In this document: piece by piece, positions 1 through 64,000 of the stretch | Position numbering within the stretch: the first letter of the stretch is position 1 | Layout: each line of letters starts with the position of its first letter | Sequence record: MF044457 | Direction: 5' to 3' (one strand) | DNA length: 64,000 bases | Origin: Escherichia phage ST0 | Made by a program: the position numbers and the translations under genes | Notes under the pieces: generated by a model | The model's database searches: none | Seen by the model: the letters and a program-made list of their open reading frames with translations, nothing else | What the model was told of the DNA's origin: nothing

Positions 1-113
1 ACTACACTGTTCTCCTTGAGAAGACATTTATTAAACCACTTGAAGGATTCACATCAGCAGCGAAACTCGATTACGAGAAGAAAGCATCTCTGTTCGATAT
101 GTTCGATTTTTGA
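1..113 (+). CDS. 43: 3' end of DNA polymerase (gene 43), partial
   Basis: Frame ending TGA at 111-113 translates ...KPLEGFTSAAKLDYEKKASLFDMFDF*; the tail matches the sliding-clamp-binding C-terminal peptide I recall for RB69 polymerase. Position upstream of the 42/uvsX block fits T4 synteny. Confidence 0.6.
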   Translation, partial: YTVLLEKTFIKPLEGFTSAAKLDYEKKASLFDMFDF

Positions 114-153
114 TATAATGACATGGACGGTAAACTAATTAAATGAGAGAAAT

Positions 154-789
154 ATGAAAACTACTCCTATTACTATCGCTATTGACGCAATCATAAAACA
201 AGCTTCTTCTTTGGCCGCTATGGCCAAAGTAATTAGTCAAAACCCTGCTCGTTATAATGCTATTCTAGAAACTCTTCGACGCCCAGGACTTAGTAATTAT
301 GAAAGCCGAGTAATTATTACAGGTGTTGGTAAGAATGCTAATATTGCAACTAAAGCTTCTGAGACATTTGCTTCACTCGGTATCCCGAGTATGTACTTGA
401 ACACCGGGCATTATTCTCACGGTGATGCAGGATTCATTGCGCCTAATGATGTGTTGATTCATATTAGTCGTTCTGGTAAAACTGAAGAAATGATAGGCGT
501 GGCTAAGCATCTTAAAATGATTCGTCCGAACGTCAAACAGATTCTGTTGCATTGTAACCCAGACATTCCACAAGAAAATGAAGCCCTTTTTGATTACTCT
601 TTCTGTACAGGCATCGCAGTAGAGGTTGATGAGAATTCTCTGGCTCCGACCATGTCCACTACATTGTTGTTAGCGCTTATCGATACTTTTGCTATCAACC
701 TTTCGTCTGAGCGTGGATTTACCTCTAATGACTTCCTTAAGTTCCACCCTGGTGGTGCACTAGGTGCCATGTTACGAGGCGAACAATGA
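154..789 (+). CDS. SIS-domain sugar-phosphate isomerase, KdsD/GutQ-like arabinose-5-phosphate isomerase without CBS domains
   Basis: ORF track 211 aa. Motifs typical of the KdsD/KpsF SIS domain: GVGKNANIATK, SHGDAGFI, ISRSGKT, APTMSTT, FHPGGALG. RBS GAGAG upstream. Confidence 0.8.
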   Translation: MKTTPITIAIDAIIKQASSLAAMAKVISQNPARYNAILETLRRPGLSNYESRVIITGVGKNANIATKASETFASLGIPSMYLNTGHYSHGDAGFIAPNDVLIHISRSGKTEEMIGVAKHLKMIRPNVKQILLHCNPDIPQENEALFDYSFCTGIAVEVDENSLAPTMSTTLLLALIDTFAINLSSERGFTSNDFLKFHPGGALGAMLRGEQ

Positions 790-929
790 AAGCAATAACA
801 ATAGGACTTTTACTATTGATGCTTATCATGACTATCTACTGGAGCTTAACGGCTCCGGTAATGATTCCGACTCTTATAATCGGATGGATTATGATTGGAC
901 TACAAGCAAAGTATGAATGCTTTAACTAG
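786..929 (+). CDS. small hydrophobic protein, 47 aa, below ORF-track size cutoff
   Basis: ATG at 786 overlaps the stop of the preceding gene (ATGA). Translation MKAITIGLLLLMLIMTIYWSLTAPVMIPTLIIGWIMIGLQAKYECFN is almost entirely hydrophobic. Confidence 0.35.
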   Translation: MKAITIGLLLLMLIMTIYWSLTAPVMIPTLIIGWIMIGLQAKYECFN

Positions 930-970
930 AATAGTGTACAATACTCCTACTTACCAATGAGGACCACAAT

Positions 971-2656
971 ATGAAAAAAGCTGTTATTCTTGGTGCTGGA
1001 CTGGCAACTCGTTTGTATCCAATAACGCATCATATTCCTAAGGTGCTTGTTAACTATAAACAAGACACTATTCTGAGCAATTTGTATACAATTTATTCTG
1101 ACCTTGGTGCAGACGAAATTATTGTAGTAGTTCATTCAAAATTTGCTGAAACTGTTCGAGCTTATTGTGAGCAAGAAGGGTTCAATGTGACTATTCGTAC
1201 AGTTGATGAAGCATATGGTTCTGCTTATGCTCTTGCTAAATTGCACAAAGATTTAGACGGCCATAATGTAATTGTTAACTGGTGTGATATTATTCCCGAT
1301 TTTGGTTCATGGTCTTGGAATGTTAACGCAATCTATGTTAAGGGTGACGAATGTCGATATAATTTCGACGGTGAAAATATCACTAACGTAGGTTCAACAG
1401 GTGGTAATGTTGTAGGAATTTATCAGTTCAAAGACTGGGAATTCTATATGGGTTCTACTGATGAGGAAATTCATGAATACTGCAAAGGACGTGATTTCGT
1501 AGAATTCCTTTACGGCAGCGCATTCAATAAATCAGAGCTTATGAATCTAATTGATTTAGGTGATATGCCTAAACTTGAAAAAGCTCATGAAGTTCGTGAA
1601 CTTAATCGTAGTTTTAATGCAGTTGAAATCGGTGAAGAAACTGTAACTAAATTCGCATTAACCGAACAGGGCCGAGCTCTTCAGAAAGATGAGATTTCAT
1701 GGTATCTTAAAGTGAAATCAGATTCAGTTCCTCAGTTAGTTTCTGTTAATGAAAATAACTTTGAAATGGAACGCATTAAAGGTAAGCCAGCATTTGAATA
1801 TATTAAATCCAAATCGAGTCTTGCTCGTCCACAAATTGTTGATGCAATTTTAGATGCACTGAAATTCAGCACAGACACTTATTTTGTAAGTCCTGAAACT
1901 GTTCGCCGTGATTTCACTAAAGAGTTCTATACGAAAGTTATTGATCGTTGTGAAAGTATTCAACCATTGATTGATTCATTCGGTAAAATCACACATGTGA
2001 ACTACACTAAGATTGGACGTCTGAAGCCAATGTTGAAACAAGCTTTAGAACACCTTATTCGTTATCATAACCGTTCTCAGGGACAGTACTCTGTTATTCA
2101 TGGTGACCCGAACTTCAGTAATACTATGATTACTGATAATGGTGAAGTCAAGTTTATCGACCCTCGTGGATATTTTGGTGAAACCAAGATTTACGGGCCA
2201 AAATTGTATGATGAAGCTAAAGTGCTTTATGCTGTTTCAGGTTATGATGAATTCAACGCTAATCCGACCTGGGGGCAATTTACTATTGATGAAACAACTT
2301 GTAATGTGACTATTAACATCAATCCATTAGTTTACAAATATGGAAAGATGAGTTCGTTTAACGAGTATCATCATTTGGCAGTTGCAATTATCTGGATTGC
2401 ATTAGGCGGTTATTTCAAGAATAATCCACTTAAAGCGGTAGCCGCATATTATAAAGGTATGGAACTTCTGACTAAGCAATTACGCAACATGGGCCGTGTA
2501 CTTCAGGACGGCTCTATTAGTTATGACGTAGCAGAACCTGTAACGGCTACTCTGATTACAAAAAATCCTGGTAAATGGGTACTAACTGATAAAGAAACTG
2601 GTGTTTCCTATCGTCCAATCGGTGGCGATATCACTCATCAATGGGAACGAATCTAA
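971..2656 (+). CDS. bifunctional sugar-1-phosphate nucleotidyltransferase (N-terminal) / sugar kinase of the choline-kinase/APH fold (C-terminal)
   Basis: ORF track 561 aa. N-terminus ILGAGLATRL is the G-x-G-x-R loop of LicC/RmlA-type nucleotidyltransferases. C-terminal half has HGDPNFSNTMI and FIDPRG, resembling the catalytic loop and DFG-like motif of LicA/APH kinases. RBS GAGGA. Confidence 0.8.
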   Translation: MKKAVILGAGLATRLYPITHHIPKVLVNYKQDTILSNLYTIYSDLGADEIIVVVHSKFAETVRAYCEQEGFNVTIRTVDEAYGSAYALAKLHKDLDGHNVIVNWCDIIPDFGSWSWNVNAIYVKGDECRYNFDGENITNVGSTGGNVVGIYQFKDWEFYMGSTDEEIHEYCKGRDFVEFLYGSAFNKSELMNLIDLGDMPKLEKAHEVRELNRSFNAVEIGEETVTKFALTEQGRALQKDEISWYLKVKSDSVPQLVSVNENNFEMERIKGKPAFEYIKSKSSLARPQIVDAILDALKFSTDTYFVSPETVRRDFTKEFYTKVIDRCESIQPLIDSFGKITHVNYTKIGRLKPMLKQALEHLIRYHNRSQGQYSVIHGDPNFSNTMITDNGEVKFIDPRGYFGETKIYGPKLYDEAKVLYAVSGYDEFNANPTWGQFTIDETTCNVTININPLVYKYGKMSSFNEYHHLAVAIIWIALGGYFKNNPLKAVAAYYKGMELLTKQLRNMGRVLQDGSISYDVAEPVTATLITKNPGKWVLTDKETGVSYRPIGGDITHQWERI

Positions 2657-3042
2657 TGCACCGTGTAGAAAACATGCTTAATCTTTGTTTTGATGTCGAT
2701 GATTGTATAACAGAGTGGAATAACAATCGTGATTACGTGAACTTCAAACCAGACGTCGAAATGGTGTCTGCCATTAATGCCCTGTATGATGCAGGGCATA
2801 CCATAACGCTTTACACTGCTCGCGGTATGAAGTCAGTAGGCCCTGGTCGTATAGCAATTGACATTCTCCCAAGTCTGATTCAGAACTTGGCAAACATTGG
2901 ATTGAAGTACCATAATTTGCTAACACATAAACCAGTATATGATTGGATTATCGACGACAAAGCTATGCGTCCTGACGAATTCAAAGCTCTTATGAATAAA
3001 GGCGAATTCGAAACATTTAAATCATATAAACCGAATCTATAA
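2656..3042 (+). CDS. HAD-superfamily phosphatase-like protein
   Basis: ORF track 2641..3042; start moved to ATG at 2656 overlapping the upstream stop (TAATG). Motif I-like FDVDDC near the N-terminus, T in LYTAR, K in THKP, IIDDK motif IV-like. Confidence 0.6.
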   Translation: MHRVENMLNLCFDVDDCITEWNNNRDYVNFKPDVEMVSAINALYDAGHTITLYTARGMKSVGPGRIAIDILPSLIQNLANIGLKYHNLLTHKPVYDWIIDDKAMRPDEFKALMNKGEFETFKSYKPNL

Positions 3043-3096
3043 TAATTTAAGTAAGACCTGCAAAAACCATCGCAACAATTAACGCGAGATGCAAAA

Positions 3097-4257
3097 ATGA
3101 ATACCTTTAAAATCGGAACGAATTTTGATTTAGCTCTTCTTGATAAAATCGTAGAGCTCAATAAAACTTATCCTAATAGCTTGATAAACGAAGTATACGG
3201 CTCTACAAGAGAAATGGCTTTTGTAGCAGCCAGACCTGATTTTAGGCTTCCTGACGTTGACAAAAAGATGTTAGAAGATTACGTTAAACGTTGTAACGAA
3301 TTAGGTATTTGCTTTAACTATACACTCAACACGATAAATCCTGGTTCAAAAAGAGAACTAGTTGAGTGGAAGAAGAAAGCTATTCAGGATTATGTTCAGT
3401 ATCTTTGGTCAATAGGCGTATGGCGTATTACTATCGCTAACCCTGTTGTTATGGAAATTGTTCGTGAAGTCAATAAAGACATTGAGATTGAAGTTTCAAC
3501 AATTCTACATGTCGATGCTGTAACTCAAATCAAATACTTGCATGACCAATATAATATCAAAAAGGTCTGCTGCGGAATTCATAAGAACCGTTCAGTTTCT
3601 TTCCTGAAGCGTGCAGCAGAGTTTTGTAATAAGAACAATATAATATTTGAAGTTCTTGTAAATGAGTTCTGTTCTAATGCTGGTAAAGGGTATACAACAC
3701 ATTGTAGTTATCGTGACTCTTGCTATATTTTCCATAGCACCGATGTTACAGTAGATGATGCCAAATCTTTAAATGGATATCCAATGCAACATTGTATTAA
3801 AGCTCGTGATACAGATCCATTTAACTGGTTGAGAACTCGTTTTGTTCGTCCTCAAGATTTGAAACTTTATAATGATATTGGTATCACTCAATTCAAAGTT
3901 TCAGGACGTACAGGTAGCACAGACTACATTTTGAAAGTTCTTGAAGCTTATGCTTCTGAAAAGTTTGAAGGTAATTTGTTGGAATTGTGGAAGCCTTTAG
4001 AGACCATTTTCACTCTTGAAAATGAGACTGAGTTTTCACATACGGTAAATATTGAAACCTCTTTGTTAGATGGCTTTTTAGAAAAAAGGTGGTTCAGACA
4101 TCCAGATTTCGATTGTGCTAATGAAATCTGCGGGACGACGTGTACATATTGTGAAAGATATTATAAACGTCAATTATCTAAAAACGGGTTAGCAGAAAAC
4201 TCTATATCTATTATTGATATAACTAACTCTGATGACGCTTTGAGGTACCCGGAATGA
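3097..4257 (+). CDS. Cys-rich protein with U32-family-like signature, function unknown
   Basis: ORF track 386 aa. EVLVNEFCSNAGKGYTTHCSYRDSC resembles the U32 family signature (E-x-F-x2-G-x-x-C...C-x-x-S); C-terminal CANEICGTTCTYC cluster. Confidence 0.55.
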   Translation: MNTFKIGTNFDLALLDKIVELNKTYPNSLINEVYGSTREMAFVAARPDFRLPDVDKKMLEDYVKRCNELGICFNYTLNTINPGSKRELVEWKKKAIQDYVQYLWSIGVWRITIANPVVMEIVREVNKDIEIEVSTILHVDAVTQIKYLHDQYNIKKVCCGIHKNRSVSFLKRAAEFCNKNNIIFEVLVNEFCSNAGKGYTTHCSYRDSCYIFHSTDVTVDDAKSLNGYPMQHCIKARDTDPFNWLRTRFVRPQDLKLYNDIGITQFKVSGRTGSTDYILKVLEAYASEKFEGNLLELWKPLETIFTLENETEFSHTVNIETSLLDGFLEKRWFRHPDFDCANEICGTTCTYCERYYKRQLSKNGLAENSISIIDITNSDDALRYPE

Positions 4258-4397
4258 TTTCTAGAAAAACTTTTAACCACCAACTTAACGAAGAGATTTT
4301 GACTATGAAAATTAACAGCAACGAACAAATTCTTAAAAAGGCCCTAATGGGCCTGTTTGAAACTAAAGCGGCTAAAGTGATTAAAGAACCTGTTTAA
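4254..4397 (+). CDS. small ORF, 47 aa, below ORF-track cutoff
   Basis: ATG overlaps the stop of the preceding gene (ATGA); translation MISRKTFNHQLNEEILTMKINSNEQILKKALMGLFETKAAKVIKEPV. Confidence 0.25.
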   Translation: MISRKTFNHQLNEEILTMKINSNEQILKKALMGLFETKAAKVIKEPV

Positions 4398-4535
4398 TTG
4401 GAATACTACGCTGATGCATTTCTTCATAGTGTTCTTGGAAGTATCGATGCTGAAGCTTTACGTTATATCAACATTGTCAAGAAATTCAAATAAGCTTTAC
4501 GAATTGAGTATATAATAAATTGTATTGAGGTAAAC

Positions 4536-5252
4536 ATGGGAAAACATAACACAATGAAATATATCAAAGCCGCAGATTTTCAAACCGCATTTAAAGCAGT
4601 CAATCGTGAAATTTTAGAAAACCCGGAATTCGTAACTGATTCTCGTATTGGACGTTGTAATGAAATTGGGTCTATGACAGTAGTTGTTGACACTCCGTCA
4701 TCATTCAAAATGACTGACCCACGTATTAACCGCATCTCTTATGAATATGCCGAAGACTTCTGGAAGTTTATGATTTCTGGTGGTACCAACGCAGAAGAAG
4801 CGTTTAAGGCATATCCTAATGTCGCTAAATTTATTTCTAAACCAAAATCAGATGTTTTGCCGGCGAACTTCAACACTTTCTATGGTCCTCGCATTGTGGC
4901 CCAATTACCAGCTCTTCTAAAAGAACTTAAAGAGAAGCCTAACTCTCGAAGAGTTGTGTTCCAAATTCTAGAAAGTTCTGATCAGGCTTTGCTTGATTCG
5001 GACGAAACACTTGAATATCCATGTACTGACTCAGTGACTTATTATATTCGCGATGGTAAGCTTTATACCCACTGTCATATGCGTTCTCAGAACTGTGCTG
5101 TTGTTATGCAGTTGGATTTTTATCTCCAAGGAAAATTACTTCATTATATCGCTAACGAATGTGGTGTAGAAGTTGGTGATTATACTCATACCATGGTAAG
5201 TGCCCATGTGTTTGAACGTGATTTTGATTATGTTAAAGGATTCCTTGACTAA
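4536..5252 (+). CDS. 42: thymidylate-synthase-fold pyrimidine hydroxymethylase, gene 42 (dCMP hydroxymethylase) position
   Basis: ORF track 238 aa. NSRRVVFQI, YPCTDSVTYYIRDGK and HMRSQNCAV parallel the SRR, catalytic Cys and MRSND regions I recall for T4 gp42, but overall divergent. RBS GAGGT. Confidence 0.7.
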   Translation: MGKHNTMKYIKAADFQTAFKAVNREILENPEFVTDSRIGRCNEIGSMTVVVDTPSSFKMTDPRINRISYEYAEDFWKFMISGGTNAEEAFKAYPNVAKFISKPKSDVLPANFNTFYGPRIVAQLPALLKELKEKPNSRRVVFQILESSDQALLDSDETLEYPCTDSVTYYIRDGKLYTHCHMRSQNCAVVMQLDFYLQGKLLHYIANECGVEVGDYTHTMVSAHVFERDFDYVKGFLD

Positions 5253-6151
5253 TGGCTATTTTCCGCGTACCTATCTTGAGTATGCGGTCTTATGAAACTG
5301 GACAGTATGCTATCCTTAAGGATGGCAACTTCCAACTTCATTTGCACCGTGCTAATCCGGGTGATGTGATTACATATCCACGTAATGCATCTGATATTAA
5401 AGAATGTGAACGTCTTTTCCCAGAATTTAAGTTTGTTCCATTATGGTATAAAGATAACGCGTATAACACTCGTAAATATTTCTGGTCTGAAAATGAATTT
5501 GTGGTTGATTCATTAATTGCTTATTATGATTGTGATTTTCTAATCACAGATATCACTGGATACGACGGCGCTTTTGACGTAGAATTCAATTTCAATATCA
5601 CTGCAGACCCTAATAAACCACGTTTTTATATTGACGAATTCTTAAAAACCGATATGTTGTCGGTTAATCGTTCACTTCAAACTACCGTGTTGAATAAACG
5701 TCAAAAGGAAGTGCTGGTTAACGCTGGTGCAGATGGTAATAAGATTATCGTAACGCAGAAAGTTATACGTCCTTCCATCATGCAGCGTCTTGTAGGTGAT
5801 TTGGCTCCTATTCATCTAGATGGTATTTTTCATCCATTTCGAATTAGTGACCCGTGCTATCGTTTTGAACAAGTGGTTGAATGTGCAATTCAATTAGGCC
5901 AACCGCTTTATATAACCGATCCAAATAATAGCTTCGACAGAAATAAGTATCCTGAAGAAGCGCTGATTCGAATTTTTAAACCAACTAAAACTGAGTACTA
6001 TCAAATTCTTAAAGGACGGCCGAAGATTCAATATTTCGAAAATCCTGAAGAAGTATTCCATCCAGGTCTTGGTGAGTTCATCTACTTTAATGCTTTAATT
6101 TCTTCACCGTATAATATACCTAAATACGAAGATGTCGTAATCGAGGAATAA
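5252..6151 (+). CDS. hypothetical protein at the beta-glucosyltransferase locus
   Basis: ORF track 299 aa; start overlaps the stop of the hydroxymethylase gene by 1 nt. No motif recognised. Confidence 0.5.
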   Translation: MAIFRVPILSMRSYETGQYAILKDGNFQLHLHRANPGDVITYPRNASDIKECERLFPEFKFVPLWYKDNAYNTRKYFWSENEFVVDSLIAYYDCDFLITDITGYDGAFDVEFNFNITADPNKPRFYIDEFLKTDMLSVNRSLQTTVLNKRQKEVLVNAGADGNKIIVTQKVIRPSIMQRLVGDLAPIHLDGIFHPFRISDPCYRFEQVVECAIQLGQPLYITDPNNSFDRNKYPEEALIRIFKPTKTEYYQILKGRPKIQYFENPEEVFHPGLGEFIYFNALISSPYNIPKYEDVVIEE

Positions 6152-6152
6152 A

Positions 6153-6701
6153 ATGGCTAAAATTATTTTAGTAGATGGCCCAGATAATGCTGGTAAAACA
6201 ACTTTCATTAATGACATAATGGAAATTAGTGAAAGATATGTAAAGATTGATTTCCCTAAACGAACAGTTGATGGACGTTTCGATGTTAAGTCTCGAAATG
6301 AAGTTGGCTGTTTCGAAACGATGTTGAATTATTTAGACCCTACTAAGATTTATCTGTTAGACCGTGGATATATTAGTAACTGGGTTTATGGACGTATTCG
6401 ACAAGATGCGGACTCGGTTCTTGACGTTTATGAACAGGATTATGTTCGTCTTTGCCAAAACCATGATGTGTTCACAATTATTTTAACACGTAACGAAATG
6501 ACTGAAAGTTTTGAAGACGATCTTATTACTTTGTCTTCATTCGGTTTTAATACAGTCATTTCATATTTTGAAGAGTTTGCAATTCATAACAAAATCCAAA
6601 CGTATCAATTACTTAATCATGACGGTGCTAACAAAGTTATAGGATTTAATGCAAGCGAACGTAATTATTTGATTACAGAAATTATCAAATGGGCTCGTTA
6701 A
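6153..6701 (+). CDS. P-loop NTPase, small nucleotide/sugar-kinase-like
   Basis: ORF track 182 aa; Walker A GPDNAGKTT at residues 9-17; starts 1 nt after the upstream stop. Confidence 0.6.
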   Translation: MAKIILVDGPDNAGKTTFINDIMEISERYVKIDFPKRTVDGRFDVKSRNEVGCFETMLNYLDPTKIYLLDRGYISNWVYGRIRQDADSVLDVYEQDYVRLCQNHDVFTIILTRNEMTESFEDDLITLSSFGFNTVISYFEEFAIHNKIQTYQLLNHDGANKVIGFNASERNYLITEIIKWAR

Positions 6702-6800
6702 GAGCCTGTTTAAAGTTTTAAATGCTGTATAACCCTTAGTATATAATCGTCTTATCTTTTAAACATGAGTAAAATATAATGATGCCTATGGAAAAATACA

Positions 6801-7973
6801 ATGTCTGATTTAAAATCTCGTCTGATTAAAGCTTCTACTTCTAAAATGACTGCAGACTTGACTAAGTCTAAGCTGTTTAATAATCGTGATGAAGTCCCTA
6901 CTCGTATTCCGATGTTGAATATTGCATTAGGTGGTGCACTGAATGCCGGGTTGCAATCAGGCTTAACTATTTTTGCTGCTCCTTCTAAACACTTTAAAAC
7001 GTTGTTTGGACTGACCATGGTTGCAGCATATATGAAGAAATATAAAGATGCAATCTGTTTGTTCTATGATTCAGAATTTGGTGCTTCAGAATCTTATTTT
7101 CGTTCAATGGGTGTTGATTTAGACCGTGTAGTTCATACTCCGATTCAATCTGTCGAACAACTTAAAGTTGATATGACTAATCAGCTTGACGCTATTGAAC
7201 GCGGTGATAAAGTTATTATCTTTATCGATTCAATCGGTAATACTGCATCTAAGAAAGAAACTGAAGATGCATTGAACGAGAAAGTTGTAGGTGATATGTC
7301 TCGTGCTAAGGCACTTAAATCTCTGTTCCGCATTGTGACTCCTTATCTGACTATTAAAGATATTCCATGTGTTGCAATCAACCATACAGCAATGGAAATC
7401 GGTGGATTGTATCCTAAAGAGATTATGGGTGGTGGTACAGGTATTCTTTACTCTGCTAACACTGTATTCTTTATCTCTAAACGTCAGGTTAAAGAAGGTA
7501 CAGAATTGACCGGTTATGACTTCACGTTGAAAGCAGAAAAATCTCGCACCGTTAAAGAAAAATCTACTTTCCCAATCACGGTTAATTTTGATGGCGGTAT
7601 TGACCCATTCAGTGGCTTGTTAGAAATGGCAACTGAAATTGGTTTTGTGGTTAAGCCTAAAGCTGGGTGGTATGCTCGTGAATTTCTTGACGAAGAAACA
7701 GGTGAAATGATTCGTGAAGAAAAATCATGGCGTGCTAAAGCTACTGATTGTGTAGAATTCTGGGGGCCGTTGTTTAAACACAAACCTTTCCGAGATGCAA
7801 TTGAAACTAAATATAAACTAGGTGCTATCTCTTCTATTAAAGAAGTTGATGACGCTGTTAACGACCTTATTAATTGCAAAGCAACAACTAAAGTTCCGGT
7901 TAAAACTTCTGATGCTCCGTCTGCAGCAGATATAGAAAACGACCTTGACGAAATGGAAGATTTCGATGAATAA
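6801..7973 (+). CDS. uvsX: UvsX RecA-like recombinase
   Basis: 390 aa; near-collinear with T4 UvsX as I recall it (MSDLKSRLIKASTSK..., GWYAREFLDEETGEMIREEKSWRAK). Confidence 0.95.
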   Translation: MSDLKSRLIKASTSKMTADLTKSKLFNNRDEVPTRIPMLNIALGGALNAGLQSGLTIFAAPSKHFKTLFGLTMVAAYMKKYKDAICLFYDSEFGASESYFRSMGVDLDRVVHTPIQSVEQLKVDMTNQLDAIERGDKVIIFIDSIGNTASKKETEDALNEKVVGDMSRAKALKSLFRIVTPYLTIKDIPCVAINHTAMEIGGLYPKEIMGGGTGILYSANTVFFISKRQVKEGTELTGYDFTLKAEKSRTVKEKSTFPITVNFDGGIDPFSGLLEMATEIGFVVKPKAGWYAREFLDEETGEMIREEKSWRAKATDCVEFWGPLFKHKPFRDAIETKYKLGAISSIKEVDDAVNDLINCKATTKVPVKTSDAPSAADIENDLDEMEDFDE

Positions 7974-8307
7974 TCTTGATGATTTAAATCTAGAAATCGT
8001 TGATGAATCCCCTTCTTCGGAAGGGGAAGACATTCGCAAAGAACGAGTGTTTAATGAATCTCTTAAAATTATCCGTTCAGCAATGGAAAATGTCATTCAA
8101 GAGATTCTGATTACACTTGAAGATGGTTCTCATCATATAGTCTATATTACAAAACTAGACTGGGTTGATGGTAAAATCGTAATGGACTTTGCAGTTCTTG
8201 ACCAGGACAGAAAAGCAGAACTTGCACCGCATGTTGAAAAATGTGTTACAATGCAAGTACAACAAGCTTTTAATGAACGGACCAAGAAAAAATTTAAATT
8301 CTTTTAA
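7966..8307 (+). CDS. 40: gp40-like head assembly protein
   Basis: ORF track 7945..8307; start moved to ATG at 7966 overlapping the uvsX stop. Position between uvsX and 41 as in T4. Confidence 0.55.
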   Translation: MNNLDDLNLEIVDESPSSEGEDIRKERVFNESLKIIRSAMENVIQEILITLEDGSHHIVYITKLDWVDGKIVMDFAVLDQDRKAELAPHVEKCVTMQVQQAFNERTKKKFKFF

Positions 8308-8316
8308 GGAGTTATC

Positions 8317-9759
8317 GTGGTAGAAATTATTTTGTCTCATCTAGTATATGACCAGGCTTATTTTTCTAAGGTCTGGCCTTATATGGATTCTGAGTATTTT
8401 GAGCGTGGACCGGCAAAAAATGTCTTTAAAATTATAAAGAGCCACGTTAACGAATATAATGCAATGCCGTCTATCAATGCATTAAAGGTGGCTTTAGATA
8501 ACAGTTCTTTAACTGAAGCCGAATATAAAGGAACTTCAGATCTAATTGAAAAATTGGCTGATACTCCTGAAGACCACGAATGGTTGGTTAAAGAAACTGA
8601 GAAATATGTCCAGCAAAAAGCGATGTATAACGCTACGTCTAAAATCATTGAGATTCAGTCTAATGCTGAACTACCTCCAGAACAACGTAACAAGAAAATG
8701 CCTGACGTAGGAGCTATTCCTGATATTATGCGTCAAGCACTTTCAATTTCGTTTGATAGTTATGTTGGACACGACTGGATGGAAGACTATGAAGCACGCT
8801 GGCTTTCTTATCTAAACAAAGCACGTAAGGTCCCGTTCAAATTAAACATTCTGAATAAAATCACTAAAGGTGGTGCTGAAACCGGTACACTGAATGTTTT
8901 AATGGCTGGTGTTAACGTCGGTAAATCTTTAGGCCTTTGTTCACTTGCTGCGGATTATCTTCAAACAGGTCATAATGTTCTTTATATTTCCATGGAAATG
9001 GCTGAAGAAGTTTGTGCTAAGCGTATAGATGCAAACATGCTTGACGTATCACTCGATGATATTGATGATGGTAACGTATCTTATGCTGAATATAAAGCCA
9101 AGATGGAAAAATGGCGTTCAAAATCCACATTAGGACGTTTAGTAGTTAAACAGTATCCTACTGGTGGAGCTAATGCTAATACATTCCGTGCATTGCTTAA
9201 TGAATTGAAACTCAAGAAGAACTTTGTGCCATCTGTAATCATGGTTGATTACTTAGGTATTTGTGGGTCTTGTCGTATCAGAGTTTACACTGAAAATAGT
9301 TACACATTAGTTAAAGCTATCGCAGAAGAACTTCGTGCATTAGCAGTAGAATCTGAAACAGTTCTATGGACTGCAGCTCAAGTAGGACGTGCAGCATGGG
9401 ATGCTTCGGATATGAACATGAGTGATATTGCAGAATCAGCAGGTTTACCAGCAACGGCAGATTTCATGTTGGCCGTAATTGAAACCGAAGAACTTGCACA
9501 AGCTGAACAACAACTTATCAAACAAATCAAATCACGATACGGCGATAAGAATAAGTGGAATAAATTCCTGATGGGTGTACGTAAAGGCAACCAAAAATGG
9601 ATTGAGATTGAGCAAGAAGGCATGAACACATCTAACACAGTAAATGAAAACGCAGGTGCCCAGATGCGTCAGGCAGAGGTGAATCGTACGGAACGCGTAG
9701 GTAAAGCCAAAGCAACACGTGCTGACCTAGATAGCTTAGCCAATGAGTTAAAATTTTAA
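8317..9759 (+). CDS. 41: gp41 replicative DNA helicase (DnaB-like)
   Basis: 480 aa with GTG start; MVEIILSHLVYDQAYFSKVWPYMDSEYFE and Walker A GVNVGKS match T4 gp41. Confidence 0.95.
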   Translation: MVEIILSHLVYDQAYFSKVWPYMDSEYFERGPAKNVFKIIKSHVNEYNAMPSINALKVALDNSSLTEAEYKGTSDLIEKLADTPEDHEWLVKETEKYVQQKAMYNATSKIIEIQSNAELPPEQRNKKMPDVGAIPDIMRQALSISFDSYVGHDWMEDYEARWLSYLNKARKVPFKLNILNKITKGGAETGTLNVLMAGVNVGKSLGLCSLAADYLQTGHNVLYISMEMAEEVCAKRIDANMLDVSLDDIDDGNVSYAEYKAKMEKWRSKSTLGRLVVKQYPTGGANANTFRALLNELKLKKNFVPSVIMVDYLGICGSCRIRVYTENSYTLVKAIAEELRALAVESETVLWTAAQVGRAAWDASDMNMSDIAESAGLPATADFMLAVIETEELAQAEQQLIKQIKSRYGDKNKWNKFLMGVRKGNQKWIEIEQEGMNTSNTVNENAGAQMRQAEVNRTERVGKAKATRADLDSLANELKF

Positions 9760-9765
9760 TAAAAA

Positions 9766-9781
9766 GGAGACTTCGGTCTCC
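9766..9781 (+). terminator. UUCG-tetraloop hairpin terminator after gene 41
   Basis: GGAGAC-TTCG-GTCTCC followed by TTTCGGGG. Confidence 0.6.
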
Positions 9782-9847
9782 TTTCGGGGTTTACATCTTC
9801 CTCTAGGCATGATATGATGTACTTACACAAACCAAGAGGAAAACACT

Positions 9848-10222
9848 ATGAATATGTCTCAAGCAATTTTTACTGCAATCACCGAAAACACAACTGTTGA
9901 AGTAGTTTCTCCGCCGGCAACCTACGTTATTCTTGCTCCTAAAACTATTGTATCTCGTATGGAAAACATGGGCAAACGTATCGTACAAATTGTTGGAGCC
10001 GGAAATCAAAAACTTGATTATCTGCGAACCATCAAAGCTTATGAACATTTCCAACTCGAAAAAGGTTCTCCTATCCAGGTAGAACTCGTAAATGGTGATA
10101 TCGTTCGAGCAATGTTCCATCATTTCTATGCATTGAATGACCCATCTAAAGCGGTTCGTTTAATTGCATATGACGCAAACCAAAACGAAATCAACGCAGA
10201 TATATCTAAATTACATTTTTAA
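9848..10222 (+). CDS. hypothetical early protein
   Basis: ORF track 124 aa; RBS AGAGGA upstream. Confidence 0.5.
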   Translation: MNMSQAIFTAITENTTVEVVSPPATYVILAPKTIVSRMENMGKRIVQIVGAGNQKLDYLRTIKAYEHFQLEKGSPIQVELVNGDIVRAMFHHFYALNDPSKAVRLIAYDANQNEINADISKLHF

Positions 10223-10223
10223 G

Positions 10224-10252
10224 TTTACTTCTCCAGTAGTTGTGTTATTATA
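10224..10252 (+). promoter_or_regulatory. early promoter (GTTTAC -35, TATTAT -10)
   Basis: GTTTAC, 17 bp spacer, TATTAT, then AGACCTATCA extension. Confidence 0.55.
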
Positions 10253-10277
10253 GACCTATCAACTACCGGAGAACAAA

Positions 10278-10595
10278 ATGAAAACCATCGATTGTAAAGC
10301 AGAATTTAAGATTTTTTATCACGGTTCAAGTAGTTCAGCTAACATCGAAAACATGCTTTGTCCTCCTGAGGAAACAGGAGTTCTGTCTGAAACTGGACGT
10401 AAGAAAAACTTGGATCGTGTATTCTTTACTGAAGATATCGGTTTAGCAAAGATTTATGCAGGACGAGCAGCACGCTCTTATGGAGGTGAACCACGTCTCT
10501 ATCGAGTAATTTCTCCGGTAGACGTAGTTCAAATGAATAATACTAAAGGTGCTACAGTTTATCACGCTGAATGGGCATTTTGCGAGGAAATATGA
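10278..10595 (+). CDS. hypothetical early protein
   Basis: ORF track 105 aa; RBS GGAGAA. Confidence 0.5.
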   Translation: MKTIDCKAEFKIFYHGSSSSANIENMLCPPEETGVLSETGRKKNLDRVFFTEDIGLAKIYAGRAARSYGGEPRLYRVISPVDVVQMNNTKGATVYHAEWAFCEEI

Positions 10596-10783
10596 GCAAA
10601 TTAACTAAAGTTACTTTTATTGGCTGGTTTAAAAGCGGTGAGATGTTCACTAAAGATATCATGTTATCAGGTGATCGCGAAGAAATCGAGTGGGTTACGG
10701 TACAACTTGCTGAAGTGAACAACGCATTAGTTAAAGCATTTGTTAATGACGAGAAAGTTTTTGAAGCTGATTTCAGAGGATAA
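10592..10783 (+). CDS. hypothetical small protein
   Basis: Start moved to ATG at 10592 overlapping the upstream stop (ATGA). Confidence 0.4.
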   Translation: MSKLTKVTFIGWFKSGEMFTKDIMLSGDREEIEWVTVQLAEVNNALVKAFVNDEKVFEADFRG

Positions 10784-10784
10784 T

Positions 10785-10997
10785 ATGTATTCAACTGTGT
10801 TTAAACCATCAACATACGAATTTGCATCAACTACACAATGGAAAGCTCTTATTCTGGAAGGATGGGAACTAATGATGGACTGTGAAGCATCTGAAAAGTT
10901 TCCACACGGCAAAGTGGACTTCGTTAAATTTGCTGTACGTCCGACTAAACGACAGATTCGTCAAGAAAAACGCAAATTTCGCAAAAGTTTAAAATAA
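10785..10997 (+). CDS. hypothetical small basic protein
   Basis: Start moved to ATG at 10785, 2 nt after the upstream stop. Confidence 0.4.
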   Translation: MYSTVFKPSTYEFASTTQWKALILEGWELMMDCEASEKFPHGKVDFVKFAVRPTKRQIRQEKRKFRKSLK

Positions 10998-11000
10998 CTG

Positions 11001-11030
11001 TTTACAAGCACCACATACTGTGTTACTATC
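11001..11030 (+). promoter_or_regulatory. early promoter
   Basis: GTTTAC, about 18 bp, TACTAT. Confidence 0.5.
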
Positions 11031-11057
11031 TTTTTATCAACTACAGAGGAAATTAAA

Positions 11058-11426
11058 ATGAAAAAATTAATCGCTTTAACAATGATATTTGGATTAACCG
11101 GATGTGGTGCCCATGGCTTTATCCCTAATAACGTTGGCCAACTGATTTACAATCCGAATGTTAAACAGTATGACCAACCTAAAGTTGAAGTGGAAGACCC
11201 GGTTACTGTAGGTAATCGAATGGTTCAAGCTGATGCCCATGCTCAACGTTATCGTGACTCTGATACTGTAGCATTGCCAAAAGAACAACGCGTTAAAGAA
11301 CATTGTCTACAGGCTACTGAAATCGCATTCATTCGCTATGTTGAAACAACCGGTAAAGAGCCCACCCAGAAACAAATCGCAAATAACTACGTCCAGTGTA
11401 TTGAACGTTTAAACAAATTTAACTAA
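11058..11426 (+). CDS. putative lipoprotein
   Basis: 122 aa; signal peptide MKKLIALTMIFGLTGC with lipobox LTGC. Confidence 0.6.
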   Translation: MKKLIALTMIFGLTGCGAHGFIPNNVGQLIYNPNVKQYDQPKVEVEDPVTVGNRMVQADAHAQRYRDSDTVALPKEQRVKEHCLQATEIAFIRYVETTGKEPTQKQIANNYVQCIERLNKFN

Positions 11427-11429
11427 TTG

Positions 11430-11459
11430 GTTTACACCAAAGTTAAAATAAGATATTAT
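11430..11459 (+). promoter_or_regulatory. early promoter
   Basis: GTTTAC, about 18 bp, TATTAT. Confidence 0.5.
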
Positions 11460-11487
11460 AAACATAACAAATCAAGAGGAAATTAAC

Positions 11488-11736
11488 ATGGAATTATTCG
11501 TAGCTAGTTCAGTAGCGGTTTTAATCGCAGGTATTGGTTCAATCATCATTTACATGTTGCCTTGGGTAATCGCACTTATTCGTGGCACAAAAAGCACAAC
11601 AGCAATCTTCTTTGTATCTTTACTCTTTAACTGGACGATGGTTGGTTGGATTGGAACTTTAATTTGGTCTATCGTTGCCGAAAAGAAATCTGCTCAGCAG
11701 CCTCAACAAGTAATTATTATTCGCGAAAAAGAATAA
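11488..11736 (+). CDS. small integral membrane protein (two predicted TM helices)
   Basis: 82 aa; two long hydrophobic segments; RBS AGAGGA. Confidence 0.6.
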   Translation: MELFVASSVAVLIAGIGSIIIYMLPWVIALIRGTKSTTAIFFVSLLFNWTMVGWIGTLIWSIVAEKKSAQQPQQVIIIREKE

Positions 11737-11740
11737 ACTT

Positions 11741-11770
11741 GTTTACATTATAGATGGACTATAGTATAGT
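11741..11770 (+). promoter_or_regulatory. early promoter
   Basis: GTTTAC, about 18 bp, TATAGT, then TAGTCCTATCA extension. Confidence 0.55.
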
Positions 11771-11799
11771 AGTCCTATCAAATCAACTAAGGAGTTAAA

Positions 11800-12093
11800 A
11801 TGAAAAAGTTATCATTGGCAGCAATCTTACTCGCAGTATCATGTGCACCAGCTCCAGTTACGGCAGGTTATGATAAAGACCTCTGTGAGTGGTCAATGAC
11901 TGCAAATCAAGAAGATGTTGAACAACAAATCTTCTCTGATATCATGAACATCACTAAACGAGACCGTCCTAATATGGTTAATAAAGTTGTTGAACAACTT
12001 AAGTCTGGCGGTATCATGCAGTACAATTATGTTTTGTATTGTGACCCTAATTTCGATAACAAAGATATCGTAACCGAAATCACAGGTGAATAA
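11800..12093 (+). CDS. secreted periplasmic protein, possibly spackle (Sp)-like
   Basis: 97 aa with N-terminal signal peptide MKKLSLAAILLAVSCAPAPVTA; size and signal peptide match T4 Sp (97 aa precursor). Sequence match is from vague recall only. Confidence 0.55.
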   Translation: MKKLSLAAILLAVSCAPAPVTAGYDKDLCEWSMTANQEDVEQQIFSDIMNITKRDRPNMVNKVVEQLKSGGIMQYNYVLYCDPNFDNKDIVTEITGE

Positions 12094-12094
12094 T

Positions 12095-12745
12095 ATGATT
12101 TATTACATGCACAAAAACGCGCCATTTAAATATGGTAAATTTCCTAATGCACAATGTTATAATATAACGCCGAACGAAAATAATAACGGATACCATATTG
12201 GTGTAATTTTTGTAATTGTTAAAGATAACGAAATCGTTGCCTGGGCAGATTTTAAAGGTACAACGTATGATGTTAATCCGGTGCCTTTCACATATTACAA
12301 TATAATGGATTTGGCATATGATTATAATTGGTTTAATCATGACGCGTTGGCTCATATTGAAGGTGTAGGATTTGACATCTCTTATTCTAGCTATTCATTA
12401 TGTCCTATGAGCCGAGCTCACGGTAAAGATGCATCATATCTTTCATTTCGGAAACGCGTAAACTTCAAACGTAGTACAGAGTATGTTGGTGGTCTCTTTG
12501 TTAAAGATAATAAAATAACCCGTATTAGTTATCCTTTAAGTGTAGGTCAAAAAGATGTTGATGTTGATTTAGACTTAACCGAAAATAACATTAATCGTAT
12601 TGCTTCTGTATATTTTGATATCGATGAAAAAATTGTAGTGTGTGGATACGAATTACCACCTGAAGAAAAGGCTGAAGCAATCGAAGTCGAATTAGAAATT
12701 TCTGTTGATGACCAAATATTTAATGCATTTATGAATCGAGGTTAA
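12095..12745 (+). CDS. hypothetical protein
   Basis: ORF track 12086..12745 (GTG); start moved to ATG at 12095 just after the upstream stop. Confidence 0.5.
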   Translation: MIYYMHKNAPFKYGKFPNAQCYNITPNENNNGYHIGVIFVIVKDNEIVAWADFKGTTYDVNPVPFTYYNIMDLAYDYNWFNHDALAHIEGVGFDISYSSYSLCPMSRAHGKDASYLSFRKRVNFKRSTEYVGGLFVKDNKITRISYPLSVGQKDVDVDLDLTENNINRIASVYFDIDEKIVVCGYELPPEEKAEAIEVELEISVDDQIFNAFMNRG

Positions 12746-12746
12746 A

Positions 12747-12944
12747 ATGACTACTGCAATTTGCACTGGTTCTAAAATTAGTGTTTTTACAAGTTTTGAA
12801 GATTATGAAGTTGTTTCAAAACACCAATACCATATTAGCGTAAAAGCTAATGACGGTGTAATTTGGAATATTCCACAGTATGAAGGCACTACGTATGAAG
12901 TCACAGATATAAATGGTGACAAAGCAATCTTTGTAATTGATTAA
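12747..12944 (+). CDS. hypothetical small protein
   Basis: ORF track 65 aa; starts 2 nt after the upstream stop. Confidence 0.4.
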   Translation: MTTAICTGSKISVFTSFEDYEVVSKHQYHISVKANDGVIWNIPQYEGTTYEVTDINGDKAIFVID

Positions 12945-12963
12945 ATATACTCAGGAGGTACCT

Positions 12964-13431
12964 ATGGGTATTATTAACACTGCAATAGATTCTGTTTATG
13001 CATATAAGTTTATTCGACTAATGCAAAAACCTTTTACCGAATGGAAAGCATACGAAGCCAAAATCATCGATGAACGTGGAAGTGTTCTTAAACGTCCTTC
13101 TACTCCCGAAGAAAAAGCGGCTTATACACCTTTTCATGCTTCAGTTCGTTCAATGAAGCGAATGATGAGCACTGTTCCAGGTCTTAATGGAATGGCCTCA
13201 ATGATGTCTGCCTGGAGTGCTGTAGCTTCACGCTATAACATTACGGAAGAACAACAGAAAGAAATATTTAAAGAACTCCCTTTATTTGAGGATATGGTTG
13301 CTGGTGATTCAGGTGGCAGCTCTCAAGCTATTGCATCAGGAACAACTACAGGTGCAGTCGTAAATAAAGGTCCAGAACAAATTCCTTCCAAGAAAAGAAA
13401 GCGAATTAAAGTAAATATTAATAAGTTGTGA
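12964..13431 (+). CDS. hypothetical protein
   Basis: ORF track 12937..13431; start moved to ATG at 12964 preceded by AGGAGG. Confidence 0.5.
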   Translation: MGIINTAIDSVYAYKFIRLMQKPFTEWKAYEAKIIDERGSVLKRPSTPEEKAAYTPFHASVRSMKRMMSTVPGLNGMASMMSAWSAVASRYNITEEQQKEIFKELPLFEDMVAGDSGGSSQAIASGTTTGAVVNKGPEQIPSKKRKRIKVNINKL

Positions 13432-13470
13432 TATGATGGCCTTATTAATTTAAGGCCTCTGGAGAATACT

Positions 13471-14493
13471 ATGGCTGAATGGATAGATAATGAATTTGCT
13501 TATCGTGCGTTTTCTCACCTACCTCGTTTTAGACAAATCAATAATTCAAGCACATTTAAATTAACATTTCGTTGTCCAGTTTGTGGCGACTCCCAGACAG
13601 ATGCAATGAAAGCTCGCGGATGGTATTACGGCGGTACTCCTGGTAATGTACATTGCTATAATTGTCAATACCACAATACAATTTCCGGATACTTAAAAGA
13701 ATATGACGAAGAGCTTTATCGCGAATATCTAATGGAAGTTCGTAAAGAAAAAGCTAGAATGGAACCAAAGATTGAAAAGGTTCCTGAAACTAAGCCGGAG
13801 CCAGAGAAAAAGACTATAAATTCTTTGCCGTCTTGTTCTCGTCTGGACAAGCTGCCTGAAGAGCATCCTATTGTGAAATATGTTAAGTCTCGATGCATTC
13901 CTAAAGAATCATGGAACAGATTATGGTTCACATTAGAATGGCCTAAATTGGTCAACAAGATTCAACCTGGTACGTATAAGAAAGAGATTCCCGAACCACG
14001 TTTAGTGATTCCTATTTTTAATAAAGACGGGAAGGCTGAGTCATTCCAAGGACGTGCACTTCGTAAAGATGCTCCTCAGAAATATATCACTATTAAAGCG
14101 TTTGAGTCTGCAACAAAAATTTATGGTGTTGAACGTGTTAAGGAAGGAGACGTCTGGGTAATGGAAGGCCCTATTGATAGTTTATTCATACCCAATGCAA
14201 TCGCTATTACAGGCGGCTCAATAGATTTAGATGTAGTACCATTTAAAGAACGTCGGGTATGGGTAATGGATAATGAACCTAGGCATCCGGATACTATAGC
14301 TCGCATGAAGCGATTAGTTGATGCAGGCGAACGTGTCATGTTCTGGGACCGAGCTCCGTGGAGATCAAAGGATGTGAATGATATGGTAATGAAAGAAAAT
14401 GCAACACCACAAGAAATTTTAGAATATATGAAACAGAATATTTCAAGTGGGTTGCATGCTAAAATGAGATTATCTCGTTATTCTAAGATTTAA
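13471..14493 (+). CDS. 61: gp61 DNA primase
   Basis: 340 aa; zinc ribbon CPVCGD...CYNCQY and near-identity with remembered T4 gp61 (FKLTFRCPVCGDSQTD, RVWVMDNEPRHPDTIARMKRLVDAGERVMFWD). Confidence 0.95.
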   Translation: MAEWIDNEFAYRAFSHLPRFRQINNSSTFKLTFRCPVCGDSQTDAMKARGWYYGGTPGNVHCYNCQYHNTISGYLKEYDEELYREYLMEVRKEKARMEPKIEKVPETKPEPEKKTINSLPSCSRLDKLPEEHPIVKYVKSRCIPKESWNRLWFTLEWPKLVNKIQPGTYKKEIPEPRLVIPIFNKDGKAESFQGRALRKDAPQKYITIKAFESATKIYGVERVKEGDVWVMEGPIDSLFIPNAIAITGGSIDLDVVPFKERRVWVMDNEPRHPDTIARMKRLVDAGERVMFWDRAPWRSKDVNDMVMKENATPQEILEYMKQNISSGLHAKMRLSRYSKI

Positions 14494-14687
14494 ACAAGCC
14501 CTATAATAGCAAATGCCAAATCAACTACAGTATCCAATGGAACAGAAGGAACCATAACACCATGGGCAACTAACAATGGCGCAATCCCGAAGTTCCATGA
14601 AATAATGCCACCTACAACTATTGCGGCGATAGCAGTTTTCTTTTTATTGCCTTTAATAGCGTTGATTAACGATGGAAGTTTAAACAT
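14490..14687 (-). CDS. small hydrophobic membrane protein encoded antisense to the surrounding early genes
   Basis: 65 aa; strong RBS AAGGAGA 5 nt upstream of ATG on the minus strand; two hydrophobic stretches. Confidence 0.5.
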   Translation of the reverse strand: MFKLPSLINAIKGNKKKTAIAAIVVGGIISWNFGIAPLLVAHGVMVPSVPLDTVVDLAFAIIGLV

Positions 14688-14775
14688 AATATCTCCTTAG
14701 TTACCTATTATTTATTACGCTTTATAAAATTAATGTTAGAATTAACTCTCTTATACTGAATTGAAAGGAAAAATA

Positions 14776-15297
14776 ATGGCACACTTTAACGAATGTTCAC
14801 AACTTATTTCTGGTGTTGATAAAGCAGAAGAAGCTTATTTTAATGCTCTGATTCACGAAGATAAAGACCCACTGCAGGTAATGCTTGATATGCAGAAATC
14901 TTTACAGGTTCGTCTGGCAAATGACAAGCCTGAACATAACAAACATCCTGATGAATTGGCCACTGCTGGTGATGTTGTTGATTGGCTGCGTAATCAGAAA
15001 GATTATATTGATGATGAATTCCGTGAACTGCTGACTTCACTTGGTGGTATGAGCAATGGTGAAAAAGCCGCTAGCTCTGTATGGAAACCGTGGAAGGCGC
15101 AACACGCTGAATATCGAAATCGTCGTATCGATGAACTGTCTCCTGAAGACCAGCTTGAAATTAAATTCGAGATGATTGATATTCTACATTTCGTTCTAAA
15201 TATGTTCCAAGGTCTAGGACTTTCTGCTGAAGAAATCTTCAAACTGTATTACCTGAAAAACCAACACAACTTTGAACGCCAGGATAATGGTTACTAA
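14776..15297 (+). CDS. 56: gp56 dCTP pyrophosphatase (MazG-like dCTPase/dUTPase)
   Basis: ORF track starts at a TTG at 14761; ATG at 14776 gives MAHFNECSQLI... matching the remembered T4 gp56 N-terminus; RELLTSLGGMSNGEK and EIKFEMIDILHFVLNMF conserved. Confidence 0.85.
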   Translation: MAHFNECSQLISGVDKAEEAYFNALIHEDKDPLQVMLDMQKSLQVRLANDKPEHNKHPDELATAGDVVDWLRNQKDYIDDEFRELLTSLGGMSNGEKAASSVWKPWKAQHAEYRNRRIDELSPEDQLEIKFEMIDILHFVLNMFQGLGLSAEEIFKLYYLKNQHNFERQDNGY

Positions 15298-15303
15298 TTA
15301 AGT

Positions 15304-15311
15304 TATAAATA
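15304..15311 (+). promoter_or_regulatory. late promoter TATAAATA upstream of soc
   Basis: Exact TATAAATA about 30 nt upstream of the soc start. Confidence 0.6.
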
Positions 15312-15342
15312 CACCTGTAATTAAACAACAAAGGAGTTAATT

Positions 15343-15579
15343 ATGGGTGGTTATGTAAACATCAAAACCTTTACGCATCCTGCTGGTGAAGGTAAAGAAG
15401 TTAAAGGTATGGAAGTTTCTGTGCCGTTTGAGATTTATTCAAACGAACATCGGATTGCAGATTCTCATTACCAAATCTTTCCATCAGAAAAGGCAGCATA
15501 TTCTACTGTAGTTTCTGATGCAGCTGATTGGAAAACTAAGAACGCTGCAATGTTTACGCCTACAGCAGTAAGTGGTTAA
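15343..15579 (+). CDS. soc: Soc small outer capsid protein
   Basis: 78 aa; GYVNIKTF...HYQIFPSEKAAYSTV matches remembered T4 Soc. Confidence 0.9.
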   Translation: MGGYVNIKTFTHPAGEGKEVKGMEVSVPFEIYSNEHRIADSHYQIFPSEKAAYSTVVSDAADWKTKNAAMFTPTAVSG

Positions 15580-15588
15580 ATAATTTAA

Positions 15589-15615
15589 GGAATCCTTCGG
15601 GATTCCTTTTTTTTT
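15589..15615 (+). terminator. UUCG-tetraloop terminator after soc
   Basis: GGAATCC-TTCG-GGATTCC followed by nine T. Confidence 0.8.
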
Positions 15616-15624
15616 GTTTCTACA

Positions 15625-15654
15625 GTTTACAACCACTAAAAACTGTGTTAAGAT
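15625..15654 (+). promoter_or_regulatory. early promoter
   Basis: GTTTAC (duplicated GTTTACAGTTTAC), about 18 bp, TAAGAT. Confidence 0.45.
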
Positions 15655-15682
15655 ATTCTTACTTACTCAAGAGGAGAACAAT

Positions 15683-15910
15683 ATGTTAAATCGTTGGATT
15701 AAACCTAATAACACATTAGGTGCTTTGATTGCTCAAGAAGTTTCGTTGAAATACGGTCTTGGATATTACGATGATGTAGTCGTACACTCATTCATGATGG
15801 ACGGCGAAGACGTCAAATTTAATGCCGAAATCCGTTGGGATGACGGTGGTGTCCGTTTTGTTCGAGGAACAATTAATGCTTACGATGCTGAAGAAGTTGT
15901 TTGCTGTTAA
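15683..15910 (+). CDS. hypothetical small protein
   Basis: Start moved to ATG at 15683 after RBS GAGGAGAA; the ORF-track start lies inside the terminator/promoter. Confidence 0.4.
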   Translation: MLNRWIKPNNTLGALIAQEVSLKYGLGYYDDVVVHSFMMDGEDVKFNAEIRWDDGGVRFVRGTINAYDAEEVVCC

Positions 15911-15923
15911 ACCAGGCGAAGGT

Positions 15924-16124
15924 ATGATGCCTATTCCTGATACACACGAAAAAAGTTGGGAATATATCGGTGACGGAATGATGGAAGAAGTTGTTCGTCC
16001 AAAAACAAAACAGGTTAATGCTTCAAGCTCTTCCGATTATAATCATTCATACGTATCGTCTTGGCCTGGTGATTCCGGGTCAAGTTATTCTGATTGTGGT
16101 TCAAGCTCAGGGAGCTGCGAATGA
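15924..16124 (+). CDS. hypothetical small protein with Ser/Gly-rich C-terminus
   Basis: Start moved to ATG at 15924 after RBS GAAGG. Confidence 0.35.
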   Translation: MMPIPDTHEKSWEYIGDGMMEEVVRPKTKQVNASSSSDYNHSYVSSWPGDSGSSYSDCGSSSGSCE

Positions 16125-16300
16125 ACAAGATAGTTAAATGGTTTAAAAGCTGGGACGATGGTGTCGGTCCAGAAGATTGGCTGGATGTTCTTGAAGAGAA
16201 TATGGCTAAAGAATTCCAGAAACACGAAGAGAAGCTCATCGAAGATGAAGGCGAACGTATTGTAAAACTTTATATGGGTGAACCATCGAGGAAATTATAA
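16121..16300 (+). CDS. hypothetical small protein
   Basis: Start ATG at 16121 overlaps the upstream stop (ATGA). Confidence 0.35.
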   Translation: MNKIVKWFKSWDDGVGPEDWLDVLEENMAKEFQKHEEKLIEDEGERIVKLYMGEPSRKL

Positions 16301-16764
16301 TGGATGCTATGTTATTTAAAATGTATTTGCTTGAAGCCAAGTCGTTTAAACATATACCAGTAGAAGATAAGACTCCACTAGAAATAGCTATTCTCATTAA
16401 CAAAAGTCTAAATAATCCGCAATATATCGTAGAAGAATTCTGCAAATTGCAGATTCCTAAAGGTTACAAAATTCGTGTAGAGCGAGTTGGAGCTATTACT
16501 CATTCTAAAAATTCTCCGTTTAGTCTTGAAGAAGGCATAAAGGACTTAGGTTATGAATCTACGGAAAATGCAATTTATGTGAATCCTGAAAAGCGTTTAG
16601 ACTTGTTTGAAAAGCGAGACCATAAGTATTTTGCCAAAAAATACTTTATTACATCATTAGCAGATTTAATCCATTTGCAACGAGCTATTTGGAAATTTTT
16701 TAAGACAAAAGGTGTAGCGCTAGAAACATTCTCCGAACCTGCTAGTTTTTATCTCGGTGAATAA
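16300..16764 (+). CDS. hypothetical protein
   Basis: ORF track 154 aa. Confidence 0.5.
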   Translation: MDAMLFKMYLLEAKSFKHIPVEDKTPLEIAILINKSLNNPQYIVEEFCKLQIPKGYKIRVERVGAITHSKNSPFSLEEGIKDLGYESTENAIYVNPEKRLDLFEKRDHKYFAKKYFITSLADLIHLQRAIWKFFKTKGVALETFSEPASFYLGE

Positions 16765-16945
16765 TATGGACTTGATGAGTATGTTTGATGAGCCTGAAGT
16801 TGAGGCTCCTAAAGTGCATCGTAGTGAACTTGTTGATGAACTAGATAGTATTATACAACGTCACGGCTTTAGTTTACCTGTTGAAGCCCTGAAAGACCTT
16901 GCCTCTTATTATGACGACCCTCCACCATGGAGTCCTTGGAAATGA
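16757..16945 (+). CDS. hypothetical small protein
   Basis: ORF track 62 aa; overlaps the upstream gene end. Confidence 0.4.
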   Translation: MNNMDLMSMFDEPEVEAPKVHRSELVDELDSIIQRHGFSLPVEALKDLASYYDDPPPWSPWK

Positions 16946-17105
16946 AAGAGAAATTTAAAGAGAAATTCTTACTAGAAATCAAGGAAAAAGACTTTGAGAC
17001 ATGGTATCGAATGGTGAAAGGGTTGGCATTGCTTTTTAAAGCATCCTTATTCATGTTAGAACAACCTGGACCTGATGGACCTTTAGTAGGAAAGCTTAAA
17101 AAGTA

Positions 17106-17134
17106 GTTTACATTCCCTCCTCTCGTGTTATGAT
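17106..17134 (+). promoter_or_regulatory. early promoter
   Basis: GTTTAC, 17 bp, TATGAT. Confidence 0.5.
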
Positions 17135-17161
17135 AGGCTTATCTTTAAATGGAGGTCTATC

Positions 17162-17743
17162 ATGACATGTCAATCTGAACTTCAAGAACGCGAATACCTA
17201 ACAAATCTGATTGATAGCAAATTCACCAACCAAGAACAAAACATTCTCTGGGCTTGCACCGATTCTAAGGAAGACCCGGATTTCCACTATGAATTAGACC
17301 ATCTTGTTCGTAAGCATATGACTTCTACAGTACCAGTAGAACTCTACCGTGGTGTAACTCCAGAAGAAGTAGAACGTCTTTCCCTTCTTTCTGTTGGATG
17401 TCATTGGTCTCCTGGACGAGTAACATCGTTCACAACTGATTTCAGTACAGCTCGTCAATTCTCCGGGAGCTGGGAATATCAGACGTACACTATTCTTAGT
17501 CTCAGGAATGCTCCATTCATTTTTGATTACTACCAAAACATGGTTAACATTGTACTTGCCGGAAAGAATCCTAAGCATGTTATGGAAGAAACTCGTATCG
17601 ATGTCCTAGATATGATTGAATCTGAACAAGAGTATATGGTCTCAGGTATCTCTAGATTTGAGATTGTGGAAATTGAAGACTTAGAATATGACCCTTTATC
17701 TCGGTTATACAAAATCATTCATTTGAAAATGTTGAATTTTTAG
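17162..17743 (+). CDS. ADP-ribosyltransferase, ModA/ModB family (R-S-E type)
   Basis: 193 aa; ELYRGV (Arg), VTSFTTDFSTARQF (S-x-S/T region), ESEQEYMVSG (catalytic E-x-E-like). Confidence 0.75.
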   Translation: MTCQSELQEREYLTNLIDSKFTNQEQNILWACTDSKEDPDFHYELDHLVRKHMTSTVPVELYRGVTPEEVERLSLLSVGCHWSPGRVTSFTTDFSTARQFSGSWEYQTYTILSLRNAPFIFDYYQNMVNIVLAGKNPKHVMEETRIDVLDMIESEQEYMVSGISRFEIVEIEDLEYDPLSRLYKIIHLKMLNF

Positions 17744-17772
17744 TGTACAAACTCTACCGACGATGATACTAT
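17743..17772 (+). promoter_or_regulatory. early promoter
   Basis: GTGTAC, about 18 bp, TACTAT. Confidence 0.45.
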
Positions 17773-17800
17773 ACTTTTATCAACCACAGGAGAAACCTAA

Positions 17801-18409
17801 ATGTTTATGCCGTGTAATGAATGTGAAATTGAGGAAATGGTTCGACGTGCTCAATGCCCAGACTATCAGGATATGCTTCAGTACAAAATCGATGAGCAAT
17901 TCAGTGACATTGAACAAAGTGTACTATGGCAGTGTATGGAAAACAAGCCAGACAGCATCCAACAAGATTTAAGTGCAATTGTTCGTAGAAATTGGTCTTC
18001 TTCAGTTCCTGAGACAATGTATCGTGGAATCTCTAAGAAAACTATGGCCACACTCGATGATAAAGGCGTTGGTAGTATTATTAAATTTGACAGAGTAATG
18101 AGCTTCAGCCCAGTGTTCAGTGTAGCACGTAACTTCGCTTCATATAATTTTTATGGAACATTTAATATGTTCTGCATCAAAGATGTACCATTTGCTTTCA
18201 ACTTCCGTGAACATATGCTTAATATGATTCTGGCTGCACCGTCTTGTGAGTTCAATGGAGCTTTCCCTGAAGCGACAAGACGGTCTAATGCTAGACTTAT
18301 ATCTGACGAATGTGAATTTATGCTCCCTATAGGGACTACACTGCGTGTAGATTCTATTATTCAAGATGGACGTTATACAATCTGGAATCTGTCTATTGTC
18401 GGTTACTGA
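17801..18409 (+). CDS. ADP-ribosyltransferase, ModA/ModB family (second paralog)
   Basis: 202 aa; TMYRGIS, VMSFSPVFSVARNF, SDECEFMLP follow the same R / S-x-S / E-x-E layout. Confidence 0.75.
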   Translation: MFMPCNECEIEEMVRRAQCPDYQDMLQYKIDEQFSDIEQSVLWQCMENKPDSIQQDLSAIVRRNWSSSVPETMYRGISKKTMATLDDKGVGSIIKFDRVMSFSPVFSVARNFASYNFYGTFNMFCIKDVPFAFNFREHMLNMILAAPSCEFNGAFPEATRRSNARLISDECEFMLPIGTTLRVDSIIQDGRYTIWNLSIVGY

Positions 18410-18483
18410 CTGGATTGGAATAACCGGATGGAACTCAGAACCATTATAACACATAAAAAATTAAAGCATTTTATGAAAAAAGA

Positions 18484-18512
18484 GTGTACACTACCTGAGG
18501 GCATGATATTAT
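18484..18512 (+). promoter_or_regulatory. early promoter
   Basis: GTGTAC, 17 bp, TATTAT, then AGACCTATCA. Confidence 0.5.
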
Positions 18513-18561
18513 AGACCTATCAGCTAAATGACCTAACGTCCGTAAGACAGAGGAAAATATT

Positions 18562-19308
18562 ATGTTATCAAATAATAAAATTAACAAAATCAATCGTCGT
18601 CTTGACCACACCAGAGCTTCTGCGAAGAGACGCTCTAAGGATTTTAACTTAGACTTTAATTACCTTAAAAACATTCTTGATCAAAAGGTCTGCGCTTACT
18701 CAGGTGAATCTTTCAATAACTCTGTTGAAGGTGAGAAATTATCCTTAGAACGTTTTAATAATGATATAGGCTACATTAAAGGTAATGTTATCCCAGTTAA
18801 GAAAAAATATAACACGGCTCGTTCTGATTTAACATTAGAAGAACTTATTGAGAAACGTGACGCTGTTGCAAGACGTATCGCTAATCCTTCTGCCCGTAAA
18901 GTAGAGAAACTTAATCTCGACGAGAAGAAATGGGCCCAAATTAAAAAGGTTTATGGTACTATTTTAAAAATCCGAGCAAAACGTGAAAATCGTGTTAAGC
19001 ATATGGCGAACATGATGAAAAATCAACCTTTATCTAACGAATCTAAACTTAGAATTGTTGCTTTGAAAGCACGCATTAATGGCTCACATCAAGCAGAAGG
19101 CCATGAACTTACTAAACTCAACGTTCTTCTTAAAGGCTCTGACTGGAAAACTAAAACTAAATTAACTGACGCTGAATCGCTTTTCGATACATATGATAAA
19201 GTTATCCAAGGTCTGCAACGTTTTGAAAAGATCGGTTTCATTGGTAAATTAAAATTGAAACGTGGCTTACCACTTAGCGCATCATTATTCCAACTGATTA
19301 AAGGTTAA
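18562..19308 (+). CDS. basic protein at the srd position
   Basis: 248 aa, Lys/Arg-rich; position between the mod genes and dda matches T4 srd; no sequence recall. Confidence 0.45.
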   Translation: MLSNNKINKINRRLDHTRASAKRRSKDFNLDFNYLKNILDQKVCAYSGESFNNSVEGEKLSLERFNNDIGYIKGNVIPVKKKYNTARSDLTLEELIEKRDAVARRIANPSARKVEKLNLDEKKWAQIKKVYGTILKIRAKRENRVKHMANMMKNQPLSNESKLRIVALKARINGSHQAEGHELTKLNVLLKGSDWKTKTKLTDAESLFDTYDKVIQGLQRFEKIGFIGKLKLKRGLPLSASLFQLIKG

Positions 19309-19310
19309 TT

Positions 19311-19622
19311 ATGGTTTATGTATATGCAATAGTTTATCGAGATATGGAAGGATTTACTGTCCCGGTTCCACTTGATGAGCATTGTCCTGCGGTATTTTTT
19401 AGAAAGGATATTGCAGATAAAGTTTTCGATACTCTGAAAACACAGTATAAAACAGATTTAAAAATGGGAGTTCTAAGAATGGTCGAAACTCCGCGTAAGT
19501 TCTGGTTTAATAAGCTTGAAATGAAACACGTTAAACTAGATGCGGAGACGCAAAAATTGTATCAACGAATCCTGGATACAGGCCGTATTGTTAGTATTCC
19601 AATTGCAGGGACTTTACGATGA
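19311..19622 (+). CDS. hypothetical protein (dda.1 position)
   Basis: ORF track 103 aa; overlaps the dda start. Confidence 0.45.
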   Translation: MVYVYAIVYRDMEGFTVPVPLDEHCPAVFFRKDIADKVFDTLKTQYKTDLKMGVLRMVETPRKFWFNKLEMKHVKLDAETQKLYQRILDTGRIVSIPIAGTLR

Positions 19623-20932
19623 CATTTGATGATTTGACTGAAGGCCAGAAAAACGCCTTCAACGTTGTTATGAACGCTATTAAAGAAAAGAAACATCACG
19701 TAACTATTAATGGGCCTGCTGGTACAGGTAAAACAACCCTTACTAGATTCATCGTTGAAGCCCTTATTTCTTCTGGAGAATCAGGTATTATTTTAGCAGC
19801 CCCTACACATGCCGCTAAAAAGGTTCTAAGCAAACTTGCTGGTCAAGAAGCATCGACTATTCATAGCATTCTTAAAATCAACCCAACTACATACGAAGAA
19901 AACGTATTGTTTGAACAGAAAAAGGTTCCAGACTTAGCCTTGTGCCGTGTACTGTTATTTGATGAAGCGTCAATGTGCGACCGCTCTCTGTTTAAAATAA
20001 TGTTAGCTAGTATCCCTAAATGGTGTACAGTAATTGGAATCGGCGACCGATGCCAGATTCGTCCGGTAGACCCAGGCGAATCAACTGCGTATCTAAGTCC
20101 TTTCTTCACTCACAAAGACTTCGTGCAATGCAACCTTACAGAAGTTAAACGTAGCAATGCACCAATTATTGATGTTGCTACTGATATTCGTAATGGCAAA
20201 TGGATTTACGATAAAGTAGTTGATGGACATGGTGTTCACGGATATACAGACCTTAAATCGTATATGATGAACTATTTTAACGTCGTTAAAACTCCTGAAG
20301 ACCTTTTCGAAAATCGAATGATGGCATTCACAAATAAGTCGGTGGACAAGTTAAATTCAATTATTCGCCGAAAACTTCTTGAAACAGAAAAACCATTTAT
20401 TAAAGACGAAGTCATTGTTCTACAGGAGCCATTTACTAAGACATATAAGCTAGATGGTAAAAATATGACCGAAATGCTTTTCAATAACGGCCAATTCGTT
20501 CGTATTCGAGATGCTGTAGAAACGTCTACATTCGTTAAAGCACGTGGTGTTTCAGGCGAATATATGATACGATACTGGAATCTTACAGTAGAAACATATG
20601 GGGATGATGAAGAATACATCCGCGAAGATATAAAGGTTATTTCTTCCGAAGAAGAGCTTTATAAATTCAATTTGTTTTTGGCTAAGACCGCAGAAACATA
20701 CAAATTTTGGAATAAAGGTGGTAAAGCTCCATGGAGCGAATTCTGGGATGCTAAACGTATGTTCACTAAGGTGAAGGCACTACCAGTATCAACCTTCCAT
20801 AAGGCCCAGGGTATGTCTGTTGACACGGCCTTTGTTTATACACCGTGTATCCATTATGCCGATTCAGAATTAGCTAAACAGTTATTGTATGTCGGCACAA
20901 CTCGTGGTCGGTTTGACGTCCATTTTATTTGA
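19619..20932 (+). CDS. dda: Dda SF1 DNA helicase
   Basis: 437 aa; MTFDDLTEGQKNAFN..., Walker A GPAGTGKTT, and C-terminal region match remembered T4 Dda. Confidence 0.95.
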   Translation: MTFDDLTEGQKNAFNVVMNAIKEKKHHVTINGPAGTGKTTLTRFIVEALISSGESGIILAAPTHAAKKVLSKLAGQEASTIHSILKINPTTYEENVLFEQKKVPDLALCRVLLFDEASMCDRSLFKIMLASIPKWCTVIGIGDRCQIRPVDPGESTAYLSPFFTHKDFVQCNLTEVKRSNAPIIDVATDIRNGKWIYDKVVDGHGVHGYTDLKSYMMNYFNVVKTPEDLFENRMMAFTNKSVDKLNSIIRRKLLETEKPFIKDEVIVLQEPFTKTYKLDGKNMTEMLFNNGQFVRIRDAVETSTFVKARGVSGEYMIRYWNLTVETYGDDEEYIREDIKVISSEEELYKFNLFLAKTAETYKFWNKGGKAPWSEFWDAKRMFTKVKALPVSTFHKAQGMSVDTAFVYTPCIHYADSELAKQLLYVGTTRGRFDVHFI

Positions 20933-20943
20933 GAGAGAAAATT

Positions 20944-21621
20944 ATGAGCACTGATGTTATTATAGATTTTGAAACATTCGGCAATACATCAAAAGCGGCT
21001 GTTATTGACCTTGCGGTTATTGCATATAATTCCGACCCTGAAGTTGTTGAATCATTTGAAGAACTTGTTCAACGAGGTAAGCGAATTAAATTTAATTTGG
21101 CTTCTCAGAAAGGGAAGCGAGTTTTTGCTAAATCCACTATGAAATGGTGGAAAGAACAATCGGCTGAAGCACGTAAAAACTTGGCTCCGTCTGAAGACGA
21201 TGTCACTACGCTTGAAGGCATTAAAATCTTTTTAGACTATTGCCGAGCTAATAAAGTTGACCAATGGAAATCACAGATGTGGTGCCGTGGTATGAGCTTT
21301 GACTTCCCGATCTTGGTCGATTTGATTCGTGACCTCTATCGTGATGAAGGTGTTCTTGAACCAGATATTGATACTGATAAATTAGAACCGGTTAAATTCT
21401 GGGCTCAGCGCGATATTCGTACTGCAATCGAAGCTTACTCGTTGACACGAGGATTAAGTATGTGTCCATTACCGATGGGTACGCTAAAAGGATTCGTTGC
21501 CCATGATAGTATTCATGATTGTGCTAAAGATATTTTGATGTTAAAATATGCTCAGCGTTATGCGCTTGGTCTTGAAGATGTCCCTGAGAATCCTGATCCG
21601 TTAAGTGTAAAACAGCGATAA
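20944..21621 (+). CDS. dexA: DexA exonuclease A (DEDD 3'-5' exonuclease)
   Basis: ORF track 20929..21621; ATG at 20944 gives MSTDVIIDFETFGN..., resembling the remembered T4 DexA start. Confidence 0.8.
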   Translation: MSTDVIIDFETFGNTSKAAVIDLAVIAYNSDPEVVESFEELVQRGKRIKFNLASQKGKRVFAKSTMKWWKEQSAEARKNLAPSEDDVTTLEGIKIFLDYCRANKVDQWKSQMWCRGMSFDFPILVDLIRDLYRDEGVLEPDIDTDKLEPVKFWAQRDIRTAIEAYSLTRGLSMCPLPMGTLKGFVAHDSIHDCAKDILMLKYAQRYALGLEDVPENPDPLSVKQR

Positions 21622-21626
21622 AACCA

Positions 21627-21656
21627 GTTTACAACCAAGGACGGTTGGAGTATAAT
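21627..21656 (+). promoter_or_regulatory. early promoter
   Basis: GTTTAC, about 18 bp, TATAAT. Confidence 0.55.
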
Positions 21657-21686
21657 CTTTCTATCTTAACCAAACAGGAAAACATT

Positions 21687-22181
21687 ATGAATATCAATAC
21701 TACGGCTACTTACATCCTGAAAGACGAAAAACAAATCAACTGGTACGGTGCTTCAGTGCGAGCTTATGAAAAGTTTTGTGAAATTTTAGGCGCCACTCAA
21801 GGTAATAGTTTCACTATTGTTAACTTCATTAAACAAGCTGAAGGCCCTTGGTTATTCTTAGAAATTAAAAATTCATATGGTACAATTTCTACTACCGCCC
21901 TTCCAAGCACCGACTTTGAACTCTTGATTGAAGAAGCACCTGTTAAAGATGGTCTCCACTTTGATATGGATATCGTTTGTATGTACGGTACTCTGATTAA
22001 GCCTATTGAGCCTACTGATTTATTGTGTAAATATGTTTCAATTCGACGCCCATTCGCTGGTCCAGTAAATGGATGGGTAACTGACCAATGGATTGAAGAT
22101 GGTGTTGAACTTCTGAACGTTGTTCATGCAGGTGATTTTAGTGTAGTTCCGCGTAGTGCTGTGGTTAATATCCTTAATTAA
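21687..22181 (+). CDS. hypothetical protein, tandem paralog family member 1
   Basis: ORF-track TTG start lies inside the promoter; ATG at 21687. C-terminus GWVTDQWIEDGVELLNVVHAGDFSVVP is shared with the next two genes. Confidence 0.5.
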   Translation: MNINTTATYILKDEKQINWYGASVRAYEKFCEILGATQGNSFTIVNFIKQAEGPWLFLEIKNSYGTISTTALPSTDFELLIEEAPVKDGLHFDMDIVCMYGTLIKPIEPTDLLCKYVSIRRPFAGPVNGWVTDQWIEDGVELLNVVHAGDFSVVPRSAVVNILN

Positions 22182-22183
22182 TG

Positions 22184-22213
22184 TTGTACATCCAAGGATG
22201 GATGGAGTATAGT
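22184..22213 (+). promoter_or_regulatory. early promoter
   Basis: TTGTAC, about 18 bp, TATAGT. Confidence 0.45.
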
Positions 22214-22243
22214 GAATTCAATTTAAACAAAGAGAGAGAAATT

Positions 22244-22774
22244 ATGATTACTATTGGTGAAATCCTTCGTGTATCTCCTGCTTCTCGTTCTAAAGCTGCA
22301 GGTCGTCTGGTTGAAGTAGCAGGGCTTCGTACTAACGGCATGGGACGTGTTAAAGAAGTTAAAGTTCGAATCATGCCCAGTTTTGGCGGACAAGATGCCC
22401 AGTATGCTTACGTAAGTCCTAAATTCCTGGAAAAACATATACGAGTCCAATTTGCTTCAAGCGAAGAAGTTGCACCTGCACACTTTGCTTCTGTTGAAGA
22501 AGTTGAATCACGTGATGGATACGTATGTGAATCCGCTGAGCCTAATGTACAGTTCAAATGGGCCCTTTGCAAAGGCGTTGAATTTATAACCGATAAAGAA
22601 TTTGATTACATCGACGAATACGGTTATCCAAGCACAACTGATATCATGTGTGGCTTCATTAGTGACCAATGGGTTGAAGATGGTGAAAAGCTATACAATA
22701 TCGTATTCTTAGGTGACTTCCGAGTTGTTAAAGAATCTGAAATCACTCGCTATGCTTCTCCTCGTAAAGCTTAA
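22244..22774 (+). CDS. hypothetical protein, tandem paralog family member 2
   Basis: Start at ATG 22244 (MITIGEILRVSPASRSKAAGRLVEV); C-terminus GFISDQWVEDGEKLYNIVFLGDFRVV. Confidence 0.5.
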   Translation: MITIGEILRVSPASRSKAAGRLVEVAGLRTNGMGRVKEVKVRIMPSFGGQDAQYAYVSPKFLEKHIRVQFASSEEVAPAHFASVEEVESRDGYVCESAEPNVQFKWALCKGVEFITDKEFDYIDEYGYPSTTDIMCGFISDQWVEDGEKLYNIVFLGDFRVVKESEITRYASPRKA

Positions 22775-22783
22775 GGAATTATT

Positions 22784-23203
22784 ATGAATATTGTAAATCT
22801 CTCTACTGGTGATTACGTATATGTATCTGTTGCTTCTCGCTCTAAAGTTGCCGGGAAGTTGGTTGAAGTTCTTTATGTGAGTGATCCGGTTTTTGGACGT
22901 AACGAAGTTAAAGTTCGTGACGCCGATGGTAACATTGGTTATGTTAAAAGCCAATTCATTGAACCAGAAGAACGTGCGTTCAAATGGAAACTGTGCAGGT
23001 CTGTTTTAGTTGTAAAAGACCATGAATTTACTATTGCTTCTGCAACTGACGGGTCTCCATGGACAACGAATCAAGTTGCTGGTTTTATTTCGGACCGTTG
23101 GGTAGAAGATGGTGTTAAGCTTTATAACATCGTTTTCGCTGGACAGTTCATGGTAGTTCCTGAGTTCCAAATCAAAAAATATTGTCCAGCATCTTTTGCA
23201 TAA
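22784..23203 (+). CDS. hypothetical protein, tandem paralog family member 3
   Basis: 139 aa; N-terminus VSVASRSKVAGKLVEV and C-terminus GFISDRWVEDGVKLYNIVFAGQFMVV. Confidence 0.5.
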   Translation: MNIVNLSTGDYVYVSVASRSKVAGKLVEVLYVSDPVFGRNEVKVRDADGNIGYVKSQFIEPEERAFKWKLCRSVLVVKDHEFTIASATDGSPWTTNQVAGFISDRWVEDGVKLYNIVFAGQFMVVPEFQIKKYCPASFA

Positions 23204-23207
23204 AGTT

Positions 23208-23236
23208 GTTTACTTCTCCTCCGGTTTTGATATTAT
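23208..23236 (+). promoter_or_regulatory. early promoter
   Basis: GTTTAC, 17 bp, TATTAT. Confidence 0.55.
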
Positions 23237-23262
23237 AACCATATCAACCAGAGGAGAATAAT

Positions 23263-23787
23263 ATGTTAGTTTACCGCGTAGAACGTAGTTTTTGTACTCA
23301 ACGTGAATCATTACCAGGAATTGCTATCAAAGACGGTAAAGCCGTCAGAATTTGGGAAACCTCTTGGAATAAAGAACCTCGTTCGCCATACGGTTGGTCG
23401 GGCACCGACAACTCTGAAGAAACATGGGAGTTCCTTGATAAACATGGAATAATCTCAGGTAACTTCTACCATCACGGCGACAACTACAATGTCCCTAATC
23501 GTCCTACAGTAAATGAAGACAAACTCCTTGAACAAAATATCTTAAGATACTATAGAATTGAGCACACATTTGAATTGAGTGAAGATTGGGCTCAAGGGTT
23601 CTATTTTGGATTTGAAAGTGTTGACGCGGTTTATGCATGGTTTGATGACCAGGTGGATGTTGAACTCTTGAAAGCTAAAGGATACTACATCGCGGTCTAT
23701 GAAGCACCTGATTTCATCCTCGGAAGTTGTCAATTAATGTTTAGACGTTCATTGGCAGAACAAGTTGATTTTATTTTGCTAAAATGA
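23263..23787 (+). CDS. hypothetical protein
   Basis: ORF track 174 aa; RBS AGAGGAGAA. Confidence 0.5.
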   Translation: MLVYRVERSFCTQRESLPGIAIKDGKAVRIWETSWNKEPRSPYGWSGTDNSEETWEFLDKHGIISGNFYHHGDNYNVPNRPTVNEDKLLEQNILRYYRIEHTFELSEDWAQGFYFGFESVDAVYAWFDDQVDVELLKAKGYYIAVYEAPDFILGSCQLMFRRSLAEQVDFILLK

Positions 23788-23844
23788 TGTACAACAACTA
23801 TGGTCTATGATACTATAGACCTATCAAAACAAGAGGAGAATATT

Positions 23845-24072
23845 ATGAAACGTCAAATCATTAAAAACGTAACTACAGATTCAAACATCGATGAGTTTGA
23901 AGATGTTCTGTTTAATCCTGATTTAGTTGTTGTACAGAAAAACTGGACCGAATTTTTATGCTACACCGAAGTGGTTTACGTTTACGAAAAACTCGGTGAT
24001 GAAATGCCTATCTATGGTATCTTCCGTGAAATCACTGAAAATGGTACAACTTATTGGAAGGAAACTTACTAA
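23845..24072 (+). CDS. hypothetical small protein
   Basis: ORF-track ATG lies in the promoter -10 region; start moved to ATG at 23845 after AGAGGAGAA. Confidence 0.4.
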
Positions 24073-24482
24073 TGGCTAATAAATTCCGCGTTAACTCATG
24101 GTACCAATTTATAGATAAACGTGCCCAAGAAGAGTTTATTAAAGACCACACTGATAATGGGATTTATGCACGACGTCTTGGCATGGAACCATTTAAAGTA
24201 TTAGATGTTGACCATCTTGGACGTCCTACTAAAATTGTGACATCTACCGGCACGGTTGGATACGCAACAGGCGGTGATATCCTTGATGAAAACTTTATCT
24301 GGCTCTCCACGAATGAAGCAGAGTTTTTTGATGAAGTGGGAAATCCATATCAAGCGTCCGAAGAGCAAGATTCTGATGAACTTGACGAATTGTCTGAATT
24401 TCCGGTGATGACGATTACTATCGAAAATAACGACCAGGCATGGTCTTTGTATCAAATGTTGAAAGCACATTTTAAGGAATAA
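24072..24482 (+). CDS. hypothetical acidic protein
   Basis: Start moved to ATG at 24072 ([10 protein letters not shown]...), overlapping the upstream stop. Confidence 0.45.
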
Positions 24483-24484
24483 TA

Positions 24485-24664
24485 ATGCCATTATACGACT
24501 ATAAATGTCAATCTGAAGATTGTGGCCATGAATATGAAAAAATTAAAAGAATTTCTGAACGAGAAAACGATGTTTGCCCTGAATGTCATCGTCTGTCTAC
24601 TCGTCGGGTTTCTGCTCCTAAACATGTGAACGGTGGTTTTTACGACTTACTTAAGAAGGGTTAA
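24485..24664 (+). CDS. FmdB-family-like zinc-ribbon protein, 59 aa, missed by the ORF track
   Basis: Translation MPLYDYKCQSEDCGHEYEKIKRISERENDVCPECHRLSTRRVSAPK... has two CxxC pairs and the MP-x-Y-x-Y-x-C N-terminus typical of FmdB zinc ribbons. Confidence 0.5.
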   Translation: MPLYDYKCQSEDCGHEYEKIKRISERENDVCPECHRLSTRRVSAPKHVNGGFYDLLKKG

Positions 24665-24666
24665 TT

Positions 24667-25092
24667 ATGGCTTTTAAAGGTTTTGAAGTTGGTAAGAAAT
24701 ATCGTATTATCAAAGGACAGGAAGATAATTTCTTGAGAATTCTTAATACGACTGGTAAACGTCTTAATACTAATCTGCATACTACTTTATTGTCCAAAGA
24801 TTTTATTGTGGAAGAGATGATTGGTTACGGCGTTTCGGTGATTGCTGTAGAAGCCGTAGGCGATTATGGCCGAACTATTCATAGTATGCAAGGTGATATT
24901 CTGCTTTATGGTGCAGAATTTAAATTCTTTGAAGAAGTTCCGGAACCAGATACAGCTGTCGATTTCAAAAAAGGCTCTATAGAATTTGTTGATGGTTCGG
25001 TGATCGTATCAGGCGATGTGGTCATTACAGTTAAAAGTGAACAAGGGCGTTTGGCTGCAATTGATGCACTTCAGAAAATTAAATTTAAATAA
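24667..25092 (+). CDS. hypothetical protein
   Basis: ORF track 141 aa; followed directly by a terminator. Confidence 0.5.
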   Translation: MAFKGFEVGKKYRIIKGQEDNFLRILNTTGKRLNTNLHTTLLSKDFIVEEMIGYGVSVIAVEAVGDYGRTIHSMQGDILLYGAEFKFFEEVPEPDTAVDFKKGSIEFVDGSVIVSGDVVITVKSEQGRLAAIDALQKIKFK

Positions 25093-25109
25093 GGGCTTCG
25101 GCCCTTTTT
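25093..25109 (+). terminator. UUCG-tetraloop terminator
   Basis: GGGC-TTCG-GCCC followed by TTTTT. Confidence 0.75.
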
Positions 25110-25133
25110 GCTTTAGATTTCGGATGATAGAAT
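25107..25133 (+). promoter_or_regulatory. middle (MotA-dependent) promoter upstream of gene 39
   Basis: MotA-box-like TTTGCTTTA about 12 bp upstream of a TAGAAT -10; no -35 GTTTAC. Confidence 0.45.
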
Positions 25134-25155
25134 ACCTTCATAACGAGGAGACAAC

Positions 25156-26973
25156 ATGATTAAAAATGAAATTAAGGTATTGTCAGATGTAGAACATATT
25201 AAGAAACGCAGTGGCATGTATATTGGTTCTTCGGCCAAAGAAGCCCACGAGCGTTTTTTGTTTGGTAAATATCAACAAGTTGAATATGTTCCTGGTCTGG
25301 TTAAATTAATCGATGAGATTATTGACAACTCGGTTGATGAAGCTATTCGTACATCATTTAAGTTTGCAAATAAAATCGATGTGCAAATTAAAAATAATCA
25401 AGTTTCGGTGGAAGATAACGGACGTGGTATTCCTCAAGCAATGGTCACCGACCAAAATGGTGAACAGATTCCAGGTCCTGTAGCTGCCTGGACTATTCCA
25501 AAGGCCGGTGGTAACTTTGGTGATGACTCTGAACGTAAGACCGGTGGTATGAACGGCGTCGGGAGTAGTTTAACTAATATCTTCTCTACGTTGTTTACAG
25601 GCATAACGTCAGATGGCGAAAATGAAATCACTGTTAACTGTTCAAACGGGATGGAAAACAAATCATGGTCTTCTAAGAAATCTAAAGGTAAAGGCACTAA
25701 AGTAATCTTCACTCCTGATTTCTCTTCATTTGAAGAGCATAATTTATCTCAAATTTATTTAGATATTACTTTAGACCGACTTCAAACGTTGGCAGTCGTT
25801 TATCCTGATATCAAGTTCACATTTAATGGTAAAAAGGTTGACGGTAATTTTAAACGATTTGCTAAACAATTTGGCGAAGATAACATCATTCAAGAAAATG
25901 ATAAAGTCTCTATAGCATTCACAACATCACCAGACGGCTTCCGTCATTTAACTTATGTGAATAACATCCATACTAAAAATGGTGGTCATCATGTTGAATG
26001 TGTAATGGATGATATCTGCGAACATCTTTTGCCCGGCATTAAAAAGAAATATAAGGGTATTGAAGTCACTAAAGCTCGTGTTAAAGAATGTCTCACAATG
26101 TTGATGTTTATTAGAGACATGAGCAACATGCGTTTTGATTCTCAGACTAAAGAACGTTTAACGTCAACGTATGGTGATATTCGTAATCATATCCAATTAG
26201 ATGCTAAGAAAATTGCTCAGGCACTTCTTAAAAACGAAGCCTTGATTATGCCTATTGTTGAAGCAGCATTAGCTCGTAAATTGGCAGCAGAAAAGGCTGC
26301 AGAAACTAAAGCAGCTAAAAAGGCAACTAAAGCTAAGGTTCATAAGCATATTAAAGCTAACCAATGTGGTAAAGATGCAGATACGACATTGTTTTTAACA
26401 GAAGGTGATTCGGCAATTGGTTATCTCATTGATGTTCGTGACCGTGAACTACACGGTGGATTCCCATTACGTGGTAAGGTGATGAATAGCTGGGGTATGA
26501 CATATGCTGATATGATGAAGAACAAAGAGCTCTTTGATATCTGTGCTATCACAGGTCTTATTCTTGGTGAAAAGGCAGAGAATACGAACTATCGTAATAT
26601 TGCAATTATGACCGATGCCGATCATGACGGTCTTGGAAGTATTTATCCGGCTTTGCTTGCTTTCTTTAGTAATTGGCCTGAATTGTTTGAACAAGGACGT
26701 ATTCGCTTTGTTAAAACGCCTGTAATTATTGCACAAATTGGCAAAACTCAAAAATGGTTTTATACTGTAGCTGAGTATGAAGAAGCTAAAGATACACTAC
26801 CTAAGCATAGTATTCGATACATCAAGGGATTAGGCTCCCTTGAAAAGTCAGAATATCGTGAAATGATTCAGAACCCTGTGTACGACGTAGTTAAACTTCC
26901 TGAAAATTGGAAAGAACTCTTTGAAATGTTGTTGGGTGATGATTCAGAACTTCGTAAAGAATGGATGTCCTAA
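25156..26973 (+). CDS. 39: DNA topoisomerase II large subunit, genes 39 and 60 fused in one ORF
   Basis: 605 aa; N-terminal GHKL ATPase (LSDVEHIKKRSGMYIGS, IDNSVDEA); C-terminal 130 aa match remembered T4 gp60 (IAIMTDADHDGLGSIYP...KLPENWKELFEMLLGD). Confidence 0.95.
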   Translation: MIKNEIKVLSDVEHIKKRSGMYIGSSAKEAHERFLFGKYQQVEYVPGLVKLIDEIIDNSVDEAIRTSFKFANKIDVQIKNNQVSVEDNGRGIPQAMVTDQNGEQIPGPVAAWTIPKAGGNFGDDSERKTGGMNGVGSSLTNIFSTLFTGITSDGENEITVNCSNGMENKSWSSKKSKGKGTKVIFTPDFSSFEEHNLSQIYLDITLDRLQTLAVVYPDIKFTFNGKKVDGNFKRFAKQFGEDNIIQENDKVSIAFTTSPDGFRHLTYVNNIHTKNGGHHVECVMDDICEHLLPGIKKKYKGIEVTKARVKECLTMLMFIRDMSNMRFDSQTKERLTSTYGDIRNHIQLDAKKIAQALLKNEALIMPIVEAALARKLAAEKAAETKAAKKATKAKVHKHIKANQCGKDADTTLFLTEGDSAIGYLIDVRDRELHGGFPLRGKVMNSWGMTYADMMKNKELFDICAITGLILGEKAENTNYRNIAIMTDADHDGLGSIYPALLAFFSNWPELFEQGRIRFVKTPVIIAQIGKTQKWFYTVAEYEEAKDTLPKHSIRYIKGLGSLEKSEYREMIQNPVYDVVKLPENWKELFEMLLGDDSELRKEWMS

Positions 26974-26988
26974 GCTCCTTCTGGAGCT
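26973..26988 (+). terminator. hairpin after gene 39/60
   Basis: AGCTCC-TTCT-GGAGCT followed by TTCATTTTAATTTT. Confidence 0.5.
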
Positions 26989-27015
26989 TCATTTTAATTT
27001 TAATAAGGCTTAATT

Positions 27016-28116
27016 ATGAAAGTTATGTTTATCCCATCTCGTGCAGTCCCATTTAATCCTGACCGTGTACAAGGTGGCCTTGAAGCAGTACATTTAAATG
27101 TGTTGAAATATCTTGTGTCCATCGGTGCTGATATTGATTATATCGGCTTTGATAATGACACGTTTGGTGACTGGAAAGTTACACACCATCCTGTTGGTCA
27201 TCTGACTAAATTCAGTCTAGGTATGAGTTATACTATGGCTCGTAAGATTGTTGAACTAGCCGACATCCATGAATACGATTTTGTTGTTACTATGGAACCG
27301 ACTAAACTAACCGTTCAGGCAATTAAAGACGCAGGTCTCTCTAAAGTTCATAAGAATTTTATGGCAACACCATTTGAACCGGTATCTCGTGGCATTGTTC
27401 AAATTTGGGACCAGACTATTCAAATTCATAAGAATGGTGGTAAGAGTTATGCTCCTACTAAAGCCTTCCGTGAATTTGAACGTAAATATTGCCATATGAC
27501 TTCAGCTCTGACTGACAAAATTGATTATGATTATTGGCGAGCAAATCCGTTGTTTGAAGCCGAAGATTATCCGGTTATTTGTTTGAATGAGAAACCTGAA
27601 GTTCTTCCAGCGACTGATCTGATTATTAGTGCACAACGTTATGACACTAAAATGCGTCGTACTGATGTTGCTCTTGAAGCAATTAAAGCACTAGGCGAAA
27701 ATGGTATTGGTTATTGTCCTAGTAAATGGGCACCACCAGCTAAATATCCTGTTATTATTGATGCTCCACACAGTGAAATCATGGAACGTCTTAAAACAGC
27801 TAAAGCACTTATTAATACGTGTCCTGACACAGGTACGGTAGAGAATAGTTCTATTGAAGCCATCTCTAAAGGTGTCCCTGTAATCCAGTTAGCTTTTAAG
27901 GATTATCCTCATGCGACATTCGAATACGACCCAGATACTGTGCGTGTCGAAATTGATTCCTCTACTCCTAAGAAAGAAGTAGTTGCGCTTTACACAAAAG
28001 CTGTATTAGAATTCACTGACACATACGAAGCTCGAGTTAAACGTGCTGAAGCAGTATGGAAGAAGTATAATCGAGATGCAGTTGTTGCGATGTGGGATAA
28101 AATCTTCACAGCGTAA
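27016..28116 (+). CDS. GT-B-fold glycosyltransferase-like protein (candidate DNA hmC glycosyltransferase)
   Basis: 366 aa; C-terminal ENSSIEAISKGVPVI resembles the E-x-x-x-x-EA...G-x-PVI donor-binding motif of GT4-type GT-B enzymes. Lies between 39/60 and rIIA. Confidence 0.65.
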   Translation: MKVMFIPSRAVPFNPDRVQGGLEAVHLNVLKYLVSIGADIDYIGFDNDTFGDWKVTHHPVGHLTKFSLGMSYTMARKIVELADIHEYDFVVTMEPTKLTVQAIKDAGLSKVHKNFMATPFEPVSRGIVQIWDQTIQIHKNGGKSYAPTKAFREFERKYCHMTSALTDKIDYDYWRANPLFEAEDYPVICLNEKPEVLPATDLIISAQRYDTKMRRTDVALEAIKALGENGIGYCPSKWAPPAKYPVIIDAPHSEIMERLKTAKALINTCPDTGTVENSSIEAISKGVPVIQLAFKDYPHATFEYDPDTVRVEIDSSTPKKEVVALYTKAVLEFTDTYEARVKRAEAVWKKYNRDAVVAMWDKIFTA

Positions 28117-28208
28117 ATCCTGAATAGCCTGAGGCACTATTACACATAAGATGATAAATTATATGGTCTTTAGTAATAGTGCCCTAGGAATCTACTGAAG
28201 AGAATATT

Positions 28209-28409
28209 ATGAGAACATATAACGTGGACTTGGACCTTTTTGATAAAGCGGTGCTCCGGGAATTCCGGCTTATCCAAAGATTTTTTGATATCGAATCAGC
28301 TGAAGCCTTTAAAGAACGCTTTAAGGAAATTCGATATAAAATACAAACCGATACAGCTACTAAAGAAGAACTTCTTGAAGTAGCAGAAATTTTTAAACGT
28401 AACTTGTGA
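28209..28409 (+). CDS. hypothetical small protein (rIIA.1 position)
   Basis: ORF track 66 aa. Confidence 0.4.
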   Translation: MRTYNVDLDLFDKAVLREFRLIQRFFDIESAEAFKERFKEIRYKIQTDTATKEELLEVAEIFKRNL

Positions 28410-28421
28410 TGAGAGAAAAAT

Positions 28422-30635
28422 ATGATTATTGAAACGGCTAAAGAAACGATTATTGGTTCAGGCGGTAAGAGCACAGCATTTACTATTCAAGGCAATAGCA
28501 AAGTTTATAAGATTTTGTCTAATGACCTTTATACAAACAAAGAATTGGCTTGTGTACGTGAATTAATCACAAACTGTATCGATGGCCAAATTCTTAATGG
28601 TTGCACTGATAAGTTTATTGTTCAGGCTCCAGGTCGTTTAGACCCACGTTTTGTAGTTCGTGATTTTGGACCTGGTATGAGTGATTTCACTATTCGTGGT
28701 AATGACGAAGAGCCAGGAATTTATAACTCATATTTTGCTTCAACTAAAACATCGAGTAACGATTTCATTGGTGGATTCGGACTCGGCTCTAAAGCTCCAT
28801 TAGCATATACTGATACGTTTAACCTTACGTCTTATCATAATGGTGAAGTTCGTGGTTACGTAATCTACCAAGATGACACAGGTCCACAGATTAAGCCGAC
28901 CTTTGTAGATAAGATGGGTCCTGATGACCGTACGGGTGTAGAAGTAGTTGTACCGGTTAACCCGGAAGATTTTGAAAAGTTTGCATCCGAAATTGCATAT
29001 GTTATGCGTCCTCTAGGTGATATTGCAGAAGTTCGTGGTGTTAAAGATATTAAATACTTCCCAGAATTTGATGATGTATATTTGGCCAAGGAAGCTCCAT
29101 GGGGTGAACGTGGTAATATCATGGCTGTTTATGGCGGTATTGTATATCCAATCGGAAGTGTTATTAAAGAACAAACATGGATGATGACACGATGCACTAC
29201 AGCTTATATTAAATTCCCAATGGGTGAACTAGATGTTGCTCCGTCTCGCGAAGCATTGTCATTTGATAAACGTACAGTAGCAAATATCCATAAACGCGTT
29301 GCAGAAATCGATGCTAAATTGTTCGCTGAAGATTCTAAGAAATGGATTGATTGTAAATACCCACGACATGTGTTCCGCGAAATTGATTCTCTTGGCTATA
29401 CCGCTCGTAAATACATGGAAAAGGCCGGGTCTAATATTGAATCACTGAAATACTCTAAAGAACAACTAACCTATTCTGAGTTGTACAAACGTTTTAAAAT
29501 GGGACCTGAGTGGTGTAATCTTGGTGTCGTATACGATATCGTTGAATCCCCTCGTCTTCGTCGTATTCGTGAAAGTGGTAGCTCATCATCAACCATTTCA
29601 ATTAACAGCCTGATTGGCATTAACATTAAAAACGTTGAAATTGTTATTGACGATGTTAAGGGACGCGTTCCATTAATGCGAGCTCTTAATTCAATTGAAA
29701 TGTCTAAAGACGAGGTTAAATTATCCGGTAAAGTTCCACGCGGTTTTGGTAAAAGCGTACTATTCGTTGACCCTACAGACGAAGATGCAATGAAACTTCT
29801 GGAACGCCTTAAAGTTATCTTTGATGGCGACAACATTAACATATACAAGACTTCAGAGCTTTTACAAATCGTTAAGCCATGGATTGAAGTCAGGAAACGG
29901 ACTAATGAGCCTCGTCCTAAATCCCCGAGTGCTCATCGATTCTTTAAGAATGAAAACGATGTTTGGGTATCAGAAGACCTCTTTATTCCGGCAAGTGAAG
30001 CAGATGAAATCCAAGGTTATGCTATAGTTCGTAATCGTTCTAATGCTGAATGTCTTGACGCAGATAAAGGTTGGTTGAACTATGACTCCAATTTCTTGAC
30101 CCGTATTGCTGATTTGTCAGGTATTAAAGAGTTCACTGTAGTTCGTCCACAGATTGCTAAGAAAGTTCGTAAACTTGGTGAAGTAGAATGCTTGTTCGAA
30201 AAATCAATTAATGACTATATTACGCTAATTGATAAAGTGGATTATGATGAGTATGTATCACCAAGTCGTAGAGCACAGCCTTATTTGAATCATATTACTC
30301 GTAACGAAGAGCTTAACTTCCTTAGTAAGTATTTTAGCTCTAAGAACAAAGAAATCAGTAAAGACTTTGCAAAACTCTCAACAGTAAATAATCGTTGGGG
30401 ATGGAATCGATTCGCAGGTGCTACTAATACAGACCTGAATAAGAAGTTAGAATTGTGTGCTAAAATTTTCGATAAGCTTAAAGATAATGCTTACGATAAT
30501 GATGATAAAATGGTTATTGAATTCGAAACCAATTATCATATTGTGTCAGAATACATGGGACGACGTGGTACTCTTTCCAAAGAACAGGTCGCTCAAATCG
30601 TTAAATTCATGAAGGCCGTGGAAGCGGCCAAATAA
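28422..30635 (+). CDS. rIIA: rIIA protein
   Basis: 737 aa; N-terminus MIIETAKETIIGSGGKS... and GHKL-like ELITNCIDG match remembered T4 rIIA. Confidence 0.9.
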   Translation: MIIETAKETIIGSGGKSTAFTIQGNSKVYKILSNDLYTNKELACVRELITNCIDGQILNGCTDKFIVQAPGRLDPRFVVRDFGPGMSDFTIRGNDEEPGIYNSYFASTKTSSNDFIGGFGLGSKAPLAYTDTFNLTSYHNGEVRGYVIYQDDTGPQIKPTFVDKMGPDDRTGVEVVVPVNPEDFEKFASEIAYVMRPLGDIAEVRGVKDIKYFPEFDDVYLAKEAPWGERGNIMAVYGGIVYPIGSVIKEQTWMMTRCTTAYIKFPMGELDVAPSREALSFDKRTVANIHKRVAEIDAKLFAEDSKKWIDCKYPRHVFREIDSLGYTARKYMEKAGSNIESLKYSKEQLTYSELYKRFKMGPEWCNLGVVYDIVESPRLRRIRESGSSSSTISINSLIGINIKNVEIVIDDVKGRVPLMRALNSIEMSKDEVKLSGKVPRGFGKSVLFVDPTDEDAMKLLERLKVIFDGDNINIYKTSELLQIVKPWIEVRKRTNEPRPKSPSAHRFFKNENDVWVSEDLFIPASEADEIQGYAIVRNRSNAECLDADKGWLNYDSNFLTRIADLSGIKEFTVVRPQIAKKVRKLGEVECLFEKSINDYITLIDKVDYDEYVSPSRRAQPYLNHITRNEELNFLSKYFSSKNKEISKDFAKLSTVNNRWGWNRFAGATNTDLNKKLELCAKIFDKLKDNAYDNDDKMVIEFETNYHIVSEYMGRRGTLSKEQVAQIVKFMKAVEAAK

Positions 30636-30644
30636 GGAAACATT

Positions 30645-31592
30645 ATGTACAATATTAAATGCTTGTCCCAAGAAGAACAGTTAGAAGCTTATGGCCTGGT
30701 TGAATCAGGCAAATGGACTCGTAAAGAAATTGCCGATTACTTCGACATTTCAACAGATACTCTTCGTAAGATTGTTAAGAATTTTAAAGCAGAAGGCGTT
30801 GTCCCTGAAGCAAACGATGCCTCTTATGTAATCGAAGAAGTTCCAGAAAATGATGAACCTATTATCGGCGGACATCGTCCTGAAATCGTATGGAACGCGT
30901 CATCTAAATTTATTTCAATTATTGAAGGACGCGTAGCATACAATGCGACTCCATCAAGTCATGCAAATTTTGAAGAAATTAAAGCTAATCTGGTCGCAGG
31001 AAACCTTAATAAAGCTGTCGAACTTATTAACATCAAGAAAGCTATTAGTAAGTTTGTTGACGGTAATGTTGTTATTGAAGGTGGTAGTTTATTTTATCAA
31101 GGTATAGAGATTCGTTCTGGTCTGGTTAATCGTATTATTGATTCTATGGAAAAAGGCGAAGACTTTAAATTCTATCTACCGTTCCTTGAAAACCTGTTAG
31201 AAAACCCAAGCGAAAAAGCTGTACAACGTTTATTCGACTTCTTGGTTGCAAATGATATTGAAATCACTGAAGATGGGCATTTCTACGCGTGGAAAGTAGT
31301 TCGTAAAGATTATTTAGATTGCTATAGCGGTACATTTGATAACTCACCAGGTAAAGTTGTTTCAATGCCTCGTACTCGTGTTAACGATGATGATACACAA
31401 ACCTGCTCCCGTGGTCTACATGTTTGCGCTAAATCGTATATTCGTTACTTTGGTTCTAGCTCAGATAAAGTTGTTAAGGTTAAAGTTCATCCACGTGATG
31501 TTGTGTCCATCCCAGTTGACTATGGCGATGCTAAGATGCGTACTTGTCGTTATGAAGTAATTTCAGACGTTACTGAATTATTTGCAGAATAA
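30645..31592 (+). CDS. rIIB: rIIB protein
   Basis: 315 aa; MYNIKCL..., FLENLLENPS, DFLVANDIEITEDG, KMRTCRYEVI match remembered T4 rIIB. Confidence 0.9.
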   Translation: MYNIKCLSQEEQLEAYGLVESGKWTRKEIADYFDISTDTLRKIVKNFKAEGVVPEANDASYVIEEVPENDEPIIGGHRPEIVWNASSKFISIIEGRVAYNATPSSHANFEEIKANLVAGNLNKAVELINIKKAISKFVDGNVVIEGGSLFYQGIEIRSGLVNRIIDSMEKGEDFKFYLPFLENLLENPSEKAVQRLFDFLVANDIEITEDGHFYAWKVVRKDYLDCYSGTFDNSPGKVVSMPRTRVNDDDTQTCSRGLHVCAKSYIRYFGSSSDKVVKVKVHPRDVVSIPVDYGDAKMRTCRYEVISDVTELFAE

Positions 31593-31597
31593 TAATT

Positions 31598-31620
31598 GGG
31601 GACTTCGGTCCCCTTTTTTT
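31598..31620 (+). terminator. UUCG-tetraloop terminator after rIIB
   Basis: GGGGAC-TTCG-GTCCCC followed by seven T. Confidence 0.8.
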
Positions 31621-31634
31621 CTTTAGGGGTAATT

Positions 31635-31922
31635 ATGATTCATCCATTTGACGTATCAGAATCCAAAATTGCTAATCTTCGTGGTCATCATAAGTGTAAA
31701 TCAGTTTATTGTGCTAAATTGGTAAAACATCCTGGCGATGCACACTATGGTTGGTTAGAATGCGACGAAGTTGTTATTGAAATCCCACCGGTAGATGCAG
31801 AATATCTTGAAGAAGGTGACCGCATTTATTTTGGCGAACTACACATCAGAGGTATCTATGGTAAAGACGAACTTGGGACTGTTGAGACTGAAGAATCTTC
31901 CGACATTTATCCTGTCGAATGA
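31635..31922 (+). CDS. hypothetical protein
   Basis: ORF-track start overlaps the terminator; start moved to ATG at 31635. Confidence 0.4.
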   Translation: MIHPFDVSESKIANLRGHHKCKSVYCAKLVKHPGDAHYGWLECDEVVIEIPPVDAEYLEEGDRIYFGELHIRGIYGKDELGTVETEESSDIYPVE

Positions 31923-31938
31923 GTTTTTGACTAGTGAA

Positions 31939-32415
31939 ATGAAGGTGAAGATTGCTGACACTGCTCGGTATTCCCTGAGCCAAAATCCTGACCAAAACAA
32001 AGAAGATGTAGTTCGACGTTGTAAGGTTGCGGTCTTTGCAGAGTATGTAGTAGCAAATTGGCTAGACGGATATGTTAATAAAGGTATTGAAGACGTAGAA
32101 GACCCGTACACGTATGCATGGGACGTGTTAGCCCATCCCAAGTATTGTGGAATTCGTGTAGAAGTCAAGACACACCAGATAGATTCTAAATGGATTTCTG
32201 TTACCACAGGATACAGTGGTGATTATCCAGGTGGCAACGGAATCAACATAGGGCCCTTCTTGAACCATCGAGTCGCAGATTGCATTATTATATTAGATGT
32301 CAAAGAAACCTCACCTGACGTCTTCTCTTATTCTATAAAGTTCGTGGGAGACCATGAAGACCTAAAGAAAATCGTCCGCAAGAGCAACTACAACGGGTGG
32401 TATCTTCAACTTTAA
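31939..32415 (+). CDS. hypothetical protein (denB position by synteny only)
   Basis: ORF track 31795..32415 overlaps the previous gene in another frame; in-frame ATG at 31939 gives a 158 aa product. Confidence 0.4.
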   Translation: MKVKIADTARYSLSQNPDQNKEDVVRRCKVAVFAEYVVANWLDGYVNKGIEDVEDPYTYAWDVLAHPKYCGIRVEVKTHQIDSKWISVTTGYSGDYPGGNGINIGPFLNHRVADCIIILDVKETSPDVFSYSIKFVGDHEDLKKIVRKSNYNGWYLQL

Positions 32416-32427
32416 TTTCATAAAAGT

Positions 32428-32457
32428 GTTTACAACTAAGTAGGACTATGATATAGT
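32428..32457 (+). promoter_or_regulatory. early promoter with inverted repeat around the -10
   Basis: GTTTAC, about 18 bp, TATAGT; TAGGACTA and TAGTCCTA flank the -10. Confidence 0.55.
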
Positions 32458-32483
32458 AGTCCTATCTAAAAGAGGATAACATC

Positions 32484-32747
32484 ATGAAATTTAAATTTTT
32501 CTACGCAAAACATAAAGTAACAGGCGAATTTGTTTCAATGTACAACACTGCAGATGACGAAGGGATGATTTATACCCATTTGGGTCTATCTCATTGGGAC
32601 TCAGACGTGCCTTATATGTCATCTGAAGCCGAAATAACTCGTCTGGTTAATGGACATATGAACGACCATTTTAGTGTTATTCTTTCTAAAGACCTTAAAG
32701 AGGTTATCAACAAAGGATATATGGAACTCGCGGAAGTTGAGATATGA
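32484..32747 (+). CDS. hypothetical protein
   Basis: ORF track 87 aa; RBS AGAGGA. Confidence 0.45.
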   Translation: MKFKFFYAKHKVTGEFVSMYNTADDEGMIYTHLGLSHWDSDVPYMSSEAEITRLVNGHMNDHFSVILSKDLKEVINKGYMELAEVEI

Positions 32748-32939
32748 GCTCTAAAATGTGGATCGGAATATGGTTGCTTAGTATCCCTATGATTTGTATA
32801 GTATTTTCAATTGTATTGAGGTACTTATGAAAAATGCACTTATTATTGTACTAAGAACAATTTGTGATACGGGTTTTTACATCGCATGTTCGTTCACTGG
32901 ATCATGGTTGGCTTTAACATATTTTAATGTAATTTAATT

Positions 32940-32969
32940 GTTTACAACAAGGTAGGATTATGGTATAGT
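32940..32969 (+). promoter_or_regulatory. early promoter
   Basis: GTTTAC, about 18 bp, TATAGT, then TAGTCCTAC. Confidence 0.55.
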
Positions 32970-32997
32970 AGTCCTACTGAAACATGAGGAACACAAA

Positions 32998-33198
32998 ATG
33001 GCTAAGCTTTTTAAAGATGTTGAAATTGGTGAAAAATTTGTTCTGAATAATGGTCAGCAGCTTATTCGTGTAGCTTCTATCGCCGGACAAACTCATAACT
33101 GTATCGCCCCAACGTGTTGGACTCGATTCTTTATTGAAGATGACACTGAATGTTTAACTGTTGAAGAGCTTTTTGAACGTTCTGATATAGCCGAATAA
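32998..33198 (+). CDS. hypothetical small protein
   Basis: ORF track 66 aa; RBS GAGGAA. Confidence 0.45.
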   Translation: MAKLFKDVEIGEKFVLNNGQQLIRVASIAGQTHNCIAPTCWTRFFIEDDTECLTVEELFERSDIAE

Positions 33199-33200
33199 AA

Positions 33201-33230
33201 TTGTACAAACTCTTGAGAGCAGAGTATAAT
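33201..33230 (+). promoter_or_regulatory. early promoter with -10 inside a GAGAGC/GCTCTC inverted repeat
   Basis: TTGTAC, about 18 bp, TATAAT. Confidence 0.55.
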
Positions 33231-33274
33231 GCTCTCATGGATTACAAAAACATTAATCAATTGAGGAAATTAGC

Positions 33275-33721
33275 ATGTCCAAATATTTAACTCGTAAAGA
33301 CCTTCTGGCAGTTGGCGGTGAAGTTGTTGCAGTAGTTCGTAATGGCGAATACGGTTCTGAAGTTTCTAAAGAGTTTCGTTCTCGTGAAGGTTTTTACTTC
33401 TTTGTTAAAGGTTCATCTGACTGGCGTCAAGTTGCAGCACGATTCTTTGTAGGACGTCAACGTTCTAAACAAGGGTTGGATGCAATTCTTTCTCACATTC
33501 GTCAAGGCCGTTCGCAACTAGCCCGTACTATGGGCACTAACAATATTGAATATGATGTAATCTTTGTTGCAGCTAAGAACATGAAACCCCTGACTACTGG
33601 TTATGGTAAAGGACAATTGGCTCTGGCATTCACTCGCAATCATACATCAGAATATCAAACACTCACTGAAATGAACCGTCTTCTGGCAGATAATTTCAAA
33701 TTCGTTCTGCAGAGTTACTAA
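33275..33721 (+). CDS. ndd: Ndd nucleoid disruption protein
   Basis: 148 aa; QRSKQG...[34 protein letters not shown] and C-terminal ADNFKFVLQ match remembered T4 Ndd. Confidence 0.8.
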
Positions 33722-33728
33722 TTTATAC

Positions 33729-33760
33729 GGGCCTATTAAGTTAGGCCTTTAATTTATTTT
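33729..33760 (+). terminator. hairpin plus T-rich tract after ndd
   Basis: GGCCT-attaagtt-AGGCC followed by TTTAATTTATTTTT. Confidence 0.5.
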
Positions 33761-34064
33761 TGAGGTAATTAAAATGGTAGCATGGATTATTGCATTGCTG
33801 TGTTGGTCGTTTTTATTCGTTAACACTTTAGTTACAGGCGAAACAACAGTATTTCAACAGGCTGTGTCACAAGGTACCTTAGCGGTCTTAGCTCTTCTTA
33901 ACGTATTAAAAGGCGAGCAATGATTAAGAAAATCTTAGCAGGAGCCTTCGGGCTCTTGTTTTTGCTTACGGTTCTGTACTACGGTGTGATGTTTGGGCTA
34001 ATCCAAGTAGTGCTTTTCATTTCAGATGTTATAATGGTTATTCGTTCATTAATATGGTGAAAAT

Positions 34065-35390
34065 ATGCAATTGAATTCTCGTAATCTAAAAAGTATTATT
34101 GATAACGAAGCCTTAGCATATGCGATGTACACCGTTGAAAACCGTGCAATCCCAAACATGATTGATGGATTTAAGCCGGTTCAACGTTTTGTGGTTCATC
34201 GTGCGTTAGATTTGGCTCGTGGTAATAAAGAAAAATTTCATAAACTTGCGTCAATTGCAGGAGGTGTTGCAGATTTAGGTTATCATCATGGCGAATCTTC
34301 TGCACAAGATGCAGGTGCATTGATGGCTAACACATGGAACAACAACTATCCGTTGTTAGATGGCCAAGGCAACTTTGGTTCTAGAACAGTCCAAAAAGCT
34401 GCAGCATCTCGTTATATTTTTGCTCGTGTAAGTAAAAATTTCTATAACGTATATAAAGATACTGAATATGCTCCAGCTCATGAAGATAAAGAACACATTC
34501 CGCCAAAATTCTATCTTCCTATTATTCCGACAGTTCTTTTGAATGGCGTCTCCGGTATTGCAACCGGTTACGCAACAAATATTCTGCCTCATAGTTTTAA
34601 ATCAGTCAAAAAGGCTGTATTACAAGCTCTTCAAGGTAAAAATGTCACTAAGCCAAAAGTTGAATTCCCGGAATTCCGTGGTGAAGTACATGAAGTTGAT
34701 GGGCGTTATGAGATTCACGGAACATATAAGTTCACATCTCGCACTCAAATGCAGATAACTGAAATCCCATATAAATTCGACCGTGAAACGTATGTGAGTA
34801 AGGTTCTTGACCCGTTGGAAGACAAAGGTCTAATCTCATGGGAAGATGATTGTGGTGAACACGGCTTTGGGTTTAAGGTGAAGTTCCGTAAAGAGTACTC
34901 GCTTCCTGATGATGAAGAGCTACGTCATGAAAAAATCATGAAAGATTTTAGTCTCATCGAACGTCGTTCACAAAACATCACAGTGATTAATGAAAAGGGT
35001 AAATTAGCAGTCTACGATAACGTAGTGGACTTAATCAAAGATTTTGTTGAAGTCCGTAAGACTTACGTTCAGAAACGTATTGACAACAAAATCCTTGAAT
35101 CTGAAAAAGCGTTTAAACTTGCTTTTGCTAAGGCACACTTCATCAAAAAAGTTATTACAGGTGAAATTGTGATTCAGGGCAAGACTCGTAAAGCTTTGAC
35201 TGAAGAGCTAGCACAAATCGAAATGTATAAAGAACATGTCGATAAACTGGTAGGTCTTAACATCTTCCATATCACTTCCGACGAAGCACGTAAACTGGCA
35301 GAAGAAGCTAAAGCTAAGAAAGAAGAAAATGAGTATTGGAAGTCTACCGATGTTGTGACAGAGTACACTAAAGACTTGGAGGCACTTTGA
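34065..35390 (+). CDS. 52: DNA topoisomerase II medium subunit gp52
   Basis: 441 aa; MQLNSRNLKSIIDNEALAYAMYTVENRAIPNMIDGFKPVQR... matches the GyrA-like N-terminus of T4 gp52. Confidence 0.95.
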   Translation: MQLNSRNLKSIIDNEALAYAMYTVENRAIPNMIDGFKPVQRFVVHRALDLARGNKEKFHKLASIAGGVADLGYHHGESSAQDAGALMANTWNNNYPLLDGQGNFGSRTVQKAAASRYIFARVSKNFYNVYKDTEYAPAHEDKEHIPPKFYLPIIPTVLLNGVSGIATGYATNILPHSFKSVKKAVLQALQGKNVTKPKVEFPEFRGEVHEVDGRYEIHGTYKFTSRTQMQITEIPYKFDRETYVSKVLDPLEDKGLISWEDDCGEHGFGFKVKFRKEYSLPDDEELRHEKIMKDFSLIERRSQNITVINEKGKLAVYDNVVDLIKDFVEVRKTYVQKRIDNKILESEKAFKLAFAKAHFIKKVITGEIVIQGKTRKALTEELAQIEMYKEHVDKLVGLNIFHITSDEARKLAEEAKAKKEENEYWKSTDVVTEYTKDLEAL

Positions 35391-35466
35391 GTGCCCTAGC
35401 CTTAGGATTTCTCGGTGCAATAGCTGCACTAGTGATTTGGCTGTATTGGTTGGACAAACATGATTA

Positions 35467-35486
35467 GGGAGCTTCGGCTCCCTTTT
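35467..35486 (+). terminator. UUCG-tetraloop terminator after gene 52
   Basis: GGGAGC-TTCG-GCTCCC followed by TTTT. Confidence 0.75.
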
Positions 35487-35507
35487 GTGCATTTTTCTCG
35501 CAAAACA

Positions 35508-35536
35508 GTTTACATGTGCTTCAAACATGATATTAT
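35508..35536 (+). promoter_or_regulatory. early promoter
   Basis: GTTTAC, 17 bp, TATTAT, then AGACCTATCAAAACAAA. Confidence 0.55.
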
Positions 35537-35575
35537 AGACCTATCAAAACAAAACAACCAAATTGGAGAAATAAA

Positions 35576-35791
35576 ATGTCTAAAATGAAATTAACCCAAA
35601 ACACAACTACTCGTTTTGGTAAAGTTAAACCTGGTATGAATGCTCCCCGTAAAGCACTTGTTGAAGAATTAAATTTCTTAGAAGTTGAAATCAATTCTTT
35701 AGTGGTTCGCGGTTCAAATGGTCATCATTTAGAAAAGCTTCGTTCTAAAAAGGCAAAACTTATTGGCCTTATTAAAGAAATGAGTTTGTAA
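35576..35791 (+). CDS. hypothetical small basic protein
   Basis: ORF track 71 aa; leader and first codons near-identical to those of motA. Confidence 0.45.
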   Translation: MSKMKLTQNTTTRFGKVKPGMNAPRKALVEELNFLEVEINSLVVRGSNGHHLEKLRSKKAKLIGLIKEMSL

Positions 35792-35827
35792 ATTTTACCA
35801 GGGCTTTTGAAAAAGAGCCCAAAATAA

Positions 35828-35856
35828 AGTTTACTTTTGCTTCAAACATGATATTA
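35828..35856 (+). promoter_or_regulatory. early promoter of motA
   Basis: GTTTAC, 17 bp, TATTAT. Confidence 0.55.
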
Positions 35857-35894
35857 TAGACCTATCAAAACAAATACTAATTTGGAGAAATAAA

Positions 35895-36527
35895 ATGTCT
35901 AAAGTTACTTACATCATCAAAGCTTCTGAAAACGCTCTGAATGAAAAAACTGCTGCAATAATGGTTTATATCATTAAGAACAACTTCACCACTGCTGCCA
36001 ATGTCCGTGAAGCTCTGGAAGCGGAATACAATGCATCGGTTGTTAACTCTAACATTGGTGTATTGATTAAGAAAGGTTTAGTCGAAAAATCTGGTGATGG
36101 ACTTATAGCAACAGGCGAAGCAATGGATATTATCCAAAAAGCTGCAGACCTCTTTGCCCAAGAAAATGCTCCAGAACTTCTTCAGAAACGTAACACTAGA
36201 AAAGCACGTGGAGTTACTCCTGAAATGCATGAATTAGCAAACTTTGTTTTTGAAAATATTAAAGATAAAGTTGAAGTTAAAGAAATTGGTGAAAACCGTA
36301 GTAACTTGGAAGTTCGATTTGCAAAACGAGTTCTAGGTATTCGTCAGATCGAAATTCGTCGAAATGGTTCTCTTAGAATCTTTGCATACAACATGTCAGA
36401 AACCGAATCAAAGCTGTTTACTTCTCTTGAAAATGATGTTAAGATTAAGATCGGTGGTAAATATACTTACATTGACTTCCCTAATGTGTCCAAAGAAATC
36501 ATTACCCTTGTAACTAACGTACTGTGA
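35895..36527 (+). CDS. motA: MotA middle-transcription activator
   Basis: 210 aa; MSKVTYIIKAS...NSNIGVLIKKGLVEKSGDGLI...QENAPELL matches remembered T4 MotA. Confidence 0.9.
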   Translation: MSKVTYIIKASENALNEKTAAIMVYIIKNNFTTAANVREALEAEYNASVVNSNIGVLIKKGLVEKSGDGLIATGEAMDIIQKAADLFAQENAPELLQKRNTRKARGVTPEMHELANFVFENIKDKVEVKEIGENRSNLEVRFAKRVLGIRQIEIRRNGSLRIFAYNMSETESKLFTSLENDVKIKIGGKYTYIDFPNVSKEIITLVTNVL

Positions 36528-36537
36528 GGAATACATA

Positions 36538-36882
36538 ATGAATAAGCTGAATATTATTAACGAACTTCGTAAATGTGCAGAACCTACTCAGGAAGGATGG
36601 GATATTTGGTACCACGGGGCTTATCTTGGAACTATAGTTAAAGTTAAAGCTGGGTTATATTTAATTATTCGCGAAAATTCTGAATTCCCTAATGGAGTAG
36701 CTCCTGGCGGTATACGTAAAAACTTTATGGCAGCGATCAGTTCATTTGTTGATGCCGCTTACGAAATCTATAAAGAAGATTATAAAGAATATCAGCAGTC
36801 ACAACCGGTTATTCGTTCGATTGGTGTAAATAAACAAGCACAAAAATCTATTTGGCAACGTATTAAGGAATGGTTTAAATGA
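36538..36882 (+). CDS. hypothetical protein
   Basis: ORF track 114 aa. Confidence 0.45.
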
Positions 36883-37340
36883 AATCATTTAAAGAACGTT
36901 TAGAGCTATTAGATTTGGCCTTGTCTCGTGAGACTCCTGAAAGTCTAGCAGAAAAATTCCAGTCCTACGGTTATAATTATTCTGCTGATGATATAATGAA
37001 TGAAGTTCCTGAAATCTGTTGGCAAACGTGCTATTGGAATAATGACCAAAAAGTTCAACGTGTTATAGTATGTGCAGCTAATAGGTTTAAATTGAAGAGT
37101 GGTGGAACTCTGGTTATTCCTGGAGTTCGTCATTACTCTAAAGATATGGCTGAAGTACTTGATATAGTTGGTCCTCAATTAGTCTCGCAACAAGTTTGTG
37201 GTGACGACCAAGGCTTTATCGACCAATACTCTAATTACTGGACTCGTGAAGAAGCAATGATTATTGCAACGTATGCTGGACAGGCACGTATTGAACGTGG
37301 CGGAAGTGAGAAAGAACTTTATTCAGAGGACCTTTATTAA
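36879..37340 (+). CDS. hypothetical protein
   Basis: ORF track 153 aa; ATGA overlap with upstream gene. Confidence 0.45.
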
Positions 37341-37621
37341 TGAATATTAAACAACTCCAGAAAGATGCTATTGAATCACGTATCCAAGATATCAAACGTC
37401 TTAATCATATGATGGAAGAAAACTATGGTATGTATGCTAATCAGCCTGGTTGGGACGCTTTAGACCATCCTTATTTGGTTAATTTATGTAAAGGTGATAC
37501 GTTAGCAATTATTCGTGATGGGTTAAAACCTTTCTTGCGTGACATGTATATTAAAATGAACGAAGAAATTATTAGCTCGTTGCAATATCAATTAAGGAAA
37601 TTAGATGATAAGAATAATTGA
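37340..37621 (+). CDS. hypothetical protein
   Basis: ORF track 93 aa. Confidence 0.4.
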   Translation: MNIKQLQKDAIESRIQDIKRLNHMMEENYGMYANQPGWDALDHPYLVNLCKGDTLAIIRDGLKPFLRDMYIKMNEEIISSLQYQLRKLDDKNN

Positions 37622-37823
37622 TTCTAAAGTAGATTATTTTAATTCTGTTAATGATAAGAATAAAGCTTTAATTCGCCACTTTATTACTGAGATGGGATAT
37701 ACTGACTCTAAAGATTTGAAAGAGCACATTATCGAATGTTCTGTGGCTAAAAAGTTTTCTTTTACCGATAAATGTTTAAATGAGGTTATAAATCATTATG
37801 AACAATCTTGTAGCAAAACATGA
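37605..37823 (+). CDS. hypothetical small protein
   Basis: ORF track 72 aa. Confidence 0.35.
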   Translation: MIRIIDSKVDYFNSVNDKNKALIRHFITEMGYTDSKDLKEHIIECSVAKKFSFTDKCLNEVINHYEQSCSKT

Positions 37824-37906
37824 TTTCAATAAGGCTTCCGTCCATAAGGACAAGAAGAAATCAGAACTTCAATCTAAACGTAAACAAAAACATAAGGGTA
37901 AAGACT

Positions 37907-38206
37907 ATGCTTACTAAAATCAAAGAAAATCCTGCCACTGAACTTGTTATTCGTTGTGAAGAACTTGCAGAGCTTTATCAGGTTAACCGAGAAGTATATC
38001 GTAGTGTTGTTGCAGATATGGCAGACGAAGTATGTTCTCGTATTCCTTTTAGTGTTGATTTCAATCACATGAAGCCTGGTGAAATCACTATCGTCTTTGG
38101 TTCTGACTATACTGAAGAACGGGCTCTTAATGCCCTAGAATATGAAATGTCATTCTTCGACATACAGGACTACATTGATAGTTATAAGGAACGATATGAG
38201 TCATAA
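37907..38206 (+). CDS. hypothetical acidic protein (arn position by synteny only)
   Basis: ORF track 37820..38206; start moved to ATG at 37907 after AAGGG. Confidence 0.4.
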   Translation: MLTKIKENPATELVIRCEELAELYQVNREVYRSVVADMADEVCSRIPFSVDFNHMKPGEITIVFGSDYTEERALNALEYEMSFFDIQDYIDSYKERYES

Positions 38207-38340
38207 TCTTCAGAACGTAGTAGAGGCCGAACGTGAGCGTGAGGCTTTAGTCTATAATGAACTATTAGTTCAGTTCTTGGCCTTACACTCGTACGAACAG
38301 GAAGACTATACCAATTACGTTAAAAGCGTAGAAAAAGCCG

Positions 38341-38370
38341 TTTACAATCAACACTGATATTGGTACTATA
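38341..38370 (+). promoter_or_regulatory. early promoter of asiA
   Basis: GTTTAC, about 18 bp, TACTAT. Confidence 0.5.
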
Positions 38371-38403
38371 TCCATATCAACTAAGTGGAATGAATAAAAC
38401 GTT

Positions 38404-38676
38404 ATGAATAAAGACATTGAAATCGTACGTGAAATTATTACTATTGCTTCTATTTTGATTAAATTCTCTAGGGAAGATATTGTTGAAGACCGAGCAAGTT
38501 TCATCGGATTCTTGAATGAGATTGGAATTAAAAAAGATGGTCGGCAGCTAAATCAGAATTCGTTTAGAAAACTAATTACAAATTTAACTGCCGAAGAAAA
38601 GAAAACACTGATTAGTGAATTCAATGAAGGTTTTGAAAATATTTATCGTCATTTAGCGATGTATTCTAACAACTAA
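38404..38676 (+). CDS. asiA: AsiA anti-sigma-70 factor
   Basis: 90 aa; MNKDIEIVREIITIASILIKFSREDIVE...NQNSFRK matches remembered T4 AsiA. Confidence 0.9.
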   Translation: MNKDIEIVREIITIASILIKFSREDIVEDRASFIGFLNEIGIKKDGRQLNQNSFRKLITNLTAEEKKTLISEFNEGFENIYRHLAMYSNN

Positions 38677-39336
38677 TTATTTAGCCCTTCCTAGTATTCG
38701 GACCGCTTGGTTGCATATAGCCGCTAAGCGGTCTTCCTCAAGTATATTACTCCCCTTATACCAATACATCGTCACAGTTCCGGCATAGATGTTATCCAAA
38801 TTAAAGTATGGACAACTATACATATAAGAAAGTTCGGCAGTCTTAGATTTTGTAGGCAAAAATGCAAATTCTGATTTAGATGAGAAATGACGGCCACTTA
38901 AATGAATTATATATTCATTGGCCGTTTTATCCACCGGGAATCCGCCAAGGGACTTTTCAGAAATTGTGCTAGGTAGTTTGCCTTCATAAGCTATAAGGTC
39001 GACGAAATAATTTAAGTTTTTAGGTCTGAAAGAATACACAGCACTAAAATCCGCACCAGATGAGATATGAACTATTTGCAGTTGTTCTAGAGCCGCAGAT
39101 TCAAAACGTAAAGCTCGTTCTTTTTGGATTATTTCAGTATAAGTATCATACTTAGCTCTTACATAATAATCCAGCAAAATACTTCCTTTGTACCATATTA
39201 GTGCCATTAGGAACAAAAGAATAATTACCGCTACTCGGGACATTAAAACCTTTCCAGTAGCGTTATCTTTGAAAATACGATCTAGCAACCCAAATAGAAT
39301 ATCACTAAGTGAAAATGATACTTTTGGTGTTGCCAT
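38677..39336 (-). CDS. t: holin T
   Basis: 219 aa; MATPKVSFSLSDILFGLLDRIFKDNATGKVL...AVYSFRPKNLNYFVDLIAYEGKLPSTISEKSLGG matches remembered T4 holin. Confidence 0.92.
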   Translation of the reverse strand: MATPKVSFSLSDILFGLLDRIFKDNATGKVLMSRVAVIILLFLMALIWYKGSILLDYYVRAKYDTYTEIIQKERALRFESAALEQLQIVHISSGADFSAVYSFRPKNLNYFVDLIAYEGKLPSTISEKSLGGFPVDKTANEYIIHLSGRHFSSKSEFAFLPTKSKTAELSYMYSCPYFNLDNIYAGTVTMYWYKGSNILEEDRLAAICNQAVRILGRAK

Positions 39337-39345
39337 AATACCTCC

Positions 39346-39897
39346 TTACTTAAAGATATTTATAATCGCTTTGACAATAGATTTGTTTTCAAGGTCAGGG
39401 AATTTAGGGAATTCACCGCCAAGATGTTCATGCTTTTCTAAAAGGGCAAAGAATTTTTTGAGCTCTTTATATTTTCGTTTTTCTTCTCTATTAGCAACCT
39501 CTGCGTCAATAAGAGAATTTAAAACACTGAATAATTTATAGAGTTCATGAATTTTCTTATCACGTTGAACTACGCGTTTATATGCTTCATCTTCCTTCCA
39601 CCCGTCGCCGGTCCAAATGTCAAATTCACCAGGTTCTTCTGTAGTAACATTTTGAAGAGCACCTGGTGTGTCAATAACAATTTTTTGCTTATCATAAGTC
39701 CATACTGTTTTTCCACGATGGTCTTCAACATATACCCATTCTTGCTCGCGTTCGTCAAATATAACAGCATAGCCTTCTTTAGGGTCTAAAGGTTTTTTTG
39801 GTGTCGAATGAGCCGGAAATCCTACGCCTTTTAATGGTTTATAATTTTCTTCTTTGTAAAATTCTTTAGTGTCAAAATAATAGTGATAGAGTTTCAT
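39346..39897 (-). CDS. 38: gp38 distal tail fibre assembly chaperone (T4 type)
   Basis: 183 aa; MKLYHYYFDTKEFYKEENYKP...FALLEKHEHLGGEFP matches remembered T4 gp38. Confidence 0.92.
   Translation of the reverse strand: MKLYHYYFDTKEFYKEENYKPLKGVGFPAHSTPKKPLDPKEGYAVIFDEREQEWVYVEDHRGKTVWTYDKQKIVIDTPGALQNVTTEEPGEFDIWTGDGWKEDEAYKRVVQRDKKIHELYKLFSVLNSLIDAEVANREEKRKYKELKKFFALLEKHEHLGGEFPKFPDLENKSIVKAIINIFK
39357..39364 (-). promoter_or_regulatory. late promoter TATAAATA for holin t
   Basis: Minus strand reads TATAAATA, then AAGGAGGT RBS and ATG of t. Confidence 0.6.
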
Positions 39898-39906
39898 ATT
39901 ATAAAA

Positions 39907-39920
39907 GGGACAGAAGTCCC
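39907..39920 (-). promoter_or_regulatory. hairpin between Shine-Dalgarno and start codon of gene 38
   Basis: Minus strand: GGAG right after the gene 37 stop, then GGGAC-TTCT-GTCCC, then TTTTATAT-ATG. Confidence 0.55.
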
Positions 39921-39926
39921 TTCTCC

Positions 39927-42900
39927 TTATGCTAAACGAACGATATAGTTAAAAGCAACGTTTTTAACTGTGTTTTCTGTATTACCTGTACTATTTACAG
40001 TGATAGTATGACCGTGCGAACCAATAGCTACTGAATGAGTGTGAGCGCCAATACCTACGGTGTGAGTATGAGCGCCAATACCTACCGTATGCGCATGGTT
40101 GCCTGTGGTGCTAGTAGTACCAGACCAACTATGGGTGTGGGCACCATCATTTGATGTTTTACCGACCTTAGTTGCTAAAGTCGAACCAGTGATACCTGAG
40201 TTAAGTTTAGCGTATGCGTTTGCACTTATCGTAGTAACCCCGTCTCTAAACAAATCGTCTGCCCATGCAGCAGTGACCTGTGGACCTGAACGCGTGTGTT
40301 GGTGAGCACCAGCGGAACTAGTATTACCACTCACTGTATGGCTATGGTTGCCAGTGGTATTACTGGTCTTAGTACCATAATCAAAGCTTGAAGTCGTTTT
40401 GCTACCGTAATCAAAACTTGACGTATTTTTAGTACCCAAATCTGTGTTTGATGCACTTGCACTATGGCTATGTGACTTAACACCGTCTGCTTCTGTACTT
40501 AATACAGCACGACCAGATGGTTTACCCTTGATAGTTTGACCACGCATATCAGGCAGAGTGCCGGAAGGATACACTGCAGCTAACTTAGGATACAAGCCAG
40601 CATCAAATGTTTGACCTTCCATTATGGCATAGCCTTCAGGAGGTGTATCAGTAGGCCAAGGAATCGGAGCACCAATCGGGTAACTCGAGACAATATCCGT
40701 CTTAAGGTTATTTATTGTGGTATTCAAGTTAGCAAAATTACCAGAACCACCAGTGATATTACCATCAGTACCAATACGAACATTACCAGCGCCTAATTTA
40801 CCAGGAGAATAAAAATCACCGTTTTTATTAAATTCCCATCCAAGATCCTTTATAACAGCACCAGTAGAAACGCCGTCACCACCTTCGTGATAATGAACTC
40901 TAAAGTTACCACCATTAATTAAAGTACCAATAGAATAGCAACTATTATTTTGAACGTATCTTTGTTTCACAATAGGAACATAAGTGCTTGTATCGGTTCT
41001 ATCTATATTCATGTAGAACGGAGCACGAACGTTTTCATTATTTTGTGAAGCAAAAGAACCAGCTCCAGCAGGTCGTGCAGTATCAGTACATTCAGCGTCG
41101 ATATATGCCGATTGTCCTAATTGCATACGGTAATTAGGAGAAATGCGACTATGGCTAGTTATAACAACAAGTTTATTATCATTATCAACGGTCACCATAT
41201 TACCGCCAGCACCGTCATCACCTAACGTAACAGAATGGCGCATTTGAACCATACCATTATTAAGACTAATACTTAGTGGACGGAGATTACTTATTCCACC
41301 ACTTTCACCTGCATCTTTAAGTGTAGGTATAATATGCAAAGACGCTTCAGAACGACGGAAAATAGCTCCATATTCAGCATTGTAAATACGGAAAGCATCT
41401 GCGGTATTACCGATTTTAACTTGACCGGTAATAGAACCGCCACCGGATAAAACAAGCCCGTTATCCATAGTAACTTGTCCGGATAATGCACTTAATCCAT
41501 TAACTCTAAGACTTCCATCGGTGATAATGCTCCCTCTAGCATTAACTTGTCCATTGAACTGGGTTACAACAGGTCCCACAGTTTCTGAATCGGTTGGAGC
41601 TATGCGCTGAGAATAAAAATAATATCCCTGCCCGTCAGCTACTTCAAAAACTGTTTCACGAGTACGATCGCCGGATGCGTTAAATGAATTACCCCATGCT
41701 TTAACAGTTACGTAGCTTTTATTCTGCCCAGCACGAGTACCACCTTCCCACAAAATTTGCTTAGTGCCATCAACTGTAGTAGTTGGAGCGAATGTTAGCC
41801 CGGCAGTAGAATTATTAGCTGCTAAATATACACCATTATATATTGAAAGCTGCTTAGTGGATGTAATACCGCCATCAGCATAAAACATCACATTATTTGC
41901 ACCGGTTACCAATTTCAAAATACCCGGGTTAATTTCCATACCTTGTTGGGTATTGATATTCATCTGACCTGTACCACGGAAATAATGGGAAAATTTACCG
42001 CCAGAATTATATCCAATGTGGGTTTGACCATCACCTGCATTGTTTGTATCAGCCTGGGTTTGAACCGATAAAAGCGCGGCGTTGGTTCCAGGCATTGTCC
42101 AGGTTCCGCCTTGGTCTTCTGAGCGTCCAAATAATGCTTTACGAGTACTACGGAAACTATCAGGAGTAATAGAAGCAACAGAATTCCAATTACCTACTAA
42201 ATCATAAACGCCTTGCTTAATATATTTTAAACCAGTTGCAGCATCGCCCAAAGCAATATATCTTTCTCCCATTGGAGTAGGAGAGCCATAGTTGTTAGTA
42301 TTTTCGTCAGCAGTAATTGTGCCAATAGCAAGTGAACGACGTAATACCATTGCGCCATCATTACGAAGACCCATTAATTTAGTAGTAAGTGTATTTCCGG
42401 TCCACCAAGAAATTTCATCGTTCTTACCAGTTTGAGCTGAAGCGATTTCATGGTAAATAGTTCCGCCTGATTTAGCTCGAACTTTACGAAGATAGTTTAT
42501 ACCATTTTCTTCACCTGTTCCAGGATAAACATATTGAACTAATGATTGTGAATCATATTGTCCGAATGCCTTTGTATCTAAAATAATATTTTTAGTATTA
42601 ATCTGAGGTGAAGTAATATTTCCGAGAGCTGCAATATTTCCAGATGTAGTTATACTACCTCCTGATACTGCTAAACCTCCGCCGTCAACAGTAAATCCGC
42701 CGTCGCGTCGAAACGTCCAATATTTCGAATCGCCAGATTCATTGATATAATGAATCTTCAACGAACCTTCAGAAACTAAAGTACCTAATGAAAAAGTTCC
42801 ATCTTTAAAGCGTTGTTTAATTATAGGATTATATTCCGAAGTAGCGGTTGATGCGGAAATATCCATGAAAATAGGGGCTTTTGCCGTGTGTTGACCTGCC

Positions 42901-43199
42901 CAAGAACCAACTCCGGTGGCCTTATAAGCAAATTCGATATATCCACCAGATGCAACATTTTGTGAGCCTATTAAATTAAATGTACCTGTCTGAGTATAGT
43001 TACCTACGTGAGTTACATTACCGTTAATATCGCCGCCTTTAGCAAAGCCTAGGCTAATAATATTACCGAGGTCATCTTTAGTAAAAAGAGTTCGATCTTT
43101 TAAGTTTATCGCTAATTCGCCTTCGGCTAATTGTGCTGCAGTAGGATTAACTCCTGCCACTTTGCTTCTTTTAAATTGTATCTGTTTTAATGTAGCCAT
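39927..43199 (-). CDS. 37: gp37 long tail fibre distal subunit
   Basis: 1090 aa; N-terminus [13 protein letters not shown]...; C-terminal His-x-His repeats ([34 protein letters not shown]). Confidence 0.95.
39995..40100 (-). repeat. tandem nucleotide repeats encoding the His-x-His units of gp37
   Basis: GTGTGAGCGCCAATACCTACGGT and GTATGAGCGCCAATACCTACCGT are adjacent near-identical copies. Confidence 0.6.
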
Positions 43200-43207
43200 A
43201 AGTCCTC

Positions 43208-43873
43208 TTAATAATAGCCGAAATCTTGAACAGAATCTTTAATTACAATCTGGTCGAAACGAGGAACATGATTAGCCTCAGACGCCGGATTCTGTGAGAA
43301 AAAGTTTGGTGCTGTTAAAGTACCAGCCATGGTATCGCCAGAACGCAATACACGGGAATTTGCGTTATCTGTAACAATATTTATTCGTCCATCAACGTAA
43401 TCTTTTCTTGTGAGATCATTTGCTGCAACCGGAGCAGTCATATCGCTTCTTACTTGTCCTGAAGCAGATACAACGCCTTTTGTACTAATATCGCCATTAC
43501 GTGTGTTAATTACAACAGTTCGAGCTGCTGAACCTTGCGATGATTTAAAACCAATACCATTCCACGAAACAATATCGATATTTGCTACAGCAAAAGTAGC
43601 ATTATCACCGTTACCTGGATAAACGCCGCATGGGTTTGTGTTGTTTACAGCATACGGAACTTGAACGCCACCGTTAAATGTTACCTTTGATGCATACGTA
43701 CCACCATTAGCTTTAGAAACGAAATCATTATCAGCCGCTTGTGGTTTATTATATTCTGAATAGAGTTTAAACGTTTTATACAGGACGTCATCACCTGCTG
43801 GCATTAAAGGGAAATTACCTTGATGCCATATGACAGCACCGCCAGTTGTACTACCAGCTTTTAAATCGGCCAT
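43208..43873 (-). CDS. 36: gp36 tail fibre hinge connector
   Basis: 221 aa; position and length as T4 gp36. Confidence 0.9.
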
Positions 43874-43897
43874 AGTTGTCTCCTTATATGTATACCA

Positions 43898-43905
43898 TAT
43901 TTATA
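43898..43905 (-). promoter_or_regulatory. late promoter TATAAATA for gene 36
   Basis: Minus strand reads TATAAATA about 25 nt upstream of the gene 36 ATG. Confidence 0.55.
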
Positions 43906-43912
43906 CAAAAAT

Positions 43913-43930
43913 GGGAGACCGAAGTCTCCC
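43913..43930 (-). terminator. UUCG-type hairpin between genes 35 and 36
   Basis: Minus strand GGGAGAC-TTCG-GTCTCCC followed by ATTTTTG. Confidence 0.5.
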
Positions 43931-43935
43931 TAAAT

Positions 43936-45063
43936 TTATTCCGATGCTTCTTTAAATTCTTGTCCAAATACCTTACCAGTATCAGTTGAAGATTGAGTAG
44001 GTAATGTCATTATGTCTGGGGCACTTAAAGATTCTGAAACATAATTTACACGAATACCATTTATACCAAACTCGGCAGGTTTTGAAACGCTTCCATTACA
44101 TGATACTTCAGTGAATATAACGTTTCTTAATCCACCTTGCCCGACTGGAGCTGTACGATAACAATAAATCGTGAACCCGTCAGCACCAGCAGGAATTTCT
44201 ACGTAGTCTTCATATATCTTCCATTCACCTGCGGCCCCATCAAAGTTTGTATCTTTAAATGAAATAGGTGAAGTAGAAGGAGATTTAAAGAAACGAATAG
44301 AAAGTCGTGTCGTCCCTTGTGCTAACAAATCAGCATCGGCCATTAGTTGGAATTTCATATAAAGGAAATCTCCAGGCTTCAATTTATACCCAGCGAGAGG
44401 TGTAATAAGGGATGTTGTAGGCATCCTTTTAATTTCATTATTAGTACCTCCAACAGCAGATAAAAATGTGTCTGTCGATTCGTACGTACGACTAGGGAAG
44501 CCGGTAGCACCAATATCATCGATCGTGTCGTACACAACATCAAGTGGTGTACTATAGTCGGTTGAAGTTTTCTTATTACTATACTTAATATGCTCTAGTG
44601 CTATAGCATTCTTACCAGAAATATAAAATGCTGAATAAGAAATGTCCACTATATTTAAAACTTGTTGAGCTAATGGAATAACAGAACTCCCAGCTTTAGT
44701 AAACCACGCAAGAACTTCTGGCGGAAAGTTTGTTTTAGCGTTAGTAACAAGAGCAAATATAAAATTAGAAGCGTATGTGTCCATGTAAGTAACAAATGCA
44801 CTTGACGTGGCGTCGTTTTCAGTAGAGAAATTATATGACTTAGATTCAACTACTGCACCTGTTGTAGGATTTATTACACGAACGTTTAATCCAACAGAAA
44901 AAACCTGGGACCCAAGTGGATTATCTTGGAACTTAATATAAGCAGGAGATGTTGATAGCGGGCAAGAGCCCGCTATGCTTAATTTAAATCGTACTGAATT
45001 GCTTTCCGATAAAAATGGCGTTTGGACGTATCCTTGTCCGAACTTAGCCATAAATTTTTCCAT
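43936..45063 (-). CDS. 35: gp35 tail fibre hinge protein
   Basis: 375 aa; position and length as T4 gp35. Confidence 0.9.
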   Translation of the reverse strand: MEKFMAKFGQGYVQTPFLSESNSVRFKLSIAGSCPLSTSPAYIKFQDNPLGSQVFSVGLNVRVINPTTGAVVESKSYNFSTENDATSSAFVTYMDTYASNFIFALVTNAKTNFPPEVLAWFTKAGSSVIPLAQQVLNIVDISYSAFYISGKNAIALEHIKYSNKKTSTDYSTPLDVVYDTIDDIGATGFPSRTYESTDTFLSAVGGTNNEIKRMPTTSLITPLAGYKLKPGDFLYMKFQLMADADLLAQGTTRLSIRFFKSPSTSPISFKDTNFDGAAGEWKIYEDYVEIPAGADGFTIYCYRTAPVGQGGLRNVIFTEVSCNGSVSKPAEFGINGIRVNYVSESLSAPDIMTLPTQSSTDTGKVFGQEFKEASE

Positions 45064-45071
45064 AATACCTC

Positions 45072-48000
45072 TTATTCAATCCACTCAAATTTAACAGTTT
45101 TATTCACAGGGTCTGGAATAATGCGAACATTACCAATCCTTAAGAAATCCCTTATTGTCAAGTTTCCGATTGTTGCATTATCAGAAGGTAAAGCGCCAAT
45201 ATCAGAAGGTTGAGGAGGGTTTCCGCCATCAAATACCTGAACAAAACTCGACCAAGAATTTTTAGTTTTCTGCCATGTACGTGTCCAACGGGTTGTACGT
45301 GCTTCTGGAGTTGTTGGATAAGTAATCCAATCTTGGTAAAGTGAATCAAGTGTATTACCAAACTGAGTCAATGTACCAGGAGATTTAACTTCTTCGCCAC
45401 GTTCTAAGTATGGAAGCCCAGTCACTTCATTAGTTTTTTCAACCATTTTAAAATAACCCGGGAATTGGTTATAAGTAGCTGAATCATTAATGTCAATTGA
45501 CCAGAATCCTACAGTATCAGATGTCGGTGCACGGGTGTATAAATCAGCGGTTTTAGTGCCCTGAGAACGAATTCTCGAGTTAACAGTTAAACCACCTGAA
45601 TTTATAGTAGCACCTTTGGCAATGATTAAGCTTTCACCAACCGTTACTTGGCCGGATGCATTATTAATAGCTAAAGGACGTAATCCATTAAATCCGCCAG
45701 TCTGATCACCTGATGCAGTAAGCATAAAATAGGTATTAGCAGCATCATTACGAATAAAGAATCCGTAATTACCACTAATTGCTCTGAATGCGTTTGCACT
45801 ATAGGTTATAAATTCACCCTGTGCTGTCACCGAACGTCCAAATGTTGCCGCACCATTAGCATTCAATGTTCCGGATGCATTAACATTAATCGGCCGAACT
45901 GTACCGTTGATGCTGAAAGTAATATTACCAAGGTTATCCCGTTGTGAATAAAAGTGGTTAGATGTTTCATCACCAACTTCAAATATCGTAGCACGAGATG
46001 TATCAGAACCGCCGGCGAATTGGTTACCCCATACACGGATATTCATCGCCTGAGCAGGGTTGTTTCCAGTTTGTGGACCTTTTTCAAATATTAAGCGAGT
46101 TGAAGCACCTGTATTAGAAATAGTTAATGTACTATTAGCAGATACCGAACCACCAAACGTAGCCGTACTAGATGATACAAGAGGGGCACTCAGATTCGTT
46201 TGTTGGGTTAAGGTTAGTGAACCATTAACCGTCTGTGCAATGTCCCTACGAATGAACTGAGATGAATCTAGGCCATCTAATAAATTTGCGTCAGCAGCTT
46301 TTGCTTTTAATGGCAAGTAATTTGCCAATACACGGTTTAATTCATACGGTGATACTGCATAGCTATTTTTCTCGTATAGCTCTAAGTTTTGTGTAGAACC
46401 GACTGTATCATTACCAACGAATGTAATAGAACCGGATGAAGTTTTAACGAATCCGCGAATTGCTGTAGTAGCAGCCCATGTTGGTTCGTTCTGGACAATC
46501 CATTTTAAATTCTTAGGAGATACAGCAGTGTTCGCTGACGTTCCAGTCACAGTTTCAGCCTGAGTAGCAACCTTGATTACACCTTCAGACGTTTCAGTGG
46601 ACTTAGTCCCTAAAAGCTTTTTAGGAGTAATAAGAACATCATCTAAAGTTCCTGCATTAGATTCTGCCTGGGTCGCTACGCGAAGTGTACCACGTTGTGT
46701 TTCATTTGCTTTAGAAATATCAAGAGTATAATGGTTCCACAAGGTTCCTTCTTCAATAAGTCCGGAATCAGAATTAACACTGGTACGGTCAGAAGAATCA
46801 AAATGAGTTTTAATTTTCAGTGGAGTCGAGATACGAGTATCATCAGTTCCAGTATCAAATTCAACTTGCGTAGCAATTTCGGCTATGCCGGATAATCCTT
46901 CCGTCGCTCTCCTATCATTTAACGTCTTAGGCGTTACTGCACGTGTATAATCAGTCCCAGCATTAGTTTCTGCTTGCGTAGCAATTTCAATTAAACCAAT
47001 ACGTCCATCAGTAGAAGTTTTCTTATGTAGTGTTTCAGGAGTTACTACAGCATGAGAGTATCCAGACTGAGATTGTCCAGCAATTACTTCACTATCAATA
47101 GCTAAAATTACTGCACCTTGTTGGGCGTAAGTTGCTTTATATTGGTCAAGGGCTTTAGGAGAAATAGTTAAATTATTTACGGTTTTATTATAAACGTTAG
47201 TGCCTGCGGCCCCACGAGTTTCAGCAGGAGTAGCAGAAGTAGTTGATACATATTTAACTATACCCGATAGTGTTTCGGAACCCTGACGTGCCTGTAATTT
47301 CTTAGGTGTAATAATCGTTGTGTCATCAAGACCAGCATCGGTTTCAGTCTGAGTAGCAATTTCAGCAAGACCGCGACGAGTTTCAGTTGCTGTACGCTCA
47401 TTTAGTTTTTTAGGCGTAACAATAGTATCGTCCACAAATGATGCTGTGGAATTCTGGTTAACTTGTGCTGTTGTAGCAATTTTAGCGATACCACGTCGAG
47501 CTTCAGTTGCTGTACGATTTGCCAATGTTTCCGGAGTAATAGCAACTTCTTTAGCCGGAGTATTCTCTAAATCAACATTTGCTTGCGCTTGAGTAGCAAG
47601 AGCAATAACACCTAAACGAGCTCGTGTAGCATCAGTTCCAGCATCAACACGTTCTACAGTTGGGACGTTTTGTTGAACAACCCAATAACGTGTACCAGCA
47701 ACGGTGTCTTCGATATACGATAATTCTAATACAGGAACATATGAAGTAGTGCCATTGAATTCTAGTTCAGTAACAGAGACCCATTGAGCATCAGGTGGAT
47801 ATTCAGAACGTTTAGGGAACTGAAGCAACGCAACAGAAGAAGCAATTGTATCACCTTCGGCAGCTTTAATTTTTACGGTTTGGCCTTTACGCATGTAGTT
47901 CATTGAAATTTTAACAGTGTCACCACTCAAAATTCCAGTAGGCAGCGTAAGATTAATAGTTCCGGTTGTAGCGTTATTTGTGCCAAAAATAAGAACTTCT

Positions 48001-48947
48001 TCATTTGGACGAATATTTGAATCAGCACGGATAATACGAAGACGCGATTTCTGGTCGCCTTCCCATATACGCCATAAACTATTTGAAGCATCAAAAACAA
48101 AAAACGCGTCAGAGTCATTTCTGCCTTCGGCAATATGAGTCCCGACTTCACCAATAGACGTTGTATCATCAAATGTTTTAACAATTGTATGATACAGTGG
48201 GTTTAATTTATCTAAATCGACTAGGGTGATTATATCACCATTGTTAGCATTACGTGGAAGTGTAATGTTGATTGGTGCTGCACTAGTAAAACGACGAACG
48301 ATAAAATCATTTGCTTGTGCTTGATATGGTGTCGCAGGTGTAACAGTGATTGATTCTTTACCGTAATCAATGATATACATCTGCCACAAACGATTACTAA
48401 ACACAAACAATAGTTGTGAACGTGGACGCGTCATTAAAACTGTACGAACTTGTTCACCTCTAAAGTTTAAAATACTCTGCACAGACGCGTTAATCTGTAC
48501 TTTAACTGTCCCGGTTCTTCCACCAATATCAGCCAAAACAACAGTATCACCATCAACCGGCGCATTTGGCAACGTGAAAACCATATCATTGCCGGCCCCA
48601 GTGTTAACCGAAATAGAATCACCTGAAGAAAGTTGATAAGTCCCAGAAGAGACAGTTATCCATTGTGCATCGGTACGAACTGCACGCCATTGTAAAAGGT
48701 TAAATGCCCCGGAAGGAGACACGATATCATTTATTGCTTGATATAAACGGTTGTCATAAAGAACAACAAATCCTTTGTTATATCCACGCGTAGAATCATA
48801 TACTTGAACGGTGTTTTCTTGTACCAGGAAGTCAACGTTTACGCCATCAGTACCTACTGTACGGTCGGCTAATGCTACGTTAACAATCTTGTCGCCACCG
48901 GCGTCCAGACCGTCTTCGGCTCTGAACTTACGTTTGATGTCGGCCAT
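45072..48947 (-). CDS. 34: gp34 long tail fibre proximal subunit
   Basis: 1291 aa; N-terminus MADIKRKFRAEDGLDAGGDKIVNVALADRTV...; internal repeats of the TPKKL type. Confidence 0.95.
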   Translation of the reverse strand: MADIKRKFRAEDGLDAGGDKIVNVALADRTVGTDGVNVDFLVQENTVQVYDSTRGYNKGFVVLYDNRLYQAINDIVSPSGAFNLLQWRAVRTDAQWITVSSGTYQLSSGDSISVNTGAGNDMVFTLPNAPVDGDTVVLADIGGRTGTVKVQINASVQSILNFRGEQVRTVLMTRPRSQLLFVFSNRLWQMYIIDYGKESITVTPATPYQAQANDFIVRRFTSAAPINITLPRNANNGDIITLVDLDKLNPLYHTIVKTFDDTTSIGEVGTHIAEGRNDSDAFFVFDASNSLWRIWEGDQKSRLRIIRADSNIRPNEEVLIFGTNNATTGTINLTLPTGILSGDTVKISMNYMRKGQTVKIKAAEGDTIASSVALLQFPKRSEYPPDAQWVSVTELEFNGTTSYVPVLELSYIEDTVAGTRYWVVQQNVPTVERVDAGTDATRARLGVIALATQAQANVDLENTPAKEVAITPETLANRTATEARRGIAKIATTAQVNQNSTASFVDDTIVTPKKLNERTATETRRGLAEIATQTETDAGLDDTTIITPKKLQARQGSETLSGIVKYVSTTSATPAETRGAAGTNVYNKTVNNLTISPKALDQYKATYAQQGAVILAIDSEVIAGQSQSGYSHAVVTPETLHKKTSTDGRIGLIEIATQAETNAGTDYTRAVTPKTLNDRRATEGLSGIAEIATQVEFDTGTDDTRISTPLKIKTHFDSSDRTSVNSDSGLIEEGTLWNHYTLDISKANETQRGTLRVATQAESNAGTLDDVLITPKKLLGTKSTETSEGVIKVATQAETVTGTSANTAVSPKNLKWIVQNEPTWAATTAIRGFVKTSSGSITFVGNDTVGSTQNLELYEKNSYAVSPYELNRVLANYLPLKAKAADANLLDGLDSSQFIRRDIAQTVNGSLTLTQQTNLSAPLVSSSTATFGGSVSANSTLTISNTGASTRLIFEKGPQTGNNPAQAMNIRVWGNQFAGGSDTSRATIFEVGDETSNHFYSQRDNLGNITFSINGTVRPINVNASGTLNANGAATFGRSVTAQGEFITYSANAFRAISGNYGFFIRNDAANTYFMLTASGDQTGGFNGLRPLAINNASGQVTVGESLIIAKGATINSGGLTVNSRIRSQGTKTADLYTRAPTSDTVGFWSIDINDSATYNQFPGYFKMVEKTNEVTGLPYLERGEEVKSPGTLTQFGNTLDSLYQDWITYPTTPEARTTRWTRTWQKTKNSWSSFVQVFDGGNPPQPSDIGALPSDNATIGNLTIRDFLRIGNVRIIPDPVNKTVKFEWIE

Positions 48948-48977
48948 TCGTTTTTCCTTTATTGTTTCAATAATACT

Positions 48978-48985
48978 TATTTATA
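48978..48985 (-). promoter_or_regulatory. late promoter TATAAATA for gene 34
   Basis: Minus strand reads GGTATAAATAAG about 30 nt upstream of the gene 34 ATG. Confidence 0.6.
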
Positions 48986-49050
48986 CCAGTTTACGCTTTC
49001 AAATGAGTATGTTACTATAGATAAGTTGACTAACTGAACAAGAGGTTCAT

Positions 49051-49968
49051 ATGGATTTAGAAATGATGTTGGATGAAGATTACAAAGAAGGTATTGCACT
49101 TGCCGACTTTAGTAACATTGCATTAGCAGCCGCATTAAACAACTTTGAAGACGGTGATAAAATTACTGTTCCGATGGTTCGTCATGTAATCTTGAATTCA
49201 ATTCGTAAAAACGTAGTGATGTTCCGTAAGCAAGGCTATACAAAATTTGTATTGTGTATGGATAATGCTACTTCAGGTTATTGGCGTCGTGACTTTGCTT
49301 ACTATTACAAGAAAAATCGTAAAACCGATCGTGAAGCTTCAAAGTGGGATTGGGAAGGATATTTTACTGCGCTCCGTCAAGTTGTTGATGAGATTAAGAA
49401 ATACATGCCATACGTTGTAATGGATATTGACAAGTATGAAGCGGATGACCATATCGGTGTATTAACTAAATATTTGTCATTAGCTGGACATAAGGTATGT
49501 ATTGTTGCATCAGATGGTGACTTTACACAATTACACAAATATCCTAACGTTAAACAGTGGTCGCCACCACAGAAAAAATGGGTTAAAATTAAGAACGGTT
49601 CTGCTGAAATTGATTGCATGACTAAAATTCTTAAAGGTGACCGTAAAGACGGCGTTGCATCTGTTCGAGTTCGTGGCGACTTCTGGTTTACCAGAGTTGA
49701 TGGTGAACGAACTCCGAGCATGAAAACAACGATTATTGAAGCAATTGCCAATGACCGTTCTCAAGCTGAAGTATTATTAAGTGCGGAAGAATATAAACGG
49801 TATCAAGAAAATTTGGTTCTTATTGATTTTGATTATATCCCTGATAATATTGCTTCAACCATTATAGAGTATTATAACTCATATAAACCACAACCTAAAG
49901 GCAAGATTTATTCATACTTTGTAAAATCTGGACTTTCTAAATTAACAAGTGTAATTAATGAATTCTGA
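49051..49968 (+). CDS. rnh: RNase H (5'-3' exonuclease, FEN family)
   Basis: 305 aa; MDLEMMLDEDYKEG...GYWRRDFAYYYKKNR...DKYEADDHIGVL match remembered T4 RNase H. Confidence 0.95.
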   Translation: MDLEMMLDEDYKEGIALADFSNIALAAALNNFEDGDKITVPMVRHVILNSIRKNVVMFRKQGYTKFVLCMDNATSGYWRRDFAYYYKKNRKTDREASKWDWEGYFTALRQVVDEIKKYMPYVVMDIDKYEADDHIGVLTKYLSLAGHKVCIVASDGDFTQLHKYPNVKQWSPPQKKWVKIKNGSAEIDCMTKILKGDRKDGVASVRVRGDFWFTRVDGERTPSMKTTIIEAIANDRSQAEVLLSAEEYKRYQENLVLIDFDYIPDNIASTIIEYYNSYKPQPKGKIYSYFVKSGLSKLTSVINEF

Positions 49969-49975
49969 GGTAAAC

Positions 49976-50245
49976 ATGGCTAAGAAAGAAGCAGTTGAAT
50001 TTAATCAAGATGTGCATGGTGAAGAACTGGCTAAACTAGTCAAGGAAGCTTCCGATAACAAACTTAAAATTTCTGGTTATAATGAACTGATTAAAGACAT
50101 TCGTACTCGTGCTAAAGAAGAGCTTGGCGTCGATGGAAAAATGTTTAATCGTTTGTTAGCTCTTTATCATAAAGACGCTCGTGATCAATTTGAAGCTGAA
50201 AACGAAGAGGTAGTCGAGCTTTATGACACAGTTTTCACTAAGTGA
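49976..50245 (+). CDS. dsbA: DsbA double-stranded DNA-binding late transcription factor
   Basis: ORF track 49958..50245; ATG at 49976 gives MAKKEAVEFNQDVHGEELAKLVKEASDNKLKISGYNELIKDIR... matching remembered T4 DsbA. Confidence 0.85.
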   Translation: MAKKEAVEFNQDVHGEELAKLVKEASDNKLKISGYNELIKDIRTRAKEELGVDGKMFNRLLALYHKDARDQFEAENEEVVELYDTVFTK

Positions 50246-50561
50246 TATTAAACCGGTTGATGAGGCCGGTTTATCTGAACAAGAATTAGCAGTAAAACAC
50301 GATAAAGATGATATCGCTAAATTACTTGACCGACAAGAAAACGGATTCATTATCGAATCCATGGTTGAACGATTTGGTATGTCTTATTTAGAAGCAACAA
50401 CTGCTTTCTTGGAAGAAAATTCTATTCCAGAAACACAATTTGCTAAATTTATTCCTACAGGAATTGTTGAAAAAATTACAAGCGAAGCAATTGACGAAAA
50501 CATGCTTCGCCCATCAGTTGCTCGTGGTGAAAAAACTAATACGTTAGATTTCTTATTATGA
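50223..50561 (+). CDS. 33: gp33 late transcription co-activator
   Basis: 112 aa, same length and position as T4 gp33; partial sequence recall only. Confidence 0.7.
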   Translation: MTQFSLSDIKPVDEAGLSEQELAVKHDKDDIAKLLDRQENGFIIESMVERFGMSYLEATTAFLEENSIPETQFAKFIPTGIVEKITSEAIDENMLRPSVARGEKTNTLDFLL

Positions 50562-51211
50562 TTAAAATACGCATGCCTCCTGACGGAGAACGTTATATTA
50601 ACGGAAAATCGGTATACAAACTATACTTGATGTGCAAACAACATTTTAATGGTCGGTATGACGTAATCAAATATAACTGGTGCATGCGTGTTTCGGATAA
50701 TGCGTATCAAAAACGCCGAGATAAATATTTCTTTGAAAAGCTAGCAGAGAAATATAAATTGAAGGAACTCACCTTGATATTCATCAGTAACTTAGTTGCT
50801 AACCAAGATGCATGGATTGGTGAGATATCAGACGCTGATGCATTAGTTTTCTATAGGGAATATATTGGACGTCTCAAACAAGCCAAGGAGACGTTTGCTG
50901 AAGATGTACGTAACATCTACTATTTCAGTAAGAAAGTTGAAGTTAGCGCGCTTCAAGAGATATTTGATTATAATAACAACGTTCAGTCGAGCTACATATT
51001 CAAATTGCTACAAAGCAATATAATTTCATTTGAGACTTTCTTATTGTTGGACTCATTTTTGAATATTATAGATAAGCACGACGAACTTACTGACAATTTA
51101 GTCTGGCAAAATTATTCTACCAAATTAAAGGCATATCGAAAAATACTTCAAATCGATGGAAATGCTGCTAAGAAATTGTTCATAGAAACAATCAAATCAT
51201 GTAGGTATTAA
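50558..51211 (+). CDS. 59: gp59 helicase loader
   Basis: 217 aa; MIKIRMPPDGERYINGKSVYKLYLMCKQHFNGRYDVIKYNWCMRVSD... matches remembered T4 gp59. Confidence 0.92.
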   Translation: MIKIRMPPDGERYINGKSVYKLYLMCKQHFNGRYDVIKYNWCMRVSDNAYQKRRDKYFFEKLAEKYKLKELTLIFISNLVANQDAWIGEISDADALVFYREYIGRLKQAKETFAEDVRNIYYFSKKVEVSALQEIFDYNNNVQSSYIFKLLQSNIISFETFLLLDSFLNIIDKHDELTDNLVWQNYSTKLKAYRKILQIDGNAAKKLFIETIKSCRY

Positions 51212-51240
51212 GCTTTATTTCTTGTGTGTTAAAATTACTT

Positions 51241-51248
51241 TATAAATA
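51241..51248 (+). promoter_or_regulatory. late-type promoter TATAAATA upstream of gene 32
   Basis: Exact TATAAATA about 85 nt upstream of the gene 32 ATG. Confidence 0.4.
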
Positions 51249-51333
51249 AATCATACCAGCTACGAGGTATAAGTGTCGTAGCAACCAACTGTAAGTAAAT
51301 AAATTAAATAATCTAAATAAAAGGTAATAATCC

Positions 51334-52236
51334 ATGTTTAAACGTAAATCTACTGCTGACCTCGCTGCTCAAATGGCTAAACTGAATGGTAACAAAGGTT
51401 TCTCTTCAGAAGATAAAGGCGAATGGAAGCTGAAGCTAGATGCATCCGGTAATGGTCAAGCGGTAATTCGTTTCTTGCCAGCAAAAACTGATGATGCACT
51501 ACCATTTGCAATTCTTGTTAACCACGGTTTCAAGAAAAATGGTAAATGGTATATTGAAAATTGCTCTTCTACACATGGTGATTACGACTCTTGTCCTGTA
51601 TGTCAGTACATTAGTAAAAATGACCTGTACAATACCAACAAAGCTGAATATTCTCAACTGAAACGTAAAACTTCTTATTGGGCTAATATTCTGGTTGTTA
51701 AAGACCCTCAAGCTCCAGATAACGAAGGTAAAGTATTTAAATATCGTTTCGGTAAAAAGATTTGGGACAAAATCAATGCAATGATTGCAGTTGATACCGA
51801 AATGGGTGAAACTCCAGTTGATGTTACTTGTCCGTTTGAAGGTGCTAACTTCGTTCTGAAAGCTAAGCAGGTTTCTGGTTTTAGCAACTATGACGAATCT
51901 AAATTCTTGGGTCAATCTGAAATTCCTCGTATTAATGATGAAGCATTCCAGAAAGAACTATATGACCAGATGGTAGACCTTACCACTTTGACGGCTAAAG
52001 ACCAGTTCAAATCCTTTGAAAAATTAAATGAATCTTTCGCTAAGGTTCTTGGTACTGCCGCTCTTGGTGGTGCAGCAGCCGCAGCAGCTTCTGTTGCAGA
52101 TAAAGTTGCTTCTGACCTTGACGATTTTGATAAAGACATGGAAGCCTTTAGTTCTGCAAAAACTGAAGATGACTTCATGAGCTCTACCTCATCCTCTGAT
52201 GATGGTGACCTCGATGACCTGTTAGCCGGTCTATAA
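51334..52236 (+). CDS. 32: gp32 single-stranded DNA-binding protein
   Basis: 300 aa; [36 protein letters not shown]...[12 protein letters not shown] matches remembered T4 gp32; acidic C-terminal tail. Confidence 0.95.
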
Positions 52237-52242
52237 TAAATC

Positions 52243-52264
52243 GGGAGACTTCGGTCTCCCTTTT
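52243..52264 (+). terminator. UUCG-tetraloop terminator after gene 32
   Basis: GGGAGAC-TTCG-GTCTCCC followed by TTTT. Confidence 0.8.
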
Positions 52265-52291
52265 GAGTATCTGTAAATTGCCAAAAAAGAT

Positions 52292-52320
52292 GTTTACTTC
52301 TTCCCTAGATGTGATATTAT
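52292..52320 (+). promoter_or_regulatory. early promoter
   Basis: GTTTAC, 17 bp, TATTAT, then AGTCCTATCA. Confidence 0.55.
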
Positions 52321-52349
52321 AGTCCTATCAACAACATGAGGAAATCAAA

Positions 52350-52754
52350 ATGGAAATCGGAAAATCTTATATCATTAACCCTTTGTTTAAAGACGACTTT
52401 GTTCAAGAAGCACCACACAATAACGCTAAGATGTTAAAATTGATTGAACTCCACGGGCCTAGTTTTGTTGTAAACGGAATGGAACCTGATTATGACGGCG
52501 ATACGCCAAACGTAGTAAGTGTAACTATGGAAGATGGTACTGTATGTTCTGCCGGTGGTGAAATTGAAACTTATTTTGAGATTTATCCTGACGAGTTCAA
52601 ATACTTTATTGAGTACTTTACTGAGGTAACTTTAGAAAAGCCTCAACCTACTAACGAAGGTATAACTTTAGGTGTAACAAAAATCCATTGTATCGTAGAT
52701 GAAACCAACGTCGACGAAATCATCAAACTTTTGCAAAAAACTTTTAAAAAGTAG
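52350..52754 (+). CDS. hypothetical protein
   Basis: ORF track 134 aa; RBS GAGGAAA. Confidence 0.45.
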   Translation: MEIGKSYIINPLFKDDFVQEAPHNNAKMLKLIELHGPSFVVNGMEPDYDGDTPNVVSVTMEDGTVCSAGGEIETYFEIYPDEFKYFIEYFTEVTLEKPQPTNEGITLGVTKIHCIVDETNVDEIIKLLQKTFKK

Positions 52755-52783
52755 TGTACAATCAGATAGGGTTATGTTATAGT
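52755..52783 (+). promoter_or_regulatory. early promoter with GATAGGG/CCCTATC inverted repeat around the -10
   Basis: GTGTAC, 17 bp, TATAGT. Confidence 0.5.
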
Positions 52784-52818
52784 AGCCCTATCAAATCAAA
52801 AGTGAAGCGGAGAATAAA

Positions 52819-53067
52819 ATGAGATTGCAACGCCAGAGCATCAAAGATTCGGAAGTTAGAGGTAAATGGTACTTCAACATCGTCGGTAAAGACGCTGAAC
52901 TCCTTGAACAAGCTGAAGAAGCTTTACGAGAAATGGGTTGGAACGAAGAATGTGATGGATGTCCACTCTACGAAGATGGTGAAAGTGCAGGATTCTGGAT
53001 TTATCATTCTGACGTCGATCAGTTTAAAGCTGATTGGAAAGTTGTTAAGAAAAATCTGAGGAAATAA
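52819..53067 (+). CDS. hypothetical small protein
   Basis: ORF track 82 aa. Confidence 0.4.
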   Translation: MRLQRQSIKDSEVRGKWYFNIVGKDAELLEQAEEALREMGWNEECDGCPLYEDGESAGFWIYHSDVDQFKADWKVVKKNLRK

Positions 53068-53069
53068 TT

Positions 53070-53318
53070 ATGAATGTTGTTGTTGAATACTCTCAAGGCG
53101 CTGATGTCGGATATGAAGTTTATACTTCAGTTAATTTAGACCATCCGGATTTGGCCGAATTCATTGGCGACGCATTTGATTTGTCTGGGCGATACACAAC
53201 AAAACCTCGCGTTTGTGTTATAACATTTGACCCGACCGACGGCTGTCAAATCCAGACTGATTTGGTTTCTTCTAAATCACAAATCCAAAAAGTTATTAAA
53301 GGACTTAAAAATGCTTAA
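53070..53318 (+). CDS. hypothetical small protein
   Basis: ORF track 82 aa. Confidence 0.4.
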   Translation: MNVVVEYSQGADVGYEVYTSVNLDHPDLAEFIGDAFDLSGRYTTKPRVCVITFDPTDGCQIQTDLVSSKSQIQKVIKGLKNA

Positions 53319-53898
53319 ATTAGTATTCGCATGTGCTCCGACTAAAACAGTTGATGATAAGCTGGAATATGCTTTTGGATTAGGTGATATGCTTCCATGG
53401 AAGCATATCAAACAAGATATGAGTAACTTTGTTGCTCGCACTAAAAACACTGTAATGGTTATGGGTGCTAAGACTTTTGCATCATTACCTCGTCTACTCC
53501 CAGACCGTACTCATGTGGTTGTCACTGATATGGCCAGAAAACTGCCTAGGACTAAAACTGATGAACTTGCACGGTTCTATATCACCCAATCTGAATTTAT
53601 TACCTTGGTAACAGGTGGTGAAATTAACCTGTTTAGCCATGCAACTGACGTACCGTTTAAACTTTCTACTGAACATGTTGATGTCTCGGTTATTGGTGGT
53701 CCTGCTTTATTAAAACAAGCACTGCCTTATGCCGATGAAATCGTGATGACTAAAATCATTAAGAAATGTCGTGTTAATTCCGATGTTCAACTTGATAAAG
53801 ATTTCGTCCAAGATATTATGCTTCAACGTTCTATGGTAGAATCTCATTACTACAGAATCGATGAACTCACCGAAATTACTGAGAGCGTTTATAAATGA
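53311..53898 (+). CDS. frd: Frd dihydrofolate reductase
   Basis: ORF track 53227..53898; ATG at 53311 (overlapping the upstream stop) gives MLKLVFACAPTKTVDDKLEYAFGLGDMLPW..., close to remembered T4 Frd; C-terminus ...ITESVYK. Confidence 0.9.
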   Translation: MLKLVFACAPTKTVDDKLEYAFGLGDMLPWKHIKQDMSNFVARTKNTVMVMGAKTFASLPRLLPDRTHVVVTDMARKLPRTKTDELARFYITQSEFITLVTGGEINLFSHATDVPFKLSTEHVDVSVIGGPALLKQALPYADEIVMTKIIKKCRVNSDVQLDKDFVQDIMLQRSMVESHYYRIDELTEITESVYK

Positions 53899-54755
53899 AA
53901 CAATACCAATACCTGATTAAAGATATCTTAGAAAATGGCTACGAAACAGACGACCGTACAGGTACCGGCACTATTGCCCTGTTCGGAACTAAATTGCGAT
54001 GGGATCTGACTAAAGGATTCCCTGCGGTAACAACTAAGAAATTAGCATGGAAAGCTTGTATTGCCGAGTTACTGTGGTTCATGTCTGGTTCTACCAATGT
54101 TAATGATTTGCGTATTCGTACTCATGGTAGTCTTATTCAAGGTAAAACTATTTGGGACGACAACTATGAAAATCAGGCAAAAGACCTTGGGTATCATAGC
54201 GGCGAACTTGGTCCTATTTATGGTAAGCAATGGCGTGATTTTGGTGGTGTAGACCAATTAGTTGAAACAATCGACCGTATTAAAAAATTACCAACTGATC
54301 GTCGTCAAATTGTTTCTGCCTGGAATCCAGCTGAAATAAATCAAATGGCTCTTCCTCCTTGCCATATGTTCTATCAGTTCAATGTGCGTAATGGTCATCT
54401 TGATTTACAATGGTATCAACGCAGTGTAGATGTTTTCTTGGGTCTGCCGTTCAACATTGCCTCGTACGCTGCCTTGACGCATATTGTAGCGAAGATGTGT
54501 AACCTTATCCCAGGTGATTTAGTGTTCTCAGGCGGCAACACGCATATCTACAGCAATCATGTAGAACAATGCAAAGAAGTTCTTCGTCGTGAACCTAAAG
54601 AGTTATGTTCTCTTGAAATTAATTGGCCTAGTAATTTTGAGAATTGGCCTACAAAAATCCAAATGGACTGGGTTACTGGAACGATGACATATTCTGATTT
54701 CGTTCTTAAAAATTACGAATCACATCCAGCTATCAAAGCTAAAATGGCGGTATAA
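53895..54755 (+). CDS. td: Td thymidylate synthase, uninterrupted
   Basis: 286 aa in one frame; MKQYQYLIKDILENGYETDDRTGTGTIALFG and catalytic PPCHMFYQFNV match T4 Td. Confidence 0.95.
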   Translation: MKQYQYLIKDILENGYETDDRTGTGTIALFGTKLRWDLTKGFPAVTTKKLAWKACIAELLWFMSGSTNVNDLRIRTHGSLIQGKTIWDDNYENQAKDLGYHSGELGPIYGKQWRDFGGVDQLVETIDRIKKLPTDRRQIVSAWNPAEINQMALPPCHMFYQFNVRNGHLDLQWYQRSVDVFLGLPFNIASYAALTHIVAKMCNLIPGDLVFSGGNTHIYSNHVEQCKEVLRREPKELCSLEINWPSNFENWPTKIQMDWVTGTMTYSDFVLKNYESHPAIKAKMAV

Positions 54756-54756
54756 A

Positions 54757-55011
54757 ATGATTTTACGTTTTATTAATTCATATGGCACCACAATTTTTGA
54801 AATGAAAAATCCTACCGAACTGGATATCCCTTCACCGAATAGTGAAATCACAGTTAAAGGTGAACGATTCATTTGCTATTCACATGAACGAATTTATGAC
54901 TATCGTGAATTTTGTGGTGGTTACGGTATAGAAAAAGAACCGTTGGTTTATTTCGATATCACAGTCTTGACACCTAAAGAATACGAAGAAATTATTGCTG
55001 AGGATAATTAA
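54757..55011 (+). CDS. hypothetical small protein
   Basis: ORF track 84 aa. Confidence 0.4.
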   Translation: MILRFINSYGTTIFEMKNPTELDIPSPNSEITVKGERFICYSHERIYDYREFCGGYGIEKEPLVYFDITVLTPKEYEEIIAEDN

Positions 55012-55098
55012 CGCTTCAGTTTAAAAGTGTATAATAAATTAACGGGATAAATACTATCCCGTTTGGAGTAATGTCTATCAACCTATACTGAGGACTAT

Positions 55099-57354
55099 AT
55101 GCAAGTAACTAAGAGCAGTGGTGTATCCCAAAATTTTGATGCACAGAAAATTATTCAAGTCTTAACTTGGCAATGTGAAGGAACACAAATTGACCCATAT
55201 GAATTGTACGAAGAAATTAAGACCCATCTTGTTGACGGGATGAGCACCAAAGATATCCAGAAGATTTGTATTAAAGTTGCAGCTAACTCGATTTCTGTCG
55301 AAGAACCTGATTATCAGTATGTCGCCGCCAAAGGGCTAATGTTTGCACTCCGTAAAGATGTATACGGACAGTTTGAACCGCCTGCTTTTATCGACCATAT
55401 TTCTTATTGTGTTAATGAAGGCAAATACGACCCTGAGTTGTTGTCTAGATATTCTGCAGAAGAAATCATTTATCTTGATTCTCAGATTAAACATGAGCGA
55501 GATTTTGACCTGACTTATGCTGGTGCTATGCAGCTTAAAGAAAAATATCTAGTTAAAGATAAAACAACTGGGAAGATTTATGAAACTCCCCAGTTTGCTA
55601 TCATGGCTATTGGCATGGCCTTACATCAAGACGAAACTCATGACCGTTTGAAACATATTATTCGTTTTTATGATGCCGTTTCTACTCATCAAGTTTCATT
55701 GCCTACCCCAATTATGGCAGGTGCTCGTACTCCGACTCGCCAGTTCTCTAGTTGTGTAGTTATTGAAGCAGGTGATTCGTTAAAATCTATTAACAAAACT
55801 TCAGCATCAATTATTGAATATATTTCTAAACGAGCTGGTATCGGTATCAACGTTGGTATGCTTCGTGCAGAAGGTTCTAAGATCGGTATGGGTGAAGTTC
55901 GACATACAGGTGTTATTCCATTCTGGAAACATTTCCAAACTGCAGTAAAATCTTGTTCTCAAGGTGGTATTCGTGGTGGTGCTGCTACAGCGTATTATCC
56001 GATGTGGCACTTAGAAGTAGAGAACCTATTAGTTCTGAAAAATAACAAAGGCGTGGATGAAAACCGTATTCGACATATGGACTACGGAATTCAGATTAAT
56101 GACCTTATGATGGAACGCCTTGGTAAAAATGATTATATTACTTTATTTAGCCCTCACGAAATGTCAGGCGAACTATACTACTCGTTCTTTGAAGATCAAG
56201 ATAAATTCCGTGAGCTTTATGAGAAAGCTGAAAAAGACCCGACAATCAGAAAGAAAAGAATCAAAGCACTAGAACTCTTTGAATTGTTCATGACTGAACG
56301 TTCTGGCACTGCTCGAATTTATCCACAATTCGTTGATAACACGAATAACTACACTCCGTTTATTCGCGAAAAAGCTCCAATTCGTCAGAGTAACTTATGT
56401 TGTGAAATCGCTATTCCGACTAATGACGTGAATGGTCCTGATGCTGAAATTGGTTTATGCACATTATCTGCTTTTGTATTAGATAAATTTGATTGGCAAG
56501 ACCAAGATAAAATTAATGAACTTGCTGAAGTACAAGTACGTGCACTTGATAACCTGTTAGACTATCAAGATTATCCGGTTCCAGAAGCTTTAAAAGCTAA
56601 AAAGCGACGTAACTTGGGTATTGGTGTTACGAACTATGCCGCATGGTTAGCTTCTAACTTTGCTTCATATGAAGACGCTAACGATTTGACTCATGAATTG
56701 TTTGAGAGATTGCAATATGGCCTTATCAAAGCTTCAATCAAACTCGCCAAAGAAAAAGGACCTTGTGAGTATTATTCAGACACTAAATGGTCTAGAGGCG
56801 AATTACCTATCGACTGGTACAATAAAAAGATTGACCAAATCGCAGCCCCGAACTACGTCTGTGACTGGGAAGAACTTCGAGCTGAACTCAAAGAACATGG
56901 AATTCGTAACTCAACGTTGTCTGCACTCATGCCTTGTGAGTCAAGCAGTCAAGTATCGAACTCTACAAACGGTATCGAACCTCCGCGCGGTCCAGTAAGT
57001 ATTAAAGAATCTAAAGAAGGCAACTTCCGTCAGGTTGTTCCTAATATAGAACATAACATGGGTCTTTATGACTACGCGTGGAAACTTGCTAAGAAAGGTA
57101 ATAAACCTTATTTGACCCAAGTTGCTATCATGTTGAAATGGGTGTGCCAATCTGCTTCTGCTAATACTTACTATGACCCTGCAGTATTTGAGAAAGGTAA
57201 AGTGCCAATGTCAGTAATGCTTGACGATCTGCTTTACTTCTGGTACTTTGGCGGAAAAAACCTCTACTATCATAACACTCGTGATGGGTCAGGTACAGAT
57301 GACTATGAATTAGAAACACCTAAAGCTGAAGATTGTTCTGCTTGTAAGCTTTAA
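55099..57354 (+). CDS. nrdA: NrdA ribonucleotide reductase class Ia large subunit
   Basis: 751 aa; active-site region SNLCCEIAIP, C-terminal Cys pair CSACKL; ATP-cone N-terminus. Confidence 0.95.
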   Translation: MQVTKSSGVSQNFDAQKIIQVLTWQCEGTQIDPYELYEEIKTHLVDGMSTKDIQKICIKVAANSISVEEPDYQYVAAKGLMFALRKDVYGQFEPPAFIDHISYCVNEGKYDPELLSRYSAEEIIYLDSQIKHERDFDLTYAGAMQLKEKYLVKDKTTGKIYETPQFAIMAIGMALHQDETHDRLKHIIRFYDAVSTHQVSLPTPIMAGARTPTRQFSSCVVIEAGDSLKSINKTSASIIEYISKRAGIGINVGMLRAEGSKIGMGEVRHTGVIPFWKHFQTAVKSCSQGGIRGGAATAYYPMWHLEVENLLVLKNNKGVDENRIRHMDYGIQINDLMMERLGKNDYITLFSPHEMSGELYYSFFEDQDKFRELYEKAEKDPTIRKKRIKALELFELFMTERSGTARIYPQFVDNTNNYTPFIREKAPIRQSNLCCEIAIPTNDVNGPDAEIGLCTLSAFVLDKFDWQDQDKINELAEVQVRALDNLLDYQDYPVPEALKAKKRRNLGIGVTNYAAWLASNFASYEDANDLTHELFERLQYGLIKASIKLAKEKGPCEYYSDTKWSRGELPIDWYNKKIDQIAAPNYVCDWEELRAELKEHGIRNSTLSALMPCESSSQVSNSTNGIEPPRGPVSIKESKEGNFRQVVPNIEHNMGLYDYAWKLAKKGNKPYLTQVAIMLKWVCQSASANTYYDPAVFEKGKVPMSVMLDDLLYFWYFGGKNLYYHNTRDGSGTDDYELETPKAEDCSACKL

Positions 57355-57407
57355 GACTTTTTATTATAATTTACTCATGGATGAGTTAAACTAAGTGAGA
57401 AAATATA

Positions 57408-58586
57408 ATGAGTACAGTTTTTAACACACAACAAGTCGATGTTTTGAATGAACCGATGTTCTTTGGTTCTGGTCTTGGTATTGCGCGTTATGATATTCAA
57501 CGCCATAAAGTTTTTGAAGATTTGACCGAAAAGCAATTATCATTTTTTTGGCGCCCAGAAGAGGTAAACTTGATGTTGGACTCTGCGCAGTTCAATAAGC
57601 TTCCTCAGTTCCAACAGGACATCTTTACAAACAATCTTAAGTATCAATCATTATTAGATTCTATCCAAGGCAGGGCCCCGTCTGCGGTACTTATGGCACT
57701 GATTTCTGACCCTTCATTAGATACATGGGTTGCAACATGGACATTCAGTGAAACTATTCACTCTCGTTCGTATACTCATATTATGCGAAATCTTTATACT
57801 GATCCATCCAAAGTATTTGATGAGATTGTATTAGACGAAGCAATCATGAAACGAGCTGAATCAATAGGTAAATATTACGATGATGTTCTGGTTAAAACTC
57901 GTTATTGGGAAAACGCTAAAGCTGATATCGAATACCAAAAAGAAATTAATGCAGACGAAGACGTTATTGAAGATGCTATTGAGCATGAGACATATTGGAA
58001 GCGTGAGCTAATGAAATCTCTTTATCTCTGTTTGCATGTTATCAACGCCTTAGAAGCTATTCGTTTTTACGTATCATTTGCATGTACCTTTAACTTCCAT
58101 AAAAACATGGAAATTATGGAAGGTAATGCAAAGATTATGAAGTTCATTGCTCGTGACGAACAACTCCACCTCAAGGGTACTCAGTACATTATCCGTCAAC
58201 TTCAATCTGGTACTGATGGTGATGAGTGGGTTCAAATTGCTAAAGAATGTGAACAGGAAGCAGTTGACATTTTTATGGAAGTAAATAGACAAGAGAAGGA
58301 ATGGGCTGCACATCTCTTTAAAGACGGTACATGCCCAGGTATCAATACACAGAGTATGTGTGCTTTTGTTGATTACTTGACTGTGTCTCGTATGAAACAG
58401 TGTGGTTTGCCATGTCCAATTACTGATGCTCCTACAAAGCATCCGTATCCTTGGATTCGTGAATATCTGAACTCTGATTTAGTTCAAGCAGCTCCTCAGG
58501 AAGTTGAAATCAGTTCTTATCTTGTCGCACAAATTGATAATGATGTAGACCAAAATGTAATCAATTCATACAAAAAATATTTCTAA
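57408..58586 (+). CDS. nrdB: NrdB ribonucleotide reductase small subunit, uninterrupted
   Basis: 392 aa continuous ORF; di-iron ligand regions (TFSETIHSRSY, FIARDEQLHL). Confidence 0.95.
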   Translation: MSTVFNTQQVDVLNEPMFFGSGLGIARYDIQRHKVFEDLTEKQLSFFWRPEEVNLMLDSAQFNKLPQFQQDIFTNNLKYQSLLDSIQGRAPSAVLMALISDPSLDTWVATWTFSETIHSRSYTHIMRNLYTDPSKVFDEIVLDEAIMKRAESIGKYYDDVLVKTRYWENAKADIEYQKEINADEDVIEDAIEHETYWKRELMKSLYLCLHVINALEAIRFYVSFACTFNFHKNMEIMEGNAKIMKFIARDEQLHLKGTQYIIRQLQSGTDGDEWVQIAKECEQEAVDIFMEVNRQEKEWAAHLFKDGTCPGINTQSMCAFVDYLTVSRMKQCGLPCPITDAPTKHPYPWIREYLNSDLVQAAPQEVEISSYLVAQIDNDVDQNVINSYKKYF

Positions 58587-58589
58587 GGA

Positions 58590-58603
58590 CGGGACTTCGG
58601 TCC
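58590..58603 (+). terminator. UUCG-tetraloop hairpin after nrdB
   Basis: GGGAC-TTCG-GTCCC; weak T tract. Confidence 0.5.
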
Positions 58604-58612
58604 CACTTTATT

Positions 58613-59023
58613 ATGAAAGATATTGCCGCCGAATATTCCTTTATTAAATATACAGAATTGGAGCTATTAGAAGATGCAACAATTAAAACAGTTGATGTCC
58701 CTAATAAGAAAAATGTCATATACGCTATTGCTATAGATGACGAACTTGTGTATATTGGTAAAACCAAGAATTTAAAGAAACGCATTAACTATTATCGAAC
58801 AGCCATAAATCGAAAAGACCAGACTTCAGATTCAAGAAAATCTCTTATGATTTTGGATGCCTTAATGCAAGGCAAAAAGGTTGAATTCTGGGCCCGCCAA
58901 TGTTTTGACCTTTCAGTCACCAACGAACTTGGTTCAATGACCATCGCAACAATGGACCTTGAAGAACCGCTTTTTATCAAAAAGTTCAACCCGCCTTGGA
59001 ATATCCAACATAAGAAAAAGTAG
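58613..59023 (+). CDS. denA: DenA endonuclease II (GIY-YIG family)
   Basis: 136 aa; IYAIAIDDELVYIGKTKNLKKRINYYRT carries the GIY-YIG core; C-terminus LFIKKFNPPWNIQHKKK matches remembered T4 EndoII. Confidence 0.85.
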   Translation: MKDIAAEYSFIKYTELELLEDATIKTVDVPNKKNVIYAIAIDDELVYIGKTKNLKKRINYYRTAINRKDQTSDSRKSLMILDALMQGKKVEFWARQCFDLSVTNELGSMTIATMDLEEPLFIKKFNPPWNIQHKKK

Positions 59024-59052
59024 TTTACATACCACAAGGATTGTGGTACAAT
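59023..59052 (+). promoter_or_regulatory. early promoter of rnlA
   Basis: GTTTAC, about 18 bp, TACAAT. Confidence 0.5.
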
Positions 59053-59070
59053 TTAAAAAAAACTAACTGA

Positions 59071-60204
<1,134 letters not shown>

Positions 60205-60206
60205 TG

Positions 60207-60236
60207 GTTTACAAACACCAAGGATGGTGTTACTAT
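60207..60236 (+). promoter_or_regulatory. early promoter
   Basis: GTTTAC, about 18 bp, TACTAT; lies inside the ORF-track start of the next gene. Confidence 0.5.
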
Positions 60237-60266
60237 GGCTTTTATCAACATCACGAGGAGAAAATT

Positions 60267-60767
60267 ATGAATATGCAATTGATTACTAACGATATGGTTG
60301 TGGCAGCATTTGGTGATTCTTCAGATGGAATCAGGGTCTTTAAGAAAGGACGTCCAGTTGGTTATCTTACTGACCTACGTGTTACACTGGCCAAAAATCT
60401 TAAAAAGAAAGTAAAACAAAAAGAGTATTCCACCCGATACGCTGAAGAGAAACGCGAAGCGATGCCGGAAGCAGTTAATGCTATGGTAGAATTTCTTCAA
60501 AACAATTTGTCTAAATACGACGCTAACGTGTTCATTAATATTAGTCAACCAAATGTACATATCGCAGGTATAAAATTCTACATTATTTGCGACCCTCTTA
60601 CCGACAAATTCAACCGCCTCGGAATTTCAAGTCCGTATCATACAGCAGAAGAGTTGTGTGTATTGTTTGAATCGTACAAAATCCAGTGCGATGGTCCGAA
60701 AACCGTTCTTATCAATGGATTATCCCGAGATGAAATCATTGAGATTATTAAAACATGCTTAAAGTAA
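60267..60767 (+). CDS. hypothetical protein at the alc position
   Basis: ORF track 60204..60767; start moved to ATG at 60267 after GAGGAG; 166 aa, same size and position as T4 Alc; no sequence recall. Confidence 0.45.
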   Translation: MNMQLITNDMVVAAFGDSSDGIRVFKKGRPVGYLTDLRVTLAKNLKKKVKQKEYSTRYAEEKREAMPEAVNAMVEFLQNNLSKYDANVFINISQPNVHIAGIKFYIICDPLTDKFNRLGISSPYHTAEELCVLFESYKIQCDGPKTVLINGLSRDEIIEIIKTCLK

Positions 60768-61111
60768 ATCCGATTTATACTATAGTAGCAGCTTTTGCTC
60801 TAGTTTCTACGGTAACAATAGTTGTCTTAAACAACAAAGTTGATTCGTTGAATACTGAATTAGCTTCTGTCAAAGAGACCGCTAAAAACAATGCTAAAGT
60901 ATTAGACGACTTCAAGGTTCAGTATCAGTCAATCGAAGAAATGACTTATAAGAACCGTGTTTTAGTTGACCAACTTAAGGCCGAAAATGAAAAGCTCCGT
61001 AAGGATTCGAAGAAGAAGAACGTGGTGGCGAGTAAGCCAGGATTGGTCGAAAAACAAATCAACAAGTCCTTCGATTCCTTTGCAGAAGACCTCAGGAAGC
61101 TCTCAGAATGA
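60755..61111 (+). CDS. i-spanin-like protein (N-terminal TM helix plus coiled coil)
   Basis: 118 aa; hydrophobic IYTIVAAFALVSTVTIVVL then charged helical region (ENEKLRKDSKKK). Confidence 0.6.
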   Translation: MLKVNPIYTIVAAFALVSTVTIVVLNNKVDSLNTELASVKETAKNNAKVLDDFKVQYQSIEEMTYKNRVLVDQLKAENEKLRKDSKKKNVVASKPGLVEKQINKSFDSFAEDLRKLSE

Positions 61112-61398
61112 TTAAATTAACCGCAGTTGTATTATTTATTGGCATTTTGGCCGGATGTGCCCAGGATGTGCCTTTAAGCCCTAAAGAAACTTTACATCCG
61201 CCATGGCCAGAATCTATTGTTGAATATAACCAGAAATGGCAAGTAAAGGTTATTGATGGTAATCCATGGGTTGGAATGCCATTTGAAGACTCTCAAGAAT
61301 TTCGTATCTGGTTAAACGACGTAAAAAGATATGTACATGACCAGAAGACTATGTTATGTTATTATCGTAGTGGTTTAAAAGAGGAAAAATGCCAATGA
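61108..61398 (+). CDS. o-spanin-like outer-membrane lipoprotein
   Basis: 96 aa; signal peptide with lipobox LAGC; start overlaps the upstream stop (ATGA); several Pro and two C-terminal Cys. Confidence 0.6.
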   Translation: MIKLTAVVLFIGILAGCAQDVPLSPKETLHPPWPESIVEYNQKWQVKVIDGNPWVGMPFEDSQEFRIWLNDVKRYVHDQKTMLCYYRSGLKEEKCQ

Positions 61399-61613
61399 CT
61401 AAAGAACAGCATGAATACATTAAAGGGCTTATCTATGAATCTGAAATGGCGGCCATGATTTACGGGCGACAGATTCAACGATTAGAATCTTTGCCTCCGA
61501 CTAATGACCGCTTGTTAGTTCAGTCTCGTGCTAATCTGAAAAATGAATATCAGAATAAGTGGGCGGTAGCGACTAAAGCTCTTCATGAGTATATTGAATC
61601 TTTAGTAAAATAG
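61389..61613 (+). CDS. hypothetical small protein
   Basis: ORF track 74 aa. Confidence 0.4.
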   Translation: MPMTKEQHEYIKGLIYESEMAAMIYGRQIQRLESLPPTNDRLLVQSRANLKNEYQNKWAVATKALHEYIESLVK

Positions 61614-61642
61614 TTTACAAACTCTCGGGAGCAGAGTATAAT
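61613..61642 (+). promoter_or_regulatory. early promoter, near-duplicate of the one at 33201
   Basis: GTTTAC, about 18 bp, TATAAT inside a GGAGC/GCTCC inverted repeat. Confidence 0.55.
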
Positions 61643-61670
61643 GCTCCTATGGATAATTGAGGAAATCTAA

Positions 61671-61969
61671 ATGAAAACAATACTAGAGAATTACGTCAAA
61701 CGGTCTGATGAGTATATTGATATCTGCCGTGGAATGTCACTTGCCAATTATGACAAAGATGCAGCAAAGGCACTAGATGAAGCAGGTAAAGCTCTTCGTA
61801 AAGCTGCTAAAGAAAAAGGGTTGGATTTGCAACAACTCAAAAGTCATATGATTAAATTTATTTCTTCAAACGTTAGAAGTAAGTCAATTAATAAAAACGT
61901 TGCTGAAATTAATAAAGACCGGCGCGAGCATAACATTCGTATTCTTGAAACTTTCTTAGGAATAAAATA

Positions 61970-61970
<1 letters not shown>
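61671..61970 (+). CDS. hypothetical protein
   Basis: ORF track 99 aa. Confidence 0.4.
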
Positions 61971-63056
<1,086 letters not shown>

Positions 63057-63057
<1 letters not shown>

Positions 63058-63248
63058 TGAAACGATTATATGAAGTGATTGAGGCCATCGAACAGCATAA
63101 AGAATATTTGTTTGTAGTATGGCCTTTAGTAAATGGACGGTTCGGTATTGATGTGCTGGACTATGAACATGAAGAATGGTTGGACGGCGGTATATTTGAT
63201 AACGTCGACCAGGCAATTGAATGGTTAAATGAAAACTATGTACGATAA
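63057..63248 (+). CDS. hypothetical small protein
   Basis: ORF track 63 aa. Confidence 0.35.
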
Positions 63249-63453
63249 ACATCATGAAATCGAAGATGAAGCATACAAAATGCTTCGTAAACTAGTGGGA
63301 CTTAATATGAGTCCTACATTAATCAACAAACTCGCAGGAATTCGTAATGATCTGAATACTCGTTACAAAGGTGAATATCATGTAGAGTTTGTTCCTGTAG
63401 GTGAACCGACCGAGCGATTTGTTGTTCGAGTTAAAGTAAATACTGTACACTGA
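63229..63453 (+). CDS. hypothetical small protein
   Basis: ORF track 74 aa. Confidence 0.35.
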   Translation: MKTMYDKHHEIEDEAYKMLRKLVGLNMSPTLINKLAGIRNDLNTRYKGEYHVEFVPVGEPTERFVVRVKVNTVH

Positions 63454-63460
63454 GGTAATT

Positions 63461-63736
63461 ATGTTCCCAACTTATTCTGAAATTGTAAAGGTAGTCTTCA
63501 GTCAGATTATTGCTAATAATATGTTTGAAGTGCTTGATAATGCAGCCGAACTCAGAGTTCATGCTCAACTAACTCATGTACTCAATGCTTTGCTCCCAGA
63601 CCAAGTAGATTCTATTGCTATTACTCTTCTCCCTGGGTCTGCACACGTCATAGTGGTATTTGATCTTGACGGCGATTTAGTTATCCAATGTGATATCAAT
63701 TTCGGTACACAAAAAATTGAATGCAAAGCAATTTAA
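63461..63736 (+). CDS. hypothetical protein
   Basis: ORF track 91 aa. Confidence 0.4.
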   Translation: MFPTYSEIVKVVFSQIIANNMFEVLDNAAELRVHAQLTHVLNALLPDQVDSIAITLLPGSAHVIVVFDLDGDLVIQCDINFGTQKIECKAI

Positions 63737-63739
63737 TGG

Positions 63740-63770
63740 GTTTACAACATGGTGGAGTTGTGATACTATA
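63740..63770 (+). promoter_or_regulatory. early promoter
   Basis: GTTTAC, 17-19 bp, GATACT/TACTAT. Confidence 0.45.
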
Positions 63771-63797
63771 ACTCTACCAACAAATGAGGAAATAGAA

Positions 63798-64000
63798 ATG
63801 CTAAGTGAAAACCCAATTACAGTACACGAATTTCAGATTAAAGTAAAAGAATTTGCTCAAGCACTCATCAATAAAGTGTCTGAACGTTTCCAAGATGCAA
63901 CATTACGAGTTATTCAAGAATCTCCACGTTCTTTTCTCATAATCGTTAATCCTAAAGATGGTGACCAAATTACTAATCTTAAATTAGGCAGTGATGGTCT
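63798..64000 (+). CDS. hypothetical protein, 5' part only (runs off window end)
   Basis: ATG at 63798 after AATGAGGAAATAGAA; open to the window end. Confidence 0.3.
   Translation, partial: MLSENPITVHEFQIKVKEFAQALINKVSERFQDATLRVIQESPRSFLIIVNPKDGDQITNLKLGSDG

Follow-up and report, generated by a model that had tools for sequence, protein, structure and literature searches.

A conserved small membrane-protein gene beside primase gene 61 of T-even-type phages, predicted to be expressed late and probably distantly related to holins

The textbook example for both the timing and the inhibition of lysis is phage T4, whose lysis involves the holin T, the antiholins RI and RIII, the lysozyme E and spanins. 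The holin T is well established as essential in T4, and T-even phages combine it with a soluble lysozyme. Pinholins and other very small holins (e.g., phage 21 S68 and T7 gp17.5) are late, membrane-acting proteins of 60-70 aa; in pinholins, one of the two transmembrane domains is of the SAR type, and the partner enzymes are SAR endolysins. Other small membrane proteins belong to the Pfam family GTA_holin_3TM (PF11351), whose members include the putative RcGTA holin rcc00556 and TeaA of phage ICP1. TeaA collapses the proton-motive force, is DNP-triggerable and is experimentally holin-like (PMC7182436), and the evidence for the RcGTA 'holin' has been described as indirect (PMC3423380).

Here, we analysed a 65-aa open reading frame (ORF) on the minus strand of Escherichia phage ST0 (record MF044457). 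It lies within a stretch of 64,000 nucleotides, hereafter the window, which belongs to an RB69-like Mosigvirus. A sequence-only reading of the window had singled out this ORF as an antisense gene for a small membrane protein, possibly an accessory immunity or toxin-like gene.

A conserved minus-strand gene between genes 61 and 56

The ORF translates into MFKLPSLINAIKGNKKKTAIAAIVVGGIISWNFGIAPLLVAHGVMVPSVPLDTVVDLAFAIIGLV (65 aa) and is embedded among the following features.

13471-14493, plus strand: primase gene 61
14490..14493: convergent overlap of the stop codons of the 65-aa ORF and gene 61 (4 nt, TTTAAA context)
14490..14687, minus strand: coding sequence of the 65-aa membrane protein, with an ATG start; ortholog of RB69ORF029w and member of phrog_2024
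14692..14698, minus strand: Shine-Dalgarno sequence AAGGAGA, read directly from the sequence, 4 nt upstream of the ATG (5 nt when counted from AAGGAG)
14776-15297, plus strand: dCTPase gene 56

The gene is thus convergent with gene 61 and lies upstream of gene 56, as the sequence-only reading had described, and the same convergent stop overlap with gene 61 is found for its ortholog in T4. The strong Shine-Dalgarno sequence noted in that reading was confirmed, and AAGGAG(G) before the ORF was invariant across all clades compared. The gene had further been called the only one on the minus strand of a 38 kb early region. This agrees with the annotation of the collinear phage F2, in which it is the sole minus-strand coding sequence ahead of the late block, whose first gene is holin t; in the window, the late block begins at 38677. 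Holin t is 24 kb away, and the gene has no adjoining endolysin, its neighbours being the primase and dCTPase genes. The region also carries the accessory genes imm, sp, dmd and 61.x.

Our analyses established that 14490..14687(-) is a genuine conserved gene of T-even-type phages (Tevenvirinae). The window protein matched phrog_2024 with an E value of 2.6e-27 over its whole length (residues 1-65 against profile positions 1-65 of 65). All eight of the diverse orthologs searched against this family also matched it. By tblastn, the ORF was present in 691-941 phage records. Every match whose position was inspected or listed was flanked by gene 61 on one side and gene 56 (or dam) on the other or, in T4-ordered genomes, was located at ~14-16 kb. 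Mosigvirus orthologs were 93-100% identical to the window protein, and the reading frame, Shine-Dalgarno sequence and start codon remained intact in all clades at 45-55% protein identity. Substitutions in the ORF show purifying selection (dN/dS 0.13-0.47; Fisher p 2.5e-5 and 4e-7). The variable columns were distributed as 45/19/57 over the three codon positions, the second being the most conserved. Conservation, synteny and purifying selection together rule out a chance ORF. A recent foreign insert was also ruled out, by a GC content equal to that of the rest of the genome and by the fixed locus in most T-even genera.

In relatives, the gene is annotated as a coding sequence for a hypothetical protein (RB69ORF029w; RB32ORF030w). 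These entries and phrog_2024 represent the same gene, in the same position and orientation beside gene 61, and no sequence feature distinguishes the ST0 copy from them. Almost all source names retrieved for orthologs were 'hypothetical protein' or equivalent; a few depositors had used 'Holin' or 'putative holin', and mis-transferred labels also occurred. Orthologs were confined to phages of Enterobacterales and prophage relatives. A search of 1.84 billion representatives with a profile built from Mosigvirus sequences only returned two clusters. This ORF was not mentioned in the literature that we searched on RB69ORF029w and RB32ORF030w, on Ribo-seq or proteogenomic re-annotation of T4 and on the 61-dam interval.

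The T4 ortholog and a putative late promoter

T4 carries an unannotated ortholog inside the 310-bp gap between dam and gene 61. It is absent from the T4 RefSeq annotation, in which its coding sequence would be 17738-17938(+). Together with the hundreds of T-even-type records, this copy rules out a gene specific to ST0. The sequence-only reading had presumed that T4 holds dam in this interval and had seen no methyltransferase in ST0. Both statements held: dam is found at the corresponding T4 locus, and T4 Dam had no match by tblastn in the whole 64-kb window (best E 3.1). Nevertheless, because T4 has both dam and the ortholog, the ORF cannot be read as a replacement for dam. The T4 RefSeq record should gain a coding sequence at 17738-17938(+), because its omission makes the gene invisible to omics studies that use this annotation.

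The sequence-only reading had proposed a search for a minus-strand promoter near 14700-14760. Our promoter scan detected no sigma-70-like promoter on the minus strand near the ORF, and the motif search yielded a site of the late type instead.

14709..14716, minus strand: AATAAATA, putative gp55-dependent late promoter, with A for T at -13

The motif NATAAATA occurs 16-24 nt before the ATG in the Mosigvirus, T4-type, T6-type and Gaprivervirus/Yersinia clades, in flanks that have otherwise diverged. Its form in the window, AATAAATA, is the variant that occurs most often among T4 late promoters; in a list of 50 T4 late promoter sites, 9 have A(-13) (PMC2988020). Motifs of this class number 9 in the window, where 21 would be expected, and the site is the only imperfect one there that shares the promoter-Shine-Dalgarno-ATG layout of t, soc and two other late genes. 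The spacing is nearly that of the holin gene, namely TATAAATA-17 nt-...ATG for t and AATAAATA-18 nt-...ATG for the 65-aa ORF. The ORF also lies on the strand used by the late genes. We infer from these features that the gene is transcribed late, by gp55-RNA polymerase acting at the conserved variant promoter AATAAATA, with a transcription start expected at about 14702-14704(-), which corresponds to about 17722-17724(+) in T4. It is probably a monocistronic late gene. 'Antisense' is a misleading term for it: the late-gene strand, the conserved late-promoter-like motif and the lack of a sigma-70-type promoter nearby do not fit that term, and the overlap with a plus-strand gene is limited to the 4 nt at the stop codons. 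For T4 itself, a dRNA-seq preprint (bioRxiv 10.1101/2024.04.04.588121) gives 150 transcription starts, 22 of them antisense.

Protein architecture and distant relatives

The sequence-only reading had described a hydrophobic membrane protein, and hydropathy and an AlphaFold2 model (pLDDT 79) agree with this description. The model contains three helices (3-11, 15-41 and 51-62), of which only 15-41 is long enough to span the bilayer.

14655..14681, minus strand: N-terminal amphipathic helix, residues 3-11 (AlphaFold2 helix H3-11; hydrophobic moment 1.35)
Residues 12-17, minus strand: Lys-rich stretch KGNKKK, directly after the N-terminal helix
14565..14636, minus strand: single membrane-spanning helix, residues 18-41 (AlphaFold2 helix H15-41, pLDDT 80-86; hydropathy)
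14502..14537, minus strand: short C-terminal hydrophobic/amphipathic helix, residues 51-62 (AlphaFold2 helix H51-62; hydrophobic moment 1.56; conservation)

On the evidence of the model, the product is a membrane protein with one transmembrane helix, whose orientation would be N-in/C-out with the Lys cluster in the cytoplasm. In the ortholog alignment, AIK and K16 were invariant, as were W31-N32-F33 and P37 of the transmembrane helix (WNF..P). A loop, HG..P..P, precedes the C-terminal helix, which has an acidic face formed by D/E52 and the invariant D56. Many holins typically end in a charged tail, whereas the C-terminus of this protein is hydrophobic. Tryptic sites are few in the protein.

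Direct searches gave little. In Pfam, the window protein had no match and its eight orthologs only noise (Syndecan, Ldr_toxin and SNARE, E ~0.1); neither the window protein nor any ortholog matched PF11351, even at E<=10. NCBIfam likewise returned only noise for the protein and its orthologs, PDB sequences only E values above 1, and the PADLOC models no match for the 65-aa protein. No T-holin family or protein was returned by the family and fold searches. Foldseek searches of both models against BFVD recovered mainly orthologs, and one entry named 'Holin of 3TMs' appeared at a non-significant E value of 2.1.

Comparison of families was more informative. By hhalign, the T-even family aligned with a family of 96-aa proteins from enterobacterial chromosomes and prophages (97.4% probability, E 1.1e-11), over the transmembrane and C-terminal helices. 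All 26 members of the 96-aa family matched phrog_2024 (best 5.5e-14). At this profile level, the transmembrane and C-terminal parts of the 65-aa protein were shown to be homologous to the 96-aa family. The two families (for the longer one, e.g., WP_023328017.1; P0009-P0102) have in common a transmembrane helix with WN[FY]..P, a loop G(V)..P..PL[DE] and a C-terminal helix ending in G, and their N-termini may also be related (MFxLxxxIxxIK). A hydrophilic linker in the 96-aa protein, QNxITLEETRKGFTWRQ, is missing from the phage protein and accounts for the ~30 additional residues. The 1.84-billion search had missed this family because its Mosigvirus-only profile was narrow.

The 96-aa family in turn leads towards holins. 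Fourteen of its 26 members matched phrog_3427 'holin' (best 5.1e-5), and 21 of 26 matched PF11351 at E<=0.1, over profile positions 39-117 of 123, the best score of 24.8 bits being equal to the gathering cutoff of that family (24.8 bits). Profile scores thus showed that the 96-aa family sits at the edge of GTA_holin_3TM and of phrog_3427. It also aligned with a cyanophage/roseophage family (94.7% probability by hhalign), one member of which, from Pseudanabaena phage Pan1, is annotated as a 'GTA-like holin' and scored 14.8 bits against PF11351, below the threshold. The T-even family itself had no significant hhalign match to this 'GTA-like holin' family (6.6% probability). None of the three family profiles was similar to ICP1 ORF135-140, which include ORF137, presumably TeaA by our own identification, made without a Pfam check. 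Our analyses suggest that the 65-aa protein is probably a distant relative of holins, reached through these intermediate profiles. With PF11351 proteins it has in common small size, membrane location and, by inference, late expression, but it has about half the length of the PF11351 domain, one predicted bilayer-spanning helix and no adjoining endolysin.

The genomic setting of the 96-aa family is not an obvious holin-endolysin-spanin cassette. Its gene comes last in a module of four (GIY-YIG-like/189/103/96 aa), located at one end of a prophage. A lysozyme is encoded nearby, as is a KAP NTPase with a match to PDC-S20, a candidate defence family of PADLOC. The family is essentially absent from sequenced phages. 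Its members P0047 and P0033 occur on about 900 contigs each, and the module was present in 2 of 5426 complete E. coli genomes.

Candidate roles

Given its probable link to holins and its predicted late expression, we tentatively favour a miniaturised holin-superfamily protein that is made late, resides in the inner membrane and may tune lysis; this seems to us quite possible, somewhat short of probable. Late in infection, the protein would oligomerise in the inner membrane in the fashion of a miniature holin, and the oligomer would perturb membrane integrity or the proton-motive force, thereby contributing to lysis timing or tuning it. It would be an accessory factor that does not replace the main holin.

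38677-39336, minus strand: gene t, holin T, 219 aa, identical in sequence to the holin annotated in phage F2

T is a late inner-membrane gene product in ST0, and the promoter-Shine-Dalgarno-ATG layouts of the two genes are nearly identical; it is the product of a separate gene and has 219 aa and a large periplasmic domain. Because lysis fails in T4 mutants that are null for t or e, the 65-aa protein is not a sufficient holin for T4 lysozyme. Its likeness to the pinholins and other very small holins, in size, presumed late timing and membrane action, is a functional analogy only. The toxin-like role suggested by the sequence-only reading survives loosely, in that the closest detectable relatives are of the holin family; a type I toxin does not, as Ldr_toxin appeared at E 0.1 in only one of the eight orthologs and Rfam gave no partner RNA within 14200-15000.

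If this reading is right, essentially all T-even-type phages would have a second holin-related, predicted late membrane protein that is absent from the T4 reference annotation, and a component of a very heavily studied phage would have been overlooked. The protein may account in part for features of membrane depolarisation, or of the timing or inhibition of lysis, that T, RI and RIII do not cover, and its 65 residues would illustrate how far a GTA-holin-type protein can be reduced in size. The hypothesis is directly testable, with an ORF of ~200 bp, a defined putative promoter and an ortholog in T4 itself.

A role in phage-phage or phage-host conflict without any part in lysis is unlikely, though it deserves weight. 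The protein would then act late in superinfection exclusion or immunity, or would block a membrane-associated host defence, by binding a membrane component of the host or of an incoming phage. A predicted small inner-membrane protein encoded in a region with imm, sp, dmd and 61.x is what such a role would lead one to expect, as are the restriction to phages of Enterobacterales with their prophage relatives and the closest relatives that adjoin a PDC-S20-matching KAP NTPase at a prophage end. However, the protein resembles neither Imm nor Sp nor any PADLOC model; collinear relatives have imm and sp as distinct annotated genes ~2-3 kb upstream, on the early strand, and we found nothing to support the immunity role that the sequence-only reading had raised. 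Known exclusion genes are early genes, whereas the 65-aa ORF has a late-type promoter only, and variable accessory cargo is not typically kept at one locus in nearly all genomes, as this gene is. The late-promoter layout, the predicted inner-membrane location and the strong conservation across Tevenvirinae would equally suit a membrane-bound morphogenesis helper, for example in prohead initiation alongside gp40/gp20. We regard this as improbable, given that Pfam, PHROG, NCBIfam and PDB-sequence searches found no homology to a structural or assembly family, that such relatives as can be detected resemble holins, not assembly proteins, and that the gene is far from the head and tail blocks.

The pattern of homology allows a more elaborate scheme, in which the phage protein is a truncated, dominant-negative copy of the 96-aa holin-like prophage protein, made late and neutralising it by co-assembly through the transmembrane and C-terminal helices. 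The 96-aa target, encoded by the uncharacterised four-gene module, might be an effector of abortive infection or a lysis protein of a competitor. Such a decoy would fit a homology that is confined to these two helices, perhaps with a vestige of the N-terminal one, in a protein that has lost the ~30-aa hydrophilic linker. The 96-aa family is also common throughout the host order of these phages and sits in a defence-rich prophage end. We nevertheless consider it very doubtful: the idea is speculative, the module is not a known defence system, and a decoy in nearly all T-even coliphages is hard to explain because the module is so rare in complete E. coli genomes. Hardly credible, finally, is a locus in which coding is incidental and the selected element is a late transcript that enters gene 61 antisense from its 3' end, or else some other DNA or RNA signal located between genes 61 and 56. 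T4 late transcripts of either polarity are known (PMC2988020), and a late transcript in the window would read antisense into gene 61 because the terminator scan found no terminator-like site after the ORF there. Such read-through is, however, not conserved, because at Gaprivervirus-type loci a hairpin and T-run immediately follow the ORF and separate it from gene 61. No Rfam family matched within window positions 14200-15000, and the signature of the locus is that of a protein, with dN/dS below 1, an excess of third-position changes, and a frame, Shine-Dalgarno sequence and start codon preserved in every clade.

A reverse-strand gene between genes 61 and 56

The 65-aa minus-strand reading frame proposed from the sequence alone was present as described, with its ATG start and its AAGGAGA Shine-Dalgarno motif. 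The locus and the main holin gene are laid out in the window as follows.

Small ORF, its neighbours and the holin gene in the window
14490-14687, minus strand: small ORF, ATG start, 65 aa, MFKLPSLINAIKGNKKKTAIAAIVVGGIISWNFGIAPLLVAHGVMVPSVPLDTVVDLAFAIIGLV
14698-14692, minus strand: Shine-Dalgarno AAGGAGA, 4 nt ahead of the small-ORF ATG
13471-14493, plus strand: gene 61, DnaG-type primase, 340 aa (phrog_47, E 8e-102)
14776-15297, plus strand: gene 56, dCTPase/dUTPase family, the other flank of the small ORF
38677-39336, minus strand: holin t homolog, 219 aa, identical to the annotated F2 holin

The convergent stop codons of the small ORF and gene 61 have 4 nt in common, and the surrounding 2 kb are 97-99% identical to the RB69-like Mosigvirus phages PNJ-9, phi25-307, HX01 and JS09. 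In the collinear relative F2, the counterpart gp087 is the sole minus-strand CDS ahead of the late block, which opens with holin t. Because of this layout, and because holin t in the window starts at 38677, the claim that this is the only reverse-strand gene of the ~38-kb early region was upheld. The sequence-only reading was also correct that the T4 interval holds dam (NC_000866.4) and that the window lacks a methyltransferase, as no counterpart of T4 Dam was found anywhere in it. Upstream of the primase gene lie a gp61.2-like ORF (12086-12745, plus strand, 219 aa from a GTG start) and a 164-aa ORF (12937-13431, plus strand, phrog_2086), both part of the variable 61.x accessory block. Just ahead of holin t, two plus-strand ORFs (36879-37340, 153 aa; 37820-38206, 128 aa) are not collinear with F2, and this early/late boundary (36879-38206) is a variable accessory region.

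The small ORF is already known in databases as a hypothetical protein, carried by relatives as RB69ORF029w, as gp117 of phi25-307 and as RB32ORF030w in RB14, and its product matched phrog_2024 end to end (E 2.6e-27). Conservation in related phages, on which the original proposal had been made to depend, was extensive: tblastn at E<=1e-3 recovered the ORF from 691 phage records, and a second query with a looser threshold brought the number to 941. Identity was 93-100% in Mosigvirus, about 54-56% in Tequatrovirus (including T4 and T6) and about 45% in Gaprivervirus and Yersinia T4-like phages, with weaker matches at the equal map position in Dhakavirus, Moonvirus and Klebsiella T4-like phages. 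Synteny was kept in the inspected loci, where the small ORF lies between genes 56 and 61 on the opposite strand, flanked by lineage-specific insertions such as dam in T4 and, in Yersinia phage P8, a homing endonuclease. The latter separates the small ORF from the primase gene, and the locus is an insertion hotspot (extracted loci L004, 3215-4053, and L005, 4361-4774); phage CJ20 has a further opposite-strand ORF of 137 aa beyond the primase gene.

Codon-level analysis of 14 distinct small-ORF sequences gave dN/dS of 0.13-0.47 and 45/19/57 variable columns per codon position. The synonymous excess was significant both within Mosigvirus (p = 2.5e-5) and between Mosigvirus and the T4 type (p = 4e-7). 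GC content equalled that of the genome, and no Rfam family was found in the region. The small ORF is almost certainly a real gene for a membrane protein.

In the T4 RefSeq record NC_000866.4, a 310-bp unannotated gap extends from dam (start 17625) to gene 61 (stop 17935).

Ortholog in T4
NC_000866.4 17738-17938 (3739-3939 of the extracted T4 locus, L002), plus strand: 66-aa ortholog, with GATAAATA, AAAGGAGG and ATG in the gap

No CDS is annotated for the 66-aa ortholog in that record, and the recognition of its omission from the reference T4 annotation is new here. The exact T4 protein occurred in a 15-billion-protein collection only from raw-read assemblies, which have no NCBI accession. Replacement of dam by the small ORF was rejected, since T4 has both. 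The T6 record AP018814, whose product names are clearly mis-transferred, has ATT in place of the ortholog's first ATG (L003, 2491-2692), so that translation would begin at Met6 or at ATT. T4-type orthologs open with MVQKLM, two in-frame Met codons with a Lys between them; this start is reminiscent of dual-start holin/antiholin motifs but is absent from Mosigvirus.

Putative late-expression signals

A search for a minus-strand promoter near 14700-14760 had been suggested. No sigma-70-like promoter was found in the 450 nt of minus strand upstream of the small ORF; a late-promoter-like octamer, AATAAATA, was found at 14716-14709 (minus strand), 23 nt ahead of the ATG. Late genes, t, 38 and 37 among them, lie on this same strand of the window. 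Furthermore, NATAAATA is kept 16-24 nt ahead of the ATG in every clade, amid unalignable bases, the motif reading AATAAATA in Mosigvirus and T6-type phages, GATAAATA in the T4 type and CATAAATA in Gaprivervirus and Yersinia phages. This late-promoter architecture conserved across genera is new here.

The window holds 14 NATAAATA sites. Perfect ones at 15304(+), ahead of soc, 39364(-), ahead of t, 43905(-) and 48985(-) are followed by a Shine-Dalgarno motif and ATG, and 14716(-) is the only imperfect site with this layout. Holin t resembles the small ORF closely, with a perfect TATAAATA at 39357-39364(-), then AAGGAGG and ATG at about the same spacing. VATAAATA occurred 9 times against 21.2 expected, with at least 9 in all 100 shuffles, and TATAAATA 5 times against 7 expected; such depletion of late-promoter-like octamers suggests selection against spurious gp55 promoters. 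In T4, 32 of 50 listed late promoters are perfect, 9 have A for T at -13, and late transcripts may have either polarity (PMC2988020). A T4 dRNA-seq study reports 22 antisense transcription starts.

A terminator-like site was not found after the small ORF in the window. We infer from these motifs a late, monocistronic transcript that would start near 14703, and late expression of the gene is quite probable. In Gaprivervirus-type loci (L005, ~3255-3295; L010, L014 and L015) the small ORF is separated from gene 61 by a hairpin and then a T-run, possibly a bidirectional terminator; this element is missing in Mosigvirus and T4, where the genes overlap. On the other strand of the window, ttaCGCTTTA, 12 nt and TAGAAT (14716-14749, plus strand) resemble a MotA-box middle promoter that would serve gene 56; it and the putative late promoter stand back to back. 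Since the T4 annotation places oriA where gene 56 starts, the 61-56 spacer may be an oriA-equivalent region.

Protein anatomy and distant relatives

An AlphaFold2 model (pLDDT 79) placed helices at residues 3-11, 15-41 and 51-62.

Segments of the 65-aa protein
Residues 2-12: amphipathic
Residues 12-17: basic, KGNKKK
Residues 18-41: hydrophobic throughout
Residues 42-50: Pro-rich loop, HG..P..P
Residues 51-65: short hydrophobic helix, acidic positions 52 and 56 on one face

Residues L7, A10, I11, K12, K16, W31, N32, F33, P37, G43, P47, V55, D56, A60, G63 and L64 are invariant across genera. By the positive-inside rule, the N-terminus would be cytoplasmic and the C-terminal helix periplasmic or re-entrant.

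Pfam, NCBIfam, PADLOC and PDB sequences, when searched directly, all gave negative results. An IMG/VR scan returned one divergent relative, a 92-aa protein from a Yersinia chromosome or prophage (L016). Its last 45 residues match phrog_2024 (E 7.7e-13), and as a whole it scored 24.8 bits against PF11351 (GTA_holin_3TM), exactly the gathering cutoff. It belongs to a ~96-aa family of Enterobacterales chromosomes (Yersinia, Serratia, Pectobacterium, Klebsiella and E. coli), two members of which are each on ~900 contigs. Profile-profile comparison linked the T-even and 96-aa families over columns 22-64 (97.4% probability, E 1.1e-11). All 26 sampled 96-aa members matched phrog_2024, 14 matched the phrog_3427 'holin' (best 5.1e-5) and 21 matched PF11351 at E<=0.1; the next-best Pfam family was reached by just 7 of the 26, at E 0.01 or worse. 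The 96-aa family was also linked (94.7% probability) to a cyanophage/roseophage family that includes a Pan1 protein annotated 'GTA-like holin'. A global alignment pairs MFKLPSLINAIK of the phage protein with MFSLTTIIELIK of the 96-aa family in the N-terminal helix, which is suggestive only of a phage protein that may have retained this helix and lost a ~30-residue hydrophilic linker.

The T-even family itself had no direct match to PF11351 or the Pan1 family. ORF137 of ICP1, which we take to be the probable holin TeaA, had no detectable similarity to any of the three family profiles. [quoted passage not shown] On balance, the small-ORF protein appears related to the GTA-holin superfamily; because it fails the direct PF11351 membership test, we class it as a miniaturised variant rather than a member. 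This homology chain to holin-type proteins is new here.

Possible role in lysis and the prophage module

Given the late-gene signals, the small membrane-embedded protein and the likely GTA-holin-type ancestry, a holin-like mechanism is the most likely one, and we tentatively favour an accessory, holin-like modulator of lysis, at a little under even chances. Late in infection the protein would build up in the inner membrane, where its C-terminal helix and its conserved WNF..P transmembrane helix would mediate self-association; the assembly might then perturb membrane integrity or proton-motive force, and so modulate the lysis programme of T, RI, RIII, E and the spanins. Lysis is not known to occur in T4 mutants that are null for t or e, so the protein cannot be a sufficient holin and is therefore called accessory.

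A conflict-related membrane protein is an unlikely reading, and a helper in assembly would be an improbable one. That the protein is a dominant-negative decoy of the 96-aa prophage protein has a lower probability still, and a role for the RNA only, set beside the codon-level results, is very improbable. The small ORF is not exotic; it is a concrete, easily testable candidate for an overlooked part of the phage lysis system that has been studied best.

Also new here are the 96-aa relatives, which are widespread, and their gene module. The 96-aa gene is the last of four conserved genes, the first encoding a SegE-type GIY-YIG-like protein of ~149 aa and the others proteins of 189, 103 and 96 aa.

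Four-gene module at enterobacterial prophage ends
L018, 2670-4291
L016, 18-1614
L025, 9025-10622

The module was absent from sequenced phages, is no known defence system and occurs rarely among complete E. coli genomes (2 of 5426). It comes after the tail-tip fibre gene; a lysozyme in the opposite orientation lies beside it, as does a KAP NTPase that matches PADLOC PDC-S20.

Follow-up and report, generated by a model that had tools for sequence, protein, structure and literature searches.

The two adjacent genes at positions 17,162 to 18,409 of the sequence of Escherichia phage ST0 (record MF044457; the window, i.e. the whole stretch of DNA analysed, has 64,000 nucleotides) are very probably the modB- and modA-position genes of RB69-like Mosigvirus phages, each with its own predicted early promoter, and encode R-S-E mono-ADP-ribosyltransferases (ARTs) whose host targets would, by analogy, be like those of the T4 enzymes. 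As such the pair is already known, as the RB69 genes have been annotated since 2003 and their promoters were predicted in 2006. The present analysis adds a correction of the serine motif, a promoter layout that differs from that of T4, and an orthology to T4 ModA and ModB that turns out to be weakly supported.

The gene pair and its genomic context

The two genes, ORF1 and ORF2, lie on the same strand and are separated by 57 nt (Table 1). They had been described in an earlier note on this DNA as two adjacent ADP-ribosyltransferase paralogs that differ substantially from each other, and both parts of this description hold, with the coordinates exact. The proteins are 32% identical over 147 residues (BLASTP, E 3e-26), both match PHROG 832, 'RNA polymerase ADP-ribosylase' (E 5.8e-38 for ORF1 and 7.6e-39 for ORF2), and both are predicted to adopt ART-type folds. 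Paralogs in the window were counted by an HMM search of six-frame ORFs, while a tblastn search with ORF1, which missed the known paralog ORF2, was set aside. When all stop-to-stop frames in the window with 80 aa or more are searched, the Mod-family profile matches ORF1 and ORF2 only (E 1e-89 and 2e-83; the next best frame has 0.15), and a profile search of these frames gave no homolog of T4 Alt.

Table 1 Features of the modB/modA-position locus and its surroundings (window coordinates)
Feature	Position	Strand	Description and basis
mrh-like gene	16300-16764		Homology, RB69/T4 gene order
Predicted T4-type early (sigma-70) promoter, ORF1	17106..17134	+	GTTTACA -35, TGn extended -10, TATGAT -10
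Shine-Dalgarno, ORF1	17151..17155	+	GGAGG, read from sequence; 6 nt ahead of ATG
ORF1, 193 aa, Mod-family Arg-type mono-ADP-ribosyltransferase, modB position	17162..17743	+	ORF list, PHROG 832, RB69 annotation, alignment, model
ORF1 Arg codon	17348-17350		R63
ORF1 Ser codon	17426-17428		S89
ORF1 Glu codons	17624-17626 and 17630-17632		E155 and E157
Predicted early promoter, ORF2	17743..17772	+	GTGTACA -35, TGa, TACTAT -10, 17-nt spacer
Shine-Dalgarno, ORF2	17788..17792	+	AGGAG, from sequence; 8 nt before ATG 17801, 14 nt before RB69-annotated ATG 17807
ORF2, 202 aa, Mod-family Arg-type mono-ADP-ribosyltransferase, modA position	17801..18409	+	ORF list, PHROG 832, RB69 annotation, alignment, model
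ORF2 Arg codon	18023-18025		R75
ORF2 Ser codon	18101-18103		S101
ORF2 Glu codons	18308-18310 and 18314-18316		E170 and E172
Predicted early promoter, srd	18484..18512	+	GTGTACA ... TGaTATTAT
srd	18562..19308	+	Srd anti-sigma factor homolog; anchors T4-type synteny
dda.1	19311-19622		Next after srd
dda	19619-20932		Next after dda.1

Bases 16800-18800 share 97-98% DNA identity with RB69 and about 130 Mosigvirus phages, and the RB69 record has modB (upstream) and modA (downstream) annotated at exactly these ORFs. RB69 ModB (AAP75921) and ModA (AAP75920) are thus products of the same genes, with 98% protein identity for ORF1, 97% DNA identity over the locus and few substitutions. The two records differ in the start of ORF2, which from its first ATG is two residues longer than the RB69 annotation; the spacing of the Shine-Dalgarno sequence favours this first ATG over the second one, annotated in RB69, as the probable start. 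They also differ in the mrh-like neighbour, which is intact here and frameshifted in the RB69 record.

The flanking genes are those of RB69, namely mrh-like, modA.2, srd, dda.1 and dda, with small ORFs (the equivalents of modA.2 and RB69ORF020c) between the mrh-like gene and ORF1. The overall order, mrh … modB-modA-srd-dda.1-dda, is T4-like. The pair therefore has the position of Mod-family genes, in the early region with mrh/modA.2 on one side and srd-dda.1-dda on the other.

Catalytic residues

An R-S-EXE active-site motif has been described for T4 ModA and ModB, and mutation of R73 abolishes the activity of T4 ModB (PMC10468400). In our alignment the residues R73, S99 and E171/E173 of T4 ModB, and R72, S96 and E163/E165 of T4 ModA, correspond to R63, S89 and E155/E157 in ORF1 and to R75, S101 and E170/E172 in ORF2. 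The arginine is found in Y62-R63-G64 of ORF1 (strand 60-64) and Y74-R75-G76 of ORF2 (strand 72-76), the serine in 'VTSFT' (S89-F-T91, strand 88-91) and 'VMSFS' (S101-F-S103, strand 100-103), and the glutamates form the pairs E155-Q-E157 and E170-C-E172. The E-x-E form is typical of arginine-specific ARTs. Seven columns (R63, G64, S89, A97, F100, E155 and E157 in ORF1 numbering) are invariant among ORF1, ORF2, T4 ModA and ModB and the RB69 proteins, and they do not vary among 35 homologs either; in a set of 13 proteins drawn from nine phage genera, the arginine, the serine and both glutamates are likewise invariant.

The YRG and ExE-like motifs reported earlier are hence found in both proteins and are conserved across the homologs. 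The serine motif has to be corrected: it had been given as FSxxARxF, whereas the actual sequence is F-S-x-A-R-x-F, with a single x, and it is part of the helix after the serine strand; its serine, S95 in ORF1, differs in T4 ModB and ModA. The invariant serine (S89 in ORF1, S101 in ORF2) lies six residues upstream of the serine of this motif, in the beta-strand V-T/M-S-F. From the order of the elements, the secondary structure and the invariance, we infer that S89 and S101 are equivalent to the serine of the toxin STS motif. Absence of the catalytic glutamate had been named as the observation that would speak against the family, and we looked for it by careful alignment; both glutamates are present and invariant in both ORFs, and therefore the R-S-E family assignment stands.

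Family membership and predicted fold

Precomputed Pfam annotation places PF26816 on all 33 of the 33 homologs recovered. A local Pfam-A scan assigned no family to ORF1 or ORF2; a match to MukF_M (E 0.047) is spurious. The AlphaFold2 models have a pLDDT of 89.2 and a pTM of 0.84 for ORF1, and of 94.2 and 0.88 for ORF2, and they place the arginine on a strand, the serine on the core strand that follows and the second glutamate where a strand begins. When these models were compared with the PDB using Foldseek, the best 50 matches by E-value were all R-S-E ARTs for both models (E from 2.5e-6, TM 0.4-0.59), including Certhrax, iota toxin Ia, CDTa, C3bot, C3larvin, HopU1, XopAI, Vis and Tre1 (among the entries matched are 4fk7, 4h0x, 2wn8, 2c89, 3u0j and 6drh). 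Against predicted viral structures, the ORF2 model reaches a TM of 0.85-0.87 with T4-type ModA and with a Serratia phage 'modB' (0.85 for the latter), and its fold also matches, weakly, that of an Alt protein from an Aeromonas phage.

The predicted fold and the catalytic triad are therefore common to the two phage proteins and the bacterial R-S-E mono-ARTs of the cholera-toxin-like and C3-like types (Certhrax, iota Ia, CDTa, C3bot, HopU1, Tre1), whereas sequence identity to the latter is 8-18%, with no significant sequence match, and the N-terminal three-helix region and the helices before the ExE motif are the Mod proteins' own. A sequence search of the PDB with the single proteins gave chance matches only (nucleophosmin, ArdA, dynein), and a search of the PDB with the family profile aligned only the ExE segment of XopAI ('NEQEV'), which was not significant (E 0.13). 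T4 Alt, a capsid-packaged protein of 682 aa, belongs to the same superfamily, but its sequence similarity to the Mod proteins is not detectable: the Mod profile aligns with the ExE segment only ('SNEMEVILPRG'; hhalign, E 0.17, not significant), and BLASTP of Alt against the Mod proteins gave no match. Net charge and pI are uninformative on RNA binding, as every family member is acidic. Taken together with the catalytic residues, the RB69 annotation and the T4-like gene order, the profile matches and models support the assignment of ORF1 and ORF2 to the R-S-E-type ADP-ribosyltransferases of the T4 ModA/ModB family.

Activity is sometimes lost in duplicated toxin-like enzymes, and the loop ahead of the ExE motif, which is longer in T4 ModB, is shortened in ORF1, so that one of the paralogs might be imagined as a pseudo-enzyme that has lost catalysis and works through binding, e.g. 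as a regulator or decoy. We consider this extremely unlikely, given that the arginine, the serine and both glutamates are invariant in both clades and that both models are confident and show complete ART folds.

Predicted early promoters

A T4-type consensus motif precedes each of the two genes, as well as srd (Table 1), and the -35 element of the ORF2 promoter overlaps the ORF1 stop codon, whose last base supplies its first G. From these three local sites we derived a phage-specific pattern, GTKTAC-N14-15-TGnTAnnWT, which occurs 17 times on the + strand and not at all on the - strand, against 0.07 occurrences expected per strand from shuffled sequences. A generic sigma-70 scan showed no overall excess (16 sites versus 19.6 in shuffles); it recovered the ORF1 site (TTTACA-16-TATGAT with TG, 17107-17134, score 10/12) and the srd site (TGTACA-16-TATTAT with TG), and the ORF2 promoter fell below its threshold. 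The earlier proposal that each gene has its own early promoter is thus borne out at the level of consensus predictions, by motifs that are far above chance and strand-specific.

All three sites are conserved in RB69, which has the same neighbouring genes and the same three predicted early promoters: Pe:13466 for ORF1, Pe:12829 for ORF2 and Pe:12088 for srd, predicted by Nolan et al. 2006 (PMC1524935 supplement). Dhakavirus and Gaprivervirus likewise have a promoter between the two mod genes. There is none between T4 modB and modA, whose promoter, upstream of modB, is common to both genes; T4 modA has no separate promoter because the two genes overlap (ATGA). The earlier claim that the pair matches T4 ModA/ModB in position and size is accordingly correct, and the match does not extend to the promoter layout.

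Relation to T4 ModA and ModB

ORF1 shares with T4 ModB (NP_049636) the family, the size, the R-S-ExE motif, early expression (for ORF1 predicted) and the upstream place in the pair ahead of srd. The two proteins are only 32% identical over the full alignment (38% local identity, 93 bits in BLASTP), and T4 ModB, which is encoded in an overlapping operon with modA, is slightly nearer to ORF2 (32%, 110 bits). ORF2 in turn has in common with T4 ModA (NP_049635) the family, the size, the motifs, the place directly upstream of srd and the predicted structure (TM 0.86), at an identity of 33% (73 bits), while T4 modA lacks a promoter of its own; for ORF1 and T4 ModA the values are 26% and 42 bits. HMM scores also link ORF1 to ModB, with 82 bits on the HMM of T4 ModB and 39 bits on that of T4 ModA. 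The best matches are not reciprocal, as of the T4 proteins ModB matches ORF1 best and the best Mosigvirus match of T4 ModB is ORF2. With the Mod proteins of Moon-, Kanagawa- and Gelderlandvirus, genera that have a single copy, ORF1 shares 43-45% identity, more than with either T4 enzyme.

The family is small: of 1.84 billion representative proteins searched with the profile, 133 match at E<=1e-3, of which 43 reach E<=1e-10. By tblastn it turns up in about 1,050 phage records, almost all of them from enterobacterial T4-like phages. Two mod copies are present at the locus in Tequatro-, Mosig-, Dhaka- and Gaprivervirus, whereas Kanagawa-, Moon-, Gelderland- and Krischvirus, as well as one Klebsiella phage, have a single copy there. 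In neighbour-joining trees with 150-200 bootstraps, the upstream genes of Mosig- and Dhakavirus form one clade, which includes ORF1 (100%), and the downstream genes of Mosig-, Dhaka- and Gaprivervirus form another, which includes ORF2 (92-93%). All deeper nodes are weak: the ORF2 clade joins ModA at 30%, and the ORF1 clade joins ModB at 1-32% depending on exclusions, the lower value applying when all else is excluded.

Six exclusive residues are common to the ORF2 clade and T4 ModA, as compared with one to three for any other pairing, and the signatures comprise NKPD with an adjacent deletion, xFD(R/K)V, F-P-(D/E) and an Asp directly before the ExE motif. T4 ModA itself is an isolated lineage, with at least 95% identity within Tequatrovirus and at most 39% elsewhere among the sampled matches. 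Synteny and these signatures suggest, as the more likely history, that one ancestral duplication gave rise to the pair and that ORF2 is the ortholog of ModA. The orthology of ORF1 to ModB, which is indicated by position and by exclusion only, is weakly supported, and the functional labels ModA and ModB are not secure.

Several of the scores would fit a different history, in which the labels are only positional. The ORF2 lineage would then be a conservative Mod of ancestral type, closer in function to T4 ModB or to the Mod proteins of genera with one copy, and ORF1 a fast-diverging paralog of Mosig- and Dhakavirus with targets that match those of neither T4 enzyme; the duplication would either have occurred independently of that in T4 or have been followed by an asymmetric divergence. 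ORF2 scores higher on the HMM of T4 ModB (99 bits) than on that of T4 ModA (75 bits), and T4 ModB prefers the ORF2-clade HMM (124 bits, against 90 on the ORF1-clade HMM). The two clade HMMs give the single-copy Mod proteins nearly the same scores (155-187 bits), and of the two T4 proteins these strongly favour ModB; that several genera have only one mod gene at the locus is also in line with this history. Moreover, the upstream genes of the four genera with two copies fall into three unrelated deep lineages (ORF1 with its Dhakavirus counterparts, the Gaprivervirus upstream gene, and T4 ModB), and a split that unites ORF1, ORF2 and the single-copy proteins and excludes both T4 proteins has 62% bootstrap support in the neighbour-joining tree. 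This split may, however, reflect long-branch attraction of both T4 proteins to the outgroup. The upstream/downstream order is identical in Tequatro-, Mosig-, Dhaka- and Gaprivervirus, and T4 ModA shares its six exclusive residues and the indel region with the ORF2 clade, whose HMM it prefers by 63 bits (94 bits, against 31 on the ORF1-clade HMM). On balance we find purely positional labels rather unlikely. The corresponding functional proposal is that ORF1 of Mosig- and Dhakavirus is a separately diverged ART with its own host targets that does not correspond in function to T4 ModB, and that the ancestral Mod function is retained by ORF2; we put it forward tentatively, as a possibility that we doubt.

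Proposed mechanism and host targets

For the modB/modA-position enzymes with T4-like targets, the following sequence of events can be proposed. During the first minutes of infection, host sigma-70 RNA polymerase would transcribe each gene from a T4-type promoter of its own, as the consensus motifs suggest, and each product, judging from its motifs and predicted fold, would be a single-domain R-S-E mono-ADP-ribosyltransferase of roughly 23 kDa. Following the chemistry of the family, NAD+ would be bound by the Arg and Ser-x-Ser/Thr elements, and the Glu-x-Glu pair would direct transfer of ADP-ribose onto arginine side chains of host proteins.

In T4, ModA ADP-ribosylates Arg265 of both RNA polymerase alpha subunits, and ModB ADP-ribosylates and RNAylates S1, L2, EF-Tu and trigger factor (PMC2988021, PMC3014915, PMC10468400); the use of NAD-capped RNA as a substrate is known only for T4 ModB (PMC10468400). 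The literature searched contained no experiments on RB69-type Mod enzymes. By analogy with T4, ORF2 may modify, or complete the modification of, Arg265 of both alpha subunits, by which UP-element and activator contacts would be abolished or weakened, and ORF1 may modify S1, EF-Tu and trigger factor and might accept NAD-capped RNA as well ('RNAylation'). The assignment of targets, which draws on gene position and a few common sequence signatures, is the weakest step of the proposal. That the two paralogs have distinct host targets is plausible at an identity of 32%.

Phage ARTs with anti-defence roles are known, and since the protein targets in Mosigvirus are assigned by analogy with T4, one or both enzymes could instead act mainly on a host defence protein, as AcrIF11-type ARTs do, or on nucleic acid, and not on the transcription or translation machinery. 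This seems very unlikely to us: both proteins belong to the Mod family and have a conserved place beside genes of early host takeover (mrh, srd), the E-x-E form is typical of arginine-specific protein ARTs, and no defence-related neighbour was seen at the locus.

Implications for the Mod family

If ORF1 did diverge separately from T4 ModB, the division of labour between T4 ModA and ModB (RNA polymerase on one side, the translation apparatus and RNAylation on the other) would not be transferable to RB69-type phages from annotation. More generally, the names ModA and ModB in non-T4 Tevenvirinae are positional labels, carried by proteins whose identity to the characterised T4 enzymes is only about 30-38%, and caution is warranted in reading from these names which protein of such a phage is the RNA polymerase modifier and which, if any, the RNAylating enzyme.

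Genes flanking the mod pair

The mrh-like gene upstream of the mod pair encodes a member of the T4 modA.3/Mrh family, and its reading frame is uninterrupted, whereas in the RB69 record AY303349 an additional A within an A-run breaks the gene, which is annotated there as two short ORFs, 'mrh' (69 aa) and RB69ORF022c. This break is probably a sequencing error or a strain-specific frameshift of the reference record. Further upstream, a terminator-like hairpin directly follows the soc-like ORF (15343-15579), and is probably the counterpart of the terminator that Nolan 2006 (PMC1524935) gives for RB69 as 'mrh.2<--soc'.

ORF2, in the modA position, opens with two in-frame ATGs (MFMP...), at 17801 and 17807, which lie 8 and 14 nt, respectively, from an AGGAG at 17788-17792. 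The RB69 annotation starts the equivalent gene at the second ATG, and the first is chosen in other records, such as that of protein P0022 (202 aa).

At its N-terminus, over ~100-150 residues, Srd has further matches, with E-values from 4e-18 to 4e-11, among PHROGs labelled HNH endonuclease or endonuclease VII, a hint that it originated from a nuclease-like domain.

Features identified in the window
Feature	Position	Strand	Description
Terminator-like hairpin	15587-15608	both	perfect 9-bp stem, AAGGAATCC-ttcg-GGATTCCTT, T-runs on flanks
mrh-like gene	16300-16764	+	intact 154-aa ORF; Pfam T4_MRH, E 3e-38
srd	18562-19308	+	PHROG 1400 (Srd), E 1.6e-99
Candidate early promoters (pattern matches)	9789, 10223, 11000, 15625, 17106, 17743, 18484, 23208, 35508, 35829, 36416, 38340, 48989, 52292, 59023, 60207, 63740	+	GTKTAC-N14-15-TGnTAnnWT

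Mod relatives and the early region in other genomes

Distant relatives of the Mod ADP-ribosyltransferase domain were found within four very long proteins of 2,000-4,300 aa (P0059, P0069, P0070 and P0072, from the profile search), with several stretches matched to the domain; these may be polymorphic-toxin or polyvalent proteins. In Klebsiella phage kv_tblp8 (L008, 3154-3345), which has one mod gene, dmd (discriminator of mRNA degradation) separates this gene from srd, and the mod-srd early region is therefore a hotspot of gene gain and loss.

Candidate early promoters

Both strands of the whole window were searched with the early-promoter pattern, which gave 17 matches on the plus strand and none on the minus strand (0.07 expected). 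The comparison with the published RB69 promoter predictions took in three of these sites, those near the mod pair. Together, the matches provide a usable map of candidate early promoters for the entire window.

Follow-up and report, generated by a model that had tools for sequence, protein, structure and literature searches.

The window, a 64,000-nucleotide stretch of Escherichia phage ST0 (MF044457), contains three neighboring genes on the plus strand whose products share a C-terminal domain (CTD). Gene 1 (21687-22181) encodes a MotB.1 orthologue of 164 amino acids, the homologues of which begin with MNINTTATY. Gene 2 (22244-22774) encodes a MotB orthologue of 176 amino acids, or of 197 amino acids if translation starts at an in-frame ATG located upstream at 22181, and gene 3 (22784-23203) encodes a second, compact MotB paralog of 139 amino acids. 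Downstream on the same strand lies a gene for a MotB.2-like protein of 174 amino acids (23263-23787; phrog_1106), which has no Pfam match and lacks the shared module.

The original prediction of a common C-terminal module was confirmed: the strings it quoted are present, and BLASTP E-values between the three products range from 1e-10 to 2e-28. Genes 2 and 3 are 37% identical over their full length (E 2e-28). Gene 1 matches gene 2 with an E-value of 4e-10 and gene 3 with an E-value of 1e-10, 17 of 29 tail residues being identical in the latter case. A tblastn search of the six frames of the window with a 36-amino acid version of the module returned three copies, in genes 1 to 3 only (E 1e-9 to 1e-23); the best match elsewhere in the 64 kb had an E-value of 0.25, and no fourth copy, such as a 29-amino acid peptide of the RB69 type, was found by this search within the window. 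The alternative that the resemblance reflects chance residues or low complexity is practically negligible, given the pairwise E-values (1e-10 to 2e-28), the Pfam scores above cut-off and the hundreds of conserved homologues: the whole CTD aligns, and the similarity is far above chance.

The common module extends beyond the last 27 residues to the entire CTD of 57 to 74 residues, in which amino acids 108-164 of gene 1 (22008-22178, plus strand) align with amino acids 104-176 of gene 2 (22553-22771, plus strand) and 66-139 of gene 3 (22979-23200, plus strand). The MotB-type CTDs of genes 2 and 3 contain an insertion of 12 to 17 residues relative to gene 1, and PTDLLCKxVxIRRPF of gene 1 aligns with FKWxLCxxVxF of the other two. 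The core of the domain reads G-[WFY]-[VI]-[ST]-D-[QR]-W-[VI]-E-x-G-x-[EK]-L-[LY]-N-[VI]-V, and the motif that characterizes the MotB-family CTD, FKW...G[FWY]I[ST]DQWVExG.KLYN.VF, is present. Twenty-six CTD columns are invariant among MotB.1-type proteins; the residues that never vary in the CTD are D, Q, W, E, G and N together with aromatic or aliphatic ones, with no K or R among them.

The predicted N-terminal SRSK-AG-LVEV motif, here ASRSK[AV]AG[RK]LVEV, is likewise common to genes 2 and 3. The broader form, VS..SRSKxAG+LVEV, marks a KOW-like N-terminal domain (NTD) and is invariant in a 28-sequence alignment. Gene 1 does not contain it, and this identifies gene 1 as MotB.1 and not MotB. Gene 1 also shows two features of the MotB.1 subfamily, a non-KOW NTD homologous to that of T4 MotB.1 and a CTD containing ELLNVVHAG..SVVPRS.

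Candidate expression signals accompany these genes. The spacer between dexA and gene 1 holds a T4-early-type promoter-like site, (G)TTTACA-17-TATAAT (21628..21656, plus strand), which matches 11 of 12 consensus positions and is the top match in the 6 kb scanned for promoters. Two further promoter-like sites on the plus strand lie upstream of gene 2 (TGTACA-17-TATAGT, 22185..22213) and of the MotB.2-like gene (GTTTAC...TATTAT, 23209-23236). The scan returned 16 sites versus 17.9 in shuffled sequences, with no enrichment overall, so that spacer position and the T4-early GTTTAC motif are the only grounds for these calls; the three sites are consistent with early transcription and are no proof of it. 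Gene 3 starts 9 nucleotides past the stop codon of gene 2, with an AAGGA Shine-Dalgarno sequence in front, a junction suggesting that the two genes probably share a transcript and are translationally coupled.

Family assignment and genomic setting

All three proteins pass the 25-bit gathering threshold of the Pfam family motB (PF17613): the scores are 122.6 bits for gene 2 (E 1.8e-35), 76.0 bits for gene 3 and 35.5 bits for gene 1, where only the C-terminal part (amino acids 88-159) is matched. The module that the original prediction did not recognize is the C-terminal half of this Pfam family, and the CTD common to MotB and MotB.1 was published in 2021 (PMC7827196). Among the PHROG families, phrog_2333 aligns with gene 1 from end to end (E 3.6e-81), and phrog_1671, a 'MotB-like transcriptional regulator', is the match for gene 2 (E 7.7e-62) and gene 3 (E 7.2e-51). 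In BLASTP comparisons with T4, gene 1 is 37% identical to MotB.1 (E 3e-26), genes 2 and 3 are 41% (E 5e-41) and 38% (E 2e-25) identical to MotB, and the neighboring gene is 34% identical to MotB.2 (E 5e-16).

The genome is of the Tevenvirinae type, and the locus lies between dexA and cef in its early region. Its flanks (dda, dexA, the MotB.2-like gene, cef, goF-like genes, 39.2 and topoisomerase gp39) correspond to the T4 early region, and the synteny dda-dexA-...-cef-goF-39.2-gp39 is common to the window, T4 and T2. Within it the gene order differs: dexA-motB.1-motB-motB'-motB.2-cef in the window, dexA-motB.2-motB.1-motB-cef in T4 and dexA-motB-(hypothetical)-cef in T2, which lacks motB.1 and motB.2. 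The 3.2-kb locus is 97.8% identical at the DNA level to Escherichia phage 308Ecol101PP, a Mosigvirus in which the three coding sequences are labeled 'transcription regulator MotB'; in the annotation of another Mosigvirus the genes are called 'MotB.1', 'motB', 'hypothetical' and 'MotB.2'. The locus matched 529 phage records, 139 of them with a coverage of at least 80%. By sequence, the phage is T4-like and of the Mosigvirus type, and the locus is its motB region, with motB.1 and two diverged motB copies as predicted early genes.

Genes 2 and 3 share with T4 MotB (NP_049626; PF17613) full-length homology, the SRSK KOW-like NTD, the CTD motif, the dexA-cef position and early-type promoter signals. 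T4 has one motB, whereas the window has two. Compared with T4 MotB, gene 2 has a longer acidic linker containing a 33-nucleotide repeat, and its net charge is -5 instead of +6; in gene 3 the linker is missing and the NTD is not basic. The intact form of T4 MotB.1 (143 amino acids; for example QPI17238 in MT984581) belongs to the same NTD family as gene 1 (phrog_2333) and has the same CTD, PTDLLCK..GWVTDQWIEDGVELLNVVHAGxFSVVPRSAV, but gene 1 contains an extra linker segment of 20 residues, DMDIVCMYGTLIKP, that is absent from the T4-type MotB.1 proteins of 143 to 145 amino acids. The closest published arrangement is that of the Mosigvirus RB69, with two motB genes and one motB.1 (Patterson-West et al. 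2021, PMC7827196), as in the window. RB69 MotB is 76% identical to gene 2, while the fourth member of the RB69 cluster, a CTD-only peptide of 29 amino acids, has no counterpart detectable by tblastn in the 64 kb. The same authors sorted MotB homologues into categories that have the CTD in common and differ in the NTD, the MotB.1 subfamily corresponding to their Category 2/4 (Patterson-West et al. 2021, PMC7827196).

The MotB/MotB.1 family and even the Mosigvirus gene arrangement are thus already published and not new. The finding amounts to the re-discovery of a family already in the literature, in a phage that shares about 98% identity with annotated genomes, and carries limited weight. What is added here, namely the full extent of the CTD, the narrowness of the family, recombination between paralogs and an insertion in T4 motB.1, represents modest refinements, of use mainly to T4 specialists.

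The original prediction attributed the cluster to tandem duplication with divergence. The paralogy is real, but full-length paralogs are restricted to genes 2 and 3; gene 1 has only the CTD in common with them and carries a different NTD, which implies domain shuffling and not simple tandem duplication. A recent tandem copy does not fit either, because genes 2 and 3 (37% identity) are as distant from each other as each is from T4 MotB (41% and 38%). Hence, the duplication is old or the second copy was acquired.

Domain architecture and recombination

The three proteins differ mainly in front of the CTD. Gene 1 has an NTD (amino acids 1-85) predicted as an LSm/SH3-like barrel with a helix, followed by a linker modeled with low confidence (amino acids 87-106) that holds the motif D-M-D-I-x-x-M-Y-G-T-L-I-K-P. 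In gene 2, a basic, KOW-like NTD (amino acids 1-62) is joined to the CTD by an acidic, variable linker (amino acids 63-103) encoding a 33-nucleotide tandem repeat at 22448-22505. In gene 3, the NTD (amino acids 1-62) is followed by the CTD without a linker. Structure prediction, which had been proposed as a check on the module, yielded AlphaFold2 models with a beta-barrel CTD in genes 1 and 3. The gene 3 model (mean pLDDT 85.9) contains two beta-barrels, with NTD strands at residues 11-14, 26-32, 41-45, 51-55 and 59-61, CTD strands at 73-85, 92-108, 111-118, 121-126 and 130-133, and a short helical turn ahead of the last strand in each barrel. The gene 1 model (mean pLDDT 78.9) shows an NTD barrel with one helix (residues 1-82) and CTD strands at 116-119, 127-137, 140-147 and 150-155.

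The authors of the T4 work assigned the CTD to the OB fold and considered either domain a possible DNA binder (PMC7827196). In the predicted structures, the MotB CTD does not show the features of an OB fold (cold-shock DNA-binding domain, SCOPe b.40.4.5), which are a five-stranded Greek-key barrel, usually with a helix between strands 3 and 4, and structural resemblance to CSD, S1 or the eIF5A C-domain. For MotB, these models favor two SH3-like barrels in tandem (KOW/Tudor-type) over KOW plus OB. Likeness to known barrels of this kind (NusG/Spt5 KOW, 53BP1 tandem Tudor, KIN17 tandem SH3-like) comes with an identity of only 9 to 22% and with no Pfam KOW or Tudor match, including none to the KOW profile PF00467, and is a fold resemblance and not family membership. 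Searching PDB sequences by phmmer with gene 2 as the query gave nothing meaningful, the top match having an E-value of 1. Comparison of the MotB NTD and CTD by hhalign gave no significance to an internal duplication of one barrel. Kim et al. 2025 (PMC12152347) described the NTD of MotB.1 as a relative of GoF and Frd.2 that folds into an LSm-like barrel. In the window, hhalign of the gene 1 NTD against the second GoF-like protein gave a non-significant probability of 0.7%, and a weak PHROG cross-match is the only link between the two.

Structural relatives in BFVD come from T4-like phages only, some of them named 'KOW domain-containing', and a CTD-only profile run against 1.84 billion representative proteins matched 32 clusters at E <= 1e-3. 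Judged from these searches, the MotB family is narrow. Its distant true members (P0241, P0247 and P0248) combine a textbook KOW signature with the CTD. Four long proteins with five to seven matches each (P0239, P0242, P0245 and P0246) were considered as a deeper origin of the module and rejected: only 17 to 42 profile positions were matched, and their Ig-like and 'GYATEQWVxxKGYLT' fiber-type repeats make the similarity a motif-level coincidence. A core of 8 to 10 residues can recur by chance in long proteins with short GYATEQWV-type or Ig-like repeats.

Within the family, the MotB.1-type CTD (74 to 86% identity to the gene 1 CTD) is found joined to various types of NTD: a single LSm-like domain (143 to 169 amino acids in total), an N-terminal peptide plus an LSm-like domain (about 180 amino acids), two LSm-like domains (about 250 amino acids) or a KOW-like domain (P0179 and P0185). 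A junction motif, D-[MF]-D-[IV]-x-x-[MT]-Y-G-T-L-[IV]-K-P, accompanies the NTD/CTD joins and lies at about amino acids 100-114 in gene 1. Hybrid proteins were also identified. In one of them (P0035) the NTD is of the gene 2 type (82% identity) and the CTD of the gene 3 type (95% identity), another has its breakpoint within the module (P0031), and a 43-amino acid hybrid joins the start of MotB.2 to the tail of MotB.1 (P0243). Repeats exist at the DNA level as well: the module cores of genes 1 and 2 are identical at 22 of 23 nucleotides (22082-22104 versus 22663-22685), and the 64-nucleotide stretches before these two genes (21630-21693 versus 22187-22250), which include the -10 element, the 5'UTR and the start codon, are 72% identical. 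As these hybrids and repeats indicate, the MotB paralogs are substrates for recombination and give rise to natural hybrids, which is probably the source of the copy-number differences between T2, T4 and Mosigviruses.

The T4 reference copy of motB.1

In the T4 reference records (NC_000866.4/AF158101.6), MotB.1 has 119 amino acids and stops at '...GWVTDQWIGRWR' within the module, and the next frame goes on with 'EDGVELLNVVHAGEYSVVPRSAVVAILN'. In the DNA alignment the reference gene contains one surplus G (ATTGGAAG versus ATT-GAAG). The two-piece form occurs in these two reference records only, and an intact MotB.1 of 143 amino acids is found in 13 other records, among them several T4 records, T4T, RB55 and RB59. 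A 432-nucleotide MotB.1 coding sequence is annotated in MT984581, and an intact MotB.1 (P0115) is represented in 256 contigs. As judged from this alignment, the 119-amino acid T4 MotB.1 of NC_000866 is frameshift-truncated by a one-nucleotide insertion.

A recent study of T4 used a 13.8-kDa MotB.1 with NC_000866.4 coordinates (Kim et al. 2025, PMC12152347), indicating that the protein tested lacked the last 28 residues of the barrel. T4 motB.1 mutants showed no phenotype (PMC12152347). Negative results obtained with the 119-amino acid form may need repeating.

Proposed roles of the three proteins

T4 MotB, an abundant early protein, is toxic to E. coli if produced on its own; it binds both modified and unmodified DNA, and no sequence specificity was detected (PMC6070864). 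[quoted passage not shown] T4 MotB alters the H-NS footprint and raises the expression of 75 host genes, about one-third of which belong to the H-NS regulon, while a contact between MotB and H-NS without DNA was looked for and not detected (PMC7827196). DNA compaction by T4 MotB is reported through citing papers (primary source: Son et al. 2021, NAR). By homology, gene 2 most likely encodes an abundant early protein that would coat host and phage DNA without sequence preference. Such coating could compact the DNA and change the seating of H-NS, thereby relieving silencing and modestly increasing burst size. The guess of a role in host interaction made in the original prediction agrees with the early host-takeover role ascribed to T4 MotB, which includes the derepression of H-NS-silenced genes (PMC6070864, PMC7827196).

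Database names suggest another reading, that of sequence-specific transcription regulators ('modifier of transcription', 'transcriptional regulator'). It agrees with the historical name and with the annotations in the closest genomes, but motB knockdown leaves T4 early and middle transcripts unchanged and mildly impairs only a few late genes, and T4 MotB binds DNA without detected sequence specificity (PMC6070864). This reading is largely refuted for T4 MotB and very improbable for the present genes.

The original prediction also proposed an anti-defense arsenal, in which each paralog would be a diversified inhibitor of one host immune system and the tail would serve as a scaffold. The genes do sit in a dispensable, plastic early region, their copy number varies (one motB in T2, one each of motB, motB.1 and motB.2 in T4, motB.1 and two motB in the window), and H-NS silencing can be viewed as a defense against foreign DNA. 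The proposal holds loosely in this last sense, as the countering of xenogeneic silencing by H-NS. As a set of diversified inhibitors, however, it is unlikely: the module is highly conserved instead of diversifying (26 invariant columns in MotB.1-type proteins), the biochemistry known for the family is non-specific DNA binding and not inhibition of defense proteins (PMC6070864), expression of the CRISPR locus is unchanged by MotB (PMC7827196), and neither Pfam nor PHROGs gave a match to a defense or anti-defense family.

Taken as a whole, the motB-region explanation, which combines a known family, a DNA-coating gene 2 protein, a shared CTD barrel and diverged genes 1 and 3, is highly probable. 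In this explanation each protein would consist of two small beta-barrels, a family-defining CTD behind a swappable NTD, the latter being KOW-like with the SRSK motif in MotB and LSm/SH3-like in MotB.1. Charge is unevenly distributed among them. T4 MotB has a net charge of +6 (pI 9.2), whereas gene 2 has a net charge of -5 (pI 5.2), so that equal DNA affinity should not be assumed. The gene 2 NTD alone is basic (net +6, pI 10.6) and its CTD is acidic (net -5, pI about 4.5-4.6). Gene 1 is acidic both as a whole (net -8, pI about 4.65) and in its CTD (net -3, pI about 4.65), and gene 3 is neutral (net 0, pI 6.6), with an NTD that is not basic. This charge pattern and the lack of K or R at invariant CTD positions make the basic KOW-like NTD the likelier DNA contact surface, and the conserved acidic and aromatic CTD would more likely be an assembly or partner-binding barrel common to genes 1 to 3. 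Together with the exchange of NTDs in front of an almost invariant CTD, the charge pattern suggests the CTD as a candidate assembly or partner module for which DNA binding is not presumed. Gene 3, neutral and without a basic NTD, and gene 1, acidic and with an LSm-like NTD, probably encode proteins that have diverged in function to act as partners or modulators and are not redundant.

A division of labor on nucleic acids is a less favored possibility that we consider doubtful. It would place the KOW-type genes 2 and 3 on DNA and the LSm-like gene 1 on RNA, with the CTD uniting them. Against it, MotB.1 was nearly without effect in an RNA reporter and its deletion had no phenotype, although the form tested was the truncated one of 119 amino acids (PMC12152347), and hhalign found no significant relation between the gene 1 family and the second GoF-like protein. 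A more elaborate model is equally speculative and is offered tentatively. The CTD may be an acidic, aromatic SH3/Tudor-like barrel and not an OB fold, binding itself, the other paralogs or a single partner; MotB, the second MotB and MotB.1 could then form a mixed phage 'chromatin' coat whose NTDs contact nucleic acid (DNA through KOW, RNA or single strands through the LSm-like domain), and the role of MotB.1 might have been missed through constructs derived from the T4 reference without the last 28 barrel residues.

Direct docking of the CTD on H-NS was set aside, as a DNA-independent interaction between MotB and H-NS was sought in the T4 work and not found (PMC7827196). The outcome attributed to MotB, relief of H-NS silencing, is the same as that of T7 gp5.5 and T4 Arn. 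These two proteins bind H-NS directly, whereas the association of MotB with H-NS needs DNA, and they are unrelated to MotB in sequence and fold.

Recombination between the module-bearing paralogs

Three homologous proteins from public assemblies (P0035, P0031 and P0243) are natural recombinants between paralogs. They comprise a hybrid of the N-terminal domain of gene 2 (the MotB orthologue) with the C-terminal domain of gene 3 (a second MotB paralog), a hybrid whose breakpoint lies within the C-terminal module common to genes 1, 2 and 3, and a 43-aa remnant consisting of a MotB.2 start and a MotB.1 tail. The module cores of gene 1 (the MotB.1 orthologue) and gene 2 are identical at 22 of 23 nt (window 22082-22104 versus 22663-22685), and this stretch is likely a crossover site.

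The 64 nt preceding genes 1 and 2 are 72% identical (window 21630-21693 versus 22187-22250), a similarity that spans the -10 element, the 5'UTR and the start codon. Either the promoter-leader was duplicated along with the gene, or it represents a conserved early-promoter cassette.

Variation in MotB.1

In the T4 reference genome, motB.1 contains an insertion of 1 nt (ATTGGAAG versus ATTGAAG), located in a minus-strand region of the T4 reference piece L004 (3262-3335; NC_000866.4 about 7261-7334), the counterpart of window 22068-22140. Because of this insertion, the conserved C-terminal domain of the annotated T4 MotB.1 (119 aa) is missing its final 28 residues. An intact, 143-aa MotB.1 is encoded by 13 other T4, RB55 and RB59 records; the short form appears to be the one used in published MotB.1 experiments.

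Among MotB.1-type proteins, the pattern [FI]-D-[MF]-D-[IV]-x-x-[MT]-Y-G-T-L-[IV]-K-P-[LI]-E forms a short linear motif that recurs at N-termini (as in the homologues P0141, P0153, P0169 and P0144) or domain junctions. In gene 1 it occupies residues 100-114 (window about 21984-22028), within a low-confidence linker of the predicted model. The 143-aa T4-type MotB.1 is devoid of this motif.

Linker and start codon of gene 2

The acidic linker of gene 2 contains an imperfect 33-nt tandem repeat (window 22448-22505) whose units encode QFASSEEVAPAH/FASVEEVESRD. Gene 2 orthologues are 151, 154, 165 or 176 aa long and differ in the linker, the length of which is therefore polymorphic.

If translation began at an in-frame ATG that overlaps the stop codon of gene 1 (TAATG), the gene 2 product would be 197 aa long (window 22181-22243); some gene callers choose this ATG (P0001, P0035). 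We favour the start at 22244, given the conserved MotB start MI[TI]IGE and a promoter-like site within the extension.

GoF-like genes and a downstream hairpin

A second paralog pair in the window comprises two GoF-like genes (24054-24482 and 24667-25092; both phrog_622) on either side of gene 39.2; T4 carries only one goF at this place. The first of the pair shares 72% identity with T4 GoF; the second has a weak cross-match to the MotB.1 family phrog_2333 (E 1.3e-3), a link that hhalign failed to confirm. A hairpin resembling a bidirectional terminator, AAGGGCTTCGGCCCTT with a T-run after it, is located between this second gene and gp39, the topoisomerase gene product (window 25091-25106).

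Follow-up and report, generated by a model that had tools for sequence, protein, structure and literature searches.

Gene 39.2 of Escherichia phage ST0 encodes an FmdB-family zinc-ribbon protein whose T4 orthologue is linked to the host chaperonin GroEL

We analysed a stretch of 64,000 nt from Escherichia phage ST0 (sequence record MF044457), referred to as the window throughout. Reading of the sequence revealed an open reading frame of 59 codons on the plus strand at 24485..24664, starting with ATG at 24485 and ending with TAA at 24662-24664, whose translation is MPLYDYKCQSEDCGHEYEKIKRISERENDVCPECHRLSTRRVSAPKHVNGGFYDLLKKG. Based on HMM matches and on identity to the corresponding proteins of phages RB69 and T4, this frame was assigned as the orthologue of gene 39.2, encoding an FmdB-family zinc-ribbon protein. 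A Shine-Dalgarno sequence (AAGGA, plus strand, 24474..24478) could be read 6 nt 5' of the start codon, within the last codons of the preceding gene. The stop codon of that gene has its last base at 24482, and the gene after 39.2 begins with an ATG at 24667, leaving a gap of 2 nt on either side of 39.2. Thus, the tight packing between neighbours described in the initial annotation is fully reflected in the gene arrangement.

The genes at this locus occur in the order cef, goF, 39.2, a goF-like gene and gene 39, all on the same strand. The goF orthologue (24072..24482), the product of which is 74% identical to T4 GoF, forms the conserved left flank of 39.2. The goF-like gene (24667..25092) encodes a distant paralogue of 141 aa (phrog_622, E = 7e-22) and occupies the place of T4 39.1. 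In Mosigvirus, 39.2 is hence flanked by two goF-family genes, as is likewise the case in RB69, and T4 39.1 is unrelated. The idea that the 141-aa frame and goF are recent duplicates was dropped, since the pairwise similarity is marginal (E of 0.02-0.04), although both match phrog_622. A terminator-like hairpin, AAGGGCTTCGGCCCTT followed by TTTTGCTT, was picked up solely by consensus scan on the plus strand at 25091..25114; located just before gene 39, it is likely to mark the end of the transcription unit containing 39.2. Gene 39 (25156..26973) encodes the large subunit of DNA topoisomerase II in its fused form of 605 aa and served as the right-hand landmark of synteny. As in RB69, it is uninterrupted (gp39 and gp60 fused) and contains neither the split into mobA and gene 60 nor the translational-bypass element of T4. 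It is followed at 27016-28116 by a frame of 366 aa with no function assigned, which is also found at this position in RB69 (ORF003c).

The position of 39.2 is largely conserved among T4-type phages. Among Tevenvirinae, the order from goF to 39.2 and on to gene 39 is kept in T4, RB69 and Moon, and in Krischvirus ECD7 and Pseudotevenvirus Miller 39.2 is located directly upstream of gene 39. In Muldoon, 39.2 is found downstream of dda/dexA, and gene 39 is absent from the stretch examined. Further upstream in the window (plus strand, 21645-23203), three consecutive frames of 178, 197 and 139 aa have a C-terminal motif in common, ..D.W[IV]EDG..L.N[IV]V..G.F.VV.., and on this basis resemble tandem motB-like paralogues. 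In Escherichia phage vB_EcoM-ZQ3, the counterparts of these three frames and of the next coding sequence (window 23263-23787) are labelled 'transcriptional regulator'.

The surroundings of 39.2 are AT-rich, and 64 ORFs of at least 30 aa were counted in the six frames of 5.5 kb. Many of these are spurious, with lengths of 30-96 aa; the largest example is a 96-aa antisense frame at 24201..24491. Because the region is that rich in spurious ORFs, length alone provides no evidence for 39.2. The frame nevertheless stands out from chance, since its HMM scores exceed the curated cut-offs, the dN/dS ratios (Nei-Gojobori) among seven Tevenvirinae orthologues range from 0.02 to 0.23, at dS values of 0.24 to >3 and hence partly near saturation, and tblastn detected Gp39.2 in 954 phage records. 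These ratios demonstrate that 39.2 is under strong purifying selection. The initial annotation, which had called the gene 'probably real' and had proposed a family search and a survey of relatives as checks, is borne out by the HMM scores, the low dN/dS and this conservation: two family profiles, PF09723 and TIGR02605, scored above their curated cut-offs, and the frame is conserved across the phage records. A missing family match and missing conservation, which it had named as grounds for giving up the gene, are thus contradicted on both counts.

An origin of the frame by chance, or its decay into a pseudogene lacking any protein function, might be considered given that the ORF is short, that the region is full of spurious ORFs, and that frameshifted versions are present in a few public records (45 aa in T4 RefSeq and two 47-aa phage proteins). 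Apart from the scores and the dN/dS ratios, however, the gene has a good Shine-Dalgarno sequence, and seven columns are invariant across 20 aligned homologues. The T4 frameshift is peculiar to the old reference sequence, with none of the re-sequenced T4 genomes containing it, and a deletion phenotype has been published for T4 39.2, as relayed in a passage of PMC5153855. This reading is already refuted by these tests and its probability is negligible; 39.2 is confirmed as a real protein-coding gene. Searches over the ORF for other kinds of elements yielded no signal. There was no RNA family in Rfam, and the RNA folding z-score of +1.05 gave no indication of a hidden structured RNA. No PADLOC defence model matched. 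A promoter scan returned 20 sites compared to 19.1 expected, and therefore no signal above chance, including the antisense matches inside the ORF.

The window belongs to a Mosigvirus, a T4-type phage similar to RB69 and JS09. Between 23800 and 25300, it is 98.7% identical to its closest relative, Escherichia phage vB_EcoM-ZQ3 (Mosigvirus JS09), in which the same ORF is annotated as 'zinc ribbon domain-containing protein' (QWY13272). The protein is 100% identical to that of RB69 (NP_861696, RB69p006) and 82% identical (47/57) to the 58-aa Gp39.2 of re-sequenced T4 (T4T). The ORF is thus the Mosigvirus copy of the T4-type gene 39.2 (Gp39.2, alias NwgI), which is already known and annotated. Labels among the 954 phage records comprise '39.2', 'gp39.2 hypothetical protein', 'FmdB-like transcriptional regulator' and 'zinc ribbon domain-containing protein'. 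The initial description as a 'missed' gene therefore does not hold, as the same ORF is annotated in RB69, in vB_EcoM-ZQ3 and in most of the relatives listed.

The N-terminal motif, the four cysteines and the SAPKHVNGGFYDLLK tail are all preserved between the protein and its T4 counterpart, and both T4 and RB69 carry the gene at the same position between goF and gene 39. At 59 aa, the protein of phage ST0 is longer than the 58-aa T4 protein by an extra lysine near the C-terminus. Ten substitutions distinguish the two, most of them conservative and located between the knuckles. On the 3' side, the goF-like paralogue contrasts with the lipoprotein-like gene 39.1 of T4.

Gp39.2 is a bona fide member of the FmdB/Zn_ribbon_8 family, and the likeness extends past the ribbon to a C-terminal motif. 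Pfam PF09723 (Zn_ribbon_8) matched with 49.3 bits (cut-off 34.4, E = 5e-13), aligning residues 1-42 to positions 1-40 of the 41 model positions, and NCBIfam TIGR02605 (FmdB family zinc ribbon protein) matched with 48.0 bits (cut-off 31.3). The protein also matches PHROG 1076. Within the 59 aa, Pfam detected nothing beyond zinc-binding modules. Profile-profile comparison by hhalign of 20 phage-type with 11 bacterial FmdB sequences gave a full-length alignment including the tail, with a probability of 99.5% and an E-value of 6e-23. An exhaustive HMMER search of 1.84 billion representative proteins recovered 252 relatives at E ≤1e-3, of which only 5 reached ≤1e-10; the family is short and fast-diverging. 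A word-indexed protein search returned only 8 near-identical matches, so that the family becomes visible only by exhaustive HMMER.

The FmdB family takes its name from FmdB of Methylophilus methylotrophus. Its bacterial members resemble Gp39.2 in three respects, namely the MP(I/L)Y(E/D)Y.C start at the initiator methionine, two metal-binding knuckles separated by about 17 residues, and S-A-P ... G-G-(F/W)-Y ... D after the ribbon. The FmdB-type N-terminus noted in the initial annotation is indeed present, as MPLYDYKC fits the family start from the initiator methionine, and across 50 aligned sequences M1, P2, Y4, Y6 and C8 reach a conservation of at least 90%. Its 'two CxxC pairs', in contrast, need to be amended. 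The second pair is correct (C31-x2-C34, CPEC), but the first is Cx4C (C8-x4-C13, CQSEDC), unlike the CxxC of the family. Such a first knuckle, with an insertion of 2 residues relative to CxxC, also occurs in other family members retrieved, and the 17-residue spacer between the two knuckles is the usual one. The post-ribbon motif SAP...GG(F/W)Y is present as SAPKHVNGGFYD. In 70 of 156 sequences retrieved, G.G[FWY][YFW] is found near residue 50 after the ribbon, the typical bacterial form being SAP.F.LKGGGWYETDF. By hhalign, the GGFYD of the phage protein was aligned to bacterial GGGWYETDF; compared to the bacterial K-GGGWYETDF, the phage form has a deletion of 2 residues. Many bacterial members possess a long Ser/Gly/Ala-rich low-complexity tail, whereas Gp39.2 ends right past the motif. 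The corresponding Ser/Gly-rich C-terminal extension (the 'SSSS' of the NCBIfam name) is absent, the protein stopping 5 residues after GGFYD; this extension is common in the family, not universal, many short members lack it, and neither HMM requires it.

The zinc-ribbon core comprises residues 1-42 (24485..24610, plus strand), as delimited by the Pfam match, the AlphaFold2 model and the conserved columns, and begins with the N-terminal motif MPLYDYKC. The conserved columns identify as putative zinc ligands C8 (24506-24508), C13 (24521-24523), C31 (24575-24577) and C34 (24584-24586), from which we infer that zinc is bound via these four cysteines. According to the alignments and the model, residues 43-59 (24611..24661, plus strand) form the C-terminal tail, SAPKHVNGGFYDLLKKG, with GGFYD encoded at 24632-24646. 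AlphaFold2, run with the 50-sequence alignment, yielded a mean pLDDT of 79 for the protein. The core was modelled as four short strands in a zinc-ribbon arrangement at a pLDDT of about 86, and the tail, containing one short helical turn, at low confidence (pLDDT 58-67). Because of this low model confidence, the tail is predicted to be probably flexible.

Across 20 phage homologues (four orthologues from other genera plus database homologues), M1, C8, C34, P45, G50, G51 and D54 are invariant, and P2, Y4, Y6, R26, A44 and Y53 are nearly so, with A44 and Y53 conserved to at least 90%. The tail motif is thus conserved at least as strongly as the metal ligands. We propose that the conserved tail serves as a partner-binding or contact element. 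In the Gp39.2 proteins of Krischvirus ECD7 and Muldoonvirus Muldoon, the first knuckle is C-x2-H (C.EHG), with a histidine replacing the second cysteine; in those of Pseudotevenvirus Miller and Moonvirus Moon, one knuckle is CxC, and the second knuckle of Moon is C-x4-C. Despite this varying ligand pattern, the GGFYD tail is unchanged in all four.

No solved relative of the protein emerged, either by sequence or by fold. A PDB sequence search with Gp39.2 revealed no relative and returned only weak matches to ribosomal protein bL31 (E of about 0.3-0.5); a relationship to bL31 was rejected, as the matches are non-significant and reflect a shared zinc-ribbon sequence pattern. A Foldseek search of the model against the PDB likewise produced nothing significant, the best E-value being 0.56, with generic zinc ribbons (RbpA, the MCM N-terminal domain and RpoP) on top. 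Actinobacterial RbpA, archaeal RpoP/Rpb12 and the MCM N-terminal zinc ribbon, examples of small zinc ribbons that attach to large machines, have the general zinc-ribbon topology in common with the model. However, they matched at E-values of at least 0.5 and TM values of 0.4-0.5 and display no sequence similarity or shared motif beyond the metal ligands.

For the bacterial relatives, we examined 80 gammaproteobacterial loci that were found with the bacterial sub-alignment. In 73 of them, a FmdB gene of the GGGWYETDF type is located immediately upstream of, and co-directional with, aspS, which encodes aspartate--tRNA ligase, as confirmed by NCBIfam in one locus. In five of six loci without an aspS match, the sequence ends soon after the FmdB gene. 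Neither groES nor groEL occurred within 6 kb on either side of the FmdB gene in any of the 80 loci. The bacterial genes are hence linked to aspS and not to a topoisomerase or chaperonin gene. No tested function for any bacterial FmdB member was found in the literature searched.

A specific role has been attributed to the T4 orthologue. PMC5153855, citing Ang & Georgopoulos 2012 (Genetics 190:989), describes T4 Gp39.2 as a 58-aa peptide. In the passage concerned, genetic and biochemical studies are said to suggest that T4 Gp39.2 shifts GroEL to an open conformation that binds host and phage cochaperonins, and certain groEL mutant hosts are stated to block T4 lacking 39.2 completely (PMC5153855). 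The 'regulators or inhibitors' of the initial annotation thus pointed in a direction that was too vague, as the orthologue has a specific published role according to this account, which is modulation of the host GroEL chaperonin. We infer that Gp39.2 of phage ST0 does what T4 Gp39.2 does. A modulator of the host chaperonin is preferred over a transcription factor because the T4 orthologue modulates GroEL and because its deletion fails on certain groEL hosts. By analogy to T4, Gp39.2 would therefore be a small early protein adjusting host GroEL to the needs of phage protein folding, one that the phage could do without on standard hosts but that would be decisive on some GroEL variants; we assign this reading a probability of roughly 0.85.

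During infection, Gp39.2 would act on host GroEL and favour its 'open' conformation, in which a cochaperonin is accepted, either host GroES or phage Gp31; the gene for the phage cochaperonin, gene 31, is located outside the window. In this way, Gp39.2 may help GroEL-dependent folding of phage proteins. It would be dispensable on ordinary hosts and become decisive where GroEL alleles bind the cochaperonin poorly, so that it might represent a factor of host adaptation or fitness. The 2012 selection by Ang and Georgopoulos reportedly first recovered gene 39.2 of RB69; if so, the selected clone encoded the same protein as the window, since the two proteins are identical. GroES and T4 Gp31 act on the same host machine, although this is a functional analogy only. 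They cap GroEL, whereas Gp39.2 would modulate it, and they are β-barrel heptamers as opposed to a zinc ribbon, with no relationship in sequence or fold. Speculatively, the Gp39.2 tail, which is predicted to be flexible, resembles the mobile loop of GroES and Gp31 in that both display Gly-Gly followed by hydrophobic residues; the sequence of the GroES loop is SAGGIVL.

Two other readings of the protein's function were weighed against modulation of GroEL. Unlikely in our view is a host target other than, or in addition to, GroEL, such as the machinery of translation or tRNA charging, with the GroEL phenotypes as indirect effects. Such a target would be in line with the position of bacterial FmdB genes immediately 5' of aspS in 73 of the 80 loci from gammaproteobacteria, with the neighbours cef and goF, which by annotation act on tRNA and mRNA, and with the weak PDB sequence matches to bL31 (E of about 0.3). 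However, the bacterial gene neighbourhood says little about a phage protein, and the bL31 match is non-significant and stems from the zinc-ribbon pattern in common. Overproduction of Gp39.2 is said to be lethal to E. coli, which would be poorly explained by a mild GroEL activator. The work cited in PMC5153855, by contrast, is presented there as supporting an effect on GroEL by both genetics and biochemistry, along with an allele-specific requirement. Quite unlikely is a transcriptional regulator that binds DNA or RNA polymerase and controls phage or host genes, even though RefSeq and PHROG 1076 carry the label 'FmdB-like transcriptional regulator' and 39.2 is located in the early region beside motB-like genes listed as transcription regulators in some records. 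Small zinc ribbons that bind RNA polymerase or sigma factors (RbpA, YdjO-SigA and RpoP; E of 0.5-2) are also among the weak top fold matches, but all fold matches are non-significant, the protein has only 59 aa, and its Pfam matches are restricted to zinc-binding modules. Moreover, a different activity has experimental support for the T4 orthologue in the account given by PMC5153855.

With regard to the database label, work from 1996 on Methylophilus FmdB is said to have suggested a regulator role without a test and to be the origin of the label. We found no study in the literature searched that tested a regulatory role, or DNA binding or transcription, for any family member. The label 'transcriptional regulator' for 39.2 is therefore probably an inherited guess and misleading. 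The most far-reaching reading starts from the tail (S-A-P ... G-G-F/W-Y-D) that Gp39.2 and the very widespread bacterial FmdB proteins have in common. This tail might be a chaperonin-binding element that docks to the GroEL apical domain like the GroES mobile loop, in which case the FmdB family as a whole would consist of endogenous chaperonin modulators. If true, the function of the bacterial family at large, as chaperonin modulators rather than 'regulatory proteins', would become apparent from the GroEL activity of T4 Gp39.2. We consider this a distinct long shot, as the lack of groESL linkage (0 of 80 loci) and the pairing with aspS (73 of 80) point elsewhere. Because the bacterial relatives have no genomic link to groESL, the GroEL role may be specific to the phage branch.

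Modulation of GroEL accordingly remains the preferred reading for Gp39.2. Taken together, 39.2 is a real gene, its FmdB assignment is correct, and its function is already known for the T4 orthologue. 'Gp39.2/NwgI GroEL modulator' is a better-supported name than the 'FmdB-like transcriptional regulator' of RefSeq and PHROGs. For the window itself, the gene matters little, as it is annotated in public relatives and the function of the orthologue is published. Within the FmdB family, we found an experimentally attributed activity only for the phage branch in the literature searched. Because an activity is known for this branch and the tail is conserved throughout the family, the tail motif offers a cheap starting point for testing what the bacterial members do.

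Two groups of public entries for 39.2 deviate from the remainder. Across 39.2-39.1, none of the re-sequenced T4 genomes agrees with the T4 reference sequence (NC_000866/AF158101, together with the older entries M89919 and X06220). When 91 nt of this region were used as a query, identity was 100% only for those four T4 records; the others matched at 94.5% over 90 nt. The stretches compared were 3399-3840 of NC_000866, minus strand, and 221-660 of T4T (HM137666), given as positions in the extracted loci. The RefSeq 39.2 encodes 45 aa ('5.1 kDa') and lacks the conserved GGFYD tail, compared to 58 aa in T4T; similarly, 39.1 has 65 aa in RefSeq and 86 aa in T4T, the latter with a lipoprotein-type signal (..AVSLIGC..). 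The T4 RefSeq entry of 39.2 is thus truncated through errors in the old sequence, and the GGFYD tail, where conservation of the protein is highest, is thereby hidden. The second group comprises the 47-aa proteins of Shigella phage vB_SsoM_113 and Salmonella phage Manna, which begin like Gp39.2 but, from ..DVC(P/L)N onwards, continue as ..(V/A)IVCLLVGLLLLSM. Sequence of this IVCLLVGLLLLSM type corresponds to a +1-frame ORF at 24522-24629 of the window. These 47-aa proteins are frameshifted gene calls, arising from either a sequencing error or a real mutation, and do not represent a distinct protein.
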